The notes under the pieces: generated by a model
What the model was told of the DNA's origin: nothing
Databases searched by the model: none
Seen by the model: the letters and a program-made list of their open reading frames with translations, nothing else
Shown here: one piece after another, positions 1-64,000 of the stretch
How positions within the stretch are numbered: the stretch's first letter is position 1
Layout of the letters: every line of letters begins with the position of its first letter
Source: Candidatus Poriferisodalis multihospitum
Lineage (GTDB): Bacteria; Actinomycetota; Acidimicrobiia; Acidimicrobiales; Poriferisodalaceae
Assembly (NCBI GenBank): GCA_028278755.1
Contig: JAPYOI010000062.1
Span: forward strand, 4,044-68,043
DNA length: 64,000 bases
Direction: 5' to 3'
Position numbers and translations under genes: made by a program

Positions 1-1
1 G

Positions 2-487
2 TACCAGGGCCGCTACGGCCTCGTAGCGCACGAGTGCATCGTGGACCTGCGGCCGTACTCGGAGTGGGCCAGCGTGGACGACGTGGCCAAGCGGCTCATC
101 GACTTCGGCTTCCACGCCCCGACGATGTCGTTCCCGGTTGCGGGGACGCTGATGATCGAGCCGACCGAGAGCGAGTCGCTCACGGAGATCGACCGGTTCT
201 GCGATGCGATGGCGACGATCCGATCCGAGATCGACAGGGTTGCGCGCGGCGAGTGGCCCGCTGATGACAACCCGCTCGCCAACGCACCCCACACAGCCAT
301 CGACGTGCTGGCCGACGAATGGGATCACCCCTACACGCGTGCCGAGGGCGCGTATCCGGCGGGCACCAAGGTGGCGACGCTCGTTGCCGACAAGTACTGG
401 CCACCGGTCAGCCGCATCGACGGTGCCTACGGCGACCGCAACCTGATGTGCGCCTGCCCCGACCCCCGCGCCTTCGAAACTGACTGA
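2..487 (+). CDS. gcvP: glycine dehydrogenase (decarboxylating), glycine cleavage P protein, C-terminal fragment (5' end outside window)
   Basis: The frame is open from the window edge. Translation [58 protein letters not shown] matches the conserved GcvP C-terminus. Confidence 0.85.
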
Positions 488-511
488 CCTCGGCGCGCCT
501 AGCGTTCGGGC

Positions 512-1228
512 ATGGCACGAGTCGATCCTTCAGTGCTGGAGATGCCGGACGATGCTGCGGCCGGCACGATGCCGTACTTCTCCCACATCGACACGTGGCT
601 GCGCGCCGAAATCAACGGGCTCACCGAAGAACAGCTCGACCTCGACGACCAGTCTCCCGACCGGGAGCTGATGTGGTGGTCGATCCGGCGGCAGATCAGC
701 CACATCGCCTGGGTGTCGCTGATCTTCGCGAAGCGCCGTTGCGGGCTGCTGCTGTGGCCCGACGGCGACATTCCCGAACCGATCGTGTGGTCGGAGCATC
801 ACCAGGGGCGCAACAACAAGCACGGGCTGCGGCTGGATCCTGGGTTGTTCTGGGACGTGCCCGATCTGCTCGACAAGCTGGACCTGGGCCTGAGCTGGAT
901 GCGCTACGTGGTTGCTTCCCATCCGGTGGAGACGTTCCGCGAGATGGTGGAGTCGCGTCACAGCACGCTTTTCTGGGATGACGCCATCACGGTGCTTCCC
1001 CGGGGGGCTTGGCATGATCCAGACGACGAGCGGATGATCGTGAACACGCTCGAGTGCGCGATCTGGATGCTCTTCTACGAGATGGCTTCGCACATCCGCT
1101 CCATCCAGCGGATCAAGGAGATCCAGGGGCTGGCATCGGCTGTCGATCTGGCGCGCTTCGGCTACCTGCGTCTCCCCCACTACTGGGGCGAGACCGACGC
1201 GCCCGCGCCCAGCATCACCAAGCTGTAG
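512..1228 (+). CDS. hypothetical protein, possibly DinB-like helical bundle
   Basis: 238-aa ORF with ordinary (non Arg/Pro-biased) composition and spaced His residues (..ISHIAW.., ..MASHIRS..). No motif I can assign firmly. Confidence 0.5.
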   Translation: MARVDPSVLEMPDDAAAGTMPYFSHIDTWLRAEINGLTEEQLDLDDQSPDRELMWWSIRRQISHIAWVSLIFAKRRCGLLLWPDGDIPEPIVWSEHHQGRNNKHGLRLDPGLFWDVPDLLDKLDLGLSWMRYVVASHPVETFREMVESRHSTLFWDDAITVLPRGAWHDPDDERMIVNTLECAIWMLFYEMASHIRSIQRIKEIQGLASAVDLARFGYLRLPHYWGETDAPAPSITKL

Positions 1229-1254
1229 CCCGCGCGGACCCCGAAGCAGTCGAC

Positions 1255-2181
1255 ATGGCGACACCGAAGATCATTCTCGACTGCGATCCGGGCCACGACG
1301 ATGCGGTGGCGATCCTGCTCGCGGCCCGCGAGTGCAACGTGCTGGCGATCACGACGGTGTCGGGGAACGCACCGCTCGAGATGACTACGGCAAACGCGCT
1401 GCTGTTGTGCCAGCTCGCCGGGCTCGACATTCCGGTGCATGCGGGCGCAGACCAGCCGCTGCTGGTGCCCGCAGCCCACGCGCCGCGTGCCCATGGGGCG
1501 ACCGGACTCGACGGACCGCCGCGCCCCGACGTATACCTCAAGGCTGCGAGCAACGACGCAGTCGACGTGATCATCAAGACAGCGCGAGCCCACGACGACG
1601 TGTGGCTCGTGCCAGTCGGGCCGCTCACCAACATCGCGCTGGCCATCCGCCAGGCGCCCGACATCGTCGAGCGGGTGGCCGGAATCTCGCTCATGGGCGG
1701 CGCTATCGGGCCGGGCAATGTCACGCCGACCGCCGAGTTCAACATCTGGGCGGATCCCCATGCTGCCCAGATCGTGTTCGCCGCCGGGGTGCCGCTGGTG
1801 CGCATGGCAGGGCTCAACCTCACCCACCAACTGTGCGTCGGGCCCAGCGAAACCGCCGCTCTGCGGGCGCAGAGCGGCATCGTGCCCGAGTTCGTGGCGG
1901 ATCTGTTCGACTTCTACCTCGCCGGCTACCGCGAACGCGCCGGATTGGATGCCGCACCCATGCACGATCCGTGTGCAGTGCTCGCCGTGACGCACCCCGA
2001 GCTGTTCACCTTCGGCAACCGCCATGTCAACGTCGAGACAACCGGCAAACTCACGCGCGGCATGACGGTGGCCGACGAGCGGCCCGGCACCGACGCCGTG
2101 CCCAACTGCGAGGTCGCGTACAGCATCGACGCCGCTCCAGCGCTCGAACTCATCATCGACGCCATCCGCAGCTACGGCTAA
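1255..2181 (+). CDS. inosine/uridine-preferring nucleoside hydrolase family protein
   Basis: N-terminus MATPKIILDCDPGHDDAVAILLA carries the DxDxxxDD Asp cluster of IU-nucleoside hydrolases. ATG 1255 is preferred over the Arg-rich extension from 1054. Confidence 0.85.
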   Translation: MATPKIILDCDPGHDDAVAILLAARECNVLAITTVSGNAPLEMTTANALLLCQLAGLDIPVHAGADQPLLVPAAHAPRAHGATGLDGPPRPDVYLKAASNDAVDVIIKTARAHDDVWLVPVGPLTNIALAIRQAPDIVERVAGISLMGGAIGPGNVTPTAEFNIWADPHAAQIVFAAGVPLVRMAGLNLTHQLCVGPSETAALRAQSGIVPEFVADLFDFYLAGYRERAGLDAAPMHDPCAVLAVTHPELFTFGNRHVNVETTGKLTRGMTVADERPGTDAVPNCEVAYSIDAAPALELIIDAIRSYG

Positions 2182-2244
2182 ATTCCATTGCTCGAGACGG
2201 CAACGAGACACACCATCGGGGACGGTCTCGGTACCGTTGCCGCT

Positions 2245-3369
2245 GTGCCCACCGACAGCACTGCGAACAGCCCAGCGTTCCGGCTGAGCCAGTACAGCCA
2301 TGGTGCGGGCTGAGCGTGCAAGCTCGGACCCTCCGAGCTGGCGCAGGTTCTGCGCCATCTGACTCCCCCGTCGCACCCGGATCTGGTGGTCGGCACCGAT
2401 ACCAGTGACGATGCCGCCGTGTGGCGGCTTGACGGCGACCGGCTGCTGGTGACGTCGACTGATTTCTTCGCGCCGATCGTCGACGATGCGCGCACGTGGG
2501 GGCGCATTGCGGCCGCCAACGCCGCCAGCGACATCTACGCCATGGGTGCCAGCCCGCTGTTCGCCCTCAACCTGGCGGCTTGGCCCCGCGATGTGCTCCC
2601 ATTGGACTTGCTGGGCGAGGTGCTCGCCGGCGGTGCGGATGCCGCGGCAGACGGCGGCTGGGTGGTGGCCGGCGGTCACACGATCGACGGGCCAGAGCCG
2701 GTCTATGGCATGTCGGTCACCGGCACCATCGCATCTGCTGCCGGGGAAACAGGTCTGCTCACCAATGCCGGCGGGCGGCCGGGCCAGACGCTCGTGCTCA
2801 CCAAGCCGCTCGGCACCGGTCTGCTGGCGACCGCGCTCAAGCGTTCCGGCCCTGAGGCCACTGAGCCGGGTGGTGATCTGCATGCGGCCTATGAGGCCGG
2901 CGTGGCCGAGATGTGCCGACTCAACGACGCAGCCGCCGCCGCAGCAATCAAGGCGGGAGCCACCGCGGCCACCGATGTCACCGGCTTCGGACTTCTGGGA
3001 CACCTCGCAGAGCTCGCCGCGGCCAGCAACGTGAACGCCGTGCTCGATGCCGGCGTAGTGCCGCTGCTGCCCGATGTCATCGGGTTCGCGACCGGCGGCT
3101 TCGTACCCGGCGGCACCGGACGCAATCTGGATCACCTCGCTGAGCGCCTCGACGGCGGTGACGAGCTCACCCGCAGCGTGCTCGGAGACCCGCAGACCTC
3201 GGGCGGCCTGCTGTTCAGCTGCGACCCCCAACGCGCCGTCGGGGCAATGCGCGAGCTGCGCGGCAACGGGCACGACGCCGCAGTGATCGGCGAACTCACG
3301 AGCGGCAGCCGCGGCACGATCACGATTGCCGGTGCCGTCGCCGGAGGCACCGCCCTAAACGCCAACTGA
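2245..3369 (+). CDS. selD: selenide, water dikinase (selenophosphate synthetase), selenocysteine-containing (in-frame TGA at 2311..2313)
   Basis: The 2386..3369 ORF (VVGTDTSDDAAVWRL..TDFFAPIVDD..GRIAAANAASDIYAMG) continues upstream in frame through a TGA: ..AFRLSQYSHGAG-TGA-ACKLGPSELAQVLRHL. This aligns to E. coli SelD ..[13 protein letters not shown].. with the TGA at the catalytic Cys17 position. The start is uncertain (GTG 2245 chosen; TTG 2188 is an alternative). Confidence 0.85.
2321..2356 (+). promoter_or_regulatory. candidate bacterial SECIS region for the selD UGA (two adjacent perfect hairpins)
   Basis: Hairpin 1 is AGCUCGGA-CCC-UCCGAGCU (2321..2339), starting 7 nt after the UGA. 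Hairpin 2 is GGCGCAG-GUU-CUGCGCC (2340..2356), with a G/U-containing loop. I cannot tell from sequence alone which one binds SelB. Confidence 0.5.
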
Positions 3370-3377
3370 GGTTCACC

Positions 3378-4031
3378 GTGGTCGCGTCAGCTAGCACGAC
3401 CAGCCATCGGGCAAGCGCAGCGACCGCCGCCGTATCGCTCTCGTCGTCAGGGAGCACGCGGCAGCGGGGCGTGTTTCCCGGTTCATTCAACCCGCCCACC
3501 ACCGCCCATCTGGCCATCAGCGAGGCCGTGGTCGGTCAGCACCGACTCGATGTACTCGTGTGGTCGGTCAGCCGGGTGGCACTCGCCAAGGAAGACGTGC
3601 AGCGCCCGCGGCTCGCCGACCGCATCGCCGTGCTCGAAGAGGTCGCCGCGCCGATCGACTGGCTGGAGATCGATGTCACCGACGCGCAGCTGCTGTCGGA
3701 CATCGCAGCCGGCTTTGACGTGATCGTGATGGGCGCCGACAAGTGGCAGCAGATCCACGACCCGGTGTTCTACGGCAACGACCCAGCACAGCGGGACGCG
3801 TCAATCGCTGCACTGCCGGCGGTGGCGATTGCCGCCCGGCCGCCGCACGATTGCCCCGCCGAACTGGTGCTCAACCTGCCCGACTGGGTGGGCACCGTGT
3901 CGAGCACTCAGGCCCGCACCACCGACCCGGCGCTGATGGCACCCGAGGCGGCTCGCTTCGATGCCGAGACTGGAGCGTGGACCGACCCGGCGCGCTATGA
4001 GACCTGGCTGGCGCGCCAGCGAGGAAACTGA
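3378..4031 (+). CDS. NadD-like nucleotidyltransferase (cytidylyltransferase superfamily)
   Basis: GSFNPPTTAHL resembles the GxFxPxHxGH motif and VSSTQAR resembles the ISSTxxR motif of nicotinate/nicotinamide-nucleotide adenylyltransferases. GTG start is 8 nt after the selD stop, with GAGG 6 nt upstream. Confidence 0.65.
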   Translation: MVASASTTSHRASAATAAVSLSSSGSTRQRGVFPGSFNPPTTAHLAISEAVVGQHRLDVLVWSVSRVALAKEDVQRPRLADRIAVLEEVAAPIDWLEIDVTDAQLLSDIAAGFDVIVMGADKWQQIHDPVFYGNDPAQRDASIAALPAVAIAARPPHDCPAELVLNLPDWVGTVSSTQARTTDPALMAPEAARFDAETGAWTDPARYETWLARQRGN

Positions 4032-4039
4032 GCAACGTC

Positions 4040-5017
4040 ATGGACGAGATTCTGGACGTGGACCTGCTGGCCTTCGAGCACGGTTCGCCGACCCGGCGCA
4101 GGGCGGTTACTGACGGCGTCATGGCCAGCCTGCGAACCGGCTTCGTCTATACCGCCCACGACCTCTCGGGCGGCCTGCTCGACGACGCCTACGACGTGCT
4201 CGGCAGGTTCTTCGCGCTCGATCCCGATGCCAAGAGGCGCTACGTCGACGCGGAGTCCTTCGGCGCACGCGGCTACACCGGAGCGCTCACCGAAACGGCC
4301 GCCATCTCCGACCTGCCCGACTGGAAGGAGATGTTCAACTGGAGCGACCAGCCTCCGGCCGGCCACCCGCTCACCACCAGGTATGGGCGCTGGTACCGGC
4401 CGTCGATCTTCCCCGACGCCGACATCGCCGACGCCGGCACCATCCTCACCGAGTTCCACCGGCGGCTCGTCGATCTGCAGCGGCGCTTCCTGCGCGTGAT
4501 CGCTGAGGGCATCGGTGCCCACGAGACCTACTTCGACAGGATGACGACCTACGGCACGCACCTGTCCCGGGCCATTCACTACCCGCCGATGTCGAGCGCC
4601 CCGAGCGGCGGCAGCGAGGGCCACATCTGGGCGGACGAGCACGCCGACATCAACCTCATCACTGCCCTGCCCAGAGCGACCGACCGCGGGCTGCAGGTCC
4701 GTATCGATGGCGAATGGATAGATGCGGCGCCGCCGCATGATCACGTCATCATCAACTCGGGGATCATGCTGGAGCACGTCACCAATGGCCTGATCGGTGC
4801 CGGCTGGCATCGCGTCAAGGCCGACCCCGACCAGCACGACAGCCGCCTCAGCGTGGTGCAGTTCTGCCACCCCCGCCCGTCGACCATCCTCACGCCAGCG
4901 CCGTCGACGGTCACGCCAGAGCGACCCTGCCGCTATGAGGCAATCTCGGCCGAGGATCGACTCGAAGAGGTGATCTGGGAGATCAACCTGATCCCCGACG
5001 CCCGCCGCATCGATTGA
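4040..5017 (+). CDS. 2-oxoglutarate/Fe(II)-dependent oxygenase (isopenicillin N synthase-like family)
   Basis: Typical family layout: N-terminal FVY..H.. region, then ..HYPPM.., ..ADEHADINLITAL.., ..GLQV..GEWIDA.., ..HVIINSGIMLEHVTNG...WHRV (HxD...H facial triad context). Starts 8 nt after the upstream stop. Confidence 0.75.
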   Translation: MDEILDVDLLAFEHGSPTRRRAVTDGVMASLRTGFVYTAHDLSGGLLDDAYDVLGRFFALDPDAKRRYVDAESFGARGYTGALTETAAISDLPDWKEMFNWSDQPPAGHPLTTRYGRWYRPSIFPDADIADAGTILTEFHRRLVDLQRRFLRVIAEGIGAHETYFDRMTTYGTHLSRAIHYPPMSSAPSGGSEGHIWADEHADINLITALPRATDRGLQVRIDGEWIDAAPPHDHVIINSGIMLEHVTNGLIGAGWHRVKADPDQHDSRLSVVQFCHPRPSTILTPAPSTVTPERPCRYEAISAEDRLEEVIWEINLIPDARRID

Positions 5018-5050
5018 TCGCGGCAGGTCGAATAAGGCCAGGCCGCCCGG

Positions 5051-6508
5051 CTAGAGCTCGAGCAGGGCGTTCTCGATCACCTCGGTCAGCGCCGGGTGGA
5101 TATAGAACTGCCCGTGGGCCATCTGGTCGACGGTCTGGCCGAACGACATGCCCTGGATCAGCTGCTGGACCAGAGTCGAGGCCTGCGGGCCGATGATGTG
5201 GGCGCCGAGCAGCTCGCGGGTCTCCGCGTGAGCGATCAGCTTGGCGAAGCTGGTGCTGTCCTCCATCGCCCAGCCGTAGGCGGTATGGCCGAATGGCTTG
5301 TTCGCCACTGAGATCGGCAGACCAGCTGCACGTGCGTCCCGCTCGGTGAGGCCCACCGACGCGACCTGGGGGTGCGAGAACACCGCGTGGGGCACGAGTC
5401 GCTTATCCACGCTGCACATCGGCCCGGCCGCCTGATCCTCGGCCACCAGCAGGTTGTGTCTCAGCGCTCGCACCTGCGCGTTCGCGAGGTGCTTGAGCTG
5501 GATCTCGCTGGACAGGTCGCCGAAGGCCCACACGCCCGGCGCCGAGGTGCGAAAGAACTCATCGGTCAGCACGCGACCGTCCCGGTCCTCCACCCCTCCG
5601 AGGTCGAGCGCAAGCTGGTCGCCATTGGGCACCCGGCCGGTGGCCACCAGCAGCACATCGGCTTGCACCGACTCGGCACGACCGTCGCGGGTGAACTCGA
5701 CCGTGTAGGAGTTGCCGCGGGCACTCGGCGAGCCGTCGGTGGCATAGGCGAAATCGCCACGGGCCCCCTCCCCTGTATCGCCGCCGCCACTGACGCTGGT
5801 CACCGTCGCGCCGAGTCGCAGGTCGAAGTGGCGCTGCGCCGCTGACGTGAACGCAGCAGACACATCGTCGTCCTCGGCTCGCAGCAGCCGCTCGCCCCGG
5901 TTGACGACGGTGACGTTGGTACCCAGTGCCGAGAACACATAGCCCAGCTCGCAGGCGATATACCCGCCGCCCAGCACGATCATCGACTCAGGCAGCGAAT
6001 CCAGCCGCATCACCGTGTCCGAGGTGTGGAACGGCACTGTGCCCAGCCCGCGGTAGGGCGGCAGGAATGCCCGAGCGCCGGCGCCGAGCACCACGTGCCG
6101 CCCTGATACCGATTCGGTGCTGCCGTCATGCATGCGCACAGCCAGACGCCGGTCGCTCACGAAACGCGCGTCGCCCTCGAACACGGTGATGTTGGGGCAT
6201 TCGGCGCCGATTCGATAGCCACGTCCGCCGTCGGCAATCGGATCGATCCGCCCGAAGACGCGATCCCGAATGGCGGGCCAATCGGCGCTGTCAAAGCTGG
6301 CGGCGATGCCGTAGCTGCCCGCCGTCGCGATGGTGTCTGCGACGTCGGCCGCGTATACGAACATCTTGGAGGGGATGCACCCCACGTTCAGGCAGGTGCC
6401 GCCGAAGACGCCCCGTTCGACGATCGCAATCGACCAGTCGTCGAATTCAGGGCCGGGGATGGAGTTAGCCGAGCCGGTTCCGACGATGACCAGGTCGAAG
6501 TCTGACAT
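5051..6508 (-). CDS. mtr: mycothione reductase-like pyridine nucleotide-disulfide oxidoreductase
   Basis: MSDFDLVIVGTGSANS (Rossmann fold), GGTCLNVGCIPSK redox-active disulfide, C-terminal HPALTE dimerisation motif. The GTGSxNS N-terminus is typical of mycothione reductases. ATG 6508 is preferred to TTG 6520. Confidence 0.7.
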   Translation of the reverse strand: MSDFDLVIVGTGSANSIPGPEFDDWSIAIVERGVFGGTCLNVGCIPSKMFVYAADVADTIATAGSYGIAASFDSADWPAIRDRVFGRIDPIADGGRGYRIGAECPNITVFEGDARFVSDRRLAVRMHDGSTESVSGRHVVLGAGARAFLPPYRGLGTVPFHTSDTVMRLDSLPESMIVLGGGYIACELGYVFSALGTNVTVVNRGERLLRAEDDDVSAAFTSAAQRHFDLRLGATVTSVSGGGDTGEGARGDFAYATDGSPSARGNSYTVEFTRDGRAESVQADVLLVATGRVPNGDQLALDLGGVEDRDGRVLTDEFFRTSAPGVWAFGDLSSEIQLKHLANAQVRALRHNLLVAEDQAAGPMCSVDKRLVPHAVFSHPQVASVGLTERDARAAGLPISVANKPFGHTAYGWAMEDSTSFAKLIAHAETRELLGAHIIGPQASTLVQQLIQGMSFGQTVDQMAHGQFYIHPALTEVIENALLEL

Positions 6509-6570
6509 GGGCGCAGTCAATCAGCGCCGGCCACGCCGGGCGCATTGCTGGCCGCGAGGCGCCGCACGCC

Positions 6571-7875
6571 TCACACGAGTGCTTGGTACACGAGGGCCTT
6601 CAGCTCCGGCCGGATCGGGTGGACGCTCGACGGCAGCAGCTGCGTCAGGAACACCAGCGTGATGTCCTCGACCGGGTCCACCCAGAATGCCGTCGACGCA
6701 GCCCCTCCCCAGGCGAACTCGCCCTTGCTGGAGACGACCTTGGCCTTGGCGGGATCGAGCACGACCGAGAACCCCAGGCCGAAGCCGACGCCGTCGAAGG
6801 CCGCCTCGGAGAACAGCGCCCGGCCGCACTCGGTGAGATCGGTCCCGCCGGGCAGATGATTGCTGGCCATGAACTCGAGGGTGCGCCGGCCGATGACCCG
6901 GGCGCCGTCCAGCTCGCCGCCGTTGCGCAGCATCTGGGTGAACCGGTGATAGTCGCCCATGGTCGACACCAGGCCGCCGCCTCCCGAGAGGATCTTGGGC
7001 GGCCCGAGGTAGGCCGATGTGCGCGGATCGTCCATCAGCGTGCGCGCCAAGCCCGGATCGTCGGCGCGGTATGCCGGCACCGTCGGCCCCGTGTTGCCCG
7101 CTGGGTCGCGCGCCGCCAGCGCGGCTGTCGTGTAGTTGGCCGCGAATCGCTCGACATCGGCAGGAGGCACTTCGAAGCCTGTGTCGACCATGCCGAGCGG
7201 CCCGGTCACGTGCTCGATGAGGTACTCGTCGAGCGATTGGCCCGAGGCGAGCTCCACGACACGGCCCAAGACGTCGGTGGAGTAGCTGTAGTTCCACTCG
7301 GTGCCCGGATCGAACAGCAGCGGGAGCGCTGCGAGGGCTTCACAGGTTTCCTCGAGGTTGCCCGGGGCGCCCCAGTTGAATCCGTTGGCCCGGTAGAGCG
7401 CGTCGACCTCGTTGGCGAAGTGGAAGTCATAGGTGAGCCCGGAGGTGTGAGTCAGCAGGCTGTGGACGGTGAGGGCGCTTGCCGGTTCTCGTGTCTGGTA
7501 CTGCATCACGTTGCCGCCGGCGAAGACGCGTGCATTTGCAAACTCCGGAATCCAGCGAGAGACAGGATCTTTCAGCTGGAAGAACCCCTGCTCGTAGAGC
7601 TGCATTGCAGCGATCGACACGATGGGCTTGGTCATCGAATAGATGCGATAGATCGTGTCAGGCGTGACCGGCAGCGATCGCTCGCAATCCCGCTGGCCGT
7701 AGCGGTGCGTGTAGGCGATCTGGCCTCCACGCGTCAGCAGCACCGACACGCCCGGCAGACGCCCGTCGTCGACATATCGGTCGAGGTGCGCAGCGATGCG
7801 GCCCAGCCGGCTGGCGTCGAAGCCCACCTCGGCCGGCTCGACGGCTGGCTCGATGTCTGAGGTGATCGATCCCAT
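6571..7875 (-). CDS. serine hydrolase, beta-lactamase (class C/esterase) family
   Basis: SMTK (SxxK) active-site motif in ..IYRIYSMTKPIVSIAAMQL.. ATG 7875 is preceded by CAGGGG. The longer ORF start at 7998 looks non-coding. Confidence 0.8.
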   Translation of the reverse strand: MGSITSDIEPAVEPAEVGFDASRLGRIAAHLDRYVDDGRLPGVSVLLTRGGQIAYTHRYGQRDCERSLPVTPDTIYRIYSMTKPIVSIAAMQLYEQGFFQLKDPVSRWIPEFANARVFAGGNVMQYQTREPASALTVHSLLTHTSGLTYDFHFANEVDALYRANGFNWGAPGNLEETCEALAALPLLFDPGTEWNYSYSTDVLGRVVELASGQSLDEYLIEHVTGPLGMVDTGFEVPPADVERFAANYTTAALAARDPAGNTGPTVPAYRADDPGLARTLMDDPRTSAYLGPPKILSGGGGLVSTMGDYHRFTQMLRNGGELDGARVIGRRTLEFMASNHLPGGTDLTECGRALFSEAAFDGVGFGLGFSVVLDPAKAKVVSSKGEFAWGGAASTAFWVDPVEDITLVFLTQLLPSSVHPIRPELKALVYQALV

Positions 7876-8026
7876 CGCTGCCCCTGTCTCTGCTGCTCGC
7901 GGCGCTGACATCCTCAGGCCAGATGTGACCCTGCCGGGCCACATGTCATCGAGCATCAGGCTACAACGCCAGAAACGGATTCCTAAACTACACAACAAAT
8001 ATGGAAATCATTTGAGACTAAAGCTC

Positions 8027-8057
8027 TTGACAGCAGGTAAGCAATCACCATTAGAGT
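8027..8057 (+). promoter_or_regulatory. putative sigma70-type promoter in an AT-rich intergenic island
   Basis: TTGACA (8027..8032) and TAGAGT (8052..8057), but with a long 19-nt spacer. It lies about 80 nt upstream of the 8138 ATG. Confidence 0.25.
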
Positions 8058-8137
8058 GCCGCACACCCGTCGGACGCTTGGTTTCACGACCAGGGCTTCC
8101 GGCATCAAGCAATGCAGCGAGAGGTGAAGCGCCTGTG

Positions 8138-8521
8138 ATGACCACGCATGAGTTCTGTTTGTTTGTCGACGGCGCCGACTTAACCGTTGCATCAACGGTC
8201 GAGCGGCTGGAATGCGCCGGCTACACCCATCCGGCCACTGCAGCCTGCGACGGAGTCCATGCGCTCGTGTTCTCGCGCAGCGCCGAGCGTCTCGCCGATG
8301 CGGTGACCGCTGTCGTTGCAGCGACCGAGGACATTTCCGGGCTCTTCATTGCCAGGGAGGCACGCAGCGGGGCCGTGCCGGTGTTCGACCCGGCTTCGCT
8401 GGAACTTGCAGCGACCTGCGTCGTCGATGCACTGGCCGATTCCGTCCGCGCCGCACCGAGGCGGGCACGTCACCGGCCCGCCCACCTGCCACACGCGGAC
8501 AGCCTGGACTCGGAGAGCTGA
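8138..8521 (+). CDS. hypothetical protein
   Basis: ATG preceded by GAGAGGTGAAG (SD-like). 127-aa product with no recognisable motif. Confidence 0.45.
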   Translation: MTTHEFCLFVDGADLTVASTVERLECAGYTHPATAACDGVHALVFSRSAERLADAVTAVVAATEDISGLFIAREARSGAVPVFDPASLELAATCVVDALADSVRAAPRRARHRPAHLPHADSLDSES

Positions 8522-8565
8522 CGCTGGGCCTCTCGGCAACGGGCGCGCGGTCGTAGAGTCTGGCG

Positions 8566-9270
8566 ATGTGGATGTCGGCAGCAGGCGATATGGCTGACGA
8601 GCAACTCCTGTCGCGCTTGCTGATCGTCCGCCATGGCGAGTCGGTCGCGATGGCCGAGGGGATCGTCGGCGGACCCCGGGGATGCCGGGGCCTCACTGAC
8701 CGGGGCCGAGCTCAGGCCGCGGCGCTGCGCGACAGATTCGCTTCGGGCCGCGAACCCGAGGTGCACGTTGCGTACTCCTCGCCGCTGCCCCGGGCTCGCG
8801 AGACCACCGACATCGTCCTGCCGGCACTGGGGAACGGACCCGAGCACGGCAAACTCGAGGTTCATCTCCATGACGACCTCGAGGAGATGCGCCTTGGGCC
8901 TGCCGACGGCATGACGTGGGAGGCGGCACGCGAGCGCTTCGGGTTCATCCAGCCGATGGACCAGCCGTACACGCCCGTGGTGGAGGGCGGCGAGAGCCGT
9001 GCCGGCTTCCGCCACCGCGTTGCTCAGGCACTCAACGACATTGCTGCGGCCCATGTGGGCAAGACCGTCTTCGTGGGATGCCACGGCGGTATCTCCTCTG
9101 CGGCAATGGCGATGGCATTCGGCATCGCGCCCAGCCATCGCGGTGTCGGCGTGGTCACTGCCGTGACCGCCATCACCGAGCTGGAATTGCTCGAATTGAA
9201 CGGACGACGCCTCTGGCAGGTGCGGCGATTCAACGACGCCGCTCACCTCGCCGCGGTCGAAGCGGCCTGA
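8566..9270 (+). CDS. histidine phosphatase (phosphoglycerate mutase-like) family protein
   Basis: LLIVRHGES (RHG catalytic motif) near the N-terminus, and a later ..VGCHGG.. His. Alternative start at ATG 8590. Confidence 0.75.
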   Translation: MWMSAAGDMADEQLLSRLLIVRHGESVAMAEGIVGGPRGCRGLTDRGRAQAAALRDRFASGREPEVHVAYSSPLPRARETTDIVLPALGNGPEHGKLEVHLHDDLEEMRLGPADGMTWEAARERFGFIQPMDQPYTPVVEGGESRAGFRHRVAQALNDIAAAHVGKTVFVGCHGGISSAAMAMAFGIAPSHRGVGVVTAVTAITELELLELNGRRLWQVRRFNDAAHLAAVEAA

Positions 9271-9362
9271 GGGCATCCTGCTGCCTCCCGGGCGGACGCG
9301 CCCGCCCGCCCAGCCTCTAACTTGGCGCATAGGCAGCGAACTGCGGGAATCTGGAGGACCAG

Positions 9363-10409
9363 ATGCTGGTCGAGCGAATCGAAGCGAAGTGGATCGACGC
9401 GTTCTCGTCGGTATTCGAGATGTGCGGCGTCGAGCCGCCCCAGACCGCGGCGATCCTGTCGGAAAGCCAAAGCCGATCCGTGAACGTGAACCTGGCCGAA
9501 CTGGCATTGGACCGGCTCGGCATGCCCCCGATCCATGTCGTGGTGCCCACGCCGCGCCAGTCGGCACCGGTACCGGTGAGATCGACCGGGGCGTCCGACG
9601 CCATCGCGGGCTCGGCGGCAGTTCTGGCAGCGCTCGGCGCGGTGGACTTCGTCGTCGACTGCACGGTGGAGGGGCTGCTGCACGCCCCGGAGCTTCCGAA
9701 GATCCTGGGCGAGGGCACCCGGGTCTTGATGGTCTCCAATGAGCACCCCGAAGCCCTCGAGCGTCTCATACCTGAACCGGACCTCGAGCCGAAGGTCAAG
9801 GTCGGCATCAAGAAGCTGATCGCTGCCTCGGAGCTGCACGTCACCTCGGCGGCAGGAACCGATCTGGTCGTCGACGTCAGCGGGGCACCCTGCGGCGGCG
9901 GCTGGGGTTACACCGCCCGGCCCGGCACGATCAGCCACTGGCCCGGCGGGCTCTGCTTGGCCTTCCCGAAGGCCGACACCGTCAACGGCACCATCGTGAT
10001 GGACCGCGGCGACATGAATCTCACCTTCAAGCGGTACATCGAGTCGCCGGTCACGCTGCAGATCCGCGACGACTACGTGGTCGACGTGGATGGTGCCGGA
10101 ACCGATGCTGCCCTGTTCCGCAGCTACACCGACGCCTGGGGCGACCGCGAGGCGTACGCCACCAGCCACGTGGGGTGGGGCATGAACCCCGGCGCTCGCT
10201 GGGACACCCTGTCGATGTATGACCGGAGCCAGACCAACGGAACCGAGCAGCGAGCCTTCGCCGGCAACTTCCTCTACTCGACCGGGGCCAACGAGCACGC
10301 CGGCCGGCACACGCTGGGCCACTTCGACCTGCCGATGCGCAATCACAGCGTGTTCCTCGACGGCGAGGCAGTCGTCATCGACGGCCAGCTCCAGGGCGAG
10401 CTGGCCTGA
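9363..10409 (+). CDS. NicX-like protein (2,5-dihydroxypyridine 5,6-dioxygenase / M29 aminopeptidase-related fold)
   Basis: C-terminal region TSHVGWGMNPGARW..RAFAGNFLYSTGAN..GHFDLPMRNHSVFLDGEAVV resembles the NicX family as I recall it. The size (348 aa) fits. Confidence 0.6.
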   Translation: MLVERIEAKWIDAFSSVFEMCGVEPPQTAAILSESQSRSVNVNLAELALDRLGMPPIHVVVPTPRQSAPVPVRSTGASDAIAGSAAVLAALGAVDFVVDCTVEGLLHAPELPKILGEGTRVLMVSNEHPEALERLIPEPDLEPKVKVGIKKLIAASELHVTSAAGTDLVVDVSGAPCGGGWGYTARPGTISHWPGGLCLAFPKADTVNGTIVMDRGDMNLTFKRYIESPVTLQIRDDYVVDVDGAGTDAALFRSYTDAWGDREAYATSHVGWGMNPGARWDTLSMYDRSQTNGTEQRAFAGNFLYSTGANEHAGRHTLGHFDLPMRNHSVFLDGEAVVIDGQLQGELA

Positions 10410-10467
10410 GCCGGCCCAGCGGCGGCCTGTCCGCATCTGGTCACCCTGCGGGCTGCTGGCACGCATC

Positions 10468-12066
10468 GTGAGCGACACGGCACCGCTGTCGGTCGGGGCC
10501 GACCTCGCGGCGCGAGTCGAACGCTGGGCTCAGCATCGACCTGATGCGCCCGCAGTCGCGTTCGAGGGTGTCGAGCACACCTACCGCGAATTCGCCGATC
10601 AGATCGCCGAGACTGCCGCCTGGCTGGCCGCATCAGGCATCGGCGACGGCGACCGGGTGGCCTGGCTCGGTCCCAACCGGCCAGCGGCGCTGCGGCTGAT
10701 GCTCGGCTGCTCCTGGCTCGGCGCCGTCTACCTGCCGCTGAACTCGCGCCTCGTGCCGCCTGAGCACCAGTGGATCCTCGACCATGCCGAGCCGCGCCTG
10801 CTCACGGTGGACTCGGCCTTCGCCGACCACGCGGCACGGATCGGCGCACGCTGCGACGTTCACGTGATGGCAGATGAACCGCGGGTCGGCAAGCCGGACA
10901 GCTCCGCCGGCCAAGCCGCCGCTGCCGGTGCCCCGCCGCGAGTCGGCACGCCGGAACATCCGGTGCTGCTGGCGTACACATCGGGCACGACCGGGCACCC
11001 CAAGGGCGCCGTACTGGACCAGGCGGCCATGGCAGCCAACGCGGTCAACGCCACCCACGCGCACGATCTCACGAGCACCGACCGGGTGCTGACCACCATC
11101 CCGCTGTTCCACGTCGGCGGGCTGAACATCCAATCGCTCCCTGCACTGCTCGGCGGGGCGGCGGTACGGCTGCAGCGCGCCTTCGATGCCGGACAGTTCC
11201 TCGATGACGTCGAGGAGTGGCAGCCGACCTGGACCGTGCTGGTCCCCGCAGCGCTCGCCGCCGTGTCGGCCCACCCGCGATTCTCTGAAGCAGACCTCAG
11301 CTCGCTGCGCGGCATCATGACGGGCTCATCGCCGGTGCCCGCAGCCGTCACACGGCCCTACTTCGATCGCGGGCTGCCGGTCGGGCAGATCTACGGGTCC
11401 ACCGAGACCGCCCCGATTGCGGTGCACTTGCGCTGCGACGAGGCGGCCGGCCATCCGGGCTCGTGCGGCAAGCCGTCCACGATGTGCGAGGTGCGCATCG
11501 TCACCGATGCCGGGACCGACGCGGAGCCAGGCGAGCACGGCGAGCTGTGGGTGCGCGGGCCGAGCGTGCTGCGGGAGTACTGGAACGATCCGCAGTCCAC
11601 CGCCGAGGCCCTCACGGACGGCTGGTTCCACACGGGCGACATCGGGCACGCCGACGCCGACGGCTGGATCTTCATCGACGATCGCCGCACCGACTTGATC
11701 ATCTCCGGGGGCGAGAACATCTACCCCGCCGAGCTTGAGGAAGCGCTCTCGGGCACTGACCTTGTCGCCGAAGCGACCGTCGTGGGCGTGCCCCACGAGC
11801 GCTGGGGCGCGGTGCCCGTGATCGTGGCCGTGCGTGCCTCAGGTGGCGCAGACGCAGGTGCGCCCGATGCCGACGACGAGACCGCTGCCGAGCTGCTGCG
11901 GCTGTTCGATGGGCGGCTCGCACGCTTCAAGCACCCCAAGGCCGTCCTCTGGCTGGACGCACTGCCGCGCACCGCCTTGGGGAAAGTGCGCAAGCACGAG
12001 GTGAAGGCGCTGCTTGCGGCACGCCGCTCGACACACGACGACGGGAGAACCCCCCATGAGCGATGA
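10468..12066 (+). CDS. AMP-dependent acyl-CoA synthetase/ligase
   Basis: LAYTSGTTGHPKGA (AMP-binding P-loop), YGSTE, GWFHTGD, ..GKVRK at the C-terminus. GTG 10468 chosen; the upstream part of the ORF overlaps the preceding gene. Confidence 0.85.
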   Translation: MSDTAPLSVGADLAARVERWAQHRPDAPAVAFEGVEHTYREFADQIAETAAWLAASGIGDGDRVAWLGPNRPAALRLMLGCSWLGAVYLPLNSRLVPPEHQWILDHAEPRLLTVDSAFADHAARIGARCDVHVMADEPRVGKPDSSAGQAAAAGAPPRVGTPEHPVLLAYTSGTTGHPKGAVLDQAAMAANAVNATHAHDLTSTDRVLTTIPLFHVGGLNIQSLPALLGGAAVRLQRAFDAGQFLDDVEEWQPTWTVLVPAALAAVSAHPRFSEADLSSLRGIMTGSSPVPAAVTRPYFDRGLPVGQIYGSTETAPIAVHLRCDEAAGHPGSCGKPSTMCEVRIVTDAGTDAEPGEHGELWVRGPSVLREYWNDPQSTAEALTDGWFHTGDIGHADADGWIFIDDRRTDLIISGGENIYPAELEEALSGTDLVAEATVVGVPHERWGAVPVIVAVRASGGADAGAPDADDETAAELLRLFDGRLARFKHPKAVLWLDALPRTALGKVRKHEVKALLAARRSTHDDGRTPHER

Positions 12067-12994
12067 CCCGATCAGCCACCAGTCCGGCGACAGCCCCGCA
12101 GAGCCAGCGCCGGAGCCGGCCGACGTCGCCTTCATCGGACTCGGCGTCATGGGCTACCCCATGGCCGGTCACCTCGCGGCGTCCGGGCACCGGGTGGCTG
12201 TCTTCAACCGAACCGCAACCGTGGCGCAGCGGTGGTCGGGCGAGCACTCGGGTCGAGTCGCCGCGACGCCGGCGGATGCGGCCGGCGGCGCCGAGATCGT
12301 GTTCATGTGCGTCGGCGCTGACGACGACGTGCGAACGGTCGCCTACGGCGATGACGGGGCATTGGGAGCTATGAGTGAAAGCGCTGTCCTCGTTGATCAC
12401 ACGACTGCCTCGGCCGATCTCGCACGCGAGCTCGCAGCTGCCTGTGCCGAGCGACGAGTGGGCTTTGTGGACGCGCCGGTGTCGGGCGGCGAGGCCGGAG
12501 CACAGGGCGGCGTGCTGACCGTCATGTGCGGCGGCGACAGCGAGGACTTCGAGCGGGTTCGCCCAGCGATGGGGGCGTATGCCCGGGCGGTCACGCTCAT
12601 CGGGCCCGCCGGATCAGGCCAGCTCACCAAGATGGTCAACCAGATCTGCATCGCCGGGTTGGTGCAGGCACTGTCGGAAGGCCTTGAATTCGGCCGCCGT
12701 GCCGACCTCGACCTCGACGCTGTGCTGGACACCATCTCGAAGGGCGCAGCTGGCTCGTGGCAGATGTCCAACCGCGGCACCACAATGACAGCCGACGAGT
12801 TCGAATTCGGCTTCGCTGTGGACTGGATGCGCAAGGACCTCGGCATCGTGCTCGCCGAGGCGCAGCGCAACGGCGCGTTCCTGCCGGTCACCTCACTCGT
12901 CGATCAGTTCTACAAACGTGTCCAGGAACTCGGCGGCGGACGCTGGGACACCTCGAGCCTCATCACCCTCTTGCGCCCCCCAGGATCTCCCTGA
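12056..12994 (+). CDS. NAD(P)-dependent oxidoreductase, 3-hydroxyisobutyrate dehydrogenase family
   Basis: VAFIGLGVMGYPMAGHL Rossmann motif and ..DAPVSGG.. The start ATG overlaps the ligase stop (ATGAGCGATGA). Confidence 0.85.
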   Translation: MSDDPISHQSGDSPAEPAPEPADVAFIGLGVMGYPMAGHLAASGHRVAVFNRTATVAQRWSGEHSGRVAATPADAAGGAEIVFMCVGADDDVRTVAYGDDGALGAMSESAVLVDHTTASADLARELAAACAERRVGFVDAPVSGGEAGAQGGVLTVMCGGDSEDFERVRPAMGAYARAVTLIGPAGSGQLTKMVNQICIAGLVQALSEGLEFGRRADLDLDAVLDTISKGAAGSWQMSNRGTTMTADEFEFGFAVDWMRKDLGIVLAEAQRNGAFLPVTSLVDQFYKRVQELGGGRWDTSSLITLLRPPGSP

Positions 12995-13030
12995 CTCGGA
13001 GACGGTGTGTGACCGGTACCGTGCGGGCCC

Positions 13031-14113
13031 GTGACACACAGCGACCGAATCCTGATGGGCCCGGGGCCTTCCAATCCCTATCCCGAGGTGATGGAGGCGT
13101 TCACCCGCCCGGTGCTGGGCCACCTCGACCCGGAGTTCATCGCCCTGCTGGACGAGACCAACGACCGGCTGCGGACTGTGTGGCAGACGGACAACCTGCT
13201 CACGTTTCCGGTCAGCGCCACCGGGTCCGCGGGCATGGAAGCCGCGTTCTGCAACTTCGTCCAGCCTGACGACACCGTCGTCATCGGCGTCAACGGCGTC
13301 TTCGGCACGCGCATGTGCGATGTAGCAGCACGGTGCGGTGCCGACGTCGTGGCGGTGAACGAGGAATGGGGCCGCGCCATCGATCCGCAGCGACTGATCG
13401 ACGCCCATCCCTCACCGAGAATCATCGCCGTTGTGCACGCCGAAACGTCCACCGGCGTGCGCAACGACATCGCGCCGCTCGGCCAGGGCAAGGGCGATGC
13501 CCTGCTGCTCGTCGACTGTGTCACCTCTCTGGGGGGCATCGAGGTCGACATCGACGGCTGGGCCGTCGACATCGCCTACAGCGGCACGCAGAAGTGCCTC
13601 GGCGTGCCCCCCGGCCTCGCGCCCCTCACTGTCAGTGATAGGGCGCTGGAATCGCTCGTCGAGCGGCCCCAGAGCTGGTACCTGGACCTGAACATGATCC
13701 GGGCGTATGTCGTGGGCGAAGGCGCCCGCGCCTACCACCACACCGCACCGATCTCCATGCTCTATGCACTGCACGCCGGCCTCGGCGCCGTACTCGACGA
13801 AGGGCTCCAGAACGCGTGGACTCGTCACCAGGCCTGCGGCGACGAACTGCACGCGCGCCTGCCCGAGCTCGGATTCGGGCTGTGGGCCCAAGAGGGCCAC
13901 CGCCTGCCCGAGCTCACCACTGTCACTCTGCCGGACGGCCTCGACGACGCTGCCGGGCGTCGTGCCCTGCTGGACCGCTACGGCATCGAGGTGGGCGGCG
14001 GGCTCGGACCTGTTGCCGGAAAGGTGTGGCGCATCGGCTGCATGGGGCACACGGCGCGGATGCGCAACGTCAGGATGCTGCTGGGAGCGCTGGAAGAACT
14101 TGTGAGCGGCTGA
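13031..14113 (+). CDS. class V aminotransferase (alanine-glyoxylate / serine-pyruvate aminotransferase family)
   Basis: ILMGPGPSNPYPEV N-terminus and a ..SGTQKCLG.. PLP-lysine context. Confidence 0.85.
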   Translation: MTHSDRILMGPGPSNPYPEVMEAFTRPVLGHLDPEFIALLDETNDRLRTVWQTDNLLTFPVSATGSAGMEAAFCNFVQPDDTVVIGVNGVFGTRMCDVAARCGADVVAVNEEWGRAIDPQRLIDAHPSPRIIAVVHAETSTGVRNDIAPLGQGKGDALLLVDCVTSLGGIEVDIDGWAVDIAYSGTQKCLGVPPGLAPLTVSDRALESLVERPQSWYLDLNMIRAYVVGEGARAYHHTAPISMLYALHAGLGAVLDEGLQNAWTRHQACGDELHARLPELGFGLWAQEGHRLPELTTVTLPDGLDDAAGRRALLDRYGIEVGGGLGPVAGKVWRIGCMGHTARMRNVRMLLGALEELVSG

Positions 14114-14146
14114 GCGCCCGGCGGCCTGATGGGCCGCGACGCTCGC

Positions 14147-15325
14147 TCAAGGCGTCGGGTGCAGTGGCAGCAGTTCCTGGCCCAGCGCAGCCCGGTAGGT
14201 GTTGTGGAAGTGATGCAACGCCGGCTCGTTGCGCCCGAACACGACATTTTCGAGCGCGCCGCTGTTGGCCGAACGCTGCTGGCTGGCGCTCATCACATAG
14301 TCCTCGTCGCGGATGACGTTGCTGAATGCCCGCGACGCCTCGGCCATGAAATCGAACTCGGCGTCGTCGCGAGCGATGCCGGGCCGCAGGTAGAAGGAGA
14401 TCTGGCTGGTGTGGCGGCCGGGCTCGGTCGGGTGGGGATAGGCCCGTACCAGGAACAGCACCTCGCGCGACGGGATGAGCTGCACGTTCGGGAACAGCCA
14501 GTACACCGGCAGTCCATAGCGGGTGATGTCCCACTCCGACGGCGGCCGCTCACGTGCGTCCTCGATGGAGCGGCGGCACAGAATCAGCCGGTGATGGCGC
14601 CCGAACTCGTCGTAGCACTGCACGTTGCCGTAGAAGTCATTCGACAGCGTGTCGGAGTGCAGCACGGGGAAGTGGTAGGTCTCGCCGAACGTGTCCATGG
14701 CGAGCTTCCAGTTGCAGCCGACCTCGTAGGTGTCACAGCCCAGCCACTGCAACCTGCCGAAGTCCCAGCCCGCGAAGTCGGCGGCGAGCTCGTCGCCCAG
14801 CAGCGCATCGGGGTCGAGCGTGCCACCGGGCTGGGGGTGCACCCACAGCAGGCCGTGACGCTCGACCGCTGGCAGCTCCACCAGCCCCAGGTCGTCGCGG
14901 TCGAGCTCGCCGAAGTGATCCGACTTCGGCAGGCCCACAAGCGCGCCGTCGGCGTCGTAGGTCCAGTTGTGGAACGGGCAGGCAAATCGGCGCTTGCGCC
15001 CGCGCGGCTCGGCCTCGATGACCACGCCGCGGTGGCGGCAGGAATTCACGAACGCCCGGAACCGGCCGCTCGGCGATCGCACGAGCAGCATCGGCGTGCC
15101 CAGATCGTCTTGGGTCATGAATGAGCCGACCTCGGGCAAGTCGCCCGACAGCCCCACCATCTGGGGGTGGGTGTCGAAGAACTCGCGCCGCTCGATGCGT
15201 GCGAGCTCGCGGTCGGTATAGGAGGACGTGGGGTTGTAGCGCACGCCGCCGGCATCCACGTTGGTGCCGGAGTCGAGCCGCGCCAGCAGTGTCTTGATAT
15301 GGCTGACCTGTTCAGCGTGCTCCAC
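14147..15325 (-). CDS. Rieske (2Fe-2S) aromatic ring-hydroxylating oxygenase, alpha subunit-like
   Basis: CRHRG...CPFHNW Rieske motif (CxH-x17-CxxH) followed by a catalytic-domain-sized C-terminus. Confidence 0.85.
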   Translation of the reverse strand: MEHAEQVSHIKTLLARLDSGTNVDAGGVRYNPTSSYTDRELARIERREFFDTHPQMVGLSGDLPEVGSFMTQDDLGTPMLLVRSPSGRFRAFVNSCRHRGVVIEAEPRGRKRRFACPFHNWTYDADGALVGLPKSDHFGELDRDDLGLVELPAVERHGLLWVHPQPGGTLDPDALLGDELAADFAGWDFGRLQWLGCDTYEVGCNWKLAMDTFGETYHFPVLHSDTLSNDFYGNVQCYDEFGRHHRLILCRRSIEDARERPPSEWDITRYGLPVYWLFPNVQLIPSREVLFLVRAYPHPTEPGRHTSQISFYLRPGIARDDAEFDFMAEASRAFSNVIRDEDYVMSASQQRSANSGALENVVFGRNEPALHHFHNTYRAALGQELLPLHPTP

Positions 15326-15366
15326 GGTCGGCAGTATGCCAGCACGCGGCGCCGCAGAACAGCCGC

Positions 15367-16227
15367 TCAGCGAAGCCAGTCGTTGAACTCAGGCTGCCGC
15401 TTGGACAGGAAGGCCGAGACACCTTCGGCAGCATCGGGCAGGTGATCGGTGATCGCCGTCTTGGAAGCGATCTCGTCGAGGGACTGTTCCCACGTCATCT
15501 CGGCAGCCAGCAGGATCGATCGCTTGAGCATGCGCATCGCCACCTGCGGTCCGTCGGCCATCTCGGCTGCGAGTTCGGCGGCCGCAGCAGGAAGCTGCTC
15601 GTCGTCGACCACATCGTGCACCAGCCCGAGCTCGTGTGCGGTGTCGGCATCCACGATCCGCTTGCGCATCATGAAGTCGGTCGCTCGAGCGACACCAAGG
15701 TGCTGCACCAGCAGCCACTGGCCCCCCTCGTCTGGAAGCAGGCCGAAGCGAAGCGTCGCCGATCCCATCCGGGCTGATCGTGCCGCGATCCGGAAGTCGC
15801 ATGCAAGGGCGAAGCTGAAGCCTGTCTGGATCGCGAAGCCGTTGATGGCCGCGACCGTCAGCTTGTCCAGACGGCGCACAGCGGTGTTGACGGCCTGGGA
15901 GATCGTCCGCAGGCTGTTGTACGTGCCAGCGGCGTTGTGGTGCCCGCCGAAGATTTCCGGCGTTGCCGAGGGATGCTCCGCCTCATAGCTGCCCAGGTTG
16001 TCTCCGGCCCAGAACGCCCGGCCCTGACCAGTGAACAGCAGTACCCGCACAGCGTCATCCATCTGAGCCTGGGTGATCAGCTCGATCAGGTCGCGCTTCG
16101 TCGAGTGGGTCGAAGCGTTCATCGACTCGGGCCGGTTGAACGTCACCGTCAGCACTCCGTTCGAGTCCAGCGCCTGGGAGAATCCGAAGTACTCGGTGTC
16201 CAGGTAGCCGGCTTGTTCGCTTGACAT
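15367..16227 (-). CDS. enoyl-CoA hydratase/isomerase (crotonase) family protein
   Basis: VLTVTFNRPESMNA.., ..LFTGQGRAFWAGDNL.., ..TVAAINGFAIQTGFSFALACDFRIA. ATG 16227 chosen; the 165 upstream codons of the ORF look non-coding. Confidence 0.85.
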   Translation of the reverse strand: MSSEQAGYLDTEYFGFSQALDSNGVLTVTFNRPESMNASTHSTKRDLIELITQAQMDDAVRVLLFTGQGRAFWAGDNLGSYEAEHPSATPEIFGGHHNAAGTYNSLRTISQAVNTAVRRLDKLTVAAINGFAIQTGFSFALACDFRIAARSARMGSATLRFGLLPDEGGQWLLVQHLGVARATDFMMRKRIVDADTAHELGLVHDVVDDEQLPAAAAELAAEMADGPQVAMRMLKRSILLAAEMTWEQSLDEIASKTAITDHLPDAAEGVSAFLSKRQPEFNDWLR

Positions 16228-16413
16228 GGTTCGTTGCCCCCTGCGCCAGGTGATCCGCTCCGAGGCGGGTCGCATGCTGAACCTAGTGAAAAGGCGGACC
16301 GATGCGCCGATCTGCTGCTCGGTACGCTGCCCGTCGTGGCTCCTGAAACCGGCCGCGCAGGCGAGGCGCCGCCTGCGCCCATTGCCCCGTTTGCTCCGTT
16401 CGACGGCGTGCTC

Positions 16414-16731
16414 ATGCTGCGACTCGACACCGAGACGCCTGCAGGCGACCGCACCTACTACGTCACACCGTTCGTCACCGACGGCGGCCGGCTGTTCGTG
16501 TTCGATGAACCGGGCGATCGGAGCGATGCCCTCGAGGAACTGCTCGTGGGCAATCGCACAACGATCAGCTCCGCCTCCACCGGCGAGCTGAGCATCGGCG
16601 CCGTCGGGCGCTACCCGTCGTCGGAGGAGGAGGCATGGGCGCGTGACGCCTGCTCGGCGCGCTTCTTCTACGACCAGGCCTTGCAGGACCTCGCCCAGCT
16701 CGGCGGGCTGGTGACGCTGCACCCCGCCTGA
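16414..16731 (+). CDS. hypothetical protein (uncertain gene)
   Basis: Fills the gap between divergent genes. The C-terminal part has a protein-like composition (..YYVTPFVTDGGRLFVFDEPGDRSDALEELL..). No motif. Confidence 0.35.
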   Translation: MLRLDTETPAGDRTYYVTPFVTDGGRLFVFDEPGDRSDALEELLVGNRTTISSASTGELSIGAVGRYPSSEEEAWARDACSARFFYDQALQDLAQLGGLVTLHPA

Positions 16732-16760
16732 GCTTCCACTAGCGATCTAGGGTTCCGGGC

Positions 16761-17828
16761 GTGCGCACAGCCATCGGGTTCGGAGGGCCGGCGTCGGGCA
16801 AGCGGCGCGACTGGGACGAACAGGTCGAGTTCCTGCGGGAGGCCGACCGCCTCGGCGTCGACATCCTGTGGTCGGCTGAGGCATGGGGCATGGACGGTGT
16901 CAGCACGCTGGCCTACCTCGCTGCGGTAACCGAACGCTGCCAGCTCGGCACGGGCATCTTGCAGATCTCGGCCCGCGCCCCGGTCATGACAGCGATGACC
17001 GCGCTCTCGCTCGCGGCAATGACCGGTGACCGGTTCATCCTGGGGCTCGGGGTCAGCGGGCCGCAGGTGGTCGAGGGCCTGCACGGGGTGCGCTTTGGCG
17101 ACCCGCTGGGACGGCTGCGCGAGACAGTGGACATCTGCCGCCAGGCCTTTGCCGGCGAGAAGATCGCCTACGACGGCCGCCACCATGTGCTCCCGCTGCC
17201 AGGCGGGCAGGGCAAGTCGTTGCGACTCGCGCAGCCCGCCAACGATTCGATCGAGATCTGGCTCGCGACCCTCGGTCCCAAGTCTCTGCGCTACACCGGC
17301 GAGGCCGCCGACGGCTGGGTCGGCGTGTGCTTCGTGCCGAGTCGCCCCGAGGTCACCTGGGGTCAGGTAGTGGACGCAGTTGCAGCCGCAGGACGCCCGC
17401 CGGGCTCGGTGGCCTGCCAGGCCGGCGGCGCAGTCGAGTTCGGCGACGATCTCGACGCCCTCATCGAGCCGCGGCGACCTGGCCTTGCGTTCACGCTGGG
17501 CGCCATGGGATCGGCCACCGCCAACTTCTACAACGACGCCTACCGCCGAGCAGGCTTCGAAGCAGAGTGCCGCCACGTGCAGCACCTGTGGCTCGACGGC
17601 GACCGGGCCGCAGCAGCGGCTGCAGTCCCGGATCGACTCGTGACCGAGACCAACTTCTTGGGCACCCACGAACAGGTCATGAACCAAGTGCGGGCGTACC
17701 GAGACGCCGGCGTGGATGTCCTGCGCCTGCAGCCTGAAGGGCCGACCGCCGCAGCCCGGCTGGACACGCTGGCGGCGATGATCGACATCGTCCAAGCCGT
17801 CAACGCCGAGCCCGCCGGGGCGACCTGA
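16761..17828 (+). CDS. LLM-class (luciferase-like) F420-dependent oxidoreductase
   Basis: ..[52 protein letters not shown].. is typical of the LLM flavin/F420 oxidoreductase family. Confidence 0.8.
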
Positions 17829-17851
17829 CTGGGGCCGGCCGTGTCACTACC

Positions 17852-18286
17852 GTGGTGCACATGACTGGGCAATCTGAGACTGGACGCGCTGTTGCGTTCA
17901 CCGAATCCGAGTTGCGCGAGCGGTTGACGCCGATGCAGTACCACGTCACCCAGGAAGCAGGAACCGAGCGTCCGTTCACCGGCGAGACATGGGACAACCA
18001 CGATGTCGGCGCGTATCACTGCATCGTGTGCGGTGCCGAGCTGTTCGACTCAGCGACGAAGTTCGAGAGCGGTTCGGGCTGGCCCAGCTTCACCCAGCCT
18101 GTTTCCGGCGAGGCTGTGGACACCGAGGTCGATCGCTCGTACGGCATGATCCGCACCGAGGTGATGTGCAAGGCCTGCGGGGCGCACCTCGGCCACGTGT
18201 TCCCGGACGGTCCCCGTCCGACCGGTGACCGGTTCTGCATGAACTCGGCGTCGCTGCAGTTCGCGCCCGCCGAAGAATCGGGCTGA
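17852..18286 (+). CDS. msrB: peptide-methionine (R)-S-oxide reductase
   Basis: [36 protein letters not shown]: two CxxC zinc motifs and a catalytic Cys. Alternative ATG at 17861. Confidence 0.9.
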
Positions 18287-18291
18287 GTTCG

Positions 18292-18879
18292 CTATTCCAA
18301 GTCGAGGCTGAGCTGGGCGGCGATGGGCTCGTCGGGCAGCAGCTTCACGACGTCCGCGTCGAGTTCACGGCGAACGCCCGCCACCGGCAGCACGGTCAGC
18401 ATCGCCGCCTGACCCTGGCGCAGCAGGCTGAGCACCCGATCATCGTCAGCCCACAACACGTCGCTGCCGCTGATGACGATGTTCGCCGAGGCAACCTCGC
18501 CGCCGAGCTGGTTGCGCAGATAGTCGAACGCTCGGGCAATCGACTTCAGGTCGATGCCTTGGTCGCGCATCTTCTTCGCGATCTTGAACTCGACGAGGTC
18601 GTTGTAGGAATACCGGCGCCGAGAGCCGCTGCCCTCGGCCTGAGCGACTGATGGTTGCACCAGGCCCTTGCGGGCCCAGTGATCGAGCTGGCGGTAGCTG
18701 ATCCCGACGATTTTCTCAGCCTGCTTGCTGGAGAATCCCTCGACAATGGCTCCTGCCACCTCCGGCGCGGCCTCGCCAGACACGTCGGCACTCGCCGAGG
18801 TGGCGGCAGGCTGTGACGGCGCGCCGGCTTCTTGCGACGTCGTCGGCACAGGGTCGGAAGCTGGTTGCTGGCCGGCCAT
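18292..18879 (-). CDS. MerR family transcriptional regulator
   Basis: ..FSSKQAEKIVGISYRQLDHWARKGLV..RRYSYNDLVEFKI.. is a MerR-type wHTH. ATG 18879 has a strong SD (AGGAGAGGAGA). Confidence 0.8.
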   Translation of the reverse strand: MAGQQPASDPVPTTSQEAGAPSQPAATSASADVSGEAAPEVAGAIVEGFSSKQAEKIVGISYRQLDHWARKGLVQPSVAQAEGSGSRRRYSYNDLVEFKIAKKMRDQGIDLKSIARAFDYLRNQLGGEVASANIVISGSDVLWADDDRVLSLLRQGQAAMLTVLPVAGVRRELDADVVKLLPDEPIAAQLSLDLE

Positions 18880-18927
18880 CGGTATCTCCTCTCCTGCGTG
18901 GGTCACACGCAGCAAATCACACCCTGC

Positions 18928-18959
18928 GAACTACCGGGCTGTGATCTGCACGTTCACAA
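18928..18959 (-). promoter_or_regulatory. putative MerR-type promoter/operator upstream of the MerR gene
   Basis: The minus strand reads TTGTGA - 20 nt - TAGTTC, with an inverted repeat TGTGA-N9-TCACA (18940..18958) inside the long spacer, as in MerR-controlled promoters. Confidence 0.25.
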
Positions 18960-19052
18960 AGCGTACGGGGACCAGTCGCGCCAGCGCAAGAGGCCCCTCA
19001 GGACGAGCATCGAACAATCGATCGGCCGCAGCGGCGGTGGGGCCGCCGCGCC

Positions 19053-19577
19053 TCACTCTTTTTCGCCGGCCTCCGCCGCGGGACCGAAATCGTCGGGCTG
19101 CACGTCGTCCAAGAACTGCTTGAACTCGTCGAGGAGCTCATCGGGGTCGACATCGTCGGGGGGATCCGCGGGGAGCTCGATGATCTGCCCCGCTTCGTCC
19201 AGCACCGACTCGCTGGCGAAGATGGGCGTGTCGGCCCGCACGGCCAGTGCGACGGCATCGCTCGGCCGGGCGGAGATCGTGTGGGTGTCCGAGCCGATGG
19301 TGACCTCCATCTCGGCGAAGAAGGTGCGATCGCGCAAGTCGGTGACTGTCACCTTGACCAGCGTCGCTCCGAGGACATCCAAGATGGCCGCCATCAGGTC
19401 GTGCGTGAGGGGCCTCGGCACGCGAATCTGCTCGATGCCGCGATAGATCGCCTGGGCCTCGGGGGTATCGATGACCACCGGCAGCACTCGCTGAGAACCG
19501 CCGGTCTCACGCAGCAACAAGAGCGGGCTCTGCGAGGGCATCTCCACCTGCACGCCAAGAAGCTCCATCTCGACCAT
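19053..19577 (-). CDS. bifunctional nuclease (BFN/DUF151) family protein
   Basis: ..SPLLLLRE..RVLPVVIDTPEAQAI....RPLTHDLM... matches the DUF151 core. Same genomic position as the M. tuberculosis Rv1829 homologue. Confidence 0.8.
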   Translation of the reverse strand: MVEMELLGVQVEMPSQSPLLLLRETGGSQRVLPVVIDTPEAQAIYRGIEQIRVPRPLTHDLMAAILDVLGATLVKVTVTDLRDRTFFAEMEVTIGSDTHTISARPSDAVALAVRADTPIFASESVLDEAGQIIELPADPPDDVDPDELLDEFKQFLDDVQPDDFGPAAEAGEKE

Positions 19578-19629
19578 GCCCGCACACTACTTCGGCCCTT
19601 GCGAGCACCGAGCCCGGAGTGACCTGGTG

Positions 19630-20625
19630 CTATTGCCGGTAGCGGCGCAACGCCTCCCCCATCACCACCGACCGCAAGCGCTCGCACAGCGCCGTCAAAC
19701 GGCCCAAGGACCGCAGCGCGTCGAGCTCCGCCGACGCGCCGCCGGCATGCAGAATCGGCTGGATGCCCTGCTCGAACATGGAGGCATCCCGCGCCGCCGC
19801 ATTGCGGATGACACGCAGGTGGCGAGCCTGCAAACCGTAGGTGGCGAACTCGCGCGAGATGCGGGCAATGAGCAGCGCACTGCTGCCGTAGCGCAGCTCA
19901 GGCGGTTCCAGGCCCAACGAGGCCTGCACTGGGTCGGATGGTGTTGCGCCGGGCTGCGGCGGCGTCAGCCGAGTCGCGTCGTCATCGGCGAGCGGCACGA
20001 GCAACCCAAAATCGGTCAGCTCAGCGATCTCGTCAAGGGTGAGCCCGGTCTCGGCACTCAGGTCGGCTGCGCTATAGGTGCGGGTGTCGTCCTCTGCAGC
20101 CCACGGCAATCCAGTGCCACCAGGAGTCGGTACCTCGGCCGGTTTTCTTGCGCGGACAGCGGGCTCTCGGTTGTCGAGGTCTTGGTTGTCGAGGTCTTGG
20201 TCGCCCGCATCTGGGTCAACGGCCCCGTCGTCAGCCGGCCTCCCGCCTGTCAGACCGGCTGCATGTCCGCCAGCTTCTTCAGACTCAGGCGCTGTCTCAG
20301 CGGCGGCTGGCAACTCGACGGGCTCGGTGACGCCGATGCCCCAGATGTCGGCCAGATGCTCGCCGCGATCGATCCGTTCGCCGATGATGCTGAGCGGCAG
20401 GTACTGATCGCGTTGACGGGTGAGGATCCAGCGCAGCACTTCGATGTCGTGGGATCCGAAGCTGCGGTAGCCGCCCGGCGTGCGGGCAGGCGAGATGAGC
20501 TTGCGATCTTCGAGGAACCGGATCTTGGAATCGGTTAGATCACTGAACTCGGGCCGCAGCAACGCAACGACCTCGCCGATCGACAGTCGTGCTCCAGGTG
20601 AGGAAGGCTGGACTCCGGCGCTCAC
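19630..20625 (-). CDS. MerR family transcriptional regulator (Rv1828-like)
   Basis: N-terminal LSIGEVVALL..SKIRFLEDRKLISPARTPGGYRSF.HDIEVLRWIL is a MerR wHTH. The central region is low-complexity and acidic. Confidence 0.75.
   Translation of the reverse strand: MSAGVQPSSPGARLSIGEVVALLRPEFSDLTDSKIRFLEDRKLISPARTPGGYRSFGSHDIEVLRWILTRQRDQYLPLSIIGERIDRGEHLADIWGIGVTEPVELPAAAETAPESEEAGGHAAGLTGGRPADDGAVDPDAGDQDLDNQDLDNREPAVRARKPAEVPTPGGTGLPWAAEDDTRTYSAADLSAETGLTLDEIAELTDFGLLVPLADDDATRLTPPQPGATPSDPVQASLGLEPPELRYGSSALLIARISREFATYGLQARHLRVIRNAAARDASMFEQGIQPILHAGGASAELDALRSLGRLTALCERLRSVVMGEALRRYRQ
20171..20200. repeat. perfect 15-bp tandem duplication (TTGTCGAGGTCTTGG x2) inside the MerR gene
   Basis: 20171..20185 is identical to 20186..20200. 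In frame, it encodes DQDLDNQDLDN in the acidic linker. Confidence 0.9.
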
Positions 20626-21074
20626 AGCCCGACCGAGGCAACCAGGTAGAGCAGTTTGAACTTGCCCACCTGCAACTCGTCGCCGCTGTGCAAGACGACC
20701 TCGCCGTCGGTGCGAACGCCGTTGATATAGGTGCCGTTCAGCGAACCCACGTCATACAGGATGTGACCCCCGTGACTGAGCTCGAGCACCACATGGCGGC
20801 GTGACACGGTGATGTCGTCCAAGAACACATCGCTGTCGGGGTGGCGACCGACGGTGACGCGGTCGCCGGCCAATTCGAACCGGGTTCCCGACCGGTGCCC
20901 AGAAGTGACCACGAGTTCCGCTTGGCCGCTGTAAGGCGGGACCTCGGTGACACCGACAGGCGAGAGCACCTCGGTGGGCGCATCGGCAGAGGGGTCGAGA
21001 CGCGTCCCGCAGCCCGAGCAGAAGCGTGCATCGTCAGCGTTCGAATACCCGCACCTTCCGCAGACGATGGCCAT
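20622..21074 (-). CDS. FHA domain protein with N-terminal zinc ribbon (GarA/OdhI genomic position)
   Basis: CGRCGYSNADDARFCSGCG zinc ribbon, then the FHA core ..VTVGRHPDSDVFLDDITVSRRH..GSLNGTYING.. Confidence 0.85.
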   Translation of the reverse strand: MAIVCGRCGYSNADDARFCSGCGTRLDPSADAPTEVLSPVGVTEVPPYSGQAELVVTSGHRSGTRFELAGDRVTVGRHPDSDVFLDDITVSRRHVVLELSHGGHILYDVGSLNGTYINGVRTDGEVVLHSGDELQVGKFKLLYLVASVGL

Positions 21075-21079
21075 GACTA

Positions 21080-21481
21080 TCAGATGTCCTCGGCGATCAG
21101 CGCGGCATAGCCATCGGCATCGAGCAGCGCCTCCATCTCGGCGGACGCCTGCGCTGCGTCTTCAGTCGGGGCGATGACGCAGATCCACCCGTCGCTGTAC
21201 GGCGATTCGTTGACCAGCTGCGGCTCGTCCTCGAGGGCGACATTCACCTCGACGACCTCGCCCGAGACCGGCGCAAAGATGTCCGAAACCGACTTGGTGG
21301 ACTCGATTTCGCACATTGGCTCATCGGCGGTGACCTGAGCACCGATCTCGGGCAATTCCACATACACGACATCACCGAGCGCATCCTGTGCGAAATCGGT
21401 AATGCCCACCTGCACCCCGCCATCGGCGGAGCGCACCCATTCGTGATCGCTCGAGTAGCGAAGCTCGGCGGGTATCTCCAT
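21080..21481 (-). CDS. gcvH: glycine cleavage system H protein
   Basis: YSSDHEWV.., ..IESTKSVSDIFAPVSGEVVEVN (lipoyl-lysine motif). Confidence 0.9.
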   Translation of the reverse strand: MEIPAELRYSSDHEWVRSADGGVQVGITDFAQDALGDVVYVELPEIGAQVTADEPMCEIESTKSVSDIFAPVSGEVVEVNVALEDEPQLVNESPYSDGWICVIAPTEDAAQASAEMEALLDADGYAALIAEDI

Positions 21482-21518
21482 GTTCGCGAACCTACCGGAT
21501 AGCTGTCACACCAATAGC

Positions 21519-22199
21519 TCAGCCGCTGGCGTTGCCGGCGCGCCCCTCGCGCACTGCATCGAAGGCCTGGGGGATGTAGCCCACCGCCGACCAGTAGTGG
21601 ATCGGCAGGCCGGTCGCCACGAATATCCAGGCTGCCACTCCGAAGGCCTCCGCCACGCCGATATCGCTGTGGGAAGCCAGGAAGCACGGCACGGCGAACA
21701 TCATGAGAAACGTGCCGGTCTTGCCCCACCAGGTCACGTCGATCTTGCGAGCGCCGAGCGCTCCCAGCACCAGCGCCGCCACGGCGACCACTCCCTCACG
21801 GAACAGTGCCAGCACCGCGATCGGGAGCGGCAGCGAGCCATCGGCGATCATCACGATAAGCGCGACCAGCAGCAGCAGCCGATCGGCAGTGGGATCCAGG
21901 ATCTTGCCGAGCTCGGAGACCTGGTTGAAGCGACGCGCCACCCAGCCGTCGACCCAGTCGGTGGCACCGAGAGCGCCGAGCAGCAATGCGGCAAACCAGC
22001 GGTCCTCGGCACCGAACACCAGCCACACGAACCACGGCAGGCAACACAGGCGAGCCAGGCTGATCAGGTTCGGCACGGTGAATGGCCGCCACCCAGGGTC
22101 GGGGACCGGCGGCGCATCGGAGGCCTCGCTCACGCGGCTCACAGTACTGAGATGCAGTCGGCTCAGCCTCTTAGGCTGCGCGCATGAGCTCCGGCGCAT
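21519..22199 (-). CDS. CDP-alcohol phosphatidyltransferase (PgsA-like)
   Basis: ..GATDWVDGWVARRFNQVSELGKILDPTADRLL.. is the DG(x)2AR(x)8G(x)3D(x)3D motif. The start is uncertain (ATG 22199, or GTG 22142/22133). Confidence 0.75.
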   Translation of the reverse strand: MRRSSCAQPKRLSRLHLSTVSRVSEASDAPPVPDPGWRPFTVPNLISLARLCCLPWFVWLVFGAEDRWFAALLLGALGATDWVDGWVARRFNQVSELGKILDPTADRLLLLVALIVMIADGSLPLPIAVLALFREGVVAVAALVLGALGARKIDVTWWGKTGTFLMMFAVPCFLASHSDIGVAEAFGVAAWIFVATGLPIHYWSAVGYIPQAFDAVREGRAGNASG

Positions 22200-22215
22200 C
22201 CTTAGGATGCGCGCG

Positions 22216-22611
22216 ATGAGCACTGTGTTCACGCGGATCATCGAAGGCGAGCTGCCCGGGACGTTCGTGTGGCGCGACGACCGCTGTGTTGCATTCCTGT
22301 CCATCAATCCGCTGTCGCCGGGTCACACGCTGGTCGTGCCTATCGCCGAGATTGACCACTGGCTGGACGTCCCGGCCGACCTGCAGTCGCACCTGTTCGA
22401 TGTGTCCAGACGCATCGGCCAAGCACAGATGCAGGCTTTGAGACCCGAACGCATCGGTCTGGTGGTCGCCGGCTTCGAAGTGCCTCACTGCCACATTCAT
22501 GTGTGCCCTGTGAACTCGATGGCCGACATGAACTTCGCCCGACCTCTGCCCATGGCCTCGGCCGAGGATCTGAGCGGGCCCGCCGAAGCCATCCGCGCCG
22601 CGCTGGATTAG
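22216..22611 (+). CDS. HIT family (histidine triad) protein
   Basis: MSTVFTRIIEGELPG.. and the ..VPHCHIHVCP.. HxHxH triad. Confidence 0.85.
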   Translation: MSTVFTRIIEGELPGTFVWRDDRCVAFLSINPLSPGHTLVVPIAEIDHWLDVPADLQSHLFDVSRRIGQAQMQALRPERIGLVVAGFEVPHCHIHVCPVNSMADMNFARPLPMASAEDLSGPAEAIRAALD

Positions 22612-23357
22612 AAAAGCCGGTCTGGCGCCGCTTCGGTGGGGTCCGCGGGTTCGACGAGACTGGCATCGCTGTTGCGGACGTTGCCGACGGCGCGGCCGAC
22701 TTGATGCGAGCGCAGAATGCCCTCGGCAGCAGGCGCGCACATAGCCGACAGCATGTCGATGCCGTCGTTAGCGGGATCCAGCCACGCATCCCACGCCGAA
22801 CGCTCCAGCAGCACCGGCATGCGGTCGTGAATCGGCACCATGAAATCATTCGCTGCTGTGGTCAACACCGTTGCGGAGTGCAGCACGCGCCGTTCCGAGA
22901 CTGAGCCACTGCTGTCGGGAGCGTCCCCGGGCGGCCACCACCGCTCCCACAATCCCGCCATGGCGAGCATGCCGCCATCCGTACGCGTGATGTAATGCGG
23001 GAGCGGGCGCTCATCGGGATTCGTCCCCTTCGGCGCTTTTGGCCACTCATAGAAACCATCTGCCGGCACGATGCAGCGACGCCGCACGAACGCGCTGCGG
23101 AACGTGTTCTTGGTGGACGCTGTCTCGGAACGCGCGTTGAACAGCGGCGGGCCCTTCGTGGGGTCCTTGGACCAAGCTGGCACGAGGCCCCAGCGGAACG
23201 TCTCGATTTGGCGGGCGTCGTCGTTGGCCACCACGGCCACGATGTCGGCAGTGGGTGCCACGTTGTAGCTGCGGGGTGCATCGAAACCCGGCAGCGGCGT
23301 GTCGAAGTGCGCAGCTATCTGCTCGAGGCTGGCTGCTGAGACAAACCGTCCGCACAT
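22608..23357 (-). CDS. SOS response-associated peptidase (SRAP/YedK family)
   Basis: Starts MCGRF (catalytic Cys2) when ATG 23357 is used. ..RWGLVPAW.., ..NARSET.., ..PADGFYEW.. Confidence 0.85.
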   Translation of the reverse strand: MCGRFVSAASLEQIAAHFDTPLPGFDAPRSYNVAPTADIVAVVANDDARQIETFRWGLVPAWSKDPTKGPPLFNARSETASTKNTFRSAFVRRRCIVPADGFYEWPKAPKGTNPDERPLPHYITRTDGGMLAMAGLWERWWPPGDAPDSSGSVSERRVLHSATVLTTAANDFMVPIHDRMPVLLERSAWDAWLDPANDGIDMLSAMCAPAAEGILRSHQVGRAVGNVRNSDASLVEPADPTEAAPDRLF

Positions 23358-23390
23358 GCGCATGCCGCCTCGTCGGGTGGCGTCGCCCCG

Positions 23391-25073
23391 CTACACGTAG
23401 GTGGAGCCCTTCATGGCCCCGCGGTCCTGGCGGATCTCCACATTGACCAGTGCCGGCATACCCGAGTCGAAGGCTCGCTGAAGCGCAGGTGCGATCTGGT
23501 CAGGCTCGGTCACGTGCTCGCCGTGGCCACCCATGGCCTCGACCACCTTGTCGTAGCGGGTGTAGTTGAGCTCGGTGGCCACCACCCGGTCCTGGCCGTA
23601 GAGGCCAGCCTGCGGGCGCAGCATCTGGCCCCACGCAGCGTCGTTGCCCACGACTCCCACGATGGGCAGGCCGAATCGCACGGCAGTGTCGTACTCGAAG
23701 CCGTTGAGCCCGAACGAGCCGTCGCCGTAAACGATCAGTACCCGCTTGTCCGGGTGCGCCTTCTGCGCCGCCAGCGCGAACGGCATCCCGACACCGAGCG
23801 TGCCGAGCGGTCCCGGGTCCATCCAGGTGCCGCGCCTGGGCACCCGGATCACCTTGGAGGCCTGGGCCACAATGTCGCCGCCGTCGCCGATCACGATCAT
23901 GTCGTCGGTGACAGCGTCGGCGATCTCGCGGCACAGCCGCAGCGGGTCGATCGGCACCTCGTCGCTGTTGAGCTCGGCACTGCGGGCCTCGTCCAGCTCG
24001 ATCTCGCGCGTGCGCAGCGCCGCAAGCTGTGCGCTGGCGTCCACGGTCACGCCAGTGGCCTTGAACACGTCGAGCAGCGCATCGAAGTTGGCACCGAGGT
24101 TGCCGACGAGACTGACATCGGCGGGGCGGTTCTGGCCGATGAGCGTCTCGTCCAGGTCGAGCTGCACGATGCGGGCGTCTGCGGGGATGGCGCGGCCGAA
24201 CTTCATGCGGAAGTCGAGCGGCGTGCCAGCCAGGATCACCACGTCAGCGGCTTCGAGTGCTTCCTTGCGAGTGAGCGAGAGAAACGACGGGTGATCCCAG
24301 GAGATCTCCCCGCGCGCCATGCCGTTCACGTAACACGGCACAGACGTGGCATCCAGGAATGCCGCCAACGCGTCGCCGCCTTCGCTCCATTTCAGCGCCG
24401 TGCCGGCCATCACGACGGGTCGTTCCGCTGAGGCGATCAACTGGGCTGCCTGTTCCACCAGAGGGGCTGCAGCGGCGGCGGCCACCCGGTAGTCGCGAAA
24501 GCTGGGCACCTCGGCGGCATCAAGATCGACCCGTCCGTGCAGGATGTCCATGGGTATCTCGAGGAAGGCCGGGCCGGGCACGCCGCTGAGCGCCGTGCGC
24601 ACGGCCAACTCGATGTACTCGGCAATGCGGCGGGTTTCCCCGCACGCACCTGACCACTTCGTCACCGGCCGCATGAGCGACACGTGGTCCATCTCCTGCA
24701 GCGAGCCGCGGCCGGCGTGCTTGAACGGCCCCTGTCCGCCGAAGACCAGGATCGGCGAGTTGGCCCGCCAGGCATTCGCCACGCCGGTGACGCCATCGGT
24801 GACCCCGGGGCCAGCGGTGAGGATGGCCACGCCCACCTTGCCCGGGTGCAGGCGCGCCCACGCATCGGCGGCATGCGTCGCTGCTTGCTCATGGCGGACG
24901 TCGATCACGTCGATGCCCTCGTCGAGGCAGCCGTCGTAGATGCCCATGACGTGCCCGCCGGACAGCGTGAACACACATTCCACCCCGGCCGCCTTCAGTG
25001 CCCTTGCGGCGAGCTTGCCGCCGTGGGTCTCGGTGGCCGTCACGCCCAGCGCTCGCCGTTCCTTGCCGCTCAT
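23391..25073 (-). CDS. thiamine diphosphate-dependent enzyme (acetolactate synthase / oxalyl-CoA decarboxylase / 2-hydroxyacyl-CoA lyase-like)
   Basis: ..VFTLSGGHVMGIYDG..VRHEQAATHAADAWAR.. N-domain and a ..GDGSFG.NG.E..T.. TPP-binding motif. ATG 25073 is preceded by GGGGGAGAA. Confidence 0.8.
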   Translation of the reverse strand: MSGKERRALGVTATETHGGKLAARALKAAGVECVFTLSGGHVMGIYDGCLDEGIDVIDVRHEQAATHAADAWARLHPGKVGVAILTAGPGVTDGVTGVANAWRANSPILVFGGQGPFKHAGRGSLQEMDHVSLMRPVTKWSGACGETRRIAEYIELAVRTALSGVPGPAFLEIPMDILHGRVDLDAAEVPSFRDYRVAAAAAAPLVEQAAQLIASAERPVVMAGTALKWSEGGDALAAFLDATSVPCYVNGMARGEISWDHPSFLSLTRKEALEAADVVILAGTPLDFRMKFGRAIPADARIVQLDLDETLIGQNRPADVSLVGNLGANFDALLDVFKATGVTVDASAQLAALRTREIELDEARSAELNSDEVPIDPLRLCREIADAVTDDMIVIGDGGDIVAQASKVIRVPRRGTWMDPGPLGTLGVGMPFALAAQKAHPDKRVLIVYGDGSFGLNGFEYDTAVRFGLPIVGVVGNDAAWGQMLRPQAGLYGQDRVVATELNYTRYDKVVEAMGGHGEHVTEPDQIAPALQRAFDSGMPALVNVEIRQDRGAMKGSTYV

Positions 25074-25115
25074 GTCGTTCTCCCCCTGCGCCAGCACGTG
25101 TTTGATGCTGCTGGC

Positions 25116-28001
25116 CTACGCCAGCACGATGTTCACCAGCTTGCCCGGTACGGTCACCACGCGCCGGATGTCTGCGCCGGCGGTGAGCTGGGCGATGCGT
25201 TCGTCGGCCTTCGCTGCGGCTTCGAGATCGGCGGGCGAGATGCCGGCATCGACCGTGATCCGGCTGCGGACCTTGCCGTTCACCTGCACGGGCACCTCGA
25301 TCAACTCGGCCGCCAACAGCGCCGGATCGGCCTGTGGGAATGGTGCGTAGACCACCGTGGTCGTATTGCCCAGCTTCGACCACAGCTCCTCGGCCAGGTG
25401 CGGCACCAGCGGCGCCAGCAGGCGCACCAGCACGTCGGCGACAGAACGGGGCGTCGCGCCGCCCCGCCGAGTCAGCTCGTTGTTCAGCTCGGTGATGCGC
25501 GCGATCGCCGAGTTGAAGCGCAGATCCGACATGGCATCGGTGACCGCGTCGATGGTTCGGTGCACTAGACGCTCGAGGTCAGCGTCGGGTTCGACATCGG
25601 CGACCGTGATCTCGCCGGTCTCCTCGTCGACCAAGCTCCGCCACACGCGCTGCAGCAGCCGGTGAGAGCCGATCACCGAGTGGGTCTCCCACGGACGGCC
25701 CTGATCCAGCGGACCCATGAACATCTCGTAGGTCCGCAGCGTGTCGGCCCCATACGCGCTGTAGATGTCGTCGGGCGTGACCGCGTTGCGCAGCGACTTG
25801 CCCATCTTGCCGAAGTGACGGGTGACCTCGACATCACCCCAGAAGAACGTGCCGTCCCGCTCGACCACCTCCGAAGCCTCCACGTACACCCCCCGGCTGT
25901 CCTGGTACGCAGCCGCCTGGATGTAGCCCTGGTTGTACAACCGGCCGAACGGCTCGGGACCGCTCACGTGACCCAGGTCGTACAGCACCTTGTGCCAGAA
26001 GCGGGCATACAGCAGGTGCAGCACGGCATGCTCCACACCGCCGACATAGAGATCGACACCCCCGACGCCGCCATCGGGGTCTGCCATCCAATACCGCTCC
26101 ACCTCGGGATTCACCAAGGCTTCGTCGTTGGCGGGATCGAGGTAGCGCAAGTAGTACCAGCACGATCCGGCCCACTGGGGCATCGTGCTCAGCTCACGAC
26201 GGTACGTGCGCGCGCCGTCGCCCAGGTCGTAGGTAGCGGTGGCCCACTCGGTGGCACGACCCAGCGGCGGCTCCGGTTCCGACGACTCGTCCAGCGCTCG
26301 GGGCGCCCAGTCGATCAGCTCGGGCAGCTCCACCGGCAGCTCGCTTTCGGGCACTGCCAATGCAAGACCCGTCTCGTCGAACACGATCGGGAACGGCTCG
26401 CCCCAGTAGCGCTGCCGGCTGAACAGCCAGTCCCGCAGCTTGTAGGTGACCGTGCGGCGGCCGCAGCCCCGCTCGTCCAGCCAGCCGCAGATGGCGTCGA
26501 TGGCATCGGCCTTTTCCAAGCCGTTCAGGAAATCGCTGTTGATGGCCGGCCCGGGACCGTCATAGGCCTCGCCGTCGAAATCTGGCGGCGGCTGCACGGT
26601 GCGCATGATCGGCAGCCCGAACCGGACGGAGAAGTCCCAGTCGCGCTGGTCCTCTCCGGGCACCGACATGACCGCGCCCGTGCCGTAGTCGATCAGCACG
26701 TAGTCGGCGACGAACACCGGCACTGGCGCGCCGCTTGTGGGCACGCGGCAGTTCACGCCCAGCCACACACCGGTCTTGTCGCGCTCGGTCTGGCGCTGCA
26801 AGTCGGTCATCGCTGCTGCCTGGGCGCGGTACGCGTCGAGGGCCTCACGGGGCGTAGCTGCACCCCCAGTCCAGCGCTGATCGGTGCCAGAGGGCCACAC
26901 GTCTGCGACCAGCTCGTCGACGAGCGGGTGCTCGGGCGCCAGCAGCATCGCCGTCGTCCCGTAGATCGTGTCGGGACGGGTGGTGAATACCTCGATGGCT
27001 GGGCCGGAGCTGTTCGCATTGGAGATGGCTGGACCGGAACTGCCGGGCTCGGCGTCGGTCGCGAAGCTGATGTATGCGCCTTCGCTTCGGCCGATCCAGT
27101 TGCGCTGCATGAGCTTGACGCTCTCGAACCAGTCCACCCGGTCGAGGTCGGCCAGCAGCCGGTCGGCATACGCCGTGATGCGCATCATCCACTGCTTCAT
27201 CGGGCGGCGGAAGACCGGATGGTTGCCCCGGTCGGACCGCCCCTCGTTGGTGACCTCCTCATTGGCCAGCACCGTTCCCAGCGCAGGGCACCAGTTGACC
27301 GGTGCTTCGCCCAAGTAGGCCAGGCGGTGCTCGTCGAGCTCGGTACGCCGCTCAACGTCGCTCATCCCGGCCCACACAGCTCCGCTGGTGGTGGCCTTCT
27401 GCCCCTTCTCGAATAGCTCGATCAACTCCGCTATCGGGCGGGCTCGCTGCGCGTCGGTGTCGTACCAGGAATTGAAGATCTGCAGGAAGATCCACTGCGT
27501 CCAGCGGTAGTACGCGACATCGGTCGTGGCCAGCGATCGCTGGTCGTCGTGCCCGAGCCCCAGCCGAGCCAGCTGGCGCGACATGTTGGCAATGTTCTGC
27601 TCCGTATTGACGCGGGGGTGCTCACCGGTCTGGCGGGCATGCTCCTCAGCCGGCAGGCCGAATGCGTCGTAGCCCATCGGGTGCAGCACCACGTAGCCGC
27701 ACATGCGCTTGAAACGTGCATACACGTCGGTGCCGATGTAGCCCAGCGGGTGCCCCACATGCAGTCCCGAACCCGACGGGTACGGGAACATGTCCATGAT
27801 GAAGAGCTTGTTCTTGTTGGTCGCCGGATCCGCCGGCGACGTGCCGGGATTGGGTGTGCGGTAAGTGCCTTCGGCTCTCCACCTCTCCTGCCAGCGCAGC
27901 TCGATCTCGTTCGCCATCTCGGCGTTGTAGCGATACGGAGGGAGCTCGCTCCCCTCAGCTGAATGCGCGACAGCGACATCGGCCGATGAGGGGGAATTCA
28001 T
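25116..28001 (-). CDS. leuS: leucine--tRNA ligase
   Basis: 961 aa. ..FPYPSGSGLHVGHPLGY (HIGH region) and ..FGKMGKSLRN (KMSKS). Editing domain present. Confidence 0.95.
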   Translation of the reverse strand: MNSPSSADVAVAHSAEGSELPPYRYNAEMANEIELRWQERWRAEGTYRTPNPGTSPADPATNKNKLFIMDMFPYPSGSGLHVGHPLGYIGTDVYARFKRMCGYVVLHPMGYDAFGLPAEEHARQTGEHPRVNTEQNIANMSRQLARLGLGHDDQRSLATTDVAYYRWTQWIFLQIFNSWYDTDAQRARPIAELIELFEKGQKATTSGAVWAGMSDVERRTELDEHRLAYLGEAPVNWCPALGTVLANEEVTNEGRSDRGNHPVFRRPMKQWMMRITAYADRLLADLDRVDWFESVKLMQRNWIGRSEGAYISFATDAEPGSSGPAISNANSSGPAIEVFTTRPDTIYGTTAMLLAPEHPLVDELVADVWPSGTDQRWTGGAATPREALDAYRAQAAAMTDLQRQTERDKTGVWLGVNCRVPTSGAPVPVFVADYVLIDYGTGAVMSVPGEDQRDWDFSVRFGLPIMRTVQPPPDFDGEAYDGPGPAINSDFLNGLEKADAIDAICGWLDERGCGRRTVTYKLRDWLFSRQRYWGEPFPIVFDETGLALAVPESELPVELPELIDWAPRALDESSEPEPPLGRATEWATATYDLGDGARTYRRELSTMPQWAGSCWYYLRYLDPANDEALVNPEVERYWMADPDGGVGGVDLYVGGVEHAVLHLLYARFWHKVLYDLGHVSGPEPFGRLYNQGYIQAAAYQDSRGVYVEASEVVERDGTFFWGDVEVTRHFGKMGKSLRNAVTPDDIYSAYGADTLRTYEMFMGPLDQGRPWETHSVIGSHRLLQRVWRSLVDEETGEITVADVEPDADLERLVHRTIDAVTDAMSDLRFNSAIARITELNNELTRRGGATPRSVADVLVRLLAPLVPHLAEELWSKLGNTTTVVYAPFPQADPALLAAELIEVPVQVNGKVRSRITVDAGISPADLEAAAKADERIAQLTAGADIRRVVTVPGKLVNIVLA

Positions 28002-28064
28002 GCGGGAAAGGATGCCACGGTCACCCGCAAATCACTAAGAGAGAGCCACATTCCCGTCCGGAAG

Positions 28065-29633
28065 GTGACCGCTACCCTGCGGACCGTGGCCGAGACGTCC
28101 CCATCGCAGCACGACACCGCGCTCAGCGATCCTGGCTTCGCGGATGTCTCCGAGAGCGACTGGGAGGCCGCGGCCGAAGGCGCGCTGCGGGGCGAGCCGC
28201 TGTCGTCGCTCCACTCGACGCTGCTCGACGGCATCGAGACCGCCCCGCTGTACACCGCGCATCGCCACGGCACCGAGGCAGATCCGTCAGGCTTGCCCGG
28301 CAGTGCACCGTTCACCCGAGGCGCCGCCGCCGCAAGCGGCGCACTGGGCTGGGAGGTGCGCCAGATCCACGACGTACGACTCGCGGGCACGCCCGATGCC
28401 GTCGCCGTGGACACGACATCGGGCGTGGATGCCGTTACGGTCGCCCGGGGCTGGGACGCCGACGGTGATGCCGCCGCACTCGCGGCAGGCATCGGCGATG
28501 CGGCCGGCGCCGGCGTGCCGATCCACTTGCAGTCCGGCGCATCGCCCGTACACGCCGCGGCACTGCTGGATGTCTTCGACCGTCACGGTGTGGAGCTCGC
28601 AGGCCTGCGCTCGTGGCTGGGTCTCGACCCGATCGCGGCGGCCGCAAGCGGTTGGCACTGGGCCAATCCGGGTGACTGCGCCACGCTCGACTCCTCCATG
28701 TGCAGCGCAGCACGCAGCGCCGCCGAGATTGCGCAGCGCTCGCCTGGGGCGGTGCCGCTGGAGGCTGACGGATCGGTCTTCACCGATGCCGGCGCGAGCG
28801 ACGCCACCGAGCTGGCTGCGATGCTCGCGACCGGGGTGGCGTGGCTGCGGGCGCTCTGCGACGACGCCGACGGGCCGGGCCTCAACGCGGATGCGGCTGC
28901 CCGTCTGCTGGGCTTCACGCTGTCCGCAGGACCCGACGCTTTCCTGGTCACCGCCAAGTGCCGGGCGCTGCGGATGTGCTGGACCCAGGTGCTGGGCACC
29001 TGCGGGGTCGACGGTGCCAGCGGCGAGGCGCCGCCGATGTGGCTCCACGCCGTCACCGCGACGGCCATGCTGAGCGCTGTTGACCCGTGGGTGAACATGC
29101 TGCGCGCCACCACGGCGACATTCGGCGCTGCGAACGGCGGCGTCGACGCCATCACAGTCCGCCCCTTTGACGCCGTCAGCGCCGGTCAGGCATCGAGCAG
29201 CCTGGGGTGGCGCGTCGCCGCCAACACACAGCTGATCCTTCGCCACGAGAGCCGCATCGGATCGGTCATCGATCCCGCCGGGGGAAGCTGGTACCTCGAA
29301 GACCTCACGCGCAAGCTGGCGCACGCAGCCTGGGACCGCTTCGGGGAGATCGAAGCAGCCGGAGGAATATGCGCTGCGATGGCCAGCGGCGATCTGGAGG
29401 CATCGATCGCCGCCGAACGAGCGCTGCGCGACGAGCAGATCGCCGCGGGCCAGCACGTGCTCGTCGGCGTCACCGACTTCGTGGACTCGCAGGCTGCGCA
29501 GGATTCGGGGGCGAGCGTCTCCGCTGGCGAACCGGCCGGCACGCCTACGGTCGGGCTGGGCGTGCACCGCTGGGCAGCGCCCTATGAGACTGGGACGAAT
29601 GACGAAGCTGTGACGGGAGATGCAGGGTCATGA
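28065..29633 (+). CDS. mutA: methylmalonyl-CoA mutase small (beta) subunit
   Basis: Mutase-like N-terminal barrel without the full catalytic C-terminus. Overlaps the start of the large subunit by 4 nt. Confidence 0.8.
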
Positions 29634-31939
29634 GTGTCATCGGGGACTTCTCGAACATCCAGCTTGATGACACCGGGCCGGCACACGGAGGCCCGAACGG
29701 CGCGAGCGGCCCTGGATCTTCGCCACTGCCTGAAAGGTCGGCAAGAGCAGAGTGGGCGGAGCGATTCGCCTCCGAAACCGGCCGCGCCCCGGCTCCCAGC
29801 ACCACGCCCGAAGGCATCGACATCGCGCCGCTGTACGTCGCAGCGGACGTCGCCGACCTGTACGACGGCGAACCAGGCGCCAGCGGGAACGTCCCCGGAA
29901 GGCGCACATACCTCGACGGCTACCCCGGCTTCGCCCCGTACCTGCGCGGCCCGTACCCGACGATGTACACCAACCAGCCGTGGACGATCCGCCAGTACGC
30001 CGGATTCTCCACCGCCGAAGACTCCAACGCGTTCTACCGGCGCAATCTGGCCGCGGGGCAGCGCGGCCTGTCGGTTGCTTTTGACCTTGCGACCCACCGG
30101 GGCTACGACTCGGACCATCCCAGGGTGAGCTCAGACGTGGGCATGGCAGGTGTGGCTATCGATTCGATCCTGGACATGCGCACGCTGTTCGACGGCATCC
30201 CGCTCGACCGCATGAGCGTGTCGATGACCATGAACGGCGCTGTGCTGCCGGTGCTGGCGCTCTATGTGGTGGCCGCCGAGGAGCAGGGGGTTGCTCCCGC
30301 CCAGCTCACTGGGACCATCCAGAACGACATCCTCAAGGAGTTCATGGTCCGCAACACCTACATCTATCCGCCTCAGCCCTCCATGCGGATCATCAGCGAC
30401 ATCTTCGAGTTCACCTCCGCCGAGATGCCTCGCTACAACTCGATATCCATCTCCGGCTACCACATGCAGGAGGCCGGGGCCACCGCCGACCTCGAGCTGG
30501 GCTACACGCTGGCCGACGGCCTGGAGTACCTGCGCTGCGGCATCGGCGCCGGCATGGGCATCGACGACTTCGCCCCGCGCCTGAGCTTCTTCTGGGGCAT
30601 CGGCATGGACTTCTTCATGGAGGTGGCCAAGCTGCGGGCTGCCCGGCTGCTGTGGGCCAAGCTGGTCGCCGGCTTCGAGCCCCAGAATCCACGGTCGCTG
30701 TCGTTGCGGACCCACTGCCAGACCTCGGGCTGGTCGCTCACTGCCCAGGATCCGTACAACAACGTCGTGCGCACCTGCATCGAGGCCATGGCCGCCGTCG
30801 ACGGCCACACCCAGAGCCTGCACACCAACGCTTTCGATGAGGCGTTGGCGTTGCCGAGCGACTTCAGCGCCCGCATCGCCCGCAACACGCAGCTGTTCCT
30901 GCAGCACGAAGCCGGCGCGACCCGGGTGATTGACCCCTGGGGCGGGAGCTACTACGTGGAGCGGCTCACCGCCGAGCTGGCGCAGCGGGCTGCCGCCCAC
31001 ATCGACGAAATCGAACAGCTCGGCGGCATGGCTCGCGCCATCGAGGCCGGCATCCCCAAGATGCGCATCGAAGAAGCGGCGGCCCGCACCCAGGCTCGCA
31101 TCGAGGCTGGGCAGCGCACGGTTGTCGGGGTCAACCGCTACAGGTCTGAGCTGTCCAATGAAGTCGACATCCTGCGCGTCGACAACGCCGAAGTGCGAAG
31201 CGCCCAGCTTGCAAAGCTGGACCGTCTGCGAGCCGACCGCGACGCCGATGTCGTGCGACGCTCGCTGGACGCGTTGCGCGAGGTAGCCCGCAGCGGCGAG
31301 GGCAACCTGCTGGCCGCATCCGTCGACGCGGCGCGCTGCCATGCCACCGTGGGGGAGATCAGCGCGGCGATGGAGGACGCCTTCGGGCGGCACACTGCCC
31401 AGATACGCACGATCAGCGGCGTGTACGGGAGCGAGATGGCTGGCGACAGTTCGGGCGACGCAAGCGACGGCAGTACCGGTCCGATGGCGGCCGCCGTCGA
31501 TGCCGTACGCAAGCGGGTTGCTGCTTTCGGCGAACAGACCGGGCGGCGGCCGCGCATCCTCATTGCGAAGATGGGCCAGGACGGCCATGACCGGGGCCAG
31601 AAAGTGGTGGCCACCGCCTACGCCGACCTCGGCTTCGACGTCGACATCGGCCCCCTGTTCAGCACACCTGCCGAGACAGCTCGCCAGGCCGTCGAGAACG
31701 ACGTCCACGTCGTCGGCGCCTCATCGCTCGCCGCGGGCCACTTGACGCTGGTGCCGGAGCTGAAAGAAGCGCTTGGCGAACTCGGCCGGCCCGACATCCT
31801 GATCGTCGTCGGCGGCGTCATCCCGACCCAAGACTTCGACGCGCTGCGCACGGCCGGTGCCGCCGCGATCTACCCGCCTGGAACGGTCATCGCCGAAGCC
31901 GCTGCCGAGATGCTCGACCTGCTCGAAGGAGCTGGCTAG
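29630..31939 (+). CDS. mutB: methylmalonyl-CoA mutase large (alpha) subunit, B12-dependent
   Basis: ..[56 protein letters not shown].. and a C-terminal ..GQDGHDRG.. B12-binding DxHxxG motif. Confidence 0.95.
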
Positions 31940-31960
31940 AGCCCTGCCGCGGCCGCCGGC

Positions 31961-32521
31961 TCAGCGATGGCGACGTCCCACGTTGCGGACCTTCTTCTTG
32001 GCCCGAGCGGCGCGGTACGCCGAGCTGGACGCCGCTCGCATGCCGCGCGGCGCGGCCGCGAGCCGCGCATCGGCTTCTTCCAGGTGGCCGTGGTAGCGGC
32101 GGTGCACCCACAGCTTCTCGTCGCCGACGACGATTTGCCCCCACGCCGAGCCGCGGATGTCGAACGGCGCTGTGCGCTCGATGCGGTCGAGCAGCTCGAC
32201 CGGCTTGGCCGGCCTCAGCGCCCGGGTGCGCATGACCACGATGTCGGCATCGGTCAGTGCGAGCAGGCGGTAACGCGACATGGTCAGCACTGCTGCTGTC
32301 GCGAAGACTGTCGTGGAGATCAGGCTGACCTGCACCCACGGCAGATCCACTGTCAGCACGATGCCGGCCAGCGCCGCCACGCCGATCACCAGCATCGAGA
32401 AAGGGTGCAGCCCGCCCTGCGCCGGCACGAGTGCGTGCAGGTGGTCGCCTTGGTTCAGGTACTGCTCGGCGGGGTGAGAACGGTCCCCCGTGCGCATCCG
32501 CTTCAGCAATCCCACCCGCAC
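31961..32521 (-). CDS. hypothetical membrane protein
   Basis: Two hydrophobic segments (..FSMLVIGVAALAGIVLTV.. and ..LISTTVFATAAVLTM..) followed by a soluble domain. No motif recognised. Confidence 0.5.
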   Translation of the reverse strand: MRVGLLKRMRTGDRSHPAEQYLNQGDHLHALVPAQGGLHPFSMLVIGVAALAGIVLTVDLPWVQVSLISTTVFATAAVLTMSRYRLLALTDADIVVMRTRALRPAKPVELLDRIERTAPFDIRGSAWGQIVVGDEKLWVHRRYHGHLEEADARLAAAPRGMRAASSSAYRAARAKKKVRNVGRRHR

Positions 32522-32586
32522 ATTGTGCCCGAAGTGCCGGTCCGCGCAGGCAGGCCGTCGCCGTGGCTCCCGGTACCTTGCTACCG

Positions 32587-33573
32587 ATGGCTGAAGTCAA
32601 TGTCGCTGAGCTTGCCGCCGGCGTGCGCGCCTGCGACCGCGCCGCCGTCGGCCGGGCCATCACACTCGTCGAGTCCCGGCTGGCAGAAGATGCCGAACCG
32701 GCCCAGGAACTGCTCGCCGAGCTATTGCCGCACACCGGCGGTGCGCACCGAGTGGGCATCACCGGTGTTCCCGGCGTGGGCAAGAGCACGCTCATCGAGA
32801 CGCTCGGCACTGCGCTGACGAGGCAGGGTCACCGGGTGGCCGTGCTGGCCGTCGACCCGACGTCGGCGCTGCACGGCGGCTCCATCTTGGGCGACAAGAC
32901 CCGCATGACATCACTGGCCAATGACCCGGCGGCATTCGTGCGGCCCTCGCCCACAGCCGGCCAGCTCGGCGGGGTCACTCAGGTGACCCGCGAGACCATC
33001 AGTGTGCTCGAGGCGGCAGGCTTCGACGTGGTGTTGGTGGAGACCGTGGGCGTCGGCCAGTCAGAGACGGCCGTGGCCAGCATGGTGGATTTCTTTGTGG
33101 TGCTGATGCTGCCGGGCGCCGGCGACGACCTGCAAGGCATCAAGAAAGGCATCCTGGAGATCGCAGACCTGATCGCGGTCAACAAGGCCGACGGAGACAA
33201 CGTCGAGCGGGCCGCCAACGCGGCACGCGACTACCAGCTGGCGCTGCACATGACCAAGCCGGCATCGCCGACTTGGACTCCCCCGGTGATCACCTGCTCA
33301 GGTCTGACCGCAGACGGCCTCGAGACGCTGTGGGACCACGTGGCCGAGCACCGCCGGCTCATGTCGGCATCGGGCGAGCTGGCAACCCGCCGGGCGGACC
33401 AGCGGGTGCGCTGGATGCGCGCCATGCTGACCGAGCGCATGCGCGCACGGCTGACGACGCGTGCTCAAGACCTGCTGGCCGATCTCGAAGACGAAGTGCG
33501 AGCCGACCGTCTGACGCCGACCGCTGCGGCGGACCAGCTGATGGCAGCCTTCGACGGGTCGGCTGACGCCTAG
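32587..33573 (+). CDS. meaB: methylmalonyl-CoA mutase-associated GTPase (ArgK/MeaB)
   Basis: ..VGITGVPGVGKSTLIETLG (P-loop), ..VETVGVGQSE.., ..NKADG.. Confidence 0.9.
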   Translation: MAEVNVAELAAGVRACDRAAVGRAITLVESRLAEDAEPAQELLAELLPHTGGAHRVGITGVPGVGKSTLIETLGTALTRQGHRVAVLAVDPTSALHGGSILGDKTRMTSLANDPAAFVRPSPTAGQLGGVTQVTRETISVLEAAGFDVVLVETVGVGQSETAVASMVDFFVVLMLPGAGDDLQGIKKGILEIADLIAVNKADGDNVERAANAARDYQLALHMTKPASPTWTPPVITCSGLTADGLETLWDHVAEHRRLMSASGELATRRADQRVRWMRAMLTERMRARLTTRAQDLLADLEDEVRADRLTPTAAADQLMAAFDGSADA

Positions 33574-34667
33574 AAGTCCTCGTCGAAGGCGACCTCGCCT
33601 TCGATGCCGACTTGGTAGGCGGCGACGGTGCGCTCGAAGAAGTTGGTGAGCTCCTGCACGTCCTGCAGTTCCATGAACGAGAAGGGGTTCTTGGAGCCGA
33701 AGTTCTTCGGCAGCCCGAGCTGAGCCAACCGCTGATCGGCCACGAACTCCAAGTAGGACCGGGTGTCGGCGACGGACATGCCCGCCACGCCGCCTGACAG
33801 CACGTCGCGCGCGAACTGCGTCTCGACGTCGACCGCCTCGACGATCATCTCGCGGATCCGATCGGCGAGATCCTGGTCGAACAGGTCGGGCTCCTCTGAG
33901 CGGATCGTCCGCACCACCTCGAACGCGAAGTTCATGTGCGCCGACTCGTCACGGAACACCCAGTTCGTGCCGGCCGCCAGCCCGTTCAGCAATCCCTTCG
34001 ACCGCAGGAAATAGACGTAGGCGAACGCCGCGAAGAAGAACAACCCCTCGATGCACGCCGCGAAGCAGATGAGATTCAGCAGGAACGCCTTGCGGTGCTC
34101 GGCGGTGGAGAGCTGGTCGAGCGACCACACGCTGTCCATCCAGCGGAAACAGAAGTCGGCCTTGGCGGCAATGGAGGGAATGTTCTCGATGGCCGAGAAC
34201 GCCGCCGCTCGCTCGTCGAGATCAGGGATGTAGTGATCCAGCAGCGTCAGGTAGAACTGCACGTGCAGCGCTTCCTCGTACAGCTGCCGGCTCAGGTACA
34301 TGCGAGCTTCGGGGCTGTTGATGTGCTGGTAGAGGTTCAGCACCAAGTTGTTGGCGACGATCGAGTCGCCGGTGGCGAAGAACGCCACGAGCCGGTTGAT
34401 GAGGTGCCGCTCGGCTGGCGCCAGCTTGCGGTTGAGGTCGACGATGTCGTCGGAGAAATCGATCTCCTCGACCGTCCACGTGTTGCGGATGGCGTCGCGG
34501 TACATGTCGAAGAACTGCGGGTACCTCATCGGGCGCAGTGTCAACTCGAAGCCAGGGTCCAGGATGTTGCCGCTGCGGGCAGCGGAACCGGCGCCCGGGC
34601 TGGTCTGCGACTCGCCGTCTGGAAGCGGCTCGGGCACCAATTCGGGCGCTGTCTGCACGAGTGCCAT
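33570..34667 (-). CDS. nrdB: ribonucleotide-diphosphate reductase, beta (R2) subunit, class I
   Basis: ..FFATGDSIVANNL.., ..EEALHVQFY.. (ExxH plus Tyr at H+4), ..FRDESAHMNF.. di-iron ligand pattern. Confidence 0.9.
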   Translation of the reverse strand: MALVQTAPELVPEPLPDGESQTSPGAGSAARSGNILDPGFELTLRPMRYPQFFDMYRDAIRNTWTVEEIDFSDDIVDLNRKLAPAERHLINRLVAFFATGDSIVANNLVLNLYQHINSPEARMYLSRQLYEEALHVQFYLTLLDHYIPDLDERAAAFSAIENIPSIAAKADFCFRWMDSVWSLDQLSTAEHRKAFLLNLICFAACIEGLFFFAAFAYVYFLRSKGLLNGLAAGTNWVFRDESAHMNFAFEVVRTIRSEEPDLFDQDLADRIREMIVEAVDVETQFARDVLSGGVAGMSVADTRSYLEFVADQRLAQLGLPKNFGSKNPFSFMELQDVQELTNFFERTVAAYQVGIEGEVAFDEDF

Positions 34668-34717
34668 GGGGATCCTCTGTCTGTGTCAGGTGGTTCGGCC
34701 GATGAGCTCGCGACGCC

Positions 34718-37192
34718 TCATTCGCAGGCTTCGCAGGTCTCGGGGTTCTCCAGCGAGCACGCCACGGCCTCGGCGGCTGCTGTGTCGGGCATGGTCGAAA
34801 CGGTCGCCTCGGTTGCAGTGCCGCCGTTGGGCCGGCCCGCATTGCGCTGGGCGCCATTGCTGCCCGATGCGCCGTCAGTCGTGGTCTGGTTGATGCGGGT
34901 AGCCGGACGGGAACGCAGGTAGTAGGTGGTCTTCAGGCCTGATTTCCAGGCGTGCATGTACATGGAGGAAAGCTTCCCGATGTTGGGGCTCTCCATGAAC
35001 AGGTTCAGCGATTGGCTCTGGTCGATGAAGGCGCCTCGTGCGGCGGCCATATCGATGAGCGCCCGCTGGGGCAGCTCCCACGCAGTGCGATACACCGAGC
35101 GGAGGTCATCGGGTATCTCGGCGATGGCCTGCACCGAACCCTCGGCCATCTTGATCTTGTTGGCCATGGCCTCGCTCCACAGGCCACGCTGTTGCAGTTC
35201 GCGTACCAGATATCGATTGATCTGCATGAACTCGCCCGACAGCGTTTCTCGCTTGAACAGGTTCGACACCTGCGGCTCGATGCACTCGTAGCAGCCAGCG
35301 ATGGACGCGATGGTGGCAGTGGGCGCAACTGCCACCAGCAGCGAGTTGCGCAACCCGTGCTGGCCGATTCGCTCGCGCAGCTCGGCCCAGCGCTGGGGTT
35401 GGGACGGCTCGATGTCCCAGAGGTCGAACTGCAGCTCTCCCCCAGCGGCTCGCGTCTCGCCGAACGCCCCGTGCGGCCCGTGCTTACGAGCCAGCTCGCA
35501 GCTCGACCAGACCGCCCAGTAGTAGATCTCTTCGGCGATCCGGGCGGCAATCTCGACCGCCTCAGGCGAGTCGAAGGCCAGATTGAGCTGGAAGAACACG
35601 TCCTGCAGGCCCATGACGCCGAGCCCGACCGGACGCCAGCGCTCGTTCGATCGGGCGGCCTCGGGCGTCGGGTAGTAGTTGATGTCGATGACGCGGTCCA
35701 AGTAGGGCACCGCGGTGCGCACGACCTCTCCCAGTGCGTCGTAGTCGACAGTTCTGCCGCCATCTGGGCTCTCCCGCACGAACTTGGCGAGATTGACCGA
35801 GCCGAGGTTGCAGACCGCCGTCTCGGCGTCGCTGGTGACCTCGAGGATTTCCGTGCACAGGTTCGACAGATGGATGACGTTGCCGGGCTCGCCGGTCTGG
35901 TTGGACTTGGCGTTCGAGGCGTCCTTGAATGTCATCCAGCCATTGCCGGTCTGGGCAAGCGTGCGCATCATGCGGCTGTACAGCTCGCGGGCTGATACCT
36001 GCCGCTCGTACGAGCCGGCTGCTTCAGCTTCCCGGTACGCATCGGTGAACTCGTCGCCGTACAGGTCGGTGAGATGCGGTACCTGCTTGGGATCGAACAA
36101 CGACCACTGCCAGTCGTTCTCGACCCGGCGCATGAACTCGTCGGGCACCCAGTTCGCCAAGTTCAGGTTGTGGGTGCGCCGGGCATGGTCGCCGGTGGAG
36201 TCCTTCAGCTCCAGGAACTCCTCGATATCGGCGTGCCACGACTCGAGATACACACATGCAGCGCCCTTGCGCCGGCCGCCCTGGTTCACCGCCGCAACCG
36301 ACGAGTCGAGCGTCTTGAGCCACGGCACGATGCCGTTCGACAGGCCGTTGGTGCCGCTGATCAGCGAGCCGCGCGACCGCACCCGGTGCCAGCCCACCCC
36401 GATGCCGCCAGCGAACTTTGACAGCTTGGCGATGTCGGAATAGCGGTCGTAGATGCCCTCGAGCGAATCGGTGGGGCTGTCGAGCAGATAGCACGACGAC
36501 ATCTGCGGGTGGGCCGTGCCCGAGTTGAACAACGTGGGCGACGACGGCAGGTAGCGCAGGCTGGAGATGAGCTCGTAGAACGCGATGGCCTCTTCGGCTG
36601 TCTGCGACAGACCGCAGGCAACGCGCAGCAGGAAGTACTGCGGGTTCTCGATGACCGTCCGGCGCTGCGGATGCCGCAGCAGGTAACGGTCGTACACGGT
36701 GCGGAGCCCGAAGAACTCGAAGTCGCCGTTGCGCTGCGCTATGACCGCATCGTTGAGCTTGCGGGCGTTTGCAGCGACGAATGCCACCACATCGGGATGG
36801 ATGAGTCCGCACTCGCCGCCTTCGGAGATGGACTGACTGAACGAGTAAATGTTCTGGTTCCGGACTTCCTTGTCGATGTAGGTGGCCAGCAGGCGGGCGG
36901 CCAGCTTCGAGTAGTTCGGTTCCTCAGAGATCAGCGCCGCGGCCGTGCGAATCGACAGTTCGTCGAGCTCGGTGGTGGTGGCGCCGTCATGAAGACCCGA
37001 GATGGTCCGCGTCGCAACCCGCATGGGATCGACACCGGCCAGTTCGGTGGCGCAGCGCTCGACGGCGCGGACGATCTTGTTGACATCGACGGCCTGCATG
37101 GAACCATCGCGCTTCTGCACGCGCATTCCGGGAGTGTCCGCTGCGTCAGCGTGATGCGAGATGTCGACGGCAGATGCATCGGTGACGGTCAT
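34718..37192 (-). CDS. nrdA: ribonucleotide-diphosphate reductase, alpha (R1) subunit, class I
   Basis: ATP-cone-like N-terminus (MRVQKRDGSMQAVDVNKIVRAV), ..SNLCTEI.., ..VAPTATIA.., C-terminal CxxC tail (..PETCEACE). ATG 37192 chosen. Confidence 0.9.
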   Translation of the reverse strand: MTVTDASAVDISHHADAADTPGMRVQKRDGSMQAVDVNKIVRAVERCATELAGVDPMRVATRTISGLHDGATTTELDELSIRTAAALISEEPNYSKLAARLLATYIDKEVRNQNIYSFSQSISEGGECGLIHPDVVAFVAANARKLNDAVIAQRNGDFEFFGLRTVYDRYLLRHPQRRTVIENPQYFLLRVACGLSQTAEEAIAFYELISSLRYLPSSPTLFNSGTAHPQMSSCYLLDSPTDSLEGIYDRYSDIAKLSKFAGGIGVGWHRVRSRGSLISGTNGLSNGIVPWLKTLDSSVAAVNQGGRRKGAACVYLESWHADIEEFLELKDSTGDHARRTHNLNLANWVPDEFMRRVENDWQWSLFDPKQVPHLTDLYGDEFTDAYREAEAAGSYERQVSARELYSRMMRTLAQTGNGWMTFKDASNAKSNQTGEPGNVIHLSNLCTEILEVTSDAETAVCNLGSVNLAKFVRESPDGGRTVDYDALGEVVRTAVPYLDRVIDINYYPTPEAARSNERWRPVGLGVMGLQDVFFQLNLAFDSPEAVEIAARIAEEIYYWAVWSSCELARKHGPHGAFGETRAAGGELQFDLWDIEPSQPQRWAELRERIGQHGLRNSLLVAVAPTATIASIAGCYECIEPQVSNLFKRETLSGEFMQINRYLVRELQQRGLWSEAMANKIKMAEGSVQAIAEIPDDLRSVYRTAWELPQRALIDMAAARGAFIDQSQSLNLFMESPNIGKLSSMYMHAWKSGLKTTYYLRSRPATRINQTTTDGASGSNGAQRNAGRPNGGTATEATVSTMPDTAAAEAVACSLENPETCEACE

Positions 37193-37239
37193 CTGCCGGC
37201 GCCTTGACCTAGACAGGCACCGAGATGCGCTGTGCGACG

Positions 37240-37355
37240 TGTGGTGATCATGCCGGTCTCCGTCCCTCTCATCCCGCCGAATGCAGTGCCGTCCGAGTGC
37301 TTGGGAGCGACGGCGACTGCTCAAATCACACTGTCGTAGTTACACAGGTGTGAGG
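37240..37355 (-). promoter_or_regulatory. candidate cobalamin (B12) riboswitch in the nrdAB leader
   Basis: The minus-strand leader contains ACAGUGUGAUUUGAGCAGUCGCC (37312..37337), GGCACUGCAUUCGGCGGGAUGAG (37268..37290) and GGAGACCGGCA (37251..37261). From memory these resemble the btuB-type core ..CAGUGCGAAUCUGGAGCUGACGC.., ..CACUGCCAUUCGGUGGGAAG.. and the B12 box ..GAAGACCUGCC. The boundaries are approximate. Confidence 0.45.
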
Positions 37356-37513
37356 AACAGTTATAGCGCGCCCGGATAGCTGCTGCGCGCCTTGGCCCGA
37401 TCCCCTGCCAACTGGCGCAGTACGAGGCCGCCGGCGGCGCGCCGCCGCGCGGTCTGTCCGCGTCGGCACTGCCCACCGGTCATCCCTCCCCGCGGAGATG
37501 ACACACTGCTCGC

Positions 37514-38788
37514 GTGTCGAATTCCCCGAAACGCATAGTCATCGTCGGTGCGTCGCTGGCAGGTGCGCGCGCCGCGCACAGCGTGCGCGCCGCGGGTCAT
37601 GACGGGCCGCTGACGCTCATCGGCGCCGAGCCGCATCTCCCCTACGACCGGCCTCCCCTCTCCAAGGAGTTCCTCACCGGCGATCAAGACCCCGGAACGC
37701 TGGCCCTTGACCCGGATGGCGCCTACGACGACCTCGATGTAGAGGTCATGCTGAGCACCCACGCCGTGGGGCTCGACGCCGACGCCCGCGTCGTCATGGT
37801 CGCCCCGGCGGCGGGCGGGAACGCCGAGACAGTGCCGTTCGACGGCCTCGTCATCGCGACGGGCGCAGCGGCTCGACCGCTGCCCGGCGTCGGGAACATG
37901 GCAGGCGTGCACACACTGCGGACCCTCGACGACTCGATGGCCATCCGGGAAGGTCTCATCGCCGGCGCACGGGTCGCCGTGGTGGGCGGCGGCTTCATCG
38001 GTTCGGAGGTCGCCGCTTCTGCGGCGGCTCGCGGCTGCGAAGTGACGGTCATCGAAGCGGCCCCGGCCCCGCTGGTGCGCGGGCTGGGTGCCGAGATGGG
38101 CACACGCGTCGGTGCCCTCCACGGCCACAACGGCGTCGAGCTGCGGCTCGGCGTCGGGGTAGACGGCGTGCTCGGAACCGATCAGGTGGAAGCCGTCGCC
38201 ATGGCGGACGGCAGCCGGATCCCCGCCGACCTGGTGGTCGTGGGCATCGGGGTGGTGCCCAATACGGCGTGGCTGGAGGGCTCGGGCCTGCAGGTCGACA
38301 ACGGCGTGGTCTGCGATGCGACGCTGTGCTGCGGGCCCCCGGGCGTTTACGCCGTCGGCGACGTGGCACGGGCGCCCAACGGGTGGCTCAGCCCGTGGCA
38401 CGGCGACCGGCCGATCCGGGTCGAGCACTGGACCGCAGCGGTGGAGCACGGCATGGCAGTGGGCCGCAACCTGGTGGCCCCCGCAGAGGCGCAGCCCTAC
38501 AACTCTGTGCCATTTGTCTGGTCGGATCAATATGACGCCCGAATCCAGATTGCTGGACATCCCGACGCCGACGACGACGTGGAGGTGCTCGTCGGATTGG
38601 CTGCAGACGACCCCGATACGGGCGGTCCGGATTCAGGCCGCTCCTTCTTGGCCGGTTACCGGCGCAACGGCCGGCTGAGCGGGGTCATGGCGCTCGACGC
38701 GATCAGGCCGTTCGTGCGATTCCGCCGACTCCTGGCAGCTCACCCATCGTGGGACGACGCGCTGGAGCTTGCGGCCACGCTGAACTGA
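37514..38788 (+). CDS. FAD-dependent pyridine nucleotide-disulfide oxidoreductase, ferredoxin reductase type
   Basis: RIVIVGASLAGARAA (FAD), ..YDRPPLSKEFL.., ..VAVVGGGFIGSEVAA (NAD), ..VYAVGDVA.. Confidence 0.8.
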   Translation: MSNSPKRIVIVGASLAGARAAHSVRAAGHDGPLTLIGAEPHLPYDRPPLSKEFLTGDQDPGTLALDPDGAYDDLDVEVMLSTHAVGLDADARVVMVAPAAGGNAETVPFDGLVIATGAAARPLPGVGNMAGVHTLRTLDDSMAIREGLIAGARVAVVGGGFIGSEVAASAAARGCEVTVIEAAPAPLVRGLGAEMGTRVGALHGHNGVELRLGVGVDGVLGTDQVEAVAMADGSRIPADLVVVGIGVVPNTAWLEGSGLQVDNGVVCDATLCCGPPGVYAVGDVARAPNGWLSPWHGDRPIRVEHWTAAVEHGMAVGRNLVAPAEAQPYNSVPFVWSDQYDARIQIAGHPDADDDVEVLVGLAADDPDTGGPDSGRSFLAGYRRNGRLSGVMALDAIRPFVRFRRLLAAHPSWDDALELAATLN

Positions 38789-38816
38789 TGCGTGCGTACC
38801 GCGTCGGCCGCGGACC

Positions 38817-39188
38817 TCAGCTGACGGTCTGGTCCACCTCGTCACGCTCGGCATAGAAGCTCATCAGACCGGCGATCTCGGCCATCTCGGGGATCGGATC
38901 GGGATAGGACCACACGATGTCCTCATAGCTCTGACCCTTGACTGCTACTGACCAGTAGCTGGCATCGCCCTTCCACGGTCAATGAGTGGACAGCACAGTC
39001 GGGTGCAGCAACTCCATCTTCACGTCTGAAACCGGCAGGTAGTGGCGCGGCGGGAGCCGTCCTTCGGTCAGCACCAGAGCCGAGGTCGAATCGGCCACGA
39101 CCACGCCGCCAACCCGGACGGTAACCCGCCCTGGCTCCTGCAAAACCGAAATCTCGGGCTTGCGATGTTCAGTTGCCGTCTCGCTCAT
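38817..39188 (-). CDS. DUF427 domain protein with in-frame TGA (38981..38979, codon 70): candidate selenoprotein
   Basis: Translation is MSETATEHRKPEISVLQEPGRVTVRVGGVVVADSTSALVLTEGRLPPRHYLPVSDVKMELLHPTVLSTH-TGA-PWKGDASYWSVAVKGQSYEDIVWSYPDPIPEMAEIAGLMSFYAERDEVDQTVS. The TGA falls on the conserved Cys of the DUF427 ..CP(Y/F/W)KGxAxY.. motif. The frame stays open for 53 codons after it. SD AAGGGGAG precedes ATG 39188. Confidence 0.7.
38944..38959 (-). promoter_or_regulatory. candidate SECIS hairpin for the DUF427 UGA
   Basis: The mRNA reads GCUACU-GGUC-AGUAGC, a perfect 6-bp stem starting 19 nt after the UGA. The GGUC apical loop is the same as the SelB-binding loop of the E. coli fdhF SECIS. 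Confidence 0.5.
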
Positions 39189-39293
39189 CAGCGCTCCCCT
39201 TCGTCGGCAGCGTGTCGCTGCAGGCCACATCATGGCACTGCGCTCACTGACGATGATGCGTTCGCTGCGCCGGGCGCCCTGATCGAGCACAGA

Positions 39294-39902
39294 TCAGTTG
39301 ATGATCTTGAGGCCGAGCAATTCGCACAGATAGGGATGCTGGCTGCGGATGCGGTCCTCCACTGCGTCCATCCTCGTGTCGTCGTTCAGTGCCTGCAGCA
39401 GCAGGAGCTCGAATGCCGGCAGTTCCAGGCTGCCGCCGACCCGCTCGAGGAAGCCGATCACCGCGGCGGCGCCGGATCGCTCCTGGAATCGCCGCAGGGC
39501 CGCGTCGTCGGTGCCCATGATCTCGCACGAGCTGAAATAGATGATCCGACCGCCGGCCCGCCCATCGAGCACGTCGGCGAGTTCCTCCAGGGTCACCTTG
39601 GCGGAGCCGCTCAGCCAGAGCTCTCCAGGTTTGCCGTGAAATCCGAAGTGCCCGATCTGATAGTCGCAGTAGCGCTGCTCTGTCCATTTGCGGACGTAGT
39701 AGAAGAGCTCGGGCGCGGTGCCGATGTCGCGCCGGATGAACTTCAGGCCGCTGAGCTCGCGGACGGTCTGCAGGAGCGTGGCCACGCCGAACTGCTGGCG
39801 GAGATCCGCATCGGAGTCGTCGCCTTCAAATGCGAAGACTCCTGTGGCGAGCCGCCGTGACACCCTGCCGCCCGGAGCAACCGCTGGCACACCCTTTGCC
39901 AT
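39294..39902 (-). CDS. hypothetical protein with caspase/CHAT-like His...Cys pattern
   Basis: 202-aa ORF. ..YQIGHFGFHGKPGEL.. and ..GRIIYFSSCEIMG.. resemble the beta-strand-His-Gly and beta-strand-Cys dyad of the clan CD peptidase fold. GC looks lower than in neighbouring genes. It lies directly next to tRNA-Pro. Confidence 0.6.
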   Translation of the reverse strand: MAKGVPAVAPGGRVSRRLATGVFAFEGDDSDADLRQQFGVATLLQTVRELSGLKFIRRDIGTAPELFYYVRKWTEQRYCDYQIGHFGFHGKPGELWLSGSAKVTLEELADVLDGRAGGRIIYFSSCEIMGTDDAALRRFQERSGAAAVIGFLERVGGSLELPAFELLLLQALNDDTRMDAVEDRIRSQHPYLCELLGLKIIN

Positions 39903-39916
39903 GACAAACCCCGCTG

Positions 39917-39994
39917 TGGTCGGGCTGAGAGGATTTGAACCTCCGACCCCTGGTCCCCCAGACCAGTGCGCTAACCAGACTGCGCCACAGCCCG
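39917..39994 (-). tRNA. tRNA-Pro (anticodon GGG), CCA end encoded
   Basis: Reverse complement is CGGGCTG-TG-GCGC-AGTCTGGTTA-GCGC-A-CTGGT-CTGGGGG-ACCAG-GGGTC-GGAGG-TTCAAAT-CCTCT-CAGCCCG-A-CCA. This gives a perfect cloverleaf, a TTCAAAT T-loop and anticodon loop C-U-GGG-G-G. Confidence 0.95.
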
Positions 39995-40047
39995 TTCCGC
40001 AGGCACGATACCGGCTGGGTTGAATGGACAGTTCAACGTCGAGCCGC

Positions 40048-40293
40048 TCAACTGATGACGCCGGCGAACCACTGAATCAGCCACACGACGCCTTCGACCG
40101 CACGCCAGCCCAAGTACACGGTCGCCATGATGACGACGAGCCAGAAGTGCCACGGCGCCCCCGAACGCCGCTCCTGGGCCTGGTCGCTTTCGCTGCTCCT
40201 GCGCCTGCCGGGATGACGAGGTCCGTCTGGAAGCGGGCGGCGATTCTGCCGCTGGGCGGTCGAGGCCGCTCCGCGTCTGGCCAGCGGCCTCAT
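40048..40293 (-). CDS. small hypothetical membrane protein (uncertain)
   Basis: The ATG overlaps the der stop (ATGA). The N-terminus is Arg-rich, followed by one clear TM segment (WHFWLVVIMATVYLGW..VVWLIQWFAGV). Confidence 0.35.
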   Translation of the reverse strand: MRPLARRGAASTAQRQNRRPLPDGPRHPGRRRSSESDQAQERRSGAPWHFWLVVIMATVYLGWRAVEGVVWLIQWFAGVIS

Positions 40294-41681
40294 CGTCGGC
40301 GCACTCGCAGTTTGAGCGGCGTCTTCGCTAGGCCCAGCTCTTCGCGCAAGCGGCGCTCAAGATATCGCAGGTAGGTAGCTGGGAGCTCCCGGTTGGCGAA
40401 CAGCGTGAACGTCGGCGGCTGCGTTGCGGCTTGGGTGGCGTACAGCACCCGTGCTCCGCCTGGCGCCGGCTGTGCGGACTGCGCGAGCTGGACGATCTCG
40501 TTCACCTTGGCAGTCGGCGCTCTCGATTCGTATGCCTCCATCGCGGCAGAGACTGCGGGCACCAGCCGATGCACGCCCCGACCCGTCAGCGCGCTGATGC
40601 GCAACACGGGTGATTCGCCGACGAAGTGCAGGCGACGCGCCAGCTCTCCTAAGACGCCTTCACGATGCTCGGCATCCAGTGTCTCCCATTTGTTGAGCAG
40701 CACCACGATCGGACAGCCAGCAGCGTCGATGCGCTCGGCGAGACGCTGGTCCTGTGCCGTCACTCCTTCAGTGGCGTCGATGACCAGCAGCGACACGTCG
40801 CAGGCATCGATGGCCCGCAGTGCCCGCAAGTTGGCGTAGTACTCAGTGTCCGCGTCCACCCGGGCCTTGCGGCGCATGCCCGCGGTGTCCACGAACCGCA
40901 CCGGGCCCGCCTCGGTTTCCACAAGGGTGTCGATGCTGTCGCGGGTCGTGCCGGGCCGGTCGTGGACGACCGACCGTTCGTCGCCGATGAGCCGGTTGAA
41001 CAGTGTCGACTTGCCGACATTGGGCCGGCCTACGATCGCCACTGCGGGCACGGCCGCTTCGCCCTCGACGAGGGCCTCGCTGTCGCTGATGGATTCGTCA
41101 CGGTCTGGCGTCGCCCTCTCGGCAGCACTCGCGACTGCGTCGAGGCGGCCGGGACAGCTGCCGGAGTCGGCGTCTGAATCAAGGTCGAACAACTCCAGCA
41201 CGCGATCGAGCACATCGCCGACGTTGCGGCCATGCAGGGCGGACACGGCCCAGGCTTCGCCAAGCCCCAGGCGGTTGAACTCCCACCGGCCATCATCACG
41301 GGCCCCGCTGTCGGCCATGTTGGCAACCACCAGAGTCGGCCGGCCGCTGCGGCGCAGCATGGCGGCGATACGAGCGTCGGGCTCGGTGATGCCGACAGTG
41401 ACATCCACTACCAGCAGCAGCACGTCGGCGTCGCCCATCGCGCGCTCGCTCTGCTCGGACACCTTGTTGTCGAGCGTGTCGCCGTCTGCAGACCACCCGC
41501 CGGTGTCCACCACGACGAAAGGGTGCCCTCGCCAAGCGGCCTCGGCCGCCTTGCGGTCGCGCGTCACGCCGGGCTCGGGCGCCACCACGGCATCGCGACG
41601 CCCCACGAGCCGGTTGAACAGCGTGGACTTGCCGACGTTGGGCCGTCCCACGATGCCGACGACGGGCAGACCGACGTTCAT
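40290..41681 (-). CDS. der: ribosome-biogenesis GTPase Der (EngA), two GTPase domains
   Basis: VVGIVGRPNVGKSTLFNRL and a second VAIVGRPNVGKSTLFNRL P-loop, ..DTGG/DTAG.., NKWE/.. motifs, KH-like C-terminus. ATG 41681 overlaps the upstream stop (ATGA). Confidence 0.9.
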   Translation of the reverse strand: MNVGLPVVGIVGRPNVGKSTLFNRLVGRRDAVVAPEPGVTRDRKAAEAAWRGHPFVVVDTGGWSADGDTLDNKVSEQSERAMGDADVLLLVVDVTVGITEPDARIAAMLRRSGRPTLVVANMADSGARDDGRWEFNRLGLGEAWAVSALHGRNVGDVLDRVLELFDLDSDADSGSCPGRLDAVASAAERATPDRDESISDSEALVEGEAAVPAVAIVGRPNVGKSTLFNRLIGDERSVVHDRPGTTRDSIDTLVETEAGPVRFVDTAGMRRKARVDADTEYYANLRALRAIDACDVSLLVIDATEGVTAQDQRLAERIDAAGCPIVVLLNKWETLDAEHREGVLGELARRLHFVGESPVLRISALTGRGVHRLVPAVSAAMEAYESRAPTAKVNEIVQLAQSAQPAPGGARVLYATQAATQPPTFTLFANRELPATYLRYLERRLREELGLAKTPLKLRVRRR

Positions 41682-43348
41682 CGCGAGACACCTGCTGGGT
41701 GAGTTGCAGTGCCGCGCGCCGGAGCCGCATCGGACTGGGCTGAGGCCGAAGCGTCGAGCAGTTCCCGCAGGGCGCCGCCGTTGGTGGGGATGACCTCGAC
41801 GAGCCGGGGCAGCTCGGCGGGTGTCATGCCGTCGAGGAACTTCCCGCCCGACAGGCAGACATCGGGCAGCAGGTAGCGATGCTCGACCGGCTCGGCGGCC
41901 AACACCGCGGCGATGTCGACGCCGGCGAGCAAGCCAGTCACGCCGATGTTGCCGCCGAAGAACCGGTTGGGCACTTCGATGACCCGTGCGCGAGGCGCAC
42001 TCCCCTTCTGTTGGGACGTGGCATGGGCGTGCCACTGACTCACCAGGGGTGCCAGCACGGCAGCTCCGTAGCTGCCCGTCAGGATCCCGATGCGCTGCCT
42101 GGCGGGCTCGCCGTCGGTCGGGTGGATCGTTCGGGAAGGGCCATGACGGGGTGATCCCCGCAGTGTCACGGCCACTGGTGTCGACGTCGGCCCGCGACTG
42201 AGCGGCAACCCATCGACGTCGATCTCGCCGCTGCGGTTTGCGCCATGTCCGGGCATCCGCACTGCGCGGTAGCCTTCCGCCGGCGCCCCGTCCACCCACG
42301 AGAAGAATCCTGCGGCCGGCGCGCGCTGCCTGATGTCCCCGTTGGGCATGCCCGCACCGGCGGCCCAGAACTCCCGCTCGAACGCCCTCGCCATGCCGAT
42401 GCCGTCCTCGTGCATCGGGAAGTCGCCGTAGGTTTCGGCCGCAGGAAAGGGTCGGTCGGCGAGCAGGTAGTACTCATCCGCAGCGAACACCAGACGGCGA
42501 CCGAGCACCTCCACACAACGCTGCTGCCATCCCTCGCAGAGGTCCACGACTGCCGCCGCTTCCGCCGCAGTGTGAGGGCGCATGGCCGGCTCCCGCTGGT
42601 GAGCGCTGACCCCCAGCGGTACCACCGCCAACGTGGCCAACGACGGGTAGCGGTCGAGCACGCCTGCCAGCGTGCCGGCCAGCACCTGCCCGTCGTTCAC
42701 GCCCGGGCACACCACCACCTGGCCGTGAACCTCGATGCCGCCATCGAGCAACGCGCTCAGCCAGCGCAGGCTTGTCGCGCCACGCGGATTGCGGAGCATC
42801 CGAGCCCGCACCGCTGGATCGGTGGCATGAATCGACACATACAGCGGTGACAAGCGCTCGTCCAGCACCCGTTCGAGATCCAGCTCGGTGAAACGGGTAA
42901 GCGTCGTGAAATTGCCATACAGGAACGACAGCCGGTAGTCGTCGTCCTTGAGATAGAGGCTCCGGCGCAGCCCCGGCGGCAGCTGATAGATGAAGCAGAA
43001 CTCGCAGTGGTTGTCACAGGTCTGCACCCGGTCGAAGATCGCGGCATGCACCTCGGCGCCGAGCGGGACGCCGGCGTCTTTCGGTATGTCCATGGCAATC
43101 TCGTGCCCGTCGCGCAGCACGGCCAGCGTGGGATCGGCCTCATCGAGCAGCAACTGCCAGGCGATCACGTCGGTCGGAGCAACACCGGAGATCGACACCA
43201 CCTCGTCGCCAGGGGCCAGCCCGGCGATCTCGGCCGCCGAGCCGGGCTCCACCGCCACCACAACCGGCCGGTGGCCGGAGGGCGCGCGGACGGGCTCACG
43301 TCCTCGTTGCTCGGCCATCATTTCCCGCTCTTGTTCGCTATCGCTCAC
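41678..43348 (-). CDS. radical SAM protein with PDZ and DUF512 domains
   Basis: PDZ-like ..VEPGSAAEIAGLAPGDEVVSISG.., CDNHCEFC (CxxxCxxC) cluster, ..LYVSIHATDP.. and a DUF512-like C-terminus. Translationally coupled to der. Confidence 0.8.
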   Translation of the reverse strand: MSDSEQEREMMAEQRGREPVRAPSGHRPVVVAVEPGSAAEIAGLAPGDEVVSISGVAPTDVIAWQLLLDEADPTLAVLRDGHEIAMDIPKDAGVPLGAEVHAAIFDRVQTCDNHCEFCFIYQLPPGLRRSLYLKDDDYRLSFLYGNFTTLTRFTELDLERVLDERLSPLYVSIHATDPAVRARMLRNPRGATSLRWLSALLDGGIEVHGQVVVCPGVNDGQVLAGTLAGVLDRYPSLATLAVVPLGVSAHQREPAMRPHTAAEAAAVVDLCEGWQQRCVEVLGRRLVFAADEYYLLADRPFPAAETYGDFPMHEDGIGMARAFEREFWAAGAGMPNGDIRQRAPAAGFFSWVDGAPAEGYRAVRMPGHGANRSGEIDVDGLPLSRGPTSTPVAVTLRGSPRHGPSRTIHPTDGEPARQRIGILTGSYGAAVLAPLVSQWHAHATSQQKGSAPRARVIEVPNRFFGGNIGVTGLLAGVDIAAVLAAEPVEHRYLLPDVCLSGGKFLDGMTPAELPRLVEVIPTNGGALRELLDASASAQSDAAPARGTATHPAGVSR

Positions 43349-43434
43349 GGGCCGCTCGGGCCACGGCTTCGCCTTTCGGCTCAGCCTCAGGGTTCAGGAT
43401 AGGAACCTCTCACACCGTCGGTAGCGTCACAGCC

Positions 43435-44478
43435 GTGGCTGTGGACCGGGTGCTGCTGGCGGCGCCCCGTGGCTTCTGCGCCGGCGTCGAAATGGCCATC
43501 AAGGCGCTCGCCTGGCTCGTTCGCTCATTCCCGGCGCCGGTGTACTGCTACCACGAGATCGTCCACAACCGCCTCGTGGTGGATCGATTCGAGCGACTCG
43601 GCGTGGTGTTCGTCGACGACGTCGCCGAAGTGCCGCCCGGCCGGCCGCTCATGCTCTCAGCGCACGGCTCGGCACCCGATGTCGTCGCCGAGGCCCGGCG
43701 GCGCGGCGGCTACGTGGTGGACGCCGTCTGCCCCTTGGTGACCAAGGTGCACCACGAGGTCCGCGTACGTGCCGGCAAGGGCTTCAGGGTGGTCTATGTA
43801 GGCCACGAAGGCCATGACGAGGCGGTCGGGACGATGGCGGTGGCGCCCGAGTCGATCTCACTGGTCTCGGAACCTGCCGATGTCGACTTGCTCGACGACA
43901 CCGACGCACCCGTGGCTGTGCTGGCCCAGACCACGCTCAGCCACCGCGACTGGTCCGACGTTGCCGAAGCCGCAAAGGATCGCTTCGGCGACGTCTGGAT
44001 GCCGGGTCGCTCCGACTTGTGCTTCGCCACGACCAATCGGCAAAGCGCACTGGCCGAGATCGCTGCGGCCTGTGACGCCGTGGTCGTCATCGGCTCAGCG
44101 AACTCGTCGAACACCATGGCATTGGCCAAGGTGGCAGCGGAGTCAGGCTGCGAGCGCGTGCTGCGGGTGAACGCCGCCGCTGAGCTGCCCGACGACCTGC
44201 GCGGCACGGTAGGAGTCACCGCCGGGGCTTCCGCGCCGGAAGAGCTCGTGGATGCGGTGATCGCACGCCTGGCGCCCGCTGGGGGCACTACCGAGGTGAC
44301 GATCACCGACGAGGACGAGTACTTCCCCCCGCCGCGAGAGCTGCGCGACCTGCTGGATGCCATGGAGGCCGCCGTTCATGCCAGCCTCGCCGTGCCGCCA
44401 CGGGCACGACTGGGCGCGGTTGACAGGACGACGGCGGCGAGCGGTGTCCTCGCCACGCTCGTCACCACGGAGTACTGA
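43435..44478 (+). CDS. ispH: 4-hydroxy-3-methylbut-2-enyl diphosphate reductase
   Basis: ..APRGFCAGVEMAI.., ..YHEIVHN.., ..DAVCPLVTKVH.., ..TTNRQ.. , ..VIGSANSSNT.. are IspH/LytB signatures. Confidence 0.9.
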   Translation: MAVDRVLLAAPRGFCAGVEMAIKALAWLVRSFPAPVYCYHEIVHNRLVVDRFERLGVVFVDDVAEVPPGRPLMLSAHGSAPDVVAEARRRGGYVVDAVCPLVTKVHHEVRVRAGKGFRVVYVGHEGHDEAVGTMAVAPESISLVSEPADVDLLDDTDAPVAVLAQTTLSHRDWSDVAEAAKDRFGDVWMPGRSDLCFATTNRQSALAEIAAACDAVVVIGSANSSNTMALAKVAAESGCERVLRVNAAAELPDDLRGTVGVTAGASAPEELVDAVIARLAPAGGTTEVTITDEDEYFPPPRELRDLLDAMEAAVHASLAVPPRARLGAVDRTTAASGVLATLVTTEY

Positions 44479-44493
44479 GACGACGCAGAGTCT

Positions 44494-45189
44494 TCAGCGC
44501 AGGTTGGGGGTGCCGACGGCGGCTTGGGCTTGGTCGTAGAGCGCCTGAATACGCTCGCGCAGCTCCTCGGTGAGCTCGCGTATCGCTCGTCGCGATGCCC
44601 GGCCACTCGGTCCCAGCGGCGGTGGGTCCAGCGGCTCGCCGACGATGAACTTGATCCGGCGGGGGTACATGAACTTGGCGCCTCTCGGCATGGCTGCGGC
44701 AGTTCCGCCAATGCCGACGGGCACGATCGGGACTTGCGCCCGCGCCGCCAGGTACACGGGCCCGTCCATGAGCGGCAGCACCCGCGGGCCGTCCTTGCGC
44801 TCGCCCTCGCCGAACATCACCACCGGCCCGTCGCCATGGGTCAGGGCATCCAGCGCGGTCCGCAGCGCAGCCCGATCGGGTGCGTCGCGGTTCACCGGGA
44901 AGCAGCCGATCGTCGTGAAAAGCCAGCCCGGAAAGCGGTACTTCCACATCGAGTCCTTGCCCATGACGCGCATCCGGGCAGGTATCGCTGCATGGATCGG
45001 CGTGTCGATGTAGCTGCGATGGTTGGGCACCCATACGCACGGGCCATCGGGCAGGTTCGCCAGCCCGTCGACCGAGATACGGTTCCACGCCCGGAAGACG
45101 CCCCAGATCGCGTACTTCATGATCCTGTAGACGGCCATGTTGAGCGGCCCGTCGCGCAGATCGGTCTCGGGTCCGTCGGGTCCGCTCAT
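44494..45189 (-). CDS. plsC: 1-acyl-sn-glycerol-3-phosphate acyltransferase
   Basis: ..VPNHRSYIDTP (HxxxxD) and a ..FGEGER.. second motif. Confidence 0.85.
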   Translation of the reverse strand: MSGPDGPETDLRDGPLNMAVYRIMKYAIWGVFRAWNRISVDGLANLPDGPCVWVPNHRSYIDTPIHAAIPARMRVMGKDSMWKYRFPGWLFTTIGCFPVNRDAPDRAALRTALDALTHGDGPVVMFGEGERKDGPRVLPLMDGPVYLAARAQVPIVPVGIGGTAAAMPRGAKFMYPRRIKFIVGEPLDPPPLGPSGRASRRAIRELTEELRERIQALYDQAQAAVGTPNLR

Positions 45190-47276
45190 CGGCCCTGAAC
45201 CGAGCTGGGGCGGATCGGGGCCTGGAGCCCGGCTGCACGGCGGTACAACTCGGCGATCGTCGCGACGGCCTCATGCTGGGACAGCTCGCTCGTATCGACA
45301 ATGACCGCTCGGGGTGCCACCTGCAGCGGCGAGTCGGCCCTGCCAGAGTCGAGCCGATCCCGCTCGCTCAACTCCGCGGCCAAAGCTGCGACAGCTCCGT
45401 CGTCGTGACTCGCATCGTCGACGCCGCCCGCCGAGTCGGCCTGCTGGGCGAGGCGACGGCGGGCGCGCTCCGCAGGTGCAGCAGTGAGGAATACCTTCAG
45501 CAGAGCGTCAGGGAACACCACGCTGCCGATGTCGCGGCCCTCCATCACCCCCCCGCCGACGAGGCTCGCCCAGTCGCGCTGGCGTCGGGTCAGCACCCAC
45601 CGCACCTGCGGGTTGGCAGCAACGACGCTGACGTTGCGATCCACCTCTGCGCTGCGTATCGCCGCCGTGGCATCGGCACCGTCCACGGTCACGCGCTGGG
45701 CGTCGCTCACGGTGGAAATCTGGATATCGGCATTGCGGGCAATGCTCGCCACCGCTGTGAGGTCGGCGAGATCGACTCCAGCTTGCAAGGCCGCCCACGC
45801 CACGGCCCGGTACATCGCGCCCGTGTCGAGGTAGTCCATCTCGAGCTCGCCGGCGACGGCTCGAGCCACGCTGGACTTGCCGGAGGCGGCGGGACCGTCG
45901 ATCGCGATCACCGTCACCTGCGACTCCGGGACTGGTTCCGGCGAGCCCCGCAGCGCCTCGATGACATCGAAGAAGTCGGGGAACGTCTTGGCGACGCAAT
46001 CGGGATCGTCGATGTCGATCCCGGCCACACGCAGGCCCATCAGCGACATCGCCATCGCCATGCGGTGATCGCCGTGACAGTCCACCAGACCCGCTCGAAG
46101 CCCGAAGGGATTCGCGTGGATGGTGATGCCGTCGTGCTCGGCCACGGCGTCGACGCCGCGCTTGACGAGCTCGGTCGCCGTGTTGCCGATGCGGTCGGTC
46201 TCCTTGCGGCGGATGAAGCCGATGCCGCCGATGGAGGTCGTGCCCTCGGCGAACGCTGCCACCGCAGCCAGTGTCTGGGCGGTATCGGAGAAGTCGCGCA
46301 AGTCGAATGAGCCTGCCTGCAACGCTCCGCTCGGCGGCCTACCGACCGCTATGGCGTCGTCGCTGACGGTGACGTCCGCTCCCATCTCGCCTAGGACCTC
46401 AGCGAATCGCACGTCGCCTTGGATGCTGTGGCTGCCGAGCCCTTCGACACGCACCTCGCCGCCGCACAGCGCCGCCGCGGCCCAGACGTAGCTCGCAGCG
46501 GAGGCATCCGGCTCGATCACGTAATCGGCGGCCCGGTAATGGCCCTCGGTCACGACGAAGCGGTCGGCACTCGGGACGGTCACGATGGCGCCAAAGGCCT
46601 CCATGACCGCCACCGTCATGTCGATGTACGGGCGGCTGACGGCGTCGAATTCGGAATCGATCTCCACATGAATGCCGCCACGCAGGGGGCCGGCAAGCAG
46701 CAGACCGCTCGCGTACTGGCTGGAAGCATCGGCCCTGATTCTGATATGGCGCAGGGCGGCAGCGTCATCGTCGGCGGGCGCCGACGACACCTGGACCGGC
46801 AAGCAGCCGTGCTCGCCCAGCTCGTGCACTCTGGCACCCAGCGAGCGCTGCGCCGCCAGCAGGTCATCCTGGGGACGTGCCCGCAGCTGGGGGTCCCCGT
46901 CGAGCAGCCAGCGGCCGCCGAGAGCTGCGACCACGGGCAGGATGAAGCGGGCTGTCGTTCCTGATGAACGCGCGTGCACCATGACCGGCTCATCTGGCGA
47001 ACTGGGGAAGCGAGATTGCGCACCGCCGATGCCATCGATGACAAGCCGACGTTTGCCGCGATTCACCCGCACTACCGCACCGAGGGCAGTGACGGCTTCG
47101 ATCATTGCATCGGTGTCATCTGCGAACAGAACTCCGTCGAGCGTGCTGCGTCCGGTGGCCAAGGCCGCGCACAGCACGGCCCTGTTCGTGATGCTCTTGG
47201 AACCCGGCAGCAGCGCCGTGCCCGACGCACCGTTGGTGAAAGGGTCGATGACCCCGATGACCCGACCTGCGCTCAT
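45186..47276 (-). CDS. aroA-cmk: bifunctional 3-phosphoshikimate 1-carboxyvinyltransferase / cytidylate kinase fusion
   Basis: The N-terminal ~430 aa are EPSP synthase (LPGSKSITNRAVL.., ..DHRMAMA..). The C-terminal ~250 aa are cytidylate kinase (VIAIDGPAASGKSSVAR..LDTGAMYRA..). It is a single uninterrupted 696-codon frame. Confidence 0.85.
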   Translation of the reverse strand: MSAGRVIGVIDPFTNGASGTALLPGSKSITNRAVLCAALATGRSTLDGVLFADDTDAMIEAVTALGAVVRVNRGKRRLVIDGIGGAQSRFPSSPDEPVMVHARSSGTTARFILPVVAALGGRWLLDGDPQLRARPQDDLLAAQRSLGARVHELGEHGCLPVQVSSAPADDDAAALRHIRIRADASSQYASGLLLAGPLRGGIHVEIDSEFDAVSRPYIDMTVAVMEAFGAIVTVPSADRFVVTEGHYRAADYVIEPDASAASYVWAAAALCGGEVRVEGLGSHSIQGDVRFAEVLGEMGADVTVSDDAIAVGRPPSGALQAGSFDLRDFSDTAQTLAAVAAFAEGTTSIGGIGFIRRKETDRIGNTATELVKRGVDAVAEHDGITIHANPFGLRAGLVDCHGDHRMAMAMSLMGLRVAGIDIDDPDCVAKTFPDFFDVIEALRGSPEPVPESQVTVIAIDGPAASGKSSVARAVAGELEMDYLDTGAMYRAVAWAALQAGVDLADLTAVASIARNADIQISTVSDAQRVTVDGADATAAIRSAEVDRNVSVVAANPQVRWVLTRRQRDWASLVGGGVMEGRDIGSVVFPDALLKVFLTAAPAERARRRLAQQADSAGGVDDASHDDGAVAALAAELSERDRLDSGRADSPLQVAPRAVIVDTSELSQHEAVATIAELYRRAAGLQAPIRPSSVQGR

Positions 47277-48415
47277 GCCAGATCGCGCGTGGTGGGGTGG
47301 TAACCCTGCCCTGCCAAGGCCGCGAGAAAGCGCTGCGCCTCGGTGCGTGCGACTACGAGCACCAGCACGCCCTCGGCGCCCTCGGGTGAGTGAGCCACCT
47401 CGATGTCGGCCACGTTCACGTCGCAGTCCGCCGCGAGCATGGTGATCGCCGCGATCTGGCCCTTGCGGTCCGGGATCGGCACCCGCACTTCCAGCAGCTC
47501 CTGGGGCCGCACATAGCGCGACGGCAGGTTGGTGCGAGCGCGCCGCGCCTGTGTGAGCACGGCCCGCAGGCCGTCACGGTCCGCTCCCGCCACTACCTCG
47601 CGCATCTGCGTCAGACGCTCTGACAGTTCGTCGAGCACGCTCACGATGGCATCGCGGTTCTCGCCGCAGATGTCCAGCCAGATGCCGGGGTGGCCAGCGG
47701 CGATCCGGGTCATGTCCCGGAAGCCGCCGGCAGCCAGGCGCAGCAGCGGCGCGTCATCGAGGGCTCGATCGTCGGCGAGGCACATCAGCGAAGCGGCGGC
47801 GAGGTGCGGCACATGGCTCACCACCGCAACGAGGGCGTCGTGCCGTTCGGGCGTCATGGTCACGACGTCAGACCCGAAGCCCGCCAGCACTGCCTGGCAG
47901 GCGCGCAAGGAGCTGTCGTCGGTGGTCTCATTCGGCGTCAGGGCCCACACCGCGCCGGCGAACATGTCGGGGTTCGCGCCTTCGATGCCGTCTTGTTCCG
48001 AGCCGGCCATCGGATGGCCCGGCACGAAGCGAGCATCGGCGATCGCCTGGGCGACCGGCGTCTTGACGCTGCCGGTGTCGGTCACCACCGCGCCCGCAGC
48101 AGCAGTGTCGGCGAGGGCGAGCGCGACCTGCTCGGCCAGCATCGCCGCGGGCACTGCCACCACACAGAACGTCGCCTCCGGGTCGGTGCCCACGGCATCG
48201 AGACAACCGAGCTCGAGTGCCCGCTGCGCGTGATCACCGACGGCGTCGCGCCCCGTCACATGCCATCCCGACTTTCGCAGTGCCGCTGCGACGGATCCGC
48301 CGATCAGGCCCGTGCCCACCACTTGGGCGCGGCCAGACGGCTCGTTGGCGCGCGGCGGCGCCGCTGCGCCGGCAGGCGACGGCAATTGCGTTGTCTCGGC
48401 GGAACTCGCGGCCAC
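47273..48415 (-). CDS. tyrA: prephenate dehydrogenase with C-terminal ACT-like domain
   Basis: ..VVGTGLIGGSVAAALRKSG.. Rossmann motif, ..GHPMAGSE.., ..SHVPHL.. Overlaps the aroA-cmk start by 4 nt. Confidence 0.85.
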   Translation of the reverse strand: MAASSAETTQLPSPAGAAAPPRANEPSGRAQVVGTGLIGGSVAAALRKSGWHVTGRDAVGDHAQRALELGCLDAVGTDPEATFCVVAVPAAMLAEQVALALADTAAAGAVVTDTGSVKTPVAQAIADARFVPGHPMAGSEQDGIEGANPDMFAGAVWALTPNETTDDSSLRACQAVLAGFGSDVVTMTPERHDALVAVVSHVPHLAAASLMCLADDRALDDAPLLRLAAGGFRDMTRIAAGHPGIWLDICGENRDAIVSVLDELSERLTQMREVVAGADRDGLRAVLTQARRARTNLPSRYVRPQELLEVRVPIPDRKGQIAAITMLAADCDVNVADIEVAHSPEGAEGVLVLVVARTEAQRFLAALAGQGYHPTTRDLA

Positions 48416-48487
48416 GCAACGAAGGGTACCGATGGCTCTGATCGTCCCCGGTTTGGGCCGGCGAGATTCCTGATGGGCTCCGGCGGC

Positions 48488-51400
48488 TCAGTCGGGCGGC
48501 GCCAGCCCGGCGACATGGGCCGCCAGTTCCGAACGGAAGGCGTCCACGGCGGCCATCTTGATGTCCTCGTAGCCGCGGACCAGCTCGGCCAGCCTGGCGA
48601 TGGCGACGGCCTGTTCATACCGGGCCGCGCCTGCATCCCGTTCCAGCGCTTCGAGCGCCGCGTCGAGCGCTGCCCGGTACTCGCCAGGCAGCTCCCGCTC
48701 GGTCCGGCGCACTTCAGTGTGACCGAACGGATCGCACCATCGTCCCCGGAGGCGCTTGCCTCGCGCCAGCAGCGCGAATACTGGCCGCCACGCCGTCGAG
48801 AACCGGATCTTGCCGGTACGCCCCAGTGCACGCAGCAGCGGTGGGTGCAGGCTCCACGAGACCGTGCCGCCGACGGACGCAGCCAATTCCCGTGCCGCCA
48901 CGTTCGCCTCAGGATCGGACATAAGCCGGGCCACCTCGTACTCGTCCTTGTAGGCCATCAGCTTGAAGTGCCCCGCGGCAGCAGCCGCAGTCAGCCGGCC
49001 GGAGCGGTCCCCCGCCGCCCGATCTGCCCTCGCCACGCGTTCGACTGCGTCGAGAAACTGCGCCGCCAGCTTGTCCGACTGGTATGCGCACAGCTCGGCT
49101 GCGTACTGGCGCAGTGCCGCACGCAGCCCATGGAGATCTCCCGCTGATACTTCGCCGGCCAGCCCCTCGGTCAATTCGTCGATGCGGGCCGCCACGCGCT
49201 CCGGCACCGCGATGTCAGGACCGGTGTCTGTGGCGATGCTCGCGTCATGACCCGCTGCGCTCACGGTGCCCTGCGCCGCGGCCGCGGTCACCATGCCCGG
49301 ATCGCAGATCATCGTCCGGCCCCAGCGGAATGCAGCGAGGTTCTGGTCGACCGCAACGCCGTTCAGCTCAATGGCCGCCTCCACGCTCGCCGGCATGATC
49401 GGCAGCGCGCCCGCCTGGACGGCCATGCCCACGACAAACACATTCGCTGTCACCGCCGAGCCGCAGAGCGCAGTCACCAGCGAAGCAACATCGGCCCAGT
49501 GCTGCCTGCCGTCGACGGTGACCGCAGCGACCCGCTCAAGCAGCTCGGAGGTCGCAGGCATGTCGATACTCGGATCGGCGACCATGGCACCGGTCGGCGT
49601 CGGCGATGTCGATCCGACAACCATCGTCCGGGTCGGATCGGCGACCTCGAGTCCCGCCGCCGATGCCGCTACGAGCAGGTCGAACGCCACGATCACGTCG
49701 GCCTGACCGCTGCCGAGGCGTGCCGTGGCCGGCCCGCCGATCCGCTTCAGCCGCAGATCGCCCACCACAGTGCCCGCCTTCTGCGACAACCCGATCTGGT
49801 CGAGACCTCGCACCTCGAAGCCATCGAACATCGCCGCCGTGCCGAGCACCTGGTTGACCGTCACCACGCCGGTCCCGCCGATCCCGCACATGCGCACCGA
49901 CACCTCGTCGGGCCCGACGAGCGGCACCGGATCGGGCAGCTCAGCAGGCGGCTCGGTTCGAGCGCCATCGCCGGAACCGTCGTTGCCGCCCGTCGGCTGC
50001 TTGCGCCGCAGCGGCGCCAGCATCTCGCGCACCGCGGTGCGGAATGGCCCCGGCTCGGTCACCGTCATGAACGATGGGCAATCGCCGTCGAGGCACGAGT
50101 AGTCGAGGTTGCACGACGTCTGATCGATGCGGGTCTTGCGCCCGAAGAAGGTGTCGACGGGCTGCACCGACAGGCAGTTGCTCTTGGCACCGCAGTCGCC
50201 GCAGCCCTCACAGATTCGCTCGTTGATGAGCACTCGCTTGGGCGGCGTGGGCTGTGAGCCGCGCTTGCGGCCCCGCCGCGCCTCGGCTGCGCACTGCTGA
50301 TCGTGGATCAGCACCGTGACGCCGTCGATGCCGGCGAGCAGCTCCTGGGCCTCGGTCAAACGATCGCGATGCCACACCTCGACACCGGCGGGCACCGCAC
50401 GGCCGCGATAGGCGGCAGGGTCGTCGGTGGTGATGAGCACCCTGGCCACACCCCCCGCCAGCAGCCCGGCCGCCACGTCGGGCACCTCCAGCTGCCCAGC
50501 GGGATCCTGCCCGCCCGTCATGGCGACAGCCCGGTTCCACAGCAGCTTGTAAGTGATGTTGACGCCGGAGGCCACCGCGCCGGCGATCGCCAGCTGACCG
50601 CTGTGGAAGTAGGTGCCGTCACCCAGGTTCTGGAAGATGTGCTGCGTCTCGACGAACGGCGACATGCCGATCCACTGCGTGCCCTCCTGGCCCATGCACG
50701 TCAAGCTCACGATGTCGCCGACCCGCTCCGGGTCCATGAACAGTGCCATCGTGTGACAGCCGATCCCGGCGCCCACCACGGCACCGTCGGGCACCTCGGT
50801 CGAGCGATTGTGCGGGCAGCCCGAGCAGAAGTACGGCGAGCGGCTCTGCTCGGGGGGCAATGCGAGGGGAAGCTCGATACGCACGCGTTCCGGCTGGCGC
50901 GGCACCAGCCGGTCACCGATGCGACCCTCCAGCCGCCCGCGCAGCGGCCCGATGAGATCGTCTGCGGTCAGCGCTCCGTACGAACCGAGCAGCGTCCGGT
51001 CGTACTCGTCGGTCTTGCCGACGATGCGGGGATGGTGCGATTGGTTGTAGAGGGAGTCTTTGAGCAAGGACTCGATATTGGGGCTCTTCTCTTCGATCAC
51101 GAAGATCTCCGTGACCCCGCGGGCGAAGTGCCGGGCCCGATCGGGGCTGAACGGGATCGGCATGCCCATCCGCACGAGCCGGACGCCGGACTCGGCGACC
51201 GATTCATCGCTGTCGAGGCCCAGCCGCCGCAGTGCCTCGCGAACCTCGCGGTAGGTGATGCCTGAGGCCACGATCGCAATCCAGGCGTCGGGCGGATCGA
51301 CCGTGGCGTCGTTCAAGCGGTTAGCCGCGGCGTACGCGATGGCGAGCTCGTAGCGGACCTCGACGATCTCGCGCTCGATGTCGACCGTGTGGGGCGTGAG

Positions 51401-52117
51401 GAGATAGCCGTCGGGCCGGTGGCGGTACGGTTCGCCGTCGACAAGCGGGATAACCGGATCGAATCGGTCAGGATCCAGCAGGACCGTCGCAGCACCGTCC
51501 GCCACATCGGCCACGATCTTGAGGCTCGTCCACAGCCCCGTCGTCCGGGACATGGCGATGGCATGGCGACCGAGATCGAGCGCCTCGGCGGGCGTGCCCG
51601 GGTAAAGCACCGGGATGTGCAGGTCGGCCATCGACCCAGCCGAGCTCGACGGGATCGTGGAGCTCTTGGCGGCGGGGTCGTCGCCGGCAATGGCCACCGC
51701 GCCACCGCGAGGATCAGTGCCCGCGAAGACAGCATGTCGCAGCGCATCGGTCGCGCGGTCGACGCCGGGCGCCTTGCCGTACCAGAGCCCGACGACGCCG
51801 TCGTAGGCGGCATCGGGTCGGGTGGTGGCCAGCTGGCTGCCCATGACAGCAGTCGCAGCCTGATCCTCGTTGACGGCCGGCGAATGCACGATCGGCAGAT
51901 CCGTCGCTTTGCGGGCAGCCGCCACAGCGGCGTCGTAGCCGCCGAGGGGCGAACCCGGATAGCCCGACACGAACGCCGCCGTGCGCAGGCCCGCACGCCG
52001 GTCGGCCCGCAGCTGTTCGATCGGCAGGCGAGCCAAGGCTTGCAGCCCGGTCATGAACGTGGTGCCGCCGTCGTCGGTGTAGCGCCCCGACAGCCGGTAC
52101 GTCTCAGCGAGGCTCAT
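48488..52117 (-). CDS. indolepyruvate ferredoxin oxidoreductase family protein (fused alpha/beta, 2-oxoacid:ferredoxin oxidoreductase)
   Basis: About 1200 aa. ..FMTGLQALARLP..FVSGYPGSPLGG.., TPP motif ..GDGTYFHSG.., ferredoxin-like Cys clusters (..CEGCGDCG..SNC..). ATG 52117 is preceded by AAGAGAG. Confidence 0.85.
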   Translation of the reverse strand: MSLAETYRLSGRYTDDGGTTFMTGLQALARLPIEQLRADRRAGLRTAAFVSGYPGSPLGGYDAAVAAARKATDLPIVHSPAVNEDQAATAVMGSQLATTRPDAAYDGVVGLWYGKAPGVDRATDALRHAVFAGTDPRGGAVAIAGDDPAAKSSTIPSSSAGSMADLHIPVLYPGTPAEALDLGRHAIAMSRTTGLWTSLKIVADVADGAATVLLDPDRFDPVIPLVDGEPYRHRPDGYLLTPHTVDIEREIVEVRYELAIAYAAANRLNDATVDPPDAWIAIVASGITYREVREALRRLGLDSDESVAESGVRLVRMGMPIPFSPDRARHFARGVTEIFVIEEKSPNIESLLKDSLYNQSHHPRIVGKTDEYDRTLLGSYGALTADDLIGPLRGRLEGRIGDRLVPRQPERVRIELPLALPPEQSRSPYFCSGCPHNRSTEVPDGAVVGAGIGCHTMALFMDPERVGDIVSLTCMGQEGTQWIGMSPFVETQHIFQNLGDGTYFHSGQLAIAGAVASGVNITYKLLWNRAVAMTGGQDPAGQLEVPDVAAGLLAGGVARVLITTDDPAAYRGRAVPAGVEVWHRDRLTEAQELLAGIDGVTVLIHDQQCAAEARRGRKRGSQPTPPKRVLINERICEGCGDCGAKSNCLSVQPVDTFFGRKTRIDQTSCNLDYSCLDGDCPSFMTVTEPGPFRTAVREMLAPLRRKQPTGGNDGSGDGARTEPPAELPDPVPLVGPDEVSVRMCGIGGTGVVTVNQVLGTAAMFDGFEVRGLDQIGLSQKAGTVVGDLRLKRIGGPATARLGSGQADVIVAFDLLVAASAAGLEVADPTRTMVVGSTSPTPTGAMVADPSIDMPATSELLERVAAVTVDGRQHWADVASLVTALCGSAVTANVFVVGMAVQAGALPIMPASVEAAIELNGVAVDQNLAAFRWGRTMICDPGMVTAAAAQGTVSAAGHDASIATDTGPDIAVPERVAARIDELTEGLAGEVSAGDLHGLRAALRQYAAELCAYQSDKLAAQFLDAVERVARADRAAGDRSGRLTAAAAAGHFKLMAYKDEYEVARLMSDPEANVAARELAASVGGTVSWSLHPPLLRALGRTGKIRFSTAWRPVFALLARGKRLRGRWCDPFGHTEVRRTERELPGEYRAALDAALEALERDAGAARYEQAVAIARLAELVRGYEDIKMAAVDAFRSELAAHVAGLAPPD

Positions 52118-52290
52118 CTGTGCACTCTCTTGTGCTGGCAACGGTTCGGGACGGTCATGCCACAGGCCCTTCGTACGTCACATCCATTGTGGTCGCTGCT
52201 TGTGGCACAGCGAAGACGCCGAACCGCACCCCGTGCCGGCCAAGACGCAGCGCACTGCTGCGCGGGCAGGTGCGCCCTGCGCTCGCCGCT

Positions 52291-53055
52291 CTAGCTCGCT
52301 CCGCTTGCGGGCCGCTCGGGCCCGGGGCTCAGCCTCTTGGCGGCGCGGTGCAGTTCTCGGACCTCGTCGGCAGTGAGCGGTCGGTGTTCCCCGGGACGCA
52401 ATGCCGGATCGGTGAGCGACCCGATGCGCGTGCGCACCAGTCGCACGACCGGATGCCCCACGGCATCGCACATGCGCCGGATCTGGCGGTTGCGGCCTTC
52501 GTGTATCACGATGCGCAGCACCGACGGCTGGGGCGTCGAAACCACGGCAGGTGCTGTGGGCCCATCGTCCAGCGCGACGCCTGTGCGCAGCTGCGCTAAC
52601 GCACCGCGTGCTGGCATCCCGTCCACGTGGGCGAGATACTCCTTGGGGACCCCCCAGGACGGATGCGTCAGCCGGTGCGTCAGCTCGCCGTCGTTGGTCA
52701 CGATGATCAGCCCTTCGGAGTCGGCATCCAGCCGCCCGACCGGATACACGCGAACTGCAGCAGGCACCAGATCGGTCACGCAGCGCCTCCCCCGGTCGTC
52801 CGATGCTGCACTGAGCACGCCGCGCGGTTTGTTCACCAAGTAGTGGACCATCGCTGCGTCCCACGTGACGACCGCACCGTCGACCTCGACCAGATCTGCC
52901 GGTTCCGCTCGGTCTCCGACCCGGGCGATCGTGCCGTTGACCGTGACGCGTCCCGCGGCGATCAGCTCCTCGCACCTGCGACGGCTGGCAACACCGCAAC
53001 GGGCCATGACCTTGTGCAGCCGCTCGGCCTGTTCTTGTTGGCCGTCCTGCGGCAC
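52291..53055 (-). CDS. rluB: pseudouridine synthase (RluB/RsuA family) with S4 domain
   Basis: ..ERLHKVMARCGVASRRRCEELIAAGRVTVNG (S4) and ..VYPVGRLDADSEGLIIVTNDG (catalytic Asp motif). Confidence 0.85.
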   Translation of the reverse strand: MPQDGQQEQAERLHKVMARCGVASRRRCEELIAAGRVTVNGTIARVGDRAEPADLVEVDGAVVTWDAAMVHYLVNKPRGVLSAASDDRGRRCVTDLVPAAVRVYPVGRLDADSEGLIIVTNDGELTHRLTHPSWGVPKEYLAHVDGMPARGALAQLRTGVALDDGPTAPAVVSTPQPSVLRIVIHEGRNRQIRRMCDAVGHPVVRLVRTRIGSLTDPALRPGEHRPLTADEVRELHRAAKRLSPGPERPASGAS

Positions 53056-53057
53056 TG

Positions 53058-53894
53058 CTAGCCGTGCTTGTCGGCTGCGAGGCGATCCATGGCCTCCATG
53101 GCATCGCCGTCGACGCGCAGCTCCGCCAGCGACGGCAGGTCGTCGAGGCTGCGGAGGCTCAGTCGCTCCAGGAAGATCGGCGTTGTCCCGAGCAGGGCAG
53201 CATTGCCCGGACCCGGATCACGCGCGACCTCGGCGATGTAGCCCTGATCTGCGAGCGTGCGGACCACGCCGTCGGCGTTGACGCCCCGGATGGCGCTGAT
53301 CTGCGCCCGTGAGACGGGCTGCTTGTAGGCGACCACGGCCAGCGTCTCCATCGCTGCTGCAGACAGGCGAGCCGATCGGCGGCTCCCCACGAAGCGTTCC
53401 ACGTACTCCGCGACTTCTGCGGCGGTCTGCAACTGGTATCCGCCAGCCACCTGCATCAGGGTGAAGCCACGCTCGGCCTGTGCGTACTCCCGTGCCAGCT
53501 CGTTGCAGACCGCTTGGACCGACGTCGCCGGGGCCCCGATGACCGCAGCCAGCACCTCGGCCGGCACCGGCTCGGTCGCGACCATCAGCACGGCCTCGAT
53601 GGCCGCGTACAGCACGTCGTCGTCGAGAGTCCGCTGCTCACCGGGCCGCATGTCGCCGGTCTCGATGCCCGTGGTGCCCTCTGCGTGGCCGTTCTGCGAC
53701 ATCGACGAGCCATTGACCTTCTGGTTGCGCCCCGACGGCACAGAGGGATGGGAGGGGGGATGCGCCGAAGTCCTCGACGCAGGCGAGCCAGGAGACTGCT
53801 CCGGCGGCGCAGGCGGATCGGCAACCGTGCGTCCCTCATCGCTGACCAGCCGCAGGCCGCGCGCGGATTCGACCGGCGGGCGCTGCTCGCTCAC
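53058..53894 (-). CDS. scpB: segregation and condensation protein B
   Basis: ..AIEAVLMVATEPV.., ..GGYQLQT.., ..LETLAVVAYKQPVSRAQISAIRGV.. The N-terminal extension is low-complexity. Confidence 0.85.
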   Translation of the reverse strand: MSEQRPPVESARGLRLVSDEGRTVADPPAPPEQSPGSPASRTSAHPPSHPSVPSGRNQKVNGSSMSQNGHAEGTTGIETGDMRPGEQRTLDDDVLYAAIEAVLMVATEPVPAEVLAAVIGAPATSVQAVCNELAREYAQAERGFTLMQVAGGYQLQTAAEVAEYVERFVGSRRSARLSAAAMETLAVVAYKQPVSRAQISAIRGVNADGVVRTLADQGYIAEVARDPGPGNAALLGTTPIFLERLSLRSLDDLPSLAELRVDGDAMEAMDRLAADKHG

Positions 53895-53964
53895 AGAGCA
53901 ACTCCGCCGCAGCGGCCCGCCGCTATCTCGAGACGCAAGCGTCCGACGGCCGATATGACCGCGC

Positions 53965-54810
53965 TCACGCGGCGTCTTCCCCGTAACCGCCGGCCGCAGC
54001 CGGCACTGCCGCGCCGTCGCCGATCCAGTCCACGCCGATGTCGCCGAAGCGTTCGGCTTGGGTCAACTCGACGAGCCCCGATCCGAACAGCTCCAGCACG
54101 GCCAGGAAGTACACGACCACCACGATGCGCTCGGTCACGTCGCAGGTGAGTTCACGGAAGGTGGCCGTGCCCGTGTCAGCAAGCTGCTCGATGATCTTGG
54201 CCGCGGCCTCGTCGACCGTGATGCCGGCTGCCCTCAGGTGGCTGACATCGACGCGCGGCACCGGCCGCGGCGCAAGCACCCGTTCCATCGCCGCAGTGAT
54301 GTCGTCTCGTGAGGCGCCCGCCAGCAGGTCTGGCGCGAACACCAAGAATCGTTCAGGGGGCCCCGCCGTGCGGGGCCATTGCAGCGCCGCGGCATCCCAG
54401 CGTTCGCGCAGCAGCCTCGCTGCGGCGCCAAACGTGCGCCCCTCGACCAGCCGTGCCAATGCCGCATCGCGCAGGCCGTAAGCCGCCAATTCGTCCTCCA
54501 GGTCCAACTCGACCGGCGGGGCGGGCAGCAGCCGGCGGGACTTCAGCTCGATCAGCGTCGCAGCCAGCAGGGCGAACTCGCTGGCAGCGTCCATGTCGAT
54601 CCTGCGGTCACTCGCAGGCGCACTGACAGCCTCGCTGCGCGGTGCACGGTCTGCAGTGTCGGGGAATTCGACTGCGGCCATGACGGCGACGAAGTCGTCG
54701 ACCAGGCGCGTCAACGACACCTCCCAGATGTCCACCTCCTGGGACACGACCAGCTTCACCAGCACATCCAGCGGGCCCGCGAAGGCCTCCGTGCGAACCT
54801 CTTGGGCCAC
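53965..54810 (-). CDS. scpA: segregation and condensation protein A
   Basis: ..FAGPLDVLVKLVVSQEVDIWEVSLTRLVDDF.. is the ScpA (kleisin) N-terminus. GTG start. Confidence 0.85.
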   Translation of the reverse strand: MAQEVRTEAFAGPLDVLVKLVVSQEVDIWEVSLTRLVDDFVAVMAAVEFPDTADRAPRSEAVSAPASDRRIDMDAASEFALLAATLIELKSRRLLPAPPVELDLEDELAAYGLRDAALARLVEGRTFGAAARLLRERWDAAALQWPRTAGPPERFLVFAPDLLAGASRDDITAAMERVLAPRPVPRVDVSHLRAAGITVDEAAAKIIEQLADTGTATFRELTCDVTERIVVVVYFLAVLELFGSGLVELTQAERFGDIGVDWIGDGAAVPAAAGGYGEDAA

Positions 54811-54895
54811 GCGGCCCGAAGGTACCGCGGCATGCCTGCGGGGCCCGGGATATTTGGCGGGTTTCTTCGGGCGCTACCCGGTACCGTCCGGCGCC

Positions 54896-55897
54896 ATGAC
54901 ACGAGTGCTCTCGGGCATCCAGCCCACCGGCGACGTTCACCTCGGCAACTACCTCGGGGCGCTGCGCCAGTGGGCGATCGACCAGCACGATGCCGACGCC
55001 TTCTACTGCGCCGTCGACCTGCATGCCGTCACCGTCCAGCAGGATCCGACCCAGCTGCGCGAGGCCACCCTGGGCACGATGGCCACGCTGATCTCGGTCG
55101 GCCTCGATCCCGAGGTTTGCACCCTGTTCGTGCAGAGCCACGTGCCTCAGCACACGGAGCTGTCGTGGCTGCTGGAGTGCACAGTGTCGCTTGGCGAGCT
55201 GCGCCGCATGACTCAGTTCAAGGACAAATCGGCACGCTCGGAAGGGGGCGAGATGGGCGGCGACCACGTCTCCGCCGGTCTGTTCACGTATCCGGCGCTC
55301 ATGGCAGCGGACATCCTGATCTACGACGCCGATCGAGTGCCGGTCGGCGACGACCAACGCCAGCACCTCGAGCTGACACGTGACGTGGCGCAGCGGTTCA
55401 ACTCCCGCTACGGCGACACGTTCGTTATCCCTGAGGCTGCCATCCCTACGGTCGGCGCCCGCGTCATGGATCTGCAGAACCCCACCTCGAAGATGTCCAA
55501 GTCGGCCGAGAGCCCCCAAGGCTCGATCGGCATCTTCGATGATCATGCCGACATCGCACGCAAATTCGCCAGGGCCGTGACCGACTCGGAGTCCGAGGTG
55601 CGCTACGACCCCGAGGCCAAGCCAGGAGTGTCGAACCTGCTGTCGATCCTGGGTGCCGCAACGGGCCGGAGCCCTGCGGACTCTGCGGCGGGCTACAGCC
55701 AGTACGGGGCTCTCAAAACCGATACTGCGGACGCGGTCGTCGCCATGCTCGAGCCCATCGCCGCGAAGAAGGCCGAGCTCGACGCAGATCCCGCTGAGCT
55801 CGCCCGCATCATCGCCGCCGGTGCCGACAAAGCCGAGGCCGTGGCGTGCGGCACCTTGGCCCGCGCCAAAGAAGCGATGGGTTTCCTGCCGAAATAG
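54896..55897 (+). CDS. trpS: tryptophan--tRNA ligase
   Basis: MTRVLSGIQPTGDVHLGNYLGA (HIGH-type) and ..KMSKS.. ATG 54896 chosen within the longer ORF. Confidence 0.95.
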   Translation: MTRVLSGIQPTGDVHLGNYLGALRQWAIDQHDADAFYCAVDLHAVTVQQDPTQLREATLGTMATLISVGLDPEVCTLFVQSHVPQHTELSWLLECTVSLGELRRMTQFKDKSARSEGGEMGGDHVSAGLFTYPALMAADILIYDADRVPVGDDQRQHLELTRDVAQRFNSRYGDTFVIPEAAIPTVGARVMDLQNPTSKMSKSAESPQGSIGIFDDHADIARKFARAVTDSESEVRYDPEAKPGVSNLLSILGAATGRSPADSAAGYSQYGALKTDTADAVVAMLEPIAAKKAELDADPAELARIIAAGADKAEAVACGTLARAKEAMGFLPK

Positions 55898-56008
55898 CTG
55901 GGGCGAGCCCCTGACGAGGGCACGCAGGCGAGGCCACATAGGGCGTCAACGCGCTCACAGATAGCGGTGCTTGCCAGGAAGTTTCCTGAAACCAGTGCGC
56001 GCGAATGT

Positions 56009-56037
56009 TTGCATTTGGCCGCATACGAGTGTATGCT
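56009..56037 (+). promoter_or_regulatory. putative promoter giving a leaderless transcript for the HNH/DUF222 gene
   Basis: TTGCAT (56009..56014), a 17-nt spacer, TATGCT (56032..56037). The A of ATG 56044 lies 7 nt downstream of the -10 element. Confidence 0.35.
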
Positions 56038-56043
56038 CTCTTT

Positions 56044-57456
56044 ATGTTCGGCGATGTCGTGCGAGAACTCGCTCCCGGCTACGGGGAAGCGCACGACGAC
56101 GGCAATCGCACGATGTCTGCGTGGCCCAGTGCTGGGTCGGCGTGGCCGGGCGAGGCAGCGGTGTGGGCCGACAGCGGCGATGCGAGAGGCCGTGCGGACT
56201 GCTCCGGCACCGGTCTGGGGACGTTGAGCAGTCAAGAGCTCAAGGCGTTGGTGGTCGAGCTGGCGGAAAAGCGTGCCCGTGCCGAGGGCCGCTACCTGGC
56301 AGCAGTCGGCGAGCTGGCAGCGCGCAATGGCGCGCAGTCCGCGGCCTATGTGCTGCGCGACCAGACGCGCATGAACTGCGCGCGGGCCCGCTCCGAGGCC
56401 CGCCTGGCCGAGAGCCTGGTGTCAGAAGGCTTCACCGACACGCTCGAAGCGATGCGAGCCGGCGAGATTCACATGTCCCACGCGAAGGTGATCGCCCGCG
56501 AAGCACCCAAGAAGCACCGCCGCAGCGAAAGCGACTTCCTGGAGCTGGCCCGCGCATACCCGTCCGACACCATCGCCCGGCACCCGCTCGCCTACCGCAG
56601 CCAGCAGGTCGAAGCTGATCTAGCGGCTGAGGCCGCCGCCAACGGCCTCAGCCCCATCGATGCGGAACTGGCGCTGCAGCGTCATGAACGCTCGGCGTCG
56701 CTGCGCATGGGCGACGACGGCATGTGGCATCTGCGCGGCAAGTTCGACTTCCTCACCGGGCGCGAGCTCAGCGCTGCGCTCGAAGCCCAACTCCGGTCGC
56801 TGCGCCGCCGCGCCGAACTCGATGCCGGCAGCGCCGATTCCACCCGCTCCGGCCCAACCGGCGGGGACAGGCGCAACGGCGAGGCCGACAGCGACAGTCC
56901 GATGCCGACGCGCCGCCAACTGCTGGCCGATGCGCTCAGCGAGCTTGTCGCCGGCACCGCCTCGGCACGCCATGCCAAGAACAACCTGATCATCGTTGCC
57001 GACTACGACGCCACAAGCGATCGGCTCGTCAGTCCCCGCCTCGACGACGGGACTCCCCTGTCAGCCCAGATGCTCGTCGAGCACGCCATCGACGCCAAGG
57101 TGCTGCCCGCGATGTTCAATGCCGACTGGTCAGAACTCGCGTTGGGGCGTACACGCAACGCCAACGACGCCCAGCGCCTCATCCTTGCGGTGCGCGACGG
57201 CGGCTGCATCGGCTGCAGGCTCACCTCCGAGCACACCCAAGCCCACCACATCGACCACTACGGGAACGGCGGCCTCACCGACATTCCCAACCTCGCCTCG
57301 ATGTGCCAGCCATGCCACCGAAACCTCCACACCCGCGGCCACAAGATCCATACCCCACTCAACGGCCGACCCCGCCTCCAATCCCCCGAACCCAGAGACA
57401 CCGAGTCGTTTAGTCAGCCTCCCACTGACGCCGCGGCTACCGCCCGCAGTCCCTGA
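56044..57456 (+). CDS. DUF222 / HNH endonuclease domain protein (mycobacterial 13E12-repeat-like)
   Basis: The C-terminus ..GCIGCRLTSEHTQAHHIDHYGNGGLTDIPNLASMCQPCHRNLH.. is an HNH motif. The helical N-terminal region is DUF222-like. Confidence 0.8.
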   Translation: MFGDVVRELAPGYGEAHDDGNRTMSAWPSAGSAWPGEAAVWADSGDARGRADCSGTGLGTLSSQELKALVVELAEKRARAEGRYLAAVGELAARNGAQSAAYVLRDQTRMNCARARSEARLAESLVSEGFTDTLEAMRAGEIHMSHAKVIAREAPKKHRRSESDFLELARAYPSDTIARHPLAYRSQQVEADLAAEAAANGLSPIDAELALQRHERSASLRMGDDGMWHLRGKFDFLTGRELSAALEAQLRSLRRRAELDAGSADSTRSGPTGGDRRNGEADSDSPMPTRRQLLADALSELVAGTASARHAKNNLIIVADYDATSDRLVSPRLDDGTPLSAQMLVEHAIDAKVLPAMFNADWSELALGRTRNANDAQRLILAVRDGGCIGCRLTSEHTQAHHIDHYGNGGLTDIPNLASMCQPCHRNLHTRGHKIHTPLNGRPRLQSPEPRDTESFSQPPTDAAATARSP

Positions 57457-57523
57457 CAGTCCCTCCTCGGAGCGCTACTGACGGGCATTGTGAAGCAGAA
57501 TCCCGACGAGAACTGCTGACGCG

Positions 57524-58450
57524 TCAGTAGCGGGCGCGGGGGTGGGCTTGGCGGTAGACCTCGGTCAGCCGTTCCTGTGAGACCGCGGTGTAGCGCTGCG
57601 TGCTGGAGATGGACGCGTGGCCGAGCAGCTCCTGCACGCTGCGGATGTCGGCACCGCCGTCGAGCATGTGCGTTGCGCACGAGTGGCGCAGCACATGGGT
57701 GGTGAGCTGGTCGGGTCCGAGACCGACGCGGTCGCCGTGGCGGCGCACGATCAGCCAGACGCCCTGGCGGGTGATGCGGCGGCCCCGGGCATTCAGGAAC
57801 ACCGCTGCAGCGTCGTCTCTCGACCGCCACGCAGCAGGTTCCAGCGCCCCGCGCCCGGCGCCGCTGAGCCATTCGCCGACGGCATCGGCGGCGTGACGCC
57901 CCACCGGCACGACGCGCTCCTTGCCGCCCTTGCCCCACACCCGCATGAGCCTCTCGTCGAGGTCGACGTCGCCCAGCGACAGCGCCACCAGCTCGCTGGC
58001 CCGCAGGCCCATGCCGTAGAGCACTTCGAGCATCGCCCGGTCTCGCCGCACCAGCGGGCTGTCACCCACGGGCGATGCCAGGAGCTGCTCGACCTGGTCG
58101 CGCCGCAATGCTCGGGGCAACCCGGCAGGCGCGCGGGGCATGTCGAGCGCACCGGCGGGATCGGTCGAGGCCAGGTCCTCGGCCACCAGGAACCGGTAGA
58201 GGCCACGAAGGCTGACCGCAGCCCGGGCGGCGGTGGAAGCTGCCCGCCCGAGATCGTCGCGCAAGTGCGCCAGGTAGGCCGCGATGTCAGCGGAGCTCGC
58301 GCCCAGCAGATCGGTGCCTCGTGCCTCGAGCCATGCCGCAAACCCACCGAGGTCGGCCCGATACGACGCCACGGTGCGCGGTGCTCGGCCTCGCTCGTTC
58401 GACAGCCAGCCCAAGTAGTCCTCGGCTTCGACCGCCAGCGCAGCGGACAT
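57524..58450 (-). CDS. xerD: site-specific tyrosine recombinase XerD
   Basis: ..LYGMGLRASEL.., ..HVLRHSCATHML..GADIRSVQELLGHASISSTQRYT.. R-H-R-Y catalytic pattern. It lies next to pyrG as in mycobacteria. ATG 58450 chosen. Confidence 0.9.
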   Translation of the reverse strand: MSAALAVEAEDYLGWLSNERGRAPRTVASYRADLGGFAAWLEARGTDLLGASSADIAAYLAHLRDDLGRAASTAARAAVSLRGLYRFLVAEDLASTDPAGALDMPRAPAGLPRALRRDQVEQLLASPVGDSPLVRRDRAMLEVLYGMGLRASELVALSLGDVDLDERLMRVWGKGGKERVVPVGRHAADAVGEWLSGAGRGALEPAAWRSRDDAAAVFLNARGRRITRQGVWLIVRRHGDRVGLGPDQLTTHVLRHSCATHMLDGGADIRSVQELLGHASISSTQRYTAVSQERLTEVYRQAHPRARY

Positions 58451-58452
58451 CG

Positions 58453-60135
<1,683 letters not shown>

Positions 60136-60215
60136 TCACTCGCATGTGTCATCAAGCTACCGTCGCTCCGGGCGGTGTTGGCTGATACAGGGTTGGCTGA
60201 TGCCGGAGGGAAGCC

Positions 60216-61733
60216 ATGAGCGACACCGGTGAGGACGCACAGCACACCGGAGGCGACCGCGCGCCGGCTGACCTGCTGGTGCACAGTGCCGATCTGCTGG
60301 CGACGTGCGATCACCAGCGCCGCGAGATCGCAGGCGGTTGGGTCGCCATCACTGGCGGGCTCATCAGCGCGGTCGGCGACGCCTCGCAGACGCCGCCCGC
60401 GGCGAGCCGCCGCATCGATGCCGGCGGGTGTCTCGTCACGCCGGGGCTTGTCAACACCCACCACCACATGTACCAGAACCTCACCAGGTCCTATGCGCCG
60501 GCGCTGCGCGGCGGGCTGTTCGACTGGCTCACCACGCTGTACCCGCTGTGGGCGCGCCTCGATGAGCAGGGCGCGTATCTGTCTGCCTGGGTAGGTCTGG
60601 CGGAACTGGCGCTGGGTGGCTGCACCACCAGCACCGACCACCTCTATGTGCATCCCCGGGGTGCAGGCGACCTGATCTCGGCCGAGATCACCGCGGCCGC
60701 CGAGTTGGGCATGCGCTTTCACCCGACCCGCGGCTCGATGTCGCTGGGCCAGTCCGACGGCGGGTTGCCGCCCGATGAAGTCTGCCAATCGCCTGAGGAA
60801 ATCCTGGCGGAATCGGAGCGGCTGGTCGGCGTGCACCATGACCGCTCGCCCGACGCGATGGTCAGGATCGCGCTGGCGCCGTGCTCGCCTTTCTCCGTCT
60901 CGACCGAGCTGATGACGGCGACGGCCGAACTGGCGGAGCGCCTCGACGTCCGCCTGCACACCCATTTGTGCGAGGACCCCGGTGAGGACGGCTTCTGCAT
61001 CGAGATGTTCGGGATGCGCCCGGTGGACTACTTCGAGCACTGCGGCTGGGGCTCGAATCGTTCGTGGATCGCGCACGGCGTGCAGCCCAATGCGGCCGAG
61101 ATCACACGGCTGGGATCCTGGGGCACCGGTGTGGCCCACTGTCCCAGCTCGAACCTGCTGCTCGGCGTCGGGTTGGCGCCGGTGCGCGATCTGCGGGCTG
61201 CTGGCGTGCCGGTGGGCCTGGGGGTGGACGGCTCGGCCAGCACCGATTCGGCATCGATGTGGACCGAGGCACGCAACGCCCTGCTGGTCGGCCGTCTGCG
61301 CGACGGCCAGCGGCACCTCAGCGCCGACAAGGGCCTCGGCAGCGGCCGCCCTGCCGACGGCGCCGTAGGACAGAACGTCGATGGCGCCGGAGGAGGCGAT
61401 GCAGAACGGGGCGGCACGACGTATTTCTCGGCCCGCGAGGCCCTGGACCTGGCGACTCGTGGCAGCGCAGGGTGTCTCGGCCGCGAGGGCGAGATCGGCG
61501 AGCTGTCGCCCGGTGCATGCGGTGACCTCGTGGTGTGGCAGCTTGACGGGCCGGCGTTCGCAGGCGCCCTCTCCGATCCCATCGAGGCATGGCTGCGCTG
61601 CGGCCCCCTGTCCGCCCGGGACACGATCGTGGCTGGTCGCCCGGTTGTCTCCGGCGGCCAGATCATTCATCCCAGCCTCGACGAGCGCTTGACCGAGCAT
61701 CGCCACTGCGCCGTTGCGATGCAACGGGCATAG
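60216..61733 (+). CDS. amidohydrolase, 8-oxoguanine/guanine-cytosine deaminase-like
   Basis: ..VTPGLVNTHHHMYQNLTR.. (HxH metal site), ..HTHLCE.., ..IAHGV.., ..GVDGSAS.. SD GGAGGGAAG precedes the ATG. Confidence 0.75.
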   Translation: MSDTGEDAQHTGGDRAPADLLVHSADLLATCDHQRREIAGGWVAITGGLISAVGDASQTPPAASRRIDAGGCLVTPGLVNTHHHMYQNLTRSYAPALRGGLFDWLTTLYPLWARLDEQGAYLSAWVGLAELALGGCTTSTDHLYVHPRGAGDLISAEITAAAELGMRFHPTRGSMSLGQSDGGLPPDEVCQSPEEILAESERLVGVHHDRSPDAMVRIALAPCSPFSVSTELMTATAELAERLDVRLHTHLCEDPGEDGFCIEMFGMRPVDYFEHCGWGSNRSWIAHGVQPNAAEITRLGSWGTGVAHCPSSNLLLGVGLAPVRDLRAAGVPVGLGVDGSASTDSASMWTEARNALLVGRLRDGQRHLSADKGLGSGRPADGAVGQNVDGAGGGDAERGGTTYFSAREALDLATRGSAGCLGREGEIGELSPGACGDLVVWQLDGPAFAGALSDPIEAWLRCGPLSARDTIVAGRPVVSGGQIIHPSLDERLTEHRHCAVAMQRA

Positions 61734-61744
61734 GTGTTGGAGAC

Positions 61745-62950
61745 TCAGTTGCGGTAAGGCGAGCCGAGCCGGTCCAGCCAGCGGAGCGGCGGGACCGCAT
61801 CGATGATCCGGCTGAACGACCAGCGTTCGCTCGCCAGGTTCAGGACCGCCAGAATCGCCAGCACCACCCACTCGACGGCTGCCGAATACGCGACAACCGT
61901 GGCCATGCCCAGCAAGGCGCCGAGTGGATTGACGCCAGTGTCACCCTGCATGTGCTGCTCAGCCAACTCGCTTCGCAGCAGCCCGGCCGATGCGCCGACA
62001 GCGGCCGCTGACCATACGGCCCAATCGGCAGTGTCCGGTCCTAAGTCAAAGGGACGGAACGAGCCCGATGCGAGCAGCGCTGCTGGGGCGATCCAGACGA
62101 GCCACCACGCTCCAGCTGCCTTCGTTGCGCGTCCCGGTGCCCGGTCGAGCAAGTTCATCAGATTGGCCGCGAGCGCCACGATCACGGCGCCGCGCCCGAG
62201 TGTCGTCAGGCTCCACATGGCGTCAGGATCGGAGCCCAATCCCAGCACATGCAGCAACGCGCGGAACCAATCGCCGGATCCCGTGCGCGCGTTGTCTCCG
62301 GCCTCTCCTGGGTCGCTCCACAGGGCGACCTGCACAGCCACGGCCGCAACGACGAATCCACCAAGTGCCTTCTGCAGCCCGGTCGTGAAGGCTCGCTGAC
62401 GCAGGCTCTGGCGAAAGTGCCCAGCGAAGCCGCTCGGGGCATTGTGGCCGTCTGGCGTTCCGCGGGTGTCGTCGCGATAGCCGAGCCAGCCGAAGCCGCC
62501 GAGCAGCACCAGCGCAGCGATGCCGCCGGCGATTGTGGCCGAATCTGGCGAGCGCGCCGACACAACAGATTGACCCGGCACGAAGACGGCCCATTGGATC
62601 TCGCCCGCTGGCAACGAAATGATGACGGCGGCCGTGATCGCAACTGCGACCGAGCCGGCGATGAGGACGACAAGACCCGAGACGGCGACGATCGGCTGTC
62701 CCCGATAGTTGGGCCGGATCCAGCGATCTCGGCTCATGCGCACGCTGAACCAGCGCCAGAGCAGGGCCGCTACAACTAGCGATCCCGCGAATGCCGCCAC
62801 CAGCAACGCACCCGCTTGCGTCGTGTCGGTGATCAGGGCCAGCGGCGGCACCAGCGTCATGGCCCTCGTGCGCGCCGTCGCCGCAACGGACGCCACGACT
62901 GCCGGTCCCGAAGCGAGCGCGGAAATCGGAGCTGTCGTGCTCGCTGCCAT
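61745..62950 (-). CDS. polytopic membrane protein, glycosyltransferase family 4 (MraY/WecA)-like
   Basis: Many TM segments. ..ANLMNLLDRAPG.. and ..QGDTGVNPLGALLG.. resemble the NxxD and GDxGSxxLG motifs of polyprenyl-phosphate sugar-phosphate transferases, but they are degenerate. Confidence 0.55.
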   Translation of the reverse strand: MAASTTAPISALASGPAVVASVAATARTRAMTLVPPLALITDTTQAGALLVAAFAGSLVVAALLWRWFSVRMSRDRWIRPNYRGQPIVAVSGLVVLIAGSVAVAITAAVIISLPAGEIQWAVFVPGQSVVSARSPDSATIAGGIAALVLLGGFGWLGYRDDTRGTPDGHNAPSGFAGHFRQSLRQRAFTTGLQKALGGFVVAAVAVQVALWSDPGEAGDNARTGSGDWFRALLHVLGLGSDPDAMWSLTTLGRGAVIVALAANLMNLLDRAPGRATKAAGAWWLVWIAPAALLASGSFRPFDLGPDTADWAVWSAAAVGASAGLLRSELAEQHMQGDTGVNPLGALLGMATVVAYSAAVEWVVLAILAVLNLASERWSFSRIIDAVPPLRWLDRLGSPYRN

Positions 62951-62986
62951 GACTGACGTGCCACGCCCCCGAGCTGTTGCCCCCGG

Positions 62987-63541
62987 TCAGCTGATACGGG
63001 CGCCGCGGTCGGCCGCATCGAGCGTCAAACCGATCTCGAGTCCGAACCCGGGCGCGAGCTGCAGTGATCTCATCAGCGGACCCCGCACGGCGCGCTGACC
63101 CGAGAGAGGTTCGGCCAGTTCAAGTCCCGTCTCAGAACGCAGGACGCGTGCTGCGAACGCCTTGACGAGCCCGAACCCGCTCGGGCTCTCGGCGCCTCTG
63201 AAGATGGCGATCGTCATGTCGGCTTCGCCCAGCGCAACTGGCTGCAGCAAATCAGCAGCCAGCGCGGCTGAACTGCCCAGATCGGCATCGATGAGGAGAT
63301 ATACGTCGGGGGCACCCGACGCGGCGACGCCCGCGGCGACCGCCGCTGCTTTGCCGCGGTTGCGTGCGAGCTCGATGACTCGTGCTCCTGCGGCCGCAGC
63401 CGCAGCCGCAGTTCGGTCCCGGGACCCGTCGTCGACCACGATGACGTCGAGCACATCGGGCACCGTTCGCAGCGCCGTCACCGTGGCACCGACCGTGTCC
63501 GCCCGGTCGAAGGCGGGCACGATCGCCACGGCGTGGGTCAT
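62987..63541 (-). CDS. glycosyltransferase family 2-like protein (short)
   Basis: ..VAIVPAFDRADTVGATV.., ..VIVVDDGSRD.., ..LLIDADL.. (DxD). Confidence 0.7.
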   Translation of the reverse strand: MTHAVAIVPAFDRADTVGATVTALRTVPDVLDVIVVDDGSRDRTAAAAAAAGARVIELARNRGKAAAVAAGVAASGAPDVYLLIDADLGSSAALAADLLQPVALGEADMTIAIFRGAESPSGFGLVKAFAARVLRSETGLELAEPLSGQRAVRGPLMRSLQLAPGFGLEIGLTLDAADRGARIS

Positions 63542-64000
63542 GACGGGCCCAAACCGTGGTTGACATCAGCTCCCGAGAAGTGATTGACGGCAGGCAGCCG
63601 CTCCAGCGCAACCAGCAGCGCCAGATCGCCCGAGAACGTCCCGACATCGTCGACGCTCGCGAACGATTCCGCGAGCACGGGGTCGGACCGGACTCGCTCC
63701 AGCACTGCGCCGTAGCCAACTCCTGCTGCCCCGGGCGCAGGTATTTCGACGATGACGCCGGTGCCCGAGTGCCCGTCATCGACGGCAGCCCTCAACAGAT
63801 CGAATACAAATTCCTGATTCAACCCAGCCGCTGCCGCGTCGGTGACCACCACGAGTCGCAGTTGCTCCCCTCCCAGCAGGTGCAGAGCGACGGCGCCGGT
63901 GCCGTCATGAGTCACCAGTTCCAGGTCACGGAGCAAGGTCAGCGCCGTACGTGTCGGCGGGACCGCCGAGAAGCCGCGAGAGAAACCGTCGAGCGCCCCG
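63538..64000 (-). CDS. hypothetical protein, C-terminal part (possibly MctB-like copper transporter family); 5' end outside window
   Basis: The frame is open to the window edge. ..VLERVRSDPVLAESFASVDDVGTFSGDLALLVAL.. resembles the C-terminal pattern of MctB-family proteins, which sit near pyrG in other actinobacteria. This is a weak recollection. Confidence 0.4.
   Translation of the reverse strand, partial: GALDGFSRGFSAVPPTRTALTLLRDLELVTHDGTGAVALHLLGGEQLRLVVVTDAAAAGLNQEFVFDLLRAAVDDGHSGTGVIVEIPAPGAAGVGYGAVLERVRSDPVLAESFASVDDVGTFSGDLALLVALERLPAVNHFSGADVNHGLGPS

Follow-up and report, generated by a model that had tools for sequence, protein, structure and literature searches.

The gene at 39188..38817 of the 64 kb window (the whole stretch of DNA that was analysed) encodes a protein of the DUF427 family and is, with high probability, a true selenoprotein gene, whose family is missing from current catalogues. 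On the comparative evidence presented below, the UGA at codon 70 is in all likelihood read as selenocysteine (Sec) by the standard bacterial route. A ribosome arriving at this codon of the DUF427 mRNA would meet a hairpin located 19-34 nt downstream, which would recruit SelB together with GTP and Sec-tRNA(Sec). Sec would then go in at position 70, and translation would run on to the stop codon at 38819..38817. In the resulting protein, Sec would take the place of the family's only invariant Cys, which lies in the motif T-x-C/U-P-W-K-G-x-A-S-Y-W. Binding of SelB to the hairpin and actual Sec insertion are the steps that we infer. The recoding is ordinary bacterial Sec insertion. As this mechanism itself is already known, the gene extends a known class and introduces no new principle.

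An in-frame TGA within a complete DUF427 domain

The DUF427 gene is encoded on the minus strand and displays the following features.

38817..39188, minus strand: DUF427 gene, full coding sequence of 123 sense codons, including the UGA counted as Sec, plus the terminal TGA
39194..39201, minus strand: Shine-Dalgarno-like sequence AAGGGGAG with a 5-nt spacer to the ATG at 39188, putatively functional
38979..38981, minus strand: in-frame TGA at codon 70, the proposed Sec codon, in the alignment column of the invariant DUF427 Cys
38817..38819, minus strand: TGA acting as the true terminator of the gene; UGA thus is still a stop codon in the host

The start codon, read from the sequence, is the ATG at 39188..39186. 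Downstream of the codon-70 TGA, the same frame stays open for 53 sense codons. All of these elements, from the Shine-Dalgarno sequence and the ATG to the 53-codon run and its stop, had been part of the original prediction, and every coordinate given there was correct. Gene callers cut the gene to a product of 69 aa, or of 103 aa when they start from the GTG at 39290.

When the two parts were joined with Cys at position 70, the product matched PF04248 (DUF427, now named NTP_transf_9) with 122.2 bits and an E value of 7.8e-36, which is above the Pfam gathering cut-off of 22.1 bits for this family. The match covered the profile from position 1 to 93 of 93, confirming the proposal that the joined 123 codons make up one complete DUF427 domain. 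The N-terminal and the C-terminal piece also matched the profile on their own, at positions 1-47 and 50-93, respectively. The 3′ part of the gene is homologous to DUF427.

Alignment with 46 full-length homologues (32% mean column identity) displayed a Cys at the TGA column in 46/46 sequences, as the original prediction had anticipated. The surrounding motif is T-x-C-P-[WYF]-K-G-x-A-S-Y-W, in which the window protein has U for C under the proposed decoding. The W-S-Y and the E/Y/D positions are likewise present in the window protein, in which no invariant column is missing. The one solved structure of the family, PDB 3DJM from Rhodobacter sphaeroides, likewise carries a Cys at this column.

DUF427 has been placed in the beta-tent (MSS4-like) fold, without a zinc site (PMC4287342). 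A full-length Cys orthologue (P0001) that is 74% identical to the window protein served as a stand-in for structure prediction. Its AlphaFold2 model reached a pLDDT of 91.4, and a fold search superimposed it on 3DJM with a TM-score of 0.81-0.96 and an rmsd of 1.1 Å. The predicted fold of the stand-in is accordingly the beta-tent seen in 3DJM. After 3DJM, the model matched beta-tent domains of the Mis18/Yippee type weakly. In the model, the Cys/Sec position lies where strand 68-77 ends, ahead of the P-W-K-G turn that belongs to the C-terminal beta-meander, and the next two strands bear the invariant residues Y85/W86 and W100/Y102 (P0001 numbering).

The domain structure bears on the possibility that the UGA is a real stop, that the 69-aa N-terminal half-domain is functional by itself, and that the tail is expressed separately or conserved for some other reason. 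Some 69-aa product is indeed likely to be made, as termination normally competes with Sec insertion. In contrast to what this explanation demands, the two halves constitute one complete Pfam domain with a single compact beta-tent fold, half of which is unlikely to be stable. Directly 3′ of the codon-70 TGA, the gene sequence contains neither a start codon nor a ribosome binding site, and the first Met follows 31 codons downstream, which argues against separate expression of the tail. The strand opposite the tail contains no ORF of at least 40 aa. Moreover, the tail shows the evolution of a protein-coding sequence read in the frame of the N-terminal half. We consider a functional 69-aa protein highly improbable and continue with Sec insertion at codon 70.

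Conservation and recurrence of the TGA at the Cys column

The protein collection contained 39 clusters (90% identity) of homologues that were cut off in the same way, with lengths of 69-80 aa. Their N-terminal part was 71-93% identical to the query, and all of them ended with ...S[TS]H right before the TGA column. Orthologous DNA was obtained for several of the 39 clusters through look-ups of the exact proteins. Together with the window, this resulted in 10 distinct coding sequences, all of which (10/10) possess the TGA at codon 70 followed by an unbroken 53-codon tail and a stop at codon 124. Downstream of the TGA, dN/dS among the orthologues was 0.1-0.4 and no higher than in the upstream part, where dS between lineages reached about 1. 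A comparison of the 69-aa N-terminal fragment with representatives of clusters at 50% identity revealed one more likely Sec-type truncation, P0297 (...DTSTT). A scan of the genome collection with unspecific back-translated patterns returned, among the matches listed, seven distant Cys-type loci and no Sec orthologue.

A nonsense mutation that cut the DUF427 gene and left the tail as a decaying remnant would explain why gene callers stop at the TGA, and it might be brought into line with the odd N-terminal extensions of some collection entries (P0095, P0107). A pseudogene is, however, at odds with the occurrence of the same TGA in 39 clusters and in 10 distinct coding sequences that differ by a dS of about 1. 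Decay or frameshifts past the TGA, which the original prediction had named as signs of a pseudogene, were not detected in these orthologues; the tail is free of stops, identical in length in all of them, and maintained at a dN/dS of 0.1-0.4. Moreover, at least six unrelated lineages have a TGA at this very column, as outlined below. Taken together, these observations effectively refute the pseudogene explanation, to which we assign next to no probability. The same holds for a sequencing or assembly artefact at codon 70. Nothing specific speaks for it apart from the probable origin of the window from a metagenome-assembled genome, and it is refuted by the presence of the same codon in independent assemblies (ENA, JGI, Logan, NCBI), including several contigs of 3-4.7 Mb.

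The Cys orthologue that the original prediction had proposed to look for is P0001, encoded at locus L021. This gene has TGC at the same codon and resides in the same neighbourhood, which is composed of IspH, a radical-SAM/DUF512 gene, Der, tRNA-Pro, DUF427, the convergent reductase, the RNR genes for the large and small chains, and MeaB. Judged by sequence and gene order, the window gene and P0001/L021 are an orthologous Sec/Cys pair.

To look beyond these orthologues, a collection of metagenome contigs was scanned at the DNA level for the pattern T-x-TGA-P-x-K-G-x-A-x-Y. The scan returned 29 loci, of which 27 are genuine DUF427 genes that carry the TGA in the Cys column and have unbroken frames. 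The GC content of these 27 genes ranges from 0.48 to 0.72. Some encode single-domain proteins or a short subtype; others encode tandem proteins, in which Sec lies either in domain 1, with Cys in domain 2, or in domain 2. Pairwise identities divide the TGA-type genes into at least six divergent lineages. For several of these, the closest relative in the sample is a Cys form, which is about as close as, or closer than, any Sec form from another lineage.

The neighbours of Sec-type DUF427 genes vary widely from locus to locus. They include pirin, MsrB, PilZ, a methyltransferase, a disulfide reductase, a ferredoxin-thioredoxin-reductase-like protein, an aminotransferase, TldD and an acyltransferase. 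A redox flavour of these neighbourhoods is slight and at most anecdotal. At one marine locus (L035), the pirin gene beside the Sec-type DUF427 gene is split by an in-frame stop. Recoding was rejected in this case: the stop is a TAG where relatives have TGG, and it is attributed to a mutation or a sequencing error for this reason. In the window itself, the following gene adjoins the DUF427 gene.

37514..38788, plus strand: convergent ferredoxin-reductase-type flavoprotein with Pyr_redox_2 and Reductase_C domains

The stop codons of the two genes are 28 bp apart, as had been pointed out originally. The reductase is syntenic in most DUF427 orthologues but is not co-transcribed. The arrangement holds as described, but the link between the two genes is not obligatory, since they are convergent and since two further genes separate DUF427 from the reductase in one Poriferisodalis lineage. 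Candidatus Poriferisodalis is a sponge-associated lineage of the Acidimicrobiia (Acidimicrobiales, Candidatus Poriferisodalaceae). The host of the window gene is close to it, as the window's IspH shares 97% identity with a protein of Candidatus Poriferisodalis sp.

A candidate SECIS hairpin and probable Sec decoding in the host

Two features of the DUF427 mRNA downstream of the UGA are relevant to SelB-dependent decoding.

38944..38959, minus strand: core hairpin of the candidate SECIS, GCUACU-GGUC-AGUAGC, with a 6-bp stem and a 4-nt loop starting with GG
38944..38984, minus strand: block without synonymous variation among 10 orthologues, from codons 69-81 to the end of the hairpin

The hairpin is present at 38959..38944 exactly as originally proposed. 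Its stem begins 19 nt and its loop 25 nt past the UGA. The published model of bacterial SECIS elements comprises a loop of 3-9 nt, an upper stem of 4-16 bp, a G in the first two loop positions, a distance of 16-37 nt between UGA and loop, and a minimum free energy of -7.5 kcal/mol or below (PMC13188914). In loop length, stem length, loop G and spacing, the DUF427 hairpin agrees with this geometry. The bare 6-bp hairpin has a calculated energy of -7.3 kcal/mol, just short of the -7.5 kcal/mol of the model. With flanking pairs, the energy amounts to -8.2 to -10.6 kcal/mol, and only then does it pass this value, marginally.

A ribosome positioned on the UGA keeps this codon and the nucleotides before it from pairing, and folding was therefore calculated without them. 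Under these conditions, the hairpin was the dominant structure of the ensemble, and its pair probabilities were 0.59-0.99. In contrast, the minimum-energy fold of 70 nt including the UGA is another helix, which is no better than the folds of shuffled sequences (z = -0.36). Of the TGA trinucleotides in the window, 4.7% are followed by an equally good hairpin (perfect, at least 6 bp, same geometry). A hairpin scan based on energy alone gave median values of -11.5 kcal/mol for Sec sites and -8.3 kcal/mol for Cys sites with overlapping ranges, and did not separate the two. In five low-GC Sec loci, the scan detected no hairpin fitting the model. Given the chance level of 4.7%, the rival fold and energies that do not discriminate, the hairpin on its own is weak evidence. 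As stability does not discriminate, we place the weight on conservation.

Conservation of this region is pronounced at the level of codons. Synonymous variants are absent from codons 69-81 but occur in 64% of the degenerate columns elsewhere in the gene; for codons 71-83, the lack of synonymous change among the 10 orthologues gave a Fisher p value of 0.007. The sole change in the block is a non-synonymous AGC>CGC exchange that keeps the stem. Two rare codons are fixed in the hairpin block, namely TCA, which accounts for 6.3% of the Ser codons of the window genes, and GTA, which accounts for 3.8% of their Val codons. The Cys orthologue at L021 has the same peptide SYWSV, but encodes it with the codons TAT, TCG and GTG, which destroys the stem. 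Since the hairpin is invariant within the clade, compensatory covariation was not found. The Rfam SECIS models matched neither the DUF427 hairpin nor the selD hairpin described below, in gathering or in permissive mode, which is uninformative.

The tandem clades possess an invariant hairpin of their own, GGCCAG-GUA-CUGGUC, whose loop is located 20 nt past the UGA and which extends over the codons for A-R-Y-W-S. The synonymous-site test applied to the marine tandem clade pointed in the same direction with p = 0.10; significance was not reached because the sequences are too similar.

In the E. coli fdhF SECIS, a GGUC loop sits on an upper stem with a bulged U, the minimal hairpin starts some 11 nt past the UGA, and the loop follows at about 18 nt. 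Both fdhF and the DUF427 gene have the UGA at a catalytic Cys/Sec position (in DUF427, a proposed one) and a stem-loop within the ORF with a small loop starting with G. The likeness to fdhF that the original prediction had stressed holds for the GGUC loop sequence. It does not extend to the stem, which in DUF427 is a perfect 6-bp helix without the bulged U, or to the spacing, as the 25 nt from UGA to loop exceed the distance in fdhF by about 7 nt. The DUF427 hairpin would work as a SECIS element, but it is no copy of the fdhF type.

A Sec-containing selD had been reported from the same window, and this gene was recovered with a candidate SECIS of its own.

2188..3369, plus strand: selD (selenophosphate synthetase) with AIRS and AIRS_C domains, start codon uncertain (TTG 2188 or GTG 2245)
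2340..2356, plus strand: hairpin GGCGCAG-GUU-CUGCGCC, candidate SECIS of selD, with its loop 33 nt past the selD UGA

The selD product matched TIGR00476 with 358 bits. Its in-frame TGA at 2311..2313 occupies the catalytic position in the motif SHGAG-U-ACK. Like the DUF427 hairpin, the selD hairpin has a loop that starts with G and a UGA-to-loop distance within 16-37 nt, whereas the two hairpins share no sequence similarity beyond the G-rich loop. The Sec-type selD supports the view, taken from the outset, that the host very probably decodes UGA as Sec. Within the 64 kb window, selA, selB and tRNA-Sec were not found. A GC3-based scan of the window for other genes with in-frame TGA codons yielded only noise in this high-GC DNA.

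As the case for Sec made here builds on nucleic-acid signals, the UGA might instead be read through as Cys, Trp or Gly, either by near-cognate or suppressor decoding or by a SelB-type system that delivers Cys, and a Cys at this column is obviously functional. General reassignment of UGA is excluded, however, because TGA is the commonest ordinary stop (16/23 sampled window genes whose stop codon was read) and ends the DUF427 gene itself. A structure under synonymous constraint is present at the expected SECIS site and absent from the TGC orthologue, and the genome has kept a Sec-dependent selD, which is sensible only if Sec is inserted. We regard read-through with another amino acid as improbable, and Sec as the residue most probably placed at position 70.

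Novelty, possible function and relation to known systems

A review of May 2026 gives the domain identifiers of 119 selenoprotein families and subfamilies of prokaryotes (PMC13188914, Table 1). PF04248/DUF427 is absent from this catalogue, in agreement with the assumption in the original prediction that DUF427 is not a described selenoprotein family. A full-text literature search did not reveal any paper that links DUF427 with selenoproteins; an earlier mention, for example in the supplement of the Sec/Cys survey in Science 2007, is possible. The deep-Sep supplements do not mention DUF427. The hypothetical families GOS_A, GOS_B and GOS_C are not DUF427; the GOS families were reported to be without a conserved domain. 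Among the NCBIfam models, none matches the DUF427 protein, which also excludes identity with GOS_B (NF041374).

The finding has consequences for annotation. TGA-type DUF427 genes are systematically mis-annotated as 69-aa fragments, as in the 39 clusters, and the tandem forms are split likewise, with no NCBIfam model to rescue the cut-off annotations. It also brings a further selenoprotein to the Acidimicrobiia and the sponge symbionts, a group that selenoproteome surveys have scarcely covered, and points to lineage-specific SECIS solutions over the same peptide motif.

In the DUF427 literature, no function is assigned to any member of the family; most papers that surfaced under this name concerned DUF4277 or DUF4278. 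A link to deoxyhypusine monooxygenase proposed by ECDomainMiner was discarded as a statistical association of low score. Sec is nearly always found at a redox-active or nucleophilic catalytic position. From the position in the fold and the general rule that Sec replaces a reactive Cys, the Cys/Sec of DUF427 might be the reactive (redox or nucleophilic) residue of a small-ligand enzyme, a reading to which we give about an even chance. Since the gene neighbourhoods are heterogeneous, this catalytic or redox reading draws solely on Sec/Cys logic and on the fold. By analogy with other beta-tent proteins, the C-terminal meander and its loops may form a ligand cradle, and the C-P-x-K-G sequence seems to resemble a degenerate C-P-x-C-G zinc knuckle. 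The recurrent Sec/Cys pair makes the invariant Cys a starting place for an activity search and singles out a candidate reactive residue in a large family.

In a broader view, DUF427 may represent a Cys/Sec-dependent family of redox or nucleophilic beta-tent enzymes with the lone invariant Cys as catalytic residue. Sec forms, tandem Sec/Cys proteins among them, would have originated more than once in bacteria of the sea, of soil and of sponges, and the family, so far uncatalogued, would be the second Sec-using family of its fold after MsrB/SelR. This picture as a whole could equally well prove right or wrong.

The closest comparison is provided by the Cys forms of DUF427, including 3DJM, which share the domain, the motifs and the predicted fold with the window protein. 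They differ from it in encoding Cys by TGC or TGT and in having no downstream hairpin. As computationally predicted selenoproteins of poorly characterised domain, DUF523, DUF3179, DUF166, DUF1573 and DUF1858 are listed in the catalogue on grounds like those given here for DUF427, namely a Sec/Cys pair in homologues together with a bacterial SECIS (PMC13188914, Table 1). PF04248 is not among them, but the status of these families, that of a high-confidence prediction, is the same as for DUF427.

A further relative at the level of the fold is MsrB/SelR (PF01641). In some members of this family, the single catalytic Cys is replaced by Sec. Like DUF427, MsrB/SelR belongs to the beta-tent (MSS4-like) fold class (PMC4287342; fold search), and it is not listed as a selenoprotein in the prokaryotic catalogue (PMC13188914). 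Sequence similarity between the two families is not detectable, the window protein matches PF04248 and not the SelR domain, and the likeness is confined to the fold. Most MsrB members contain CxxC zinc sites, whereas DUF427 has no zinc site (PMC4287342). Furthermore, the Cys of DUF427 is part of the C-P-x-K-G turn, while that of MsrB belongs to an active-site strand. Despite these differences, the Cys/Sec of DUF427 may play a role that is analogous in principle to that of the catalytic residue in MsrB/SelR.

Start codon and gene neighbourhood of DUF427

Gene callers disagree on the N-terminus of the window DUF427 gene (38979..39290, minus strand), as the products called at this locus comprise either 69 aa or, starting from GTG 39290, 103 aa. 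In a relative the called product has 131 aa, and proteins P0095 and P0107 likewise carry odd N-terminal extensions. ATG 39188, accompanied by a Shine-Dalgarno-like sequence, is the only start conserved among the orthologues.

All orthologous loci carry a tRNA-Pro(GGG) gene upstream of DUF427. A DUF6642 gene separates the two in the window and in the orthologous loci L017 and L020. In other lineages the tRNA gene lies approx. 30-80 nt from the DUF427 start.

Upstream genes in the window
39917..39994, minus strand, tRNA-Pro(GGG) gene
39294..39902, minus strand, DUF6642 gene, between tRNA-Pro(GGG) and DUF427

In one Poriferisodalis lineage (loci L018, 6525..9751, and L019) DUF427 is separated from the convergent reductase gene by two inserted genes, one of them Acyl_transf_3-like and the other coding for an fn3-repeat protein. 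Adjacency of DUF427 and the reductase is therefore not obligatory.

selD and redox genes of the window

The selD product is itself a selenoprotein, with U in the motif SHGAG-U-ACK. Two strong hairpins follow the UGA in succession. In ORF lists, the selD gene is broken up or shortened.

selD and redox genes in the window
2188..3369, plus strand, selD, TGA at 2311..2313
after the UGA, plus strand, first selD hairpin, GCUCGGA-CCC-UCCGAGC
2340..2356, plus strand, second selD hairpin, GGCGCAG-GUU-CUGCGCC
5054..6520, minus strand, mycothione reductase gene (613 bits on NF005884)
16761..17825, plus strand, F420-dependent LLM-class oxidoreductase gene

The two redox genes are of a kind usual in the redox metabolism of Actinomycetota, and they could be relevant if DUF427 uses mycothiol.

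Tandem DUF427 proteins and neighbours in other lineages

Two-domain DUF427 proteins from the metagenome scan combine one Sec domain with one Cys domain and provide a natural Sec/Cys comparison inside one polypeptide.

Position of Sec in tandem DUF427 proteins
Domain 1: L028/L042
Domain 1: L029
Domain 1: L030/L031/L035/L036/L039/L041/L045/L049/L050
Domain 1: L032/L046
Domain 2: L024, L043, L051

Upstream of the marine tandem Sec-DUF427 genes, a pirin gene is the conserved neighbour (L035, L031, L039 and L041). The L035 copy (5387..6373, reverse-complement orientation) is broken by a stop codon. Recoding was rejected: the codon is TAG and relatives have TGG (Trp) at this position, so that the stop is a mutation or sequencing error. 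On the low-GC (0.48) contig L026, a fusion of ferredoxin-thioredoxin-reductase-beta-like and rubredoxin-like domains (126..695) is located directly upstream of a Sec-DUF427 gene of the short type. Two genes downstream of the L042 tandem gene lies an MsrB (SelR domain) gene (11484..11918, hit orientation), a single case and possibly a coincidence. Besides DUF427, for which such a role is proposed, MsrB is the beta-tent family that has Sec or Cys as its catalytic residue.
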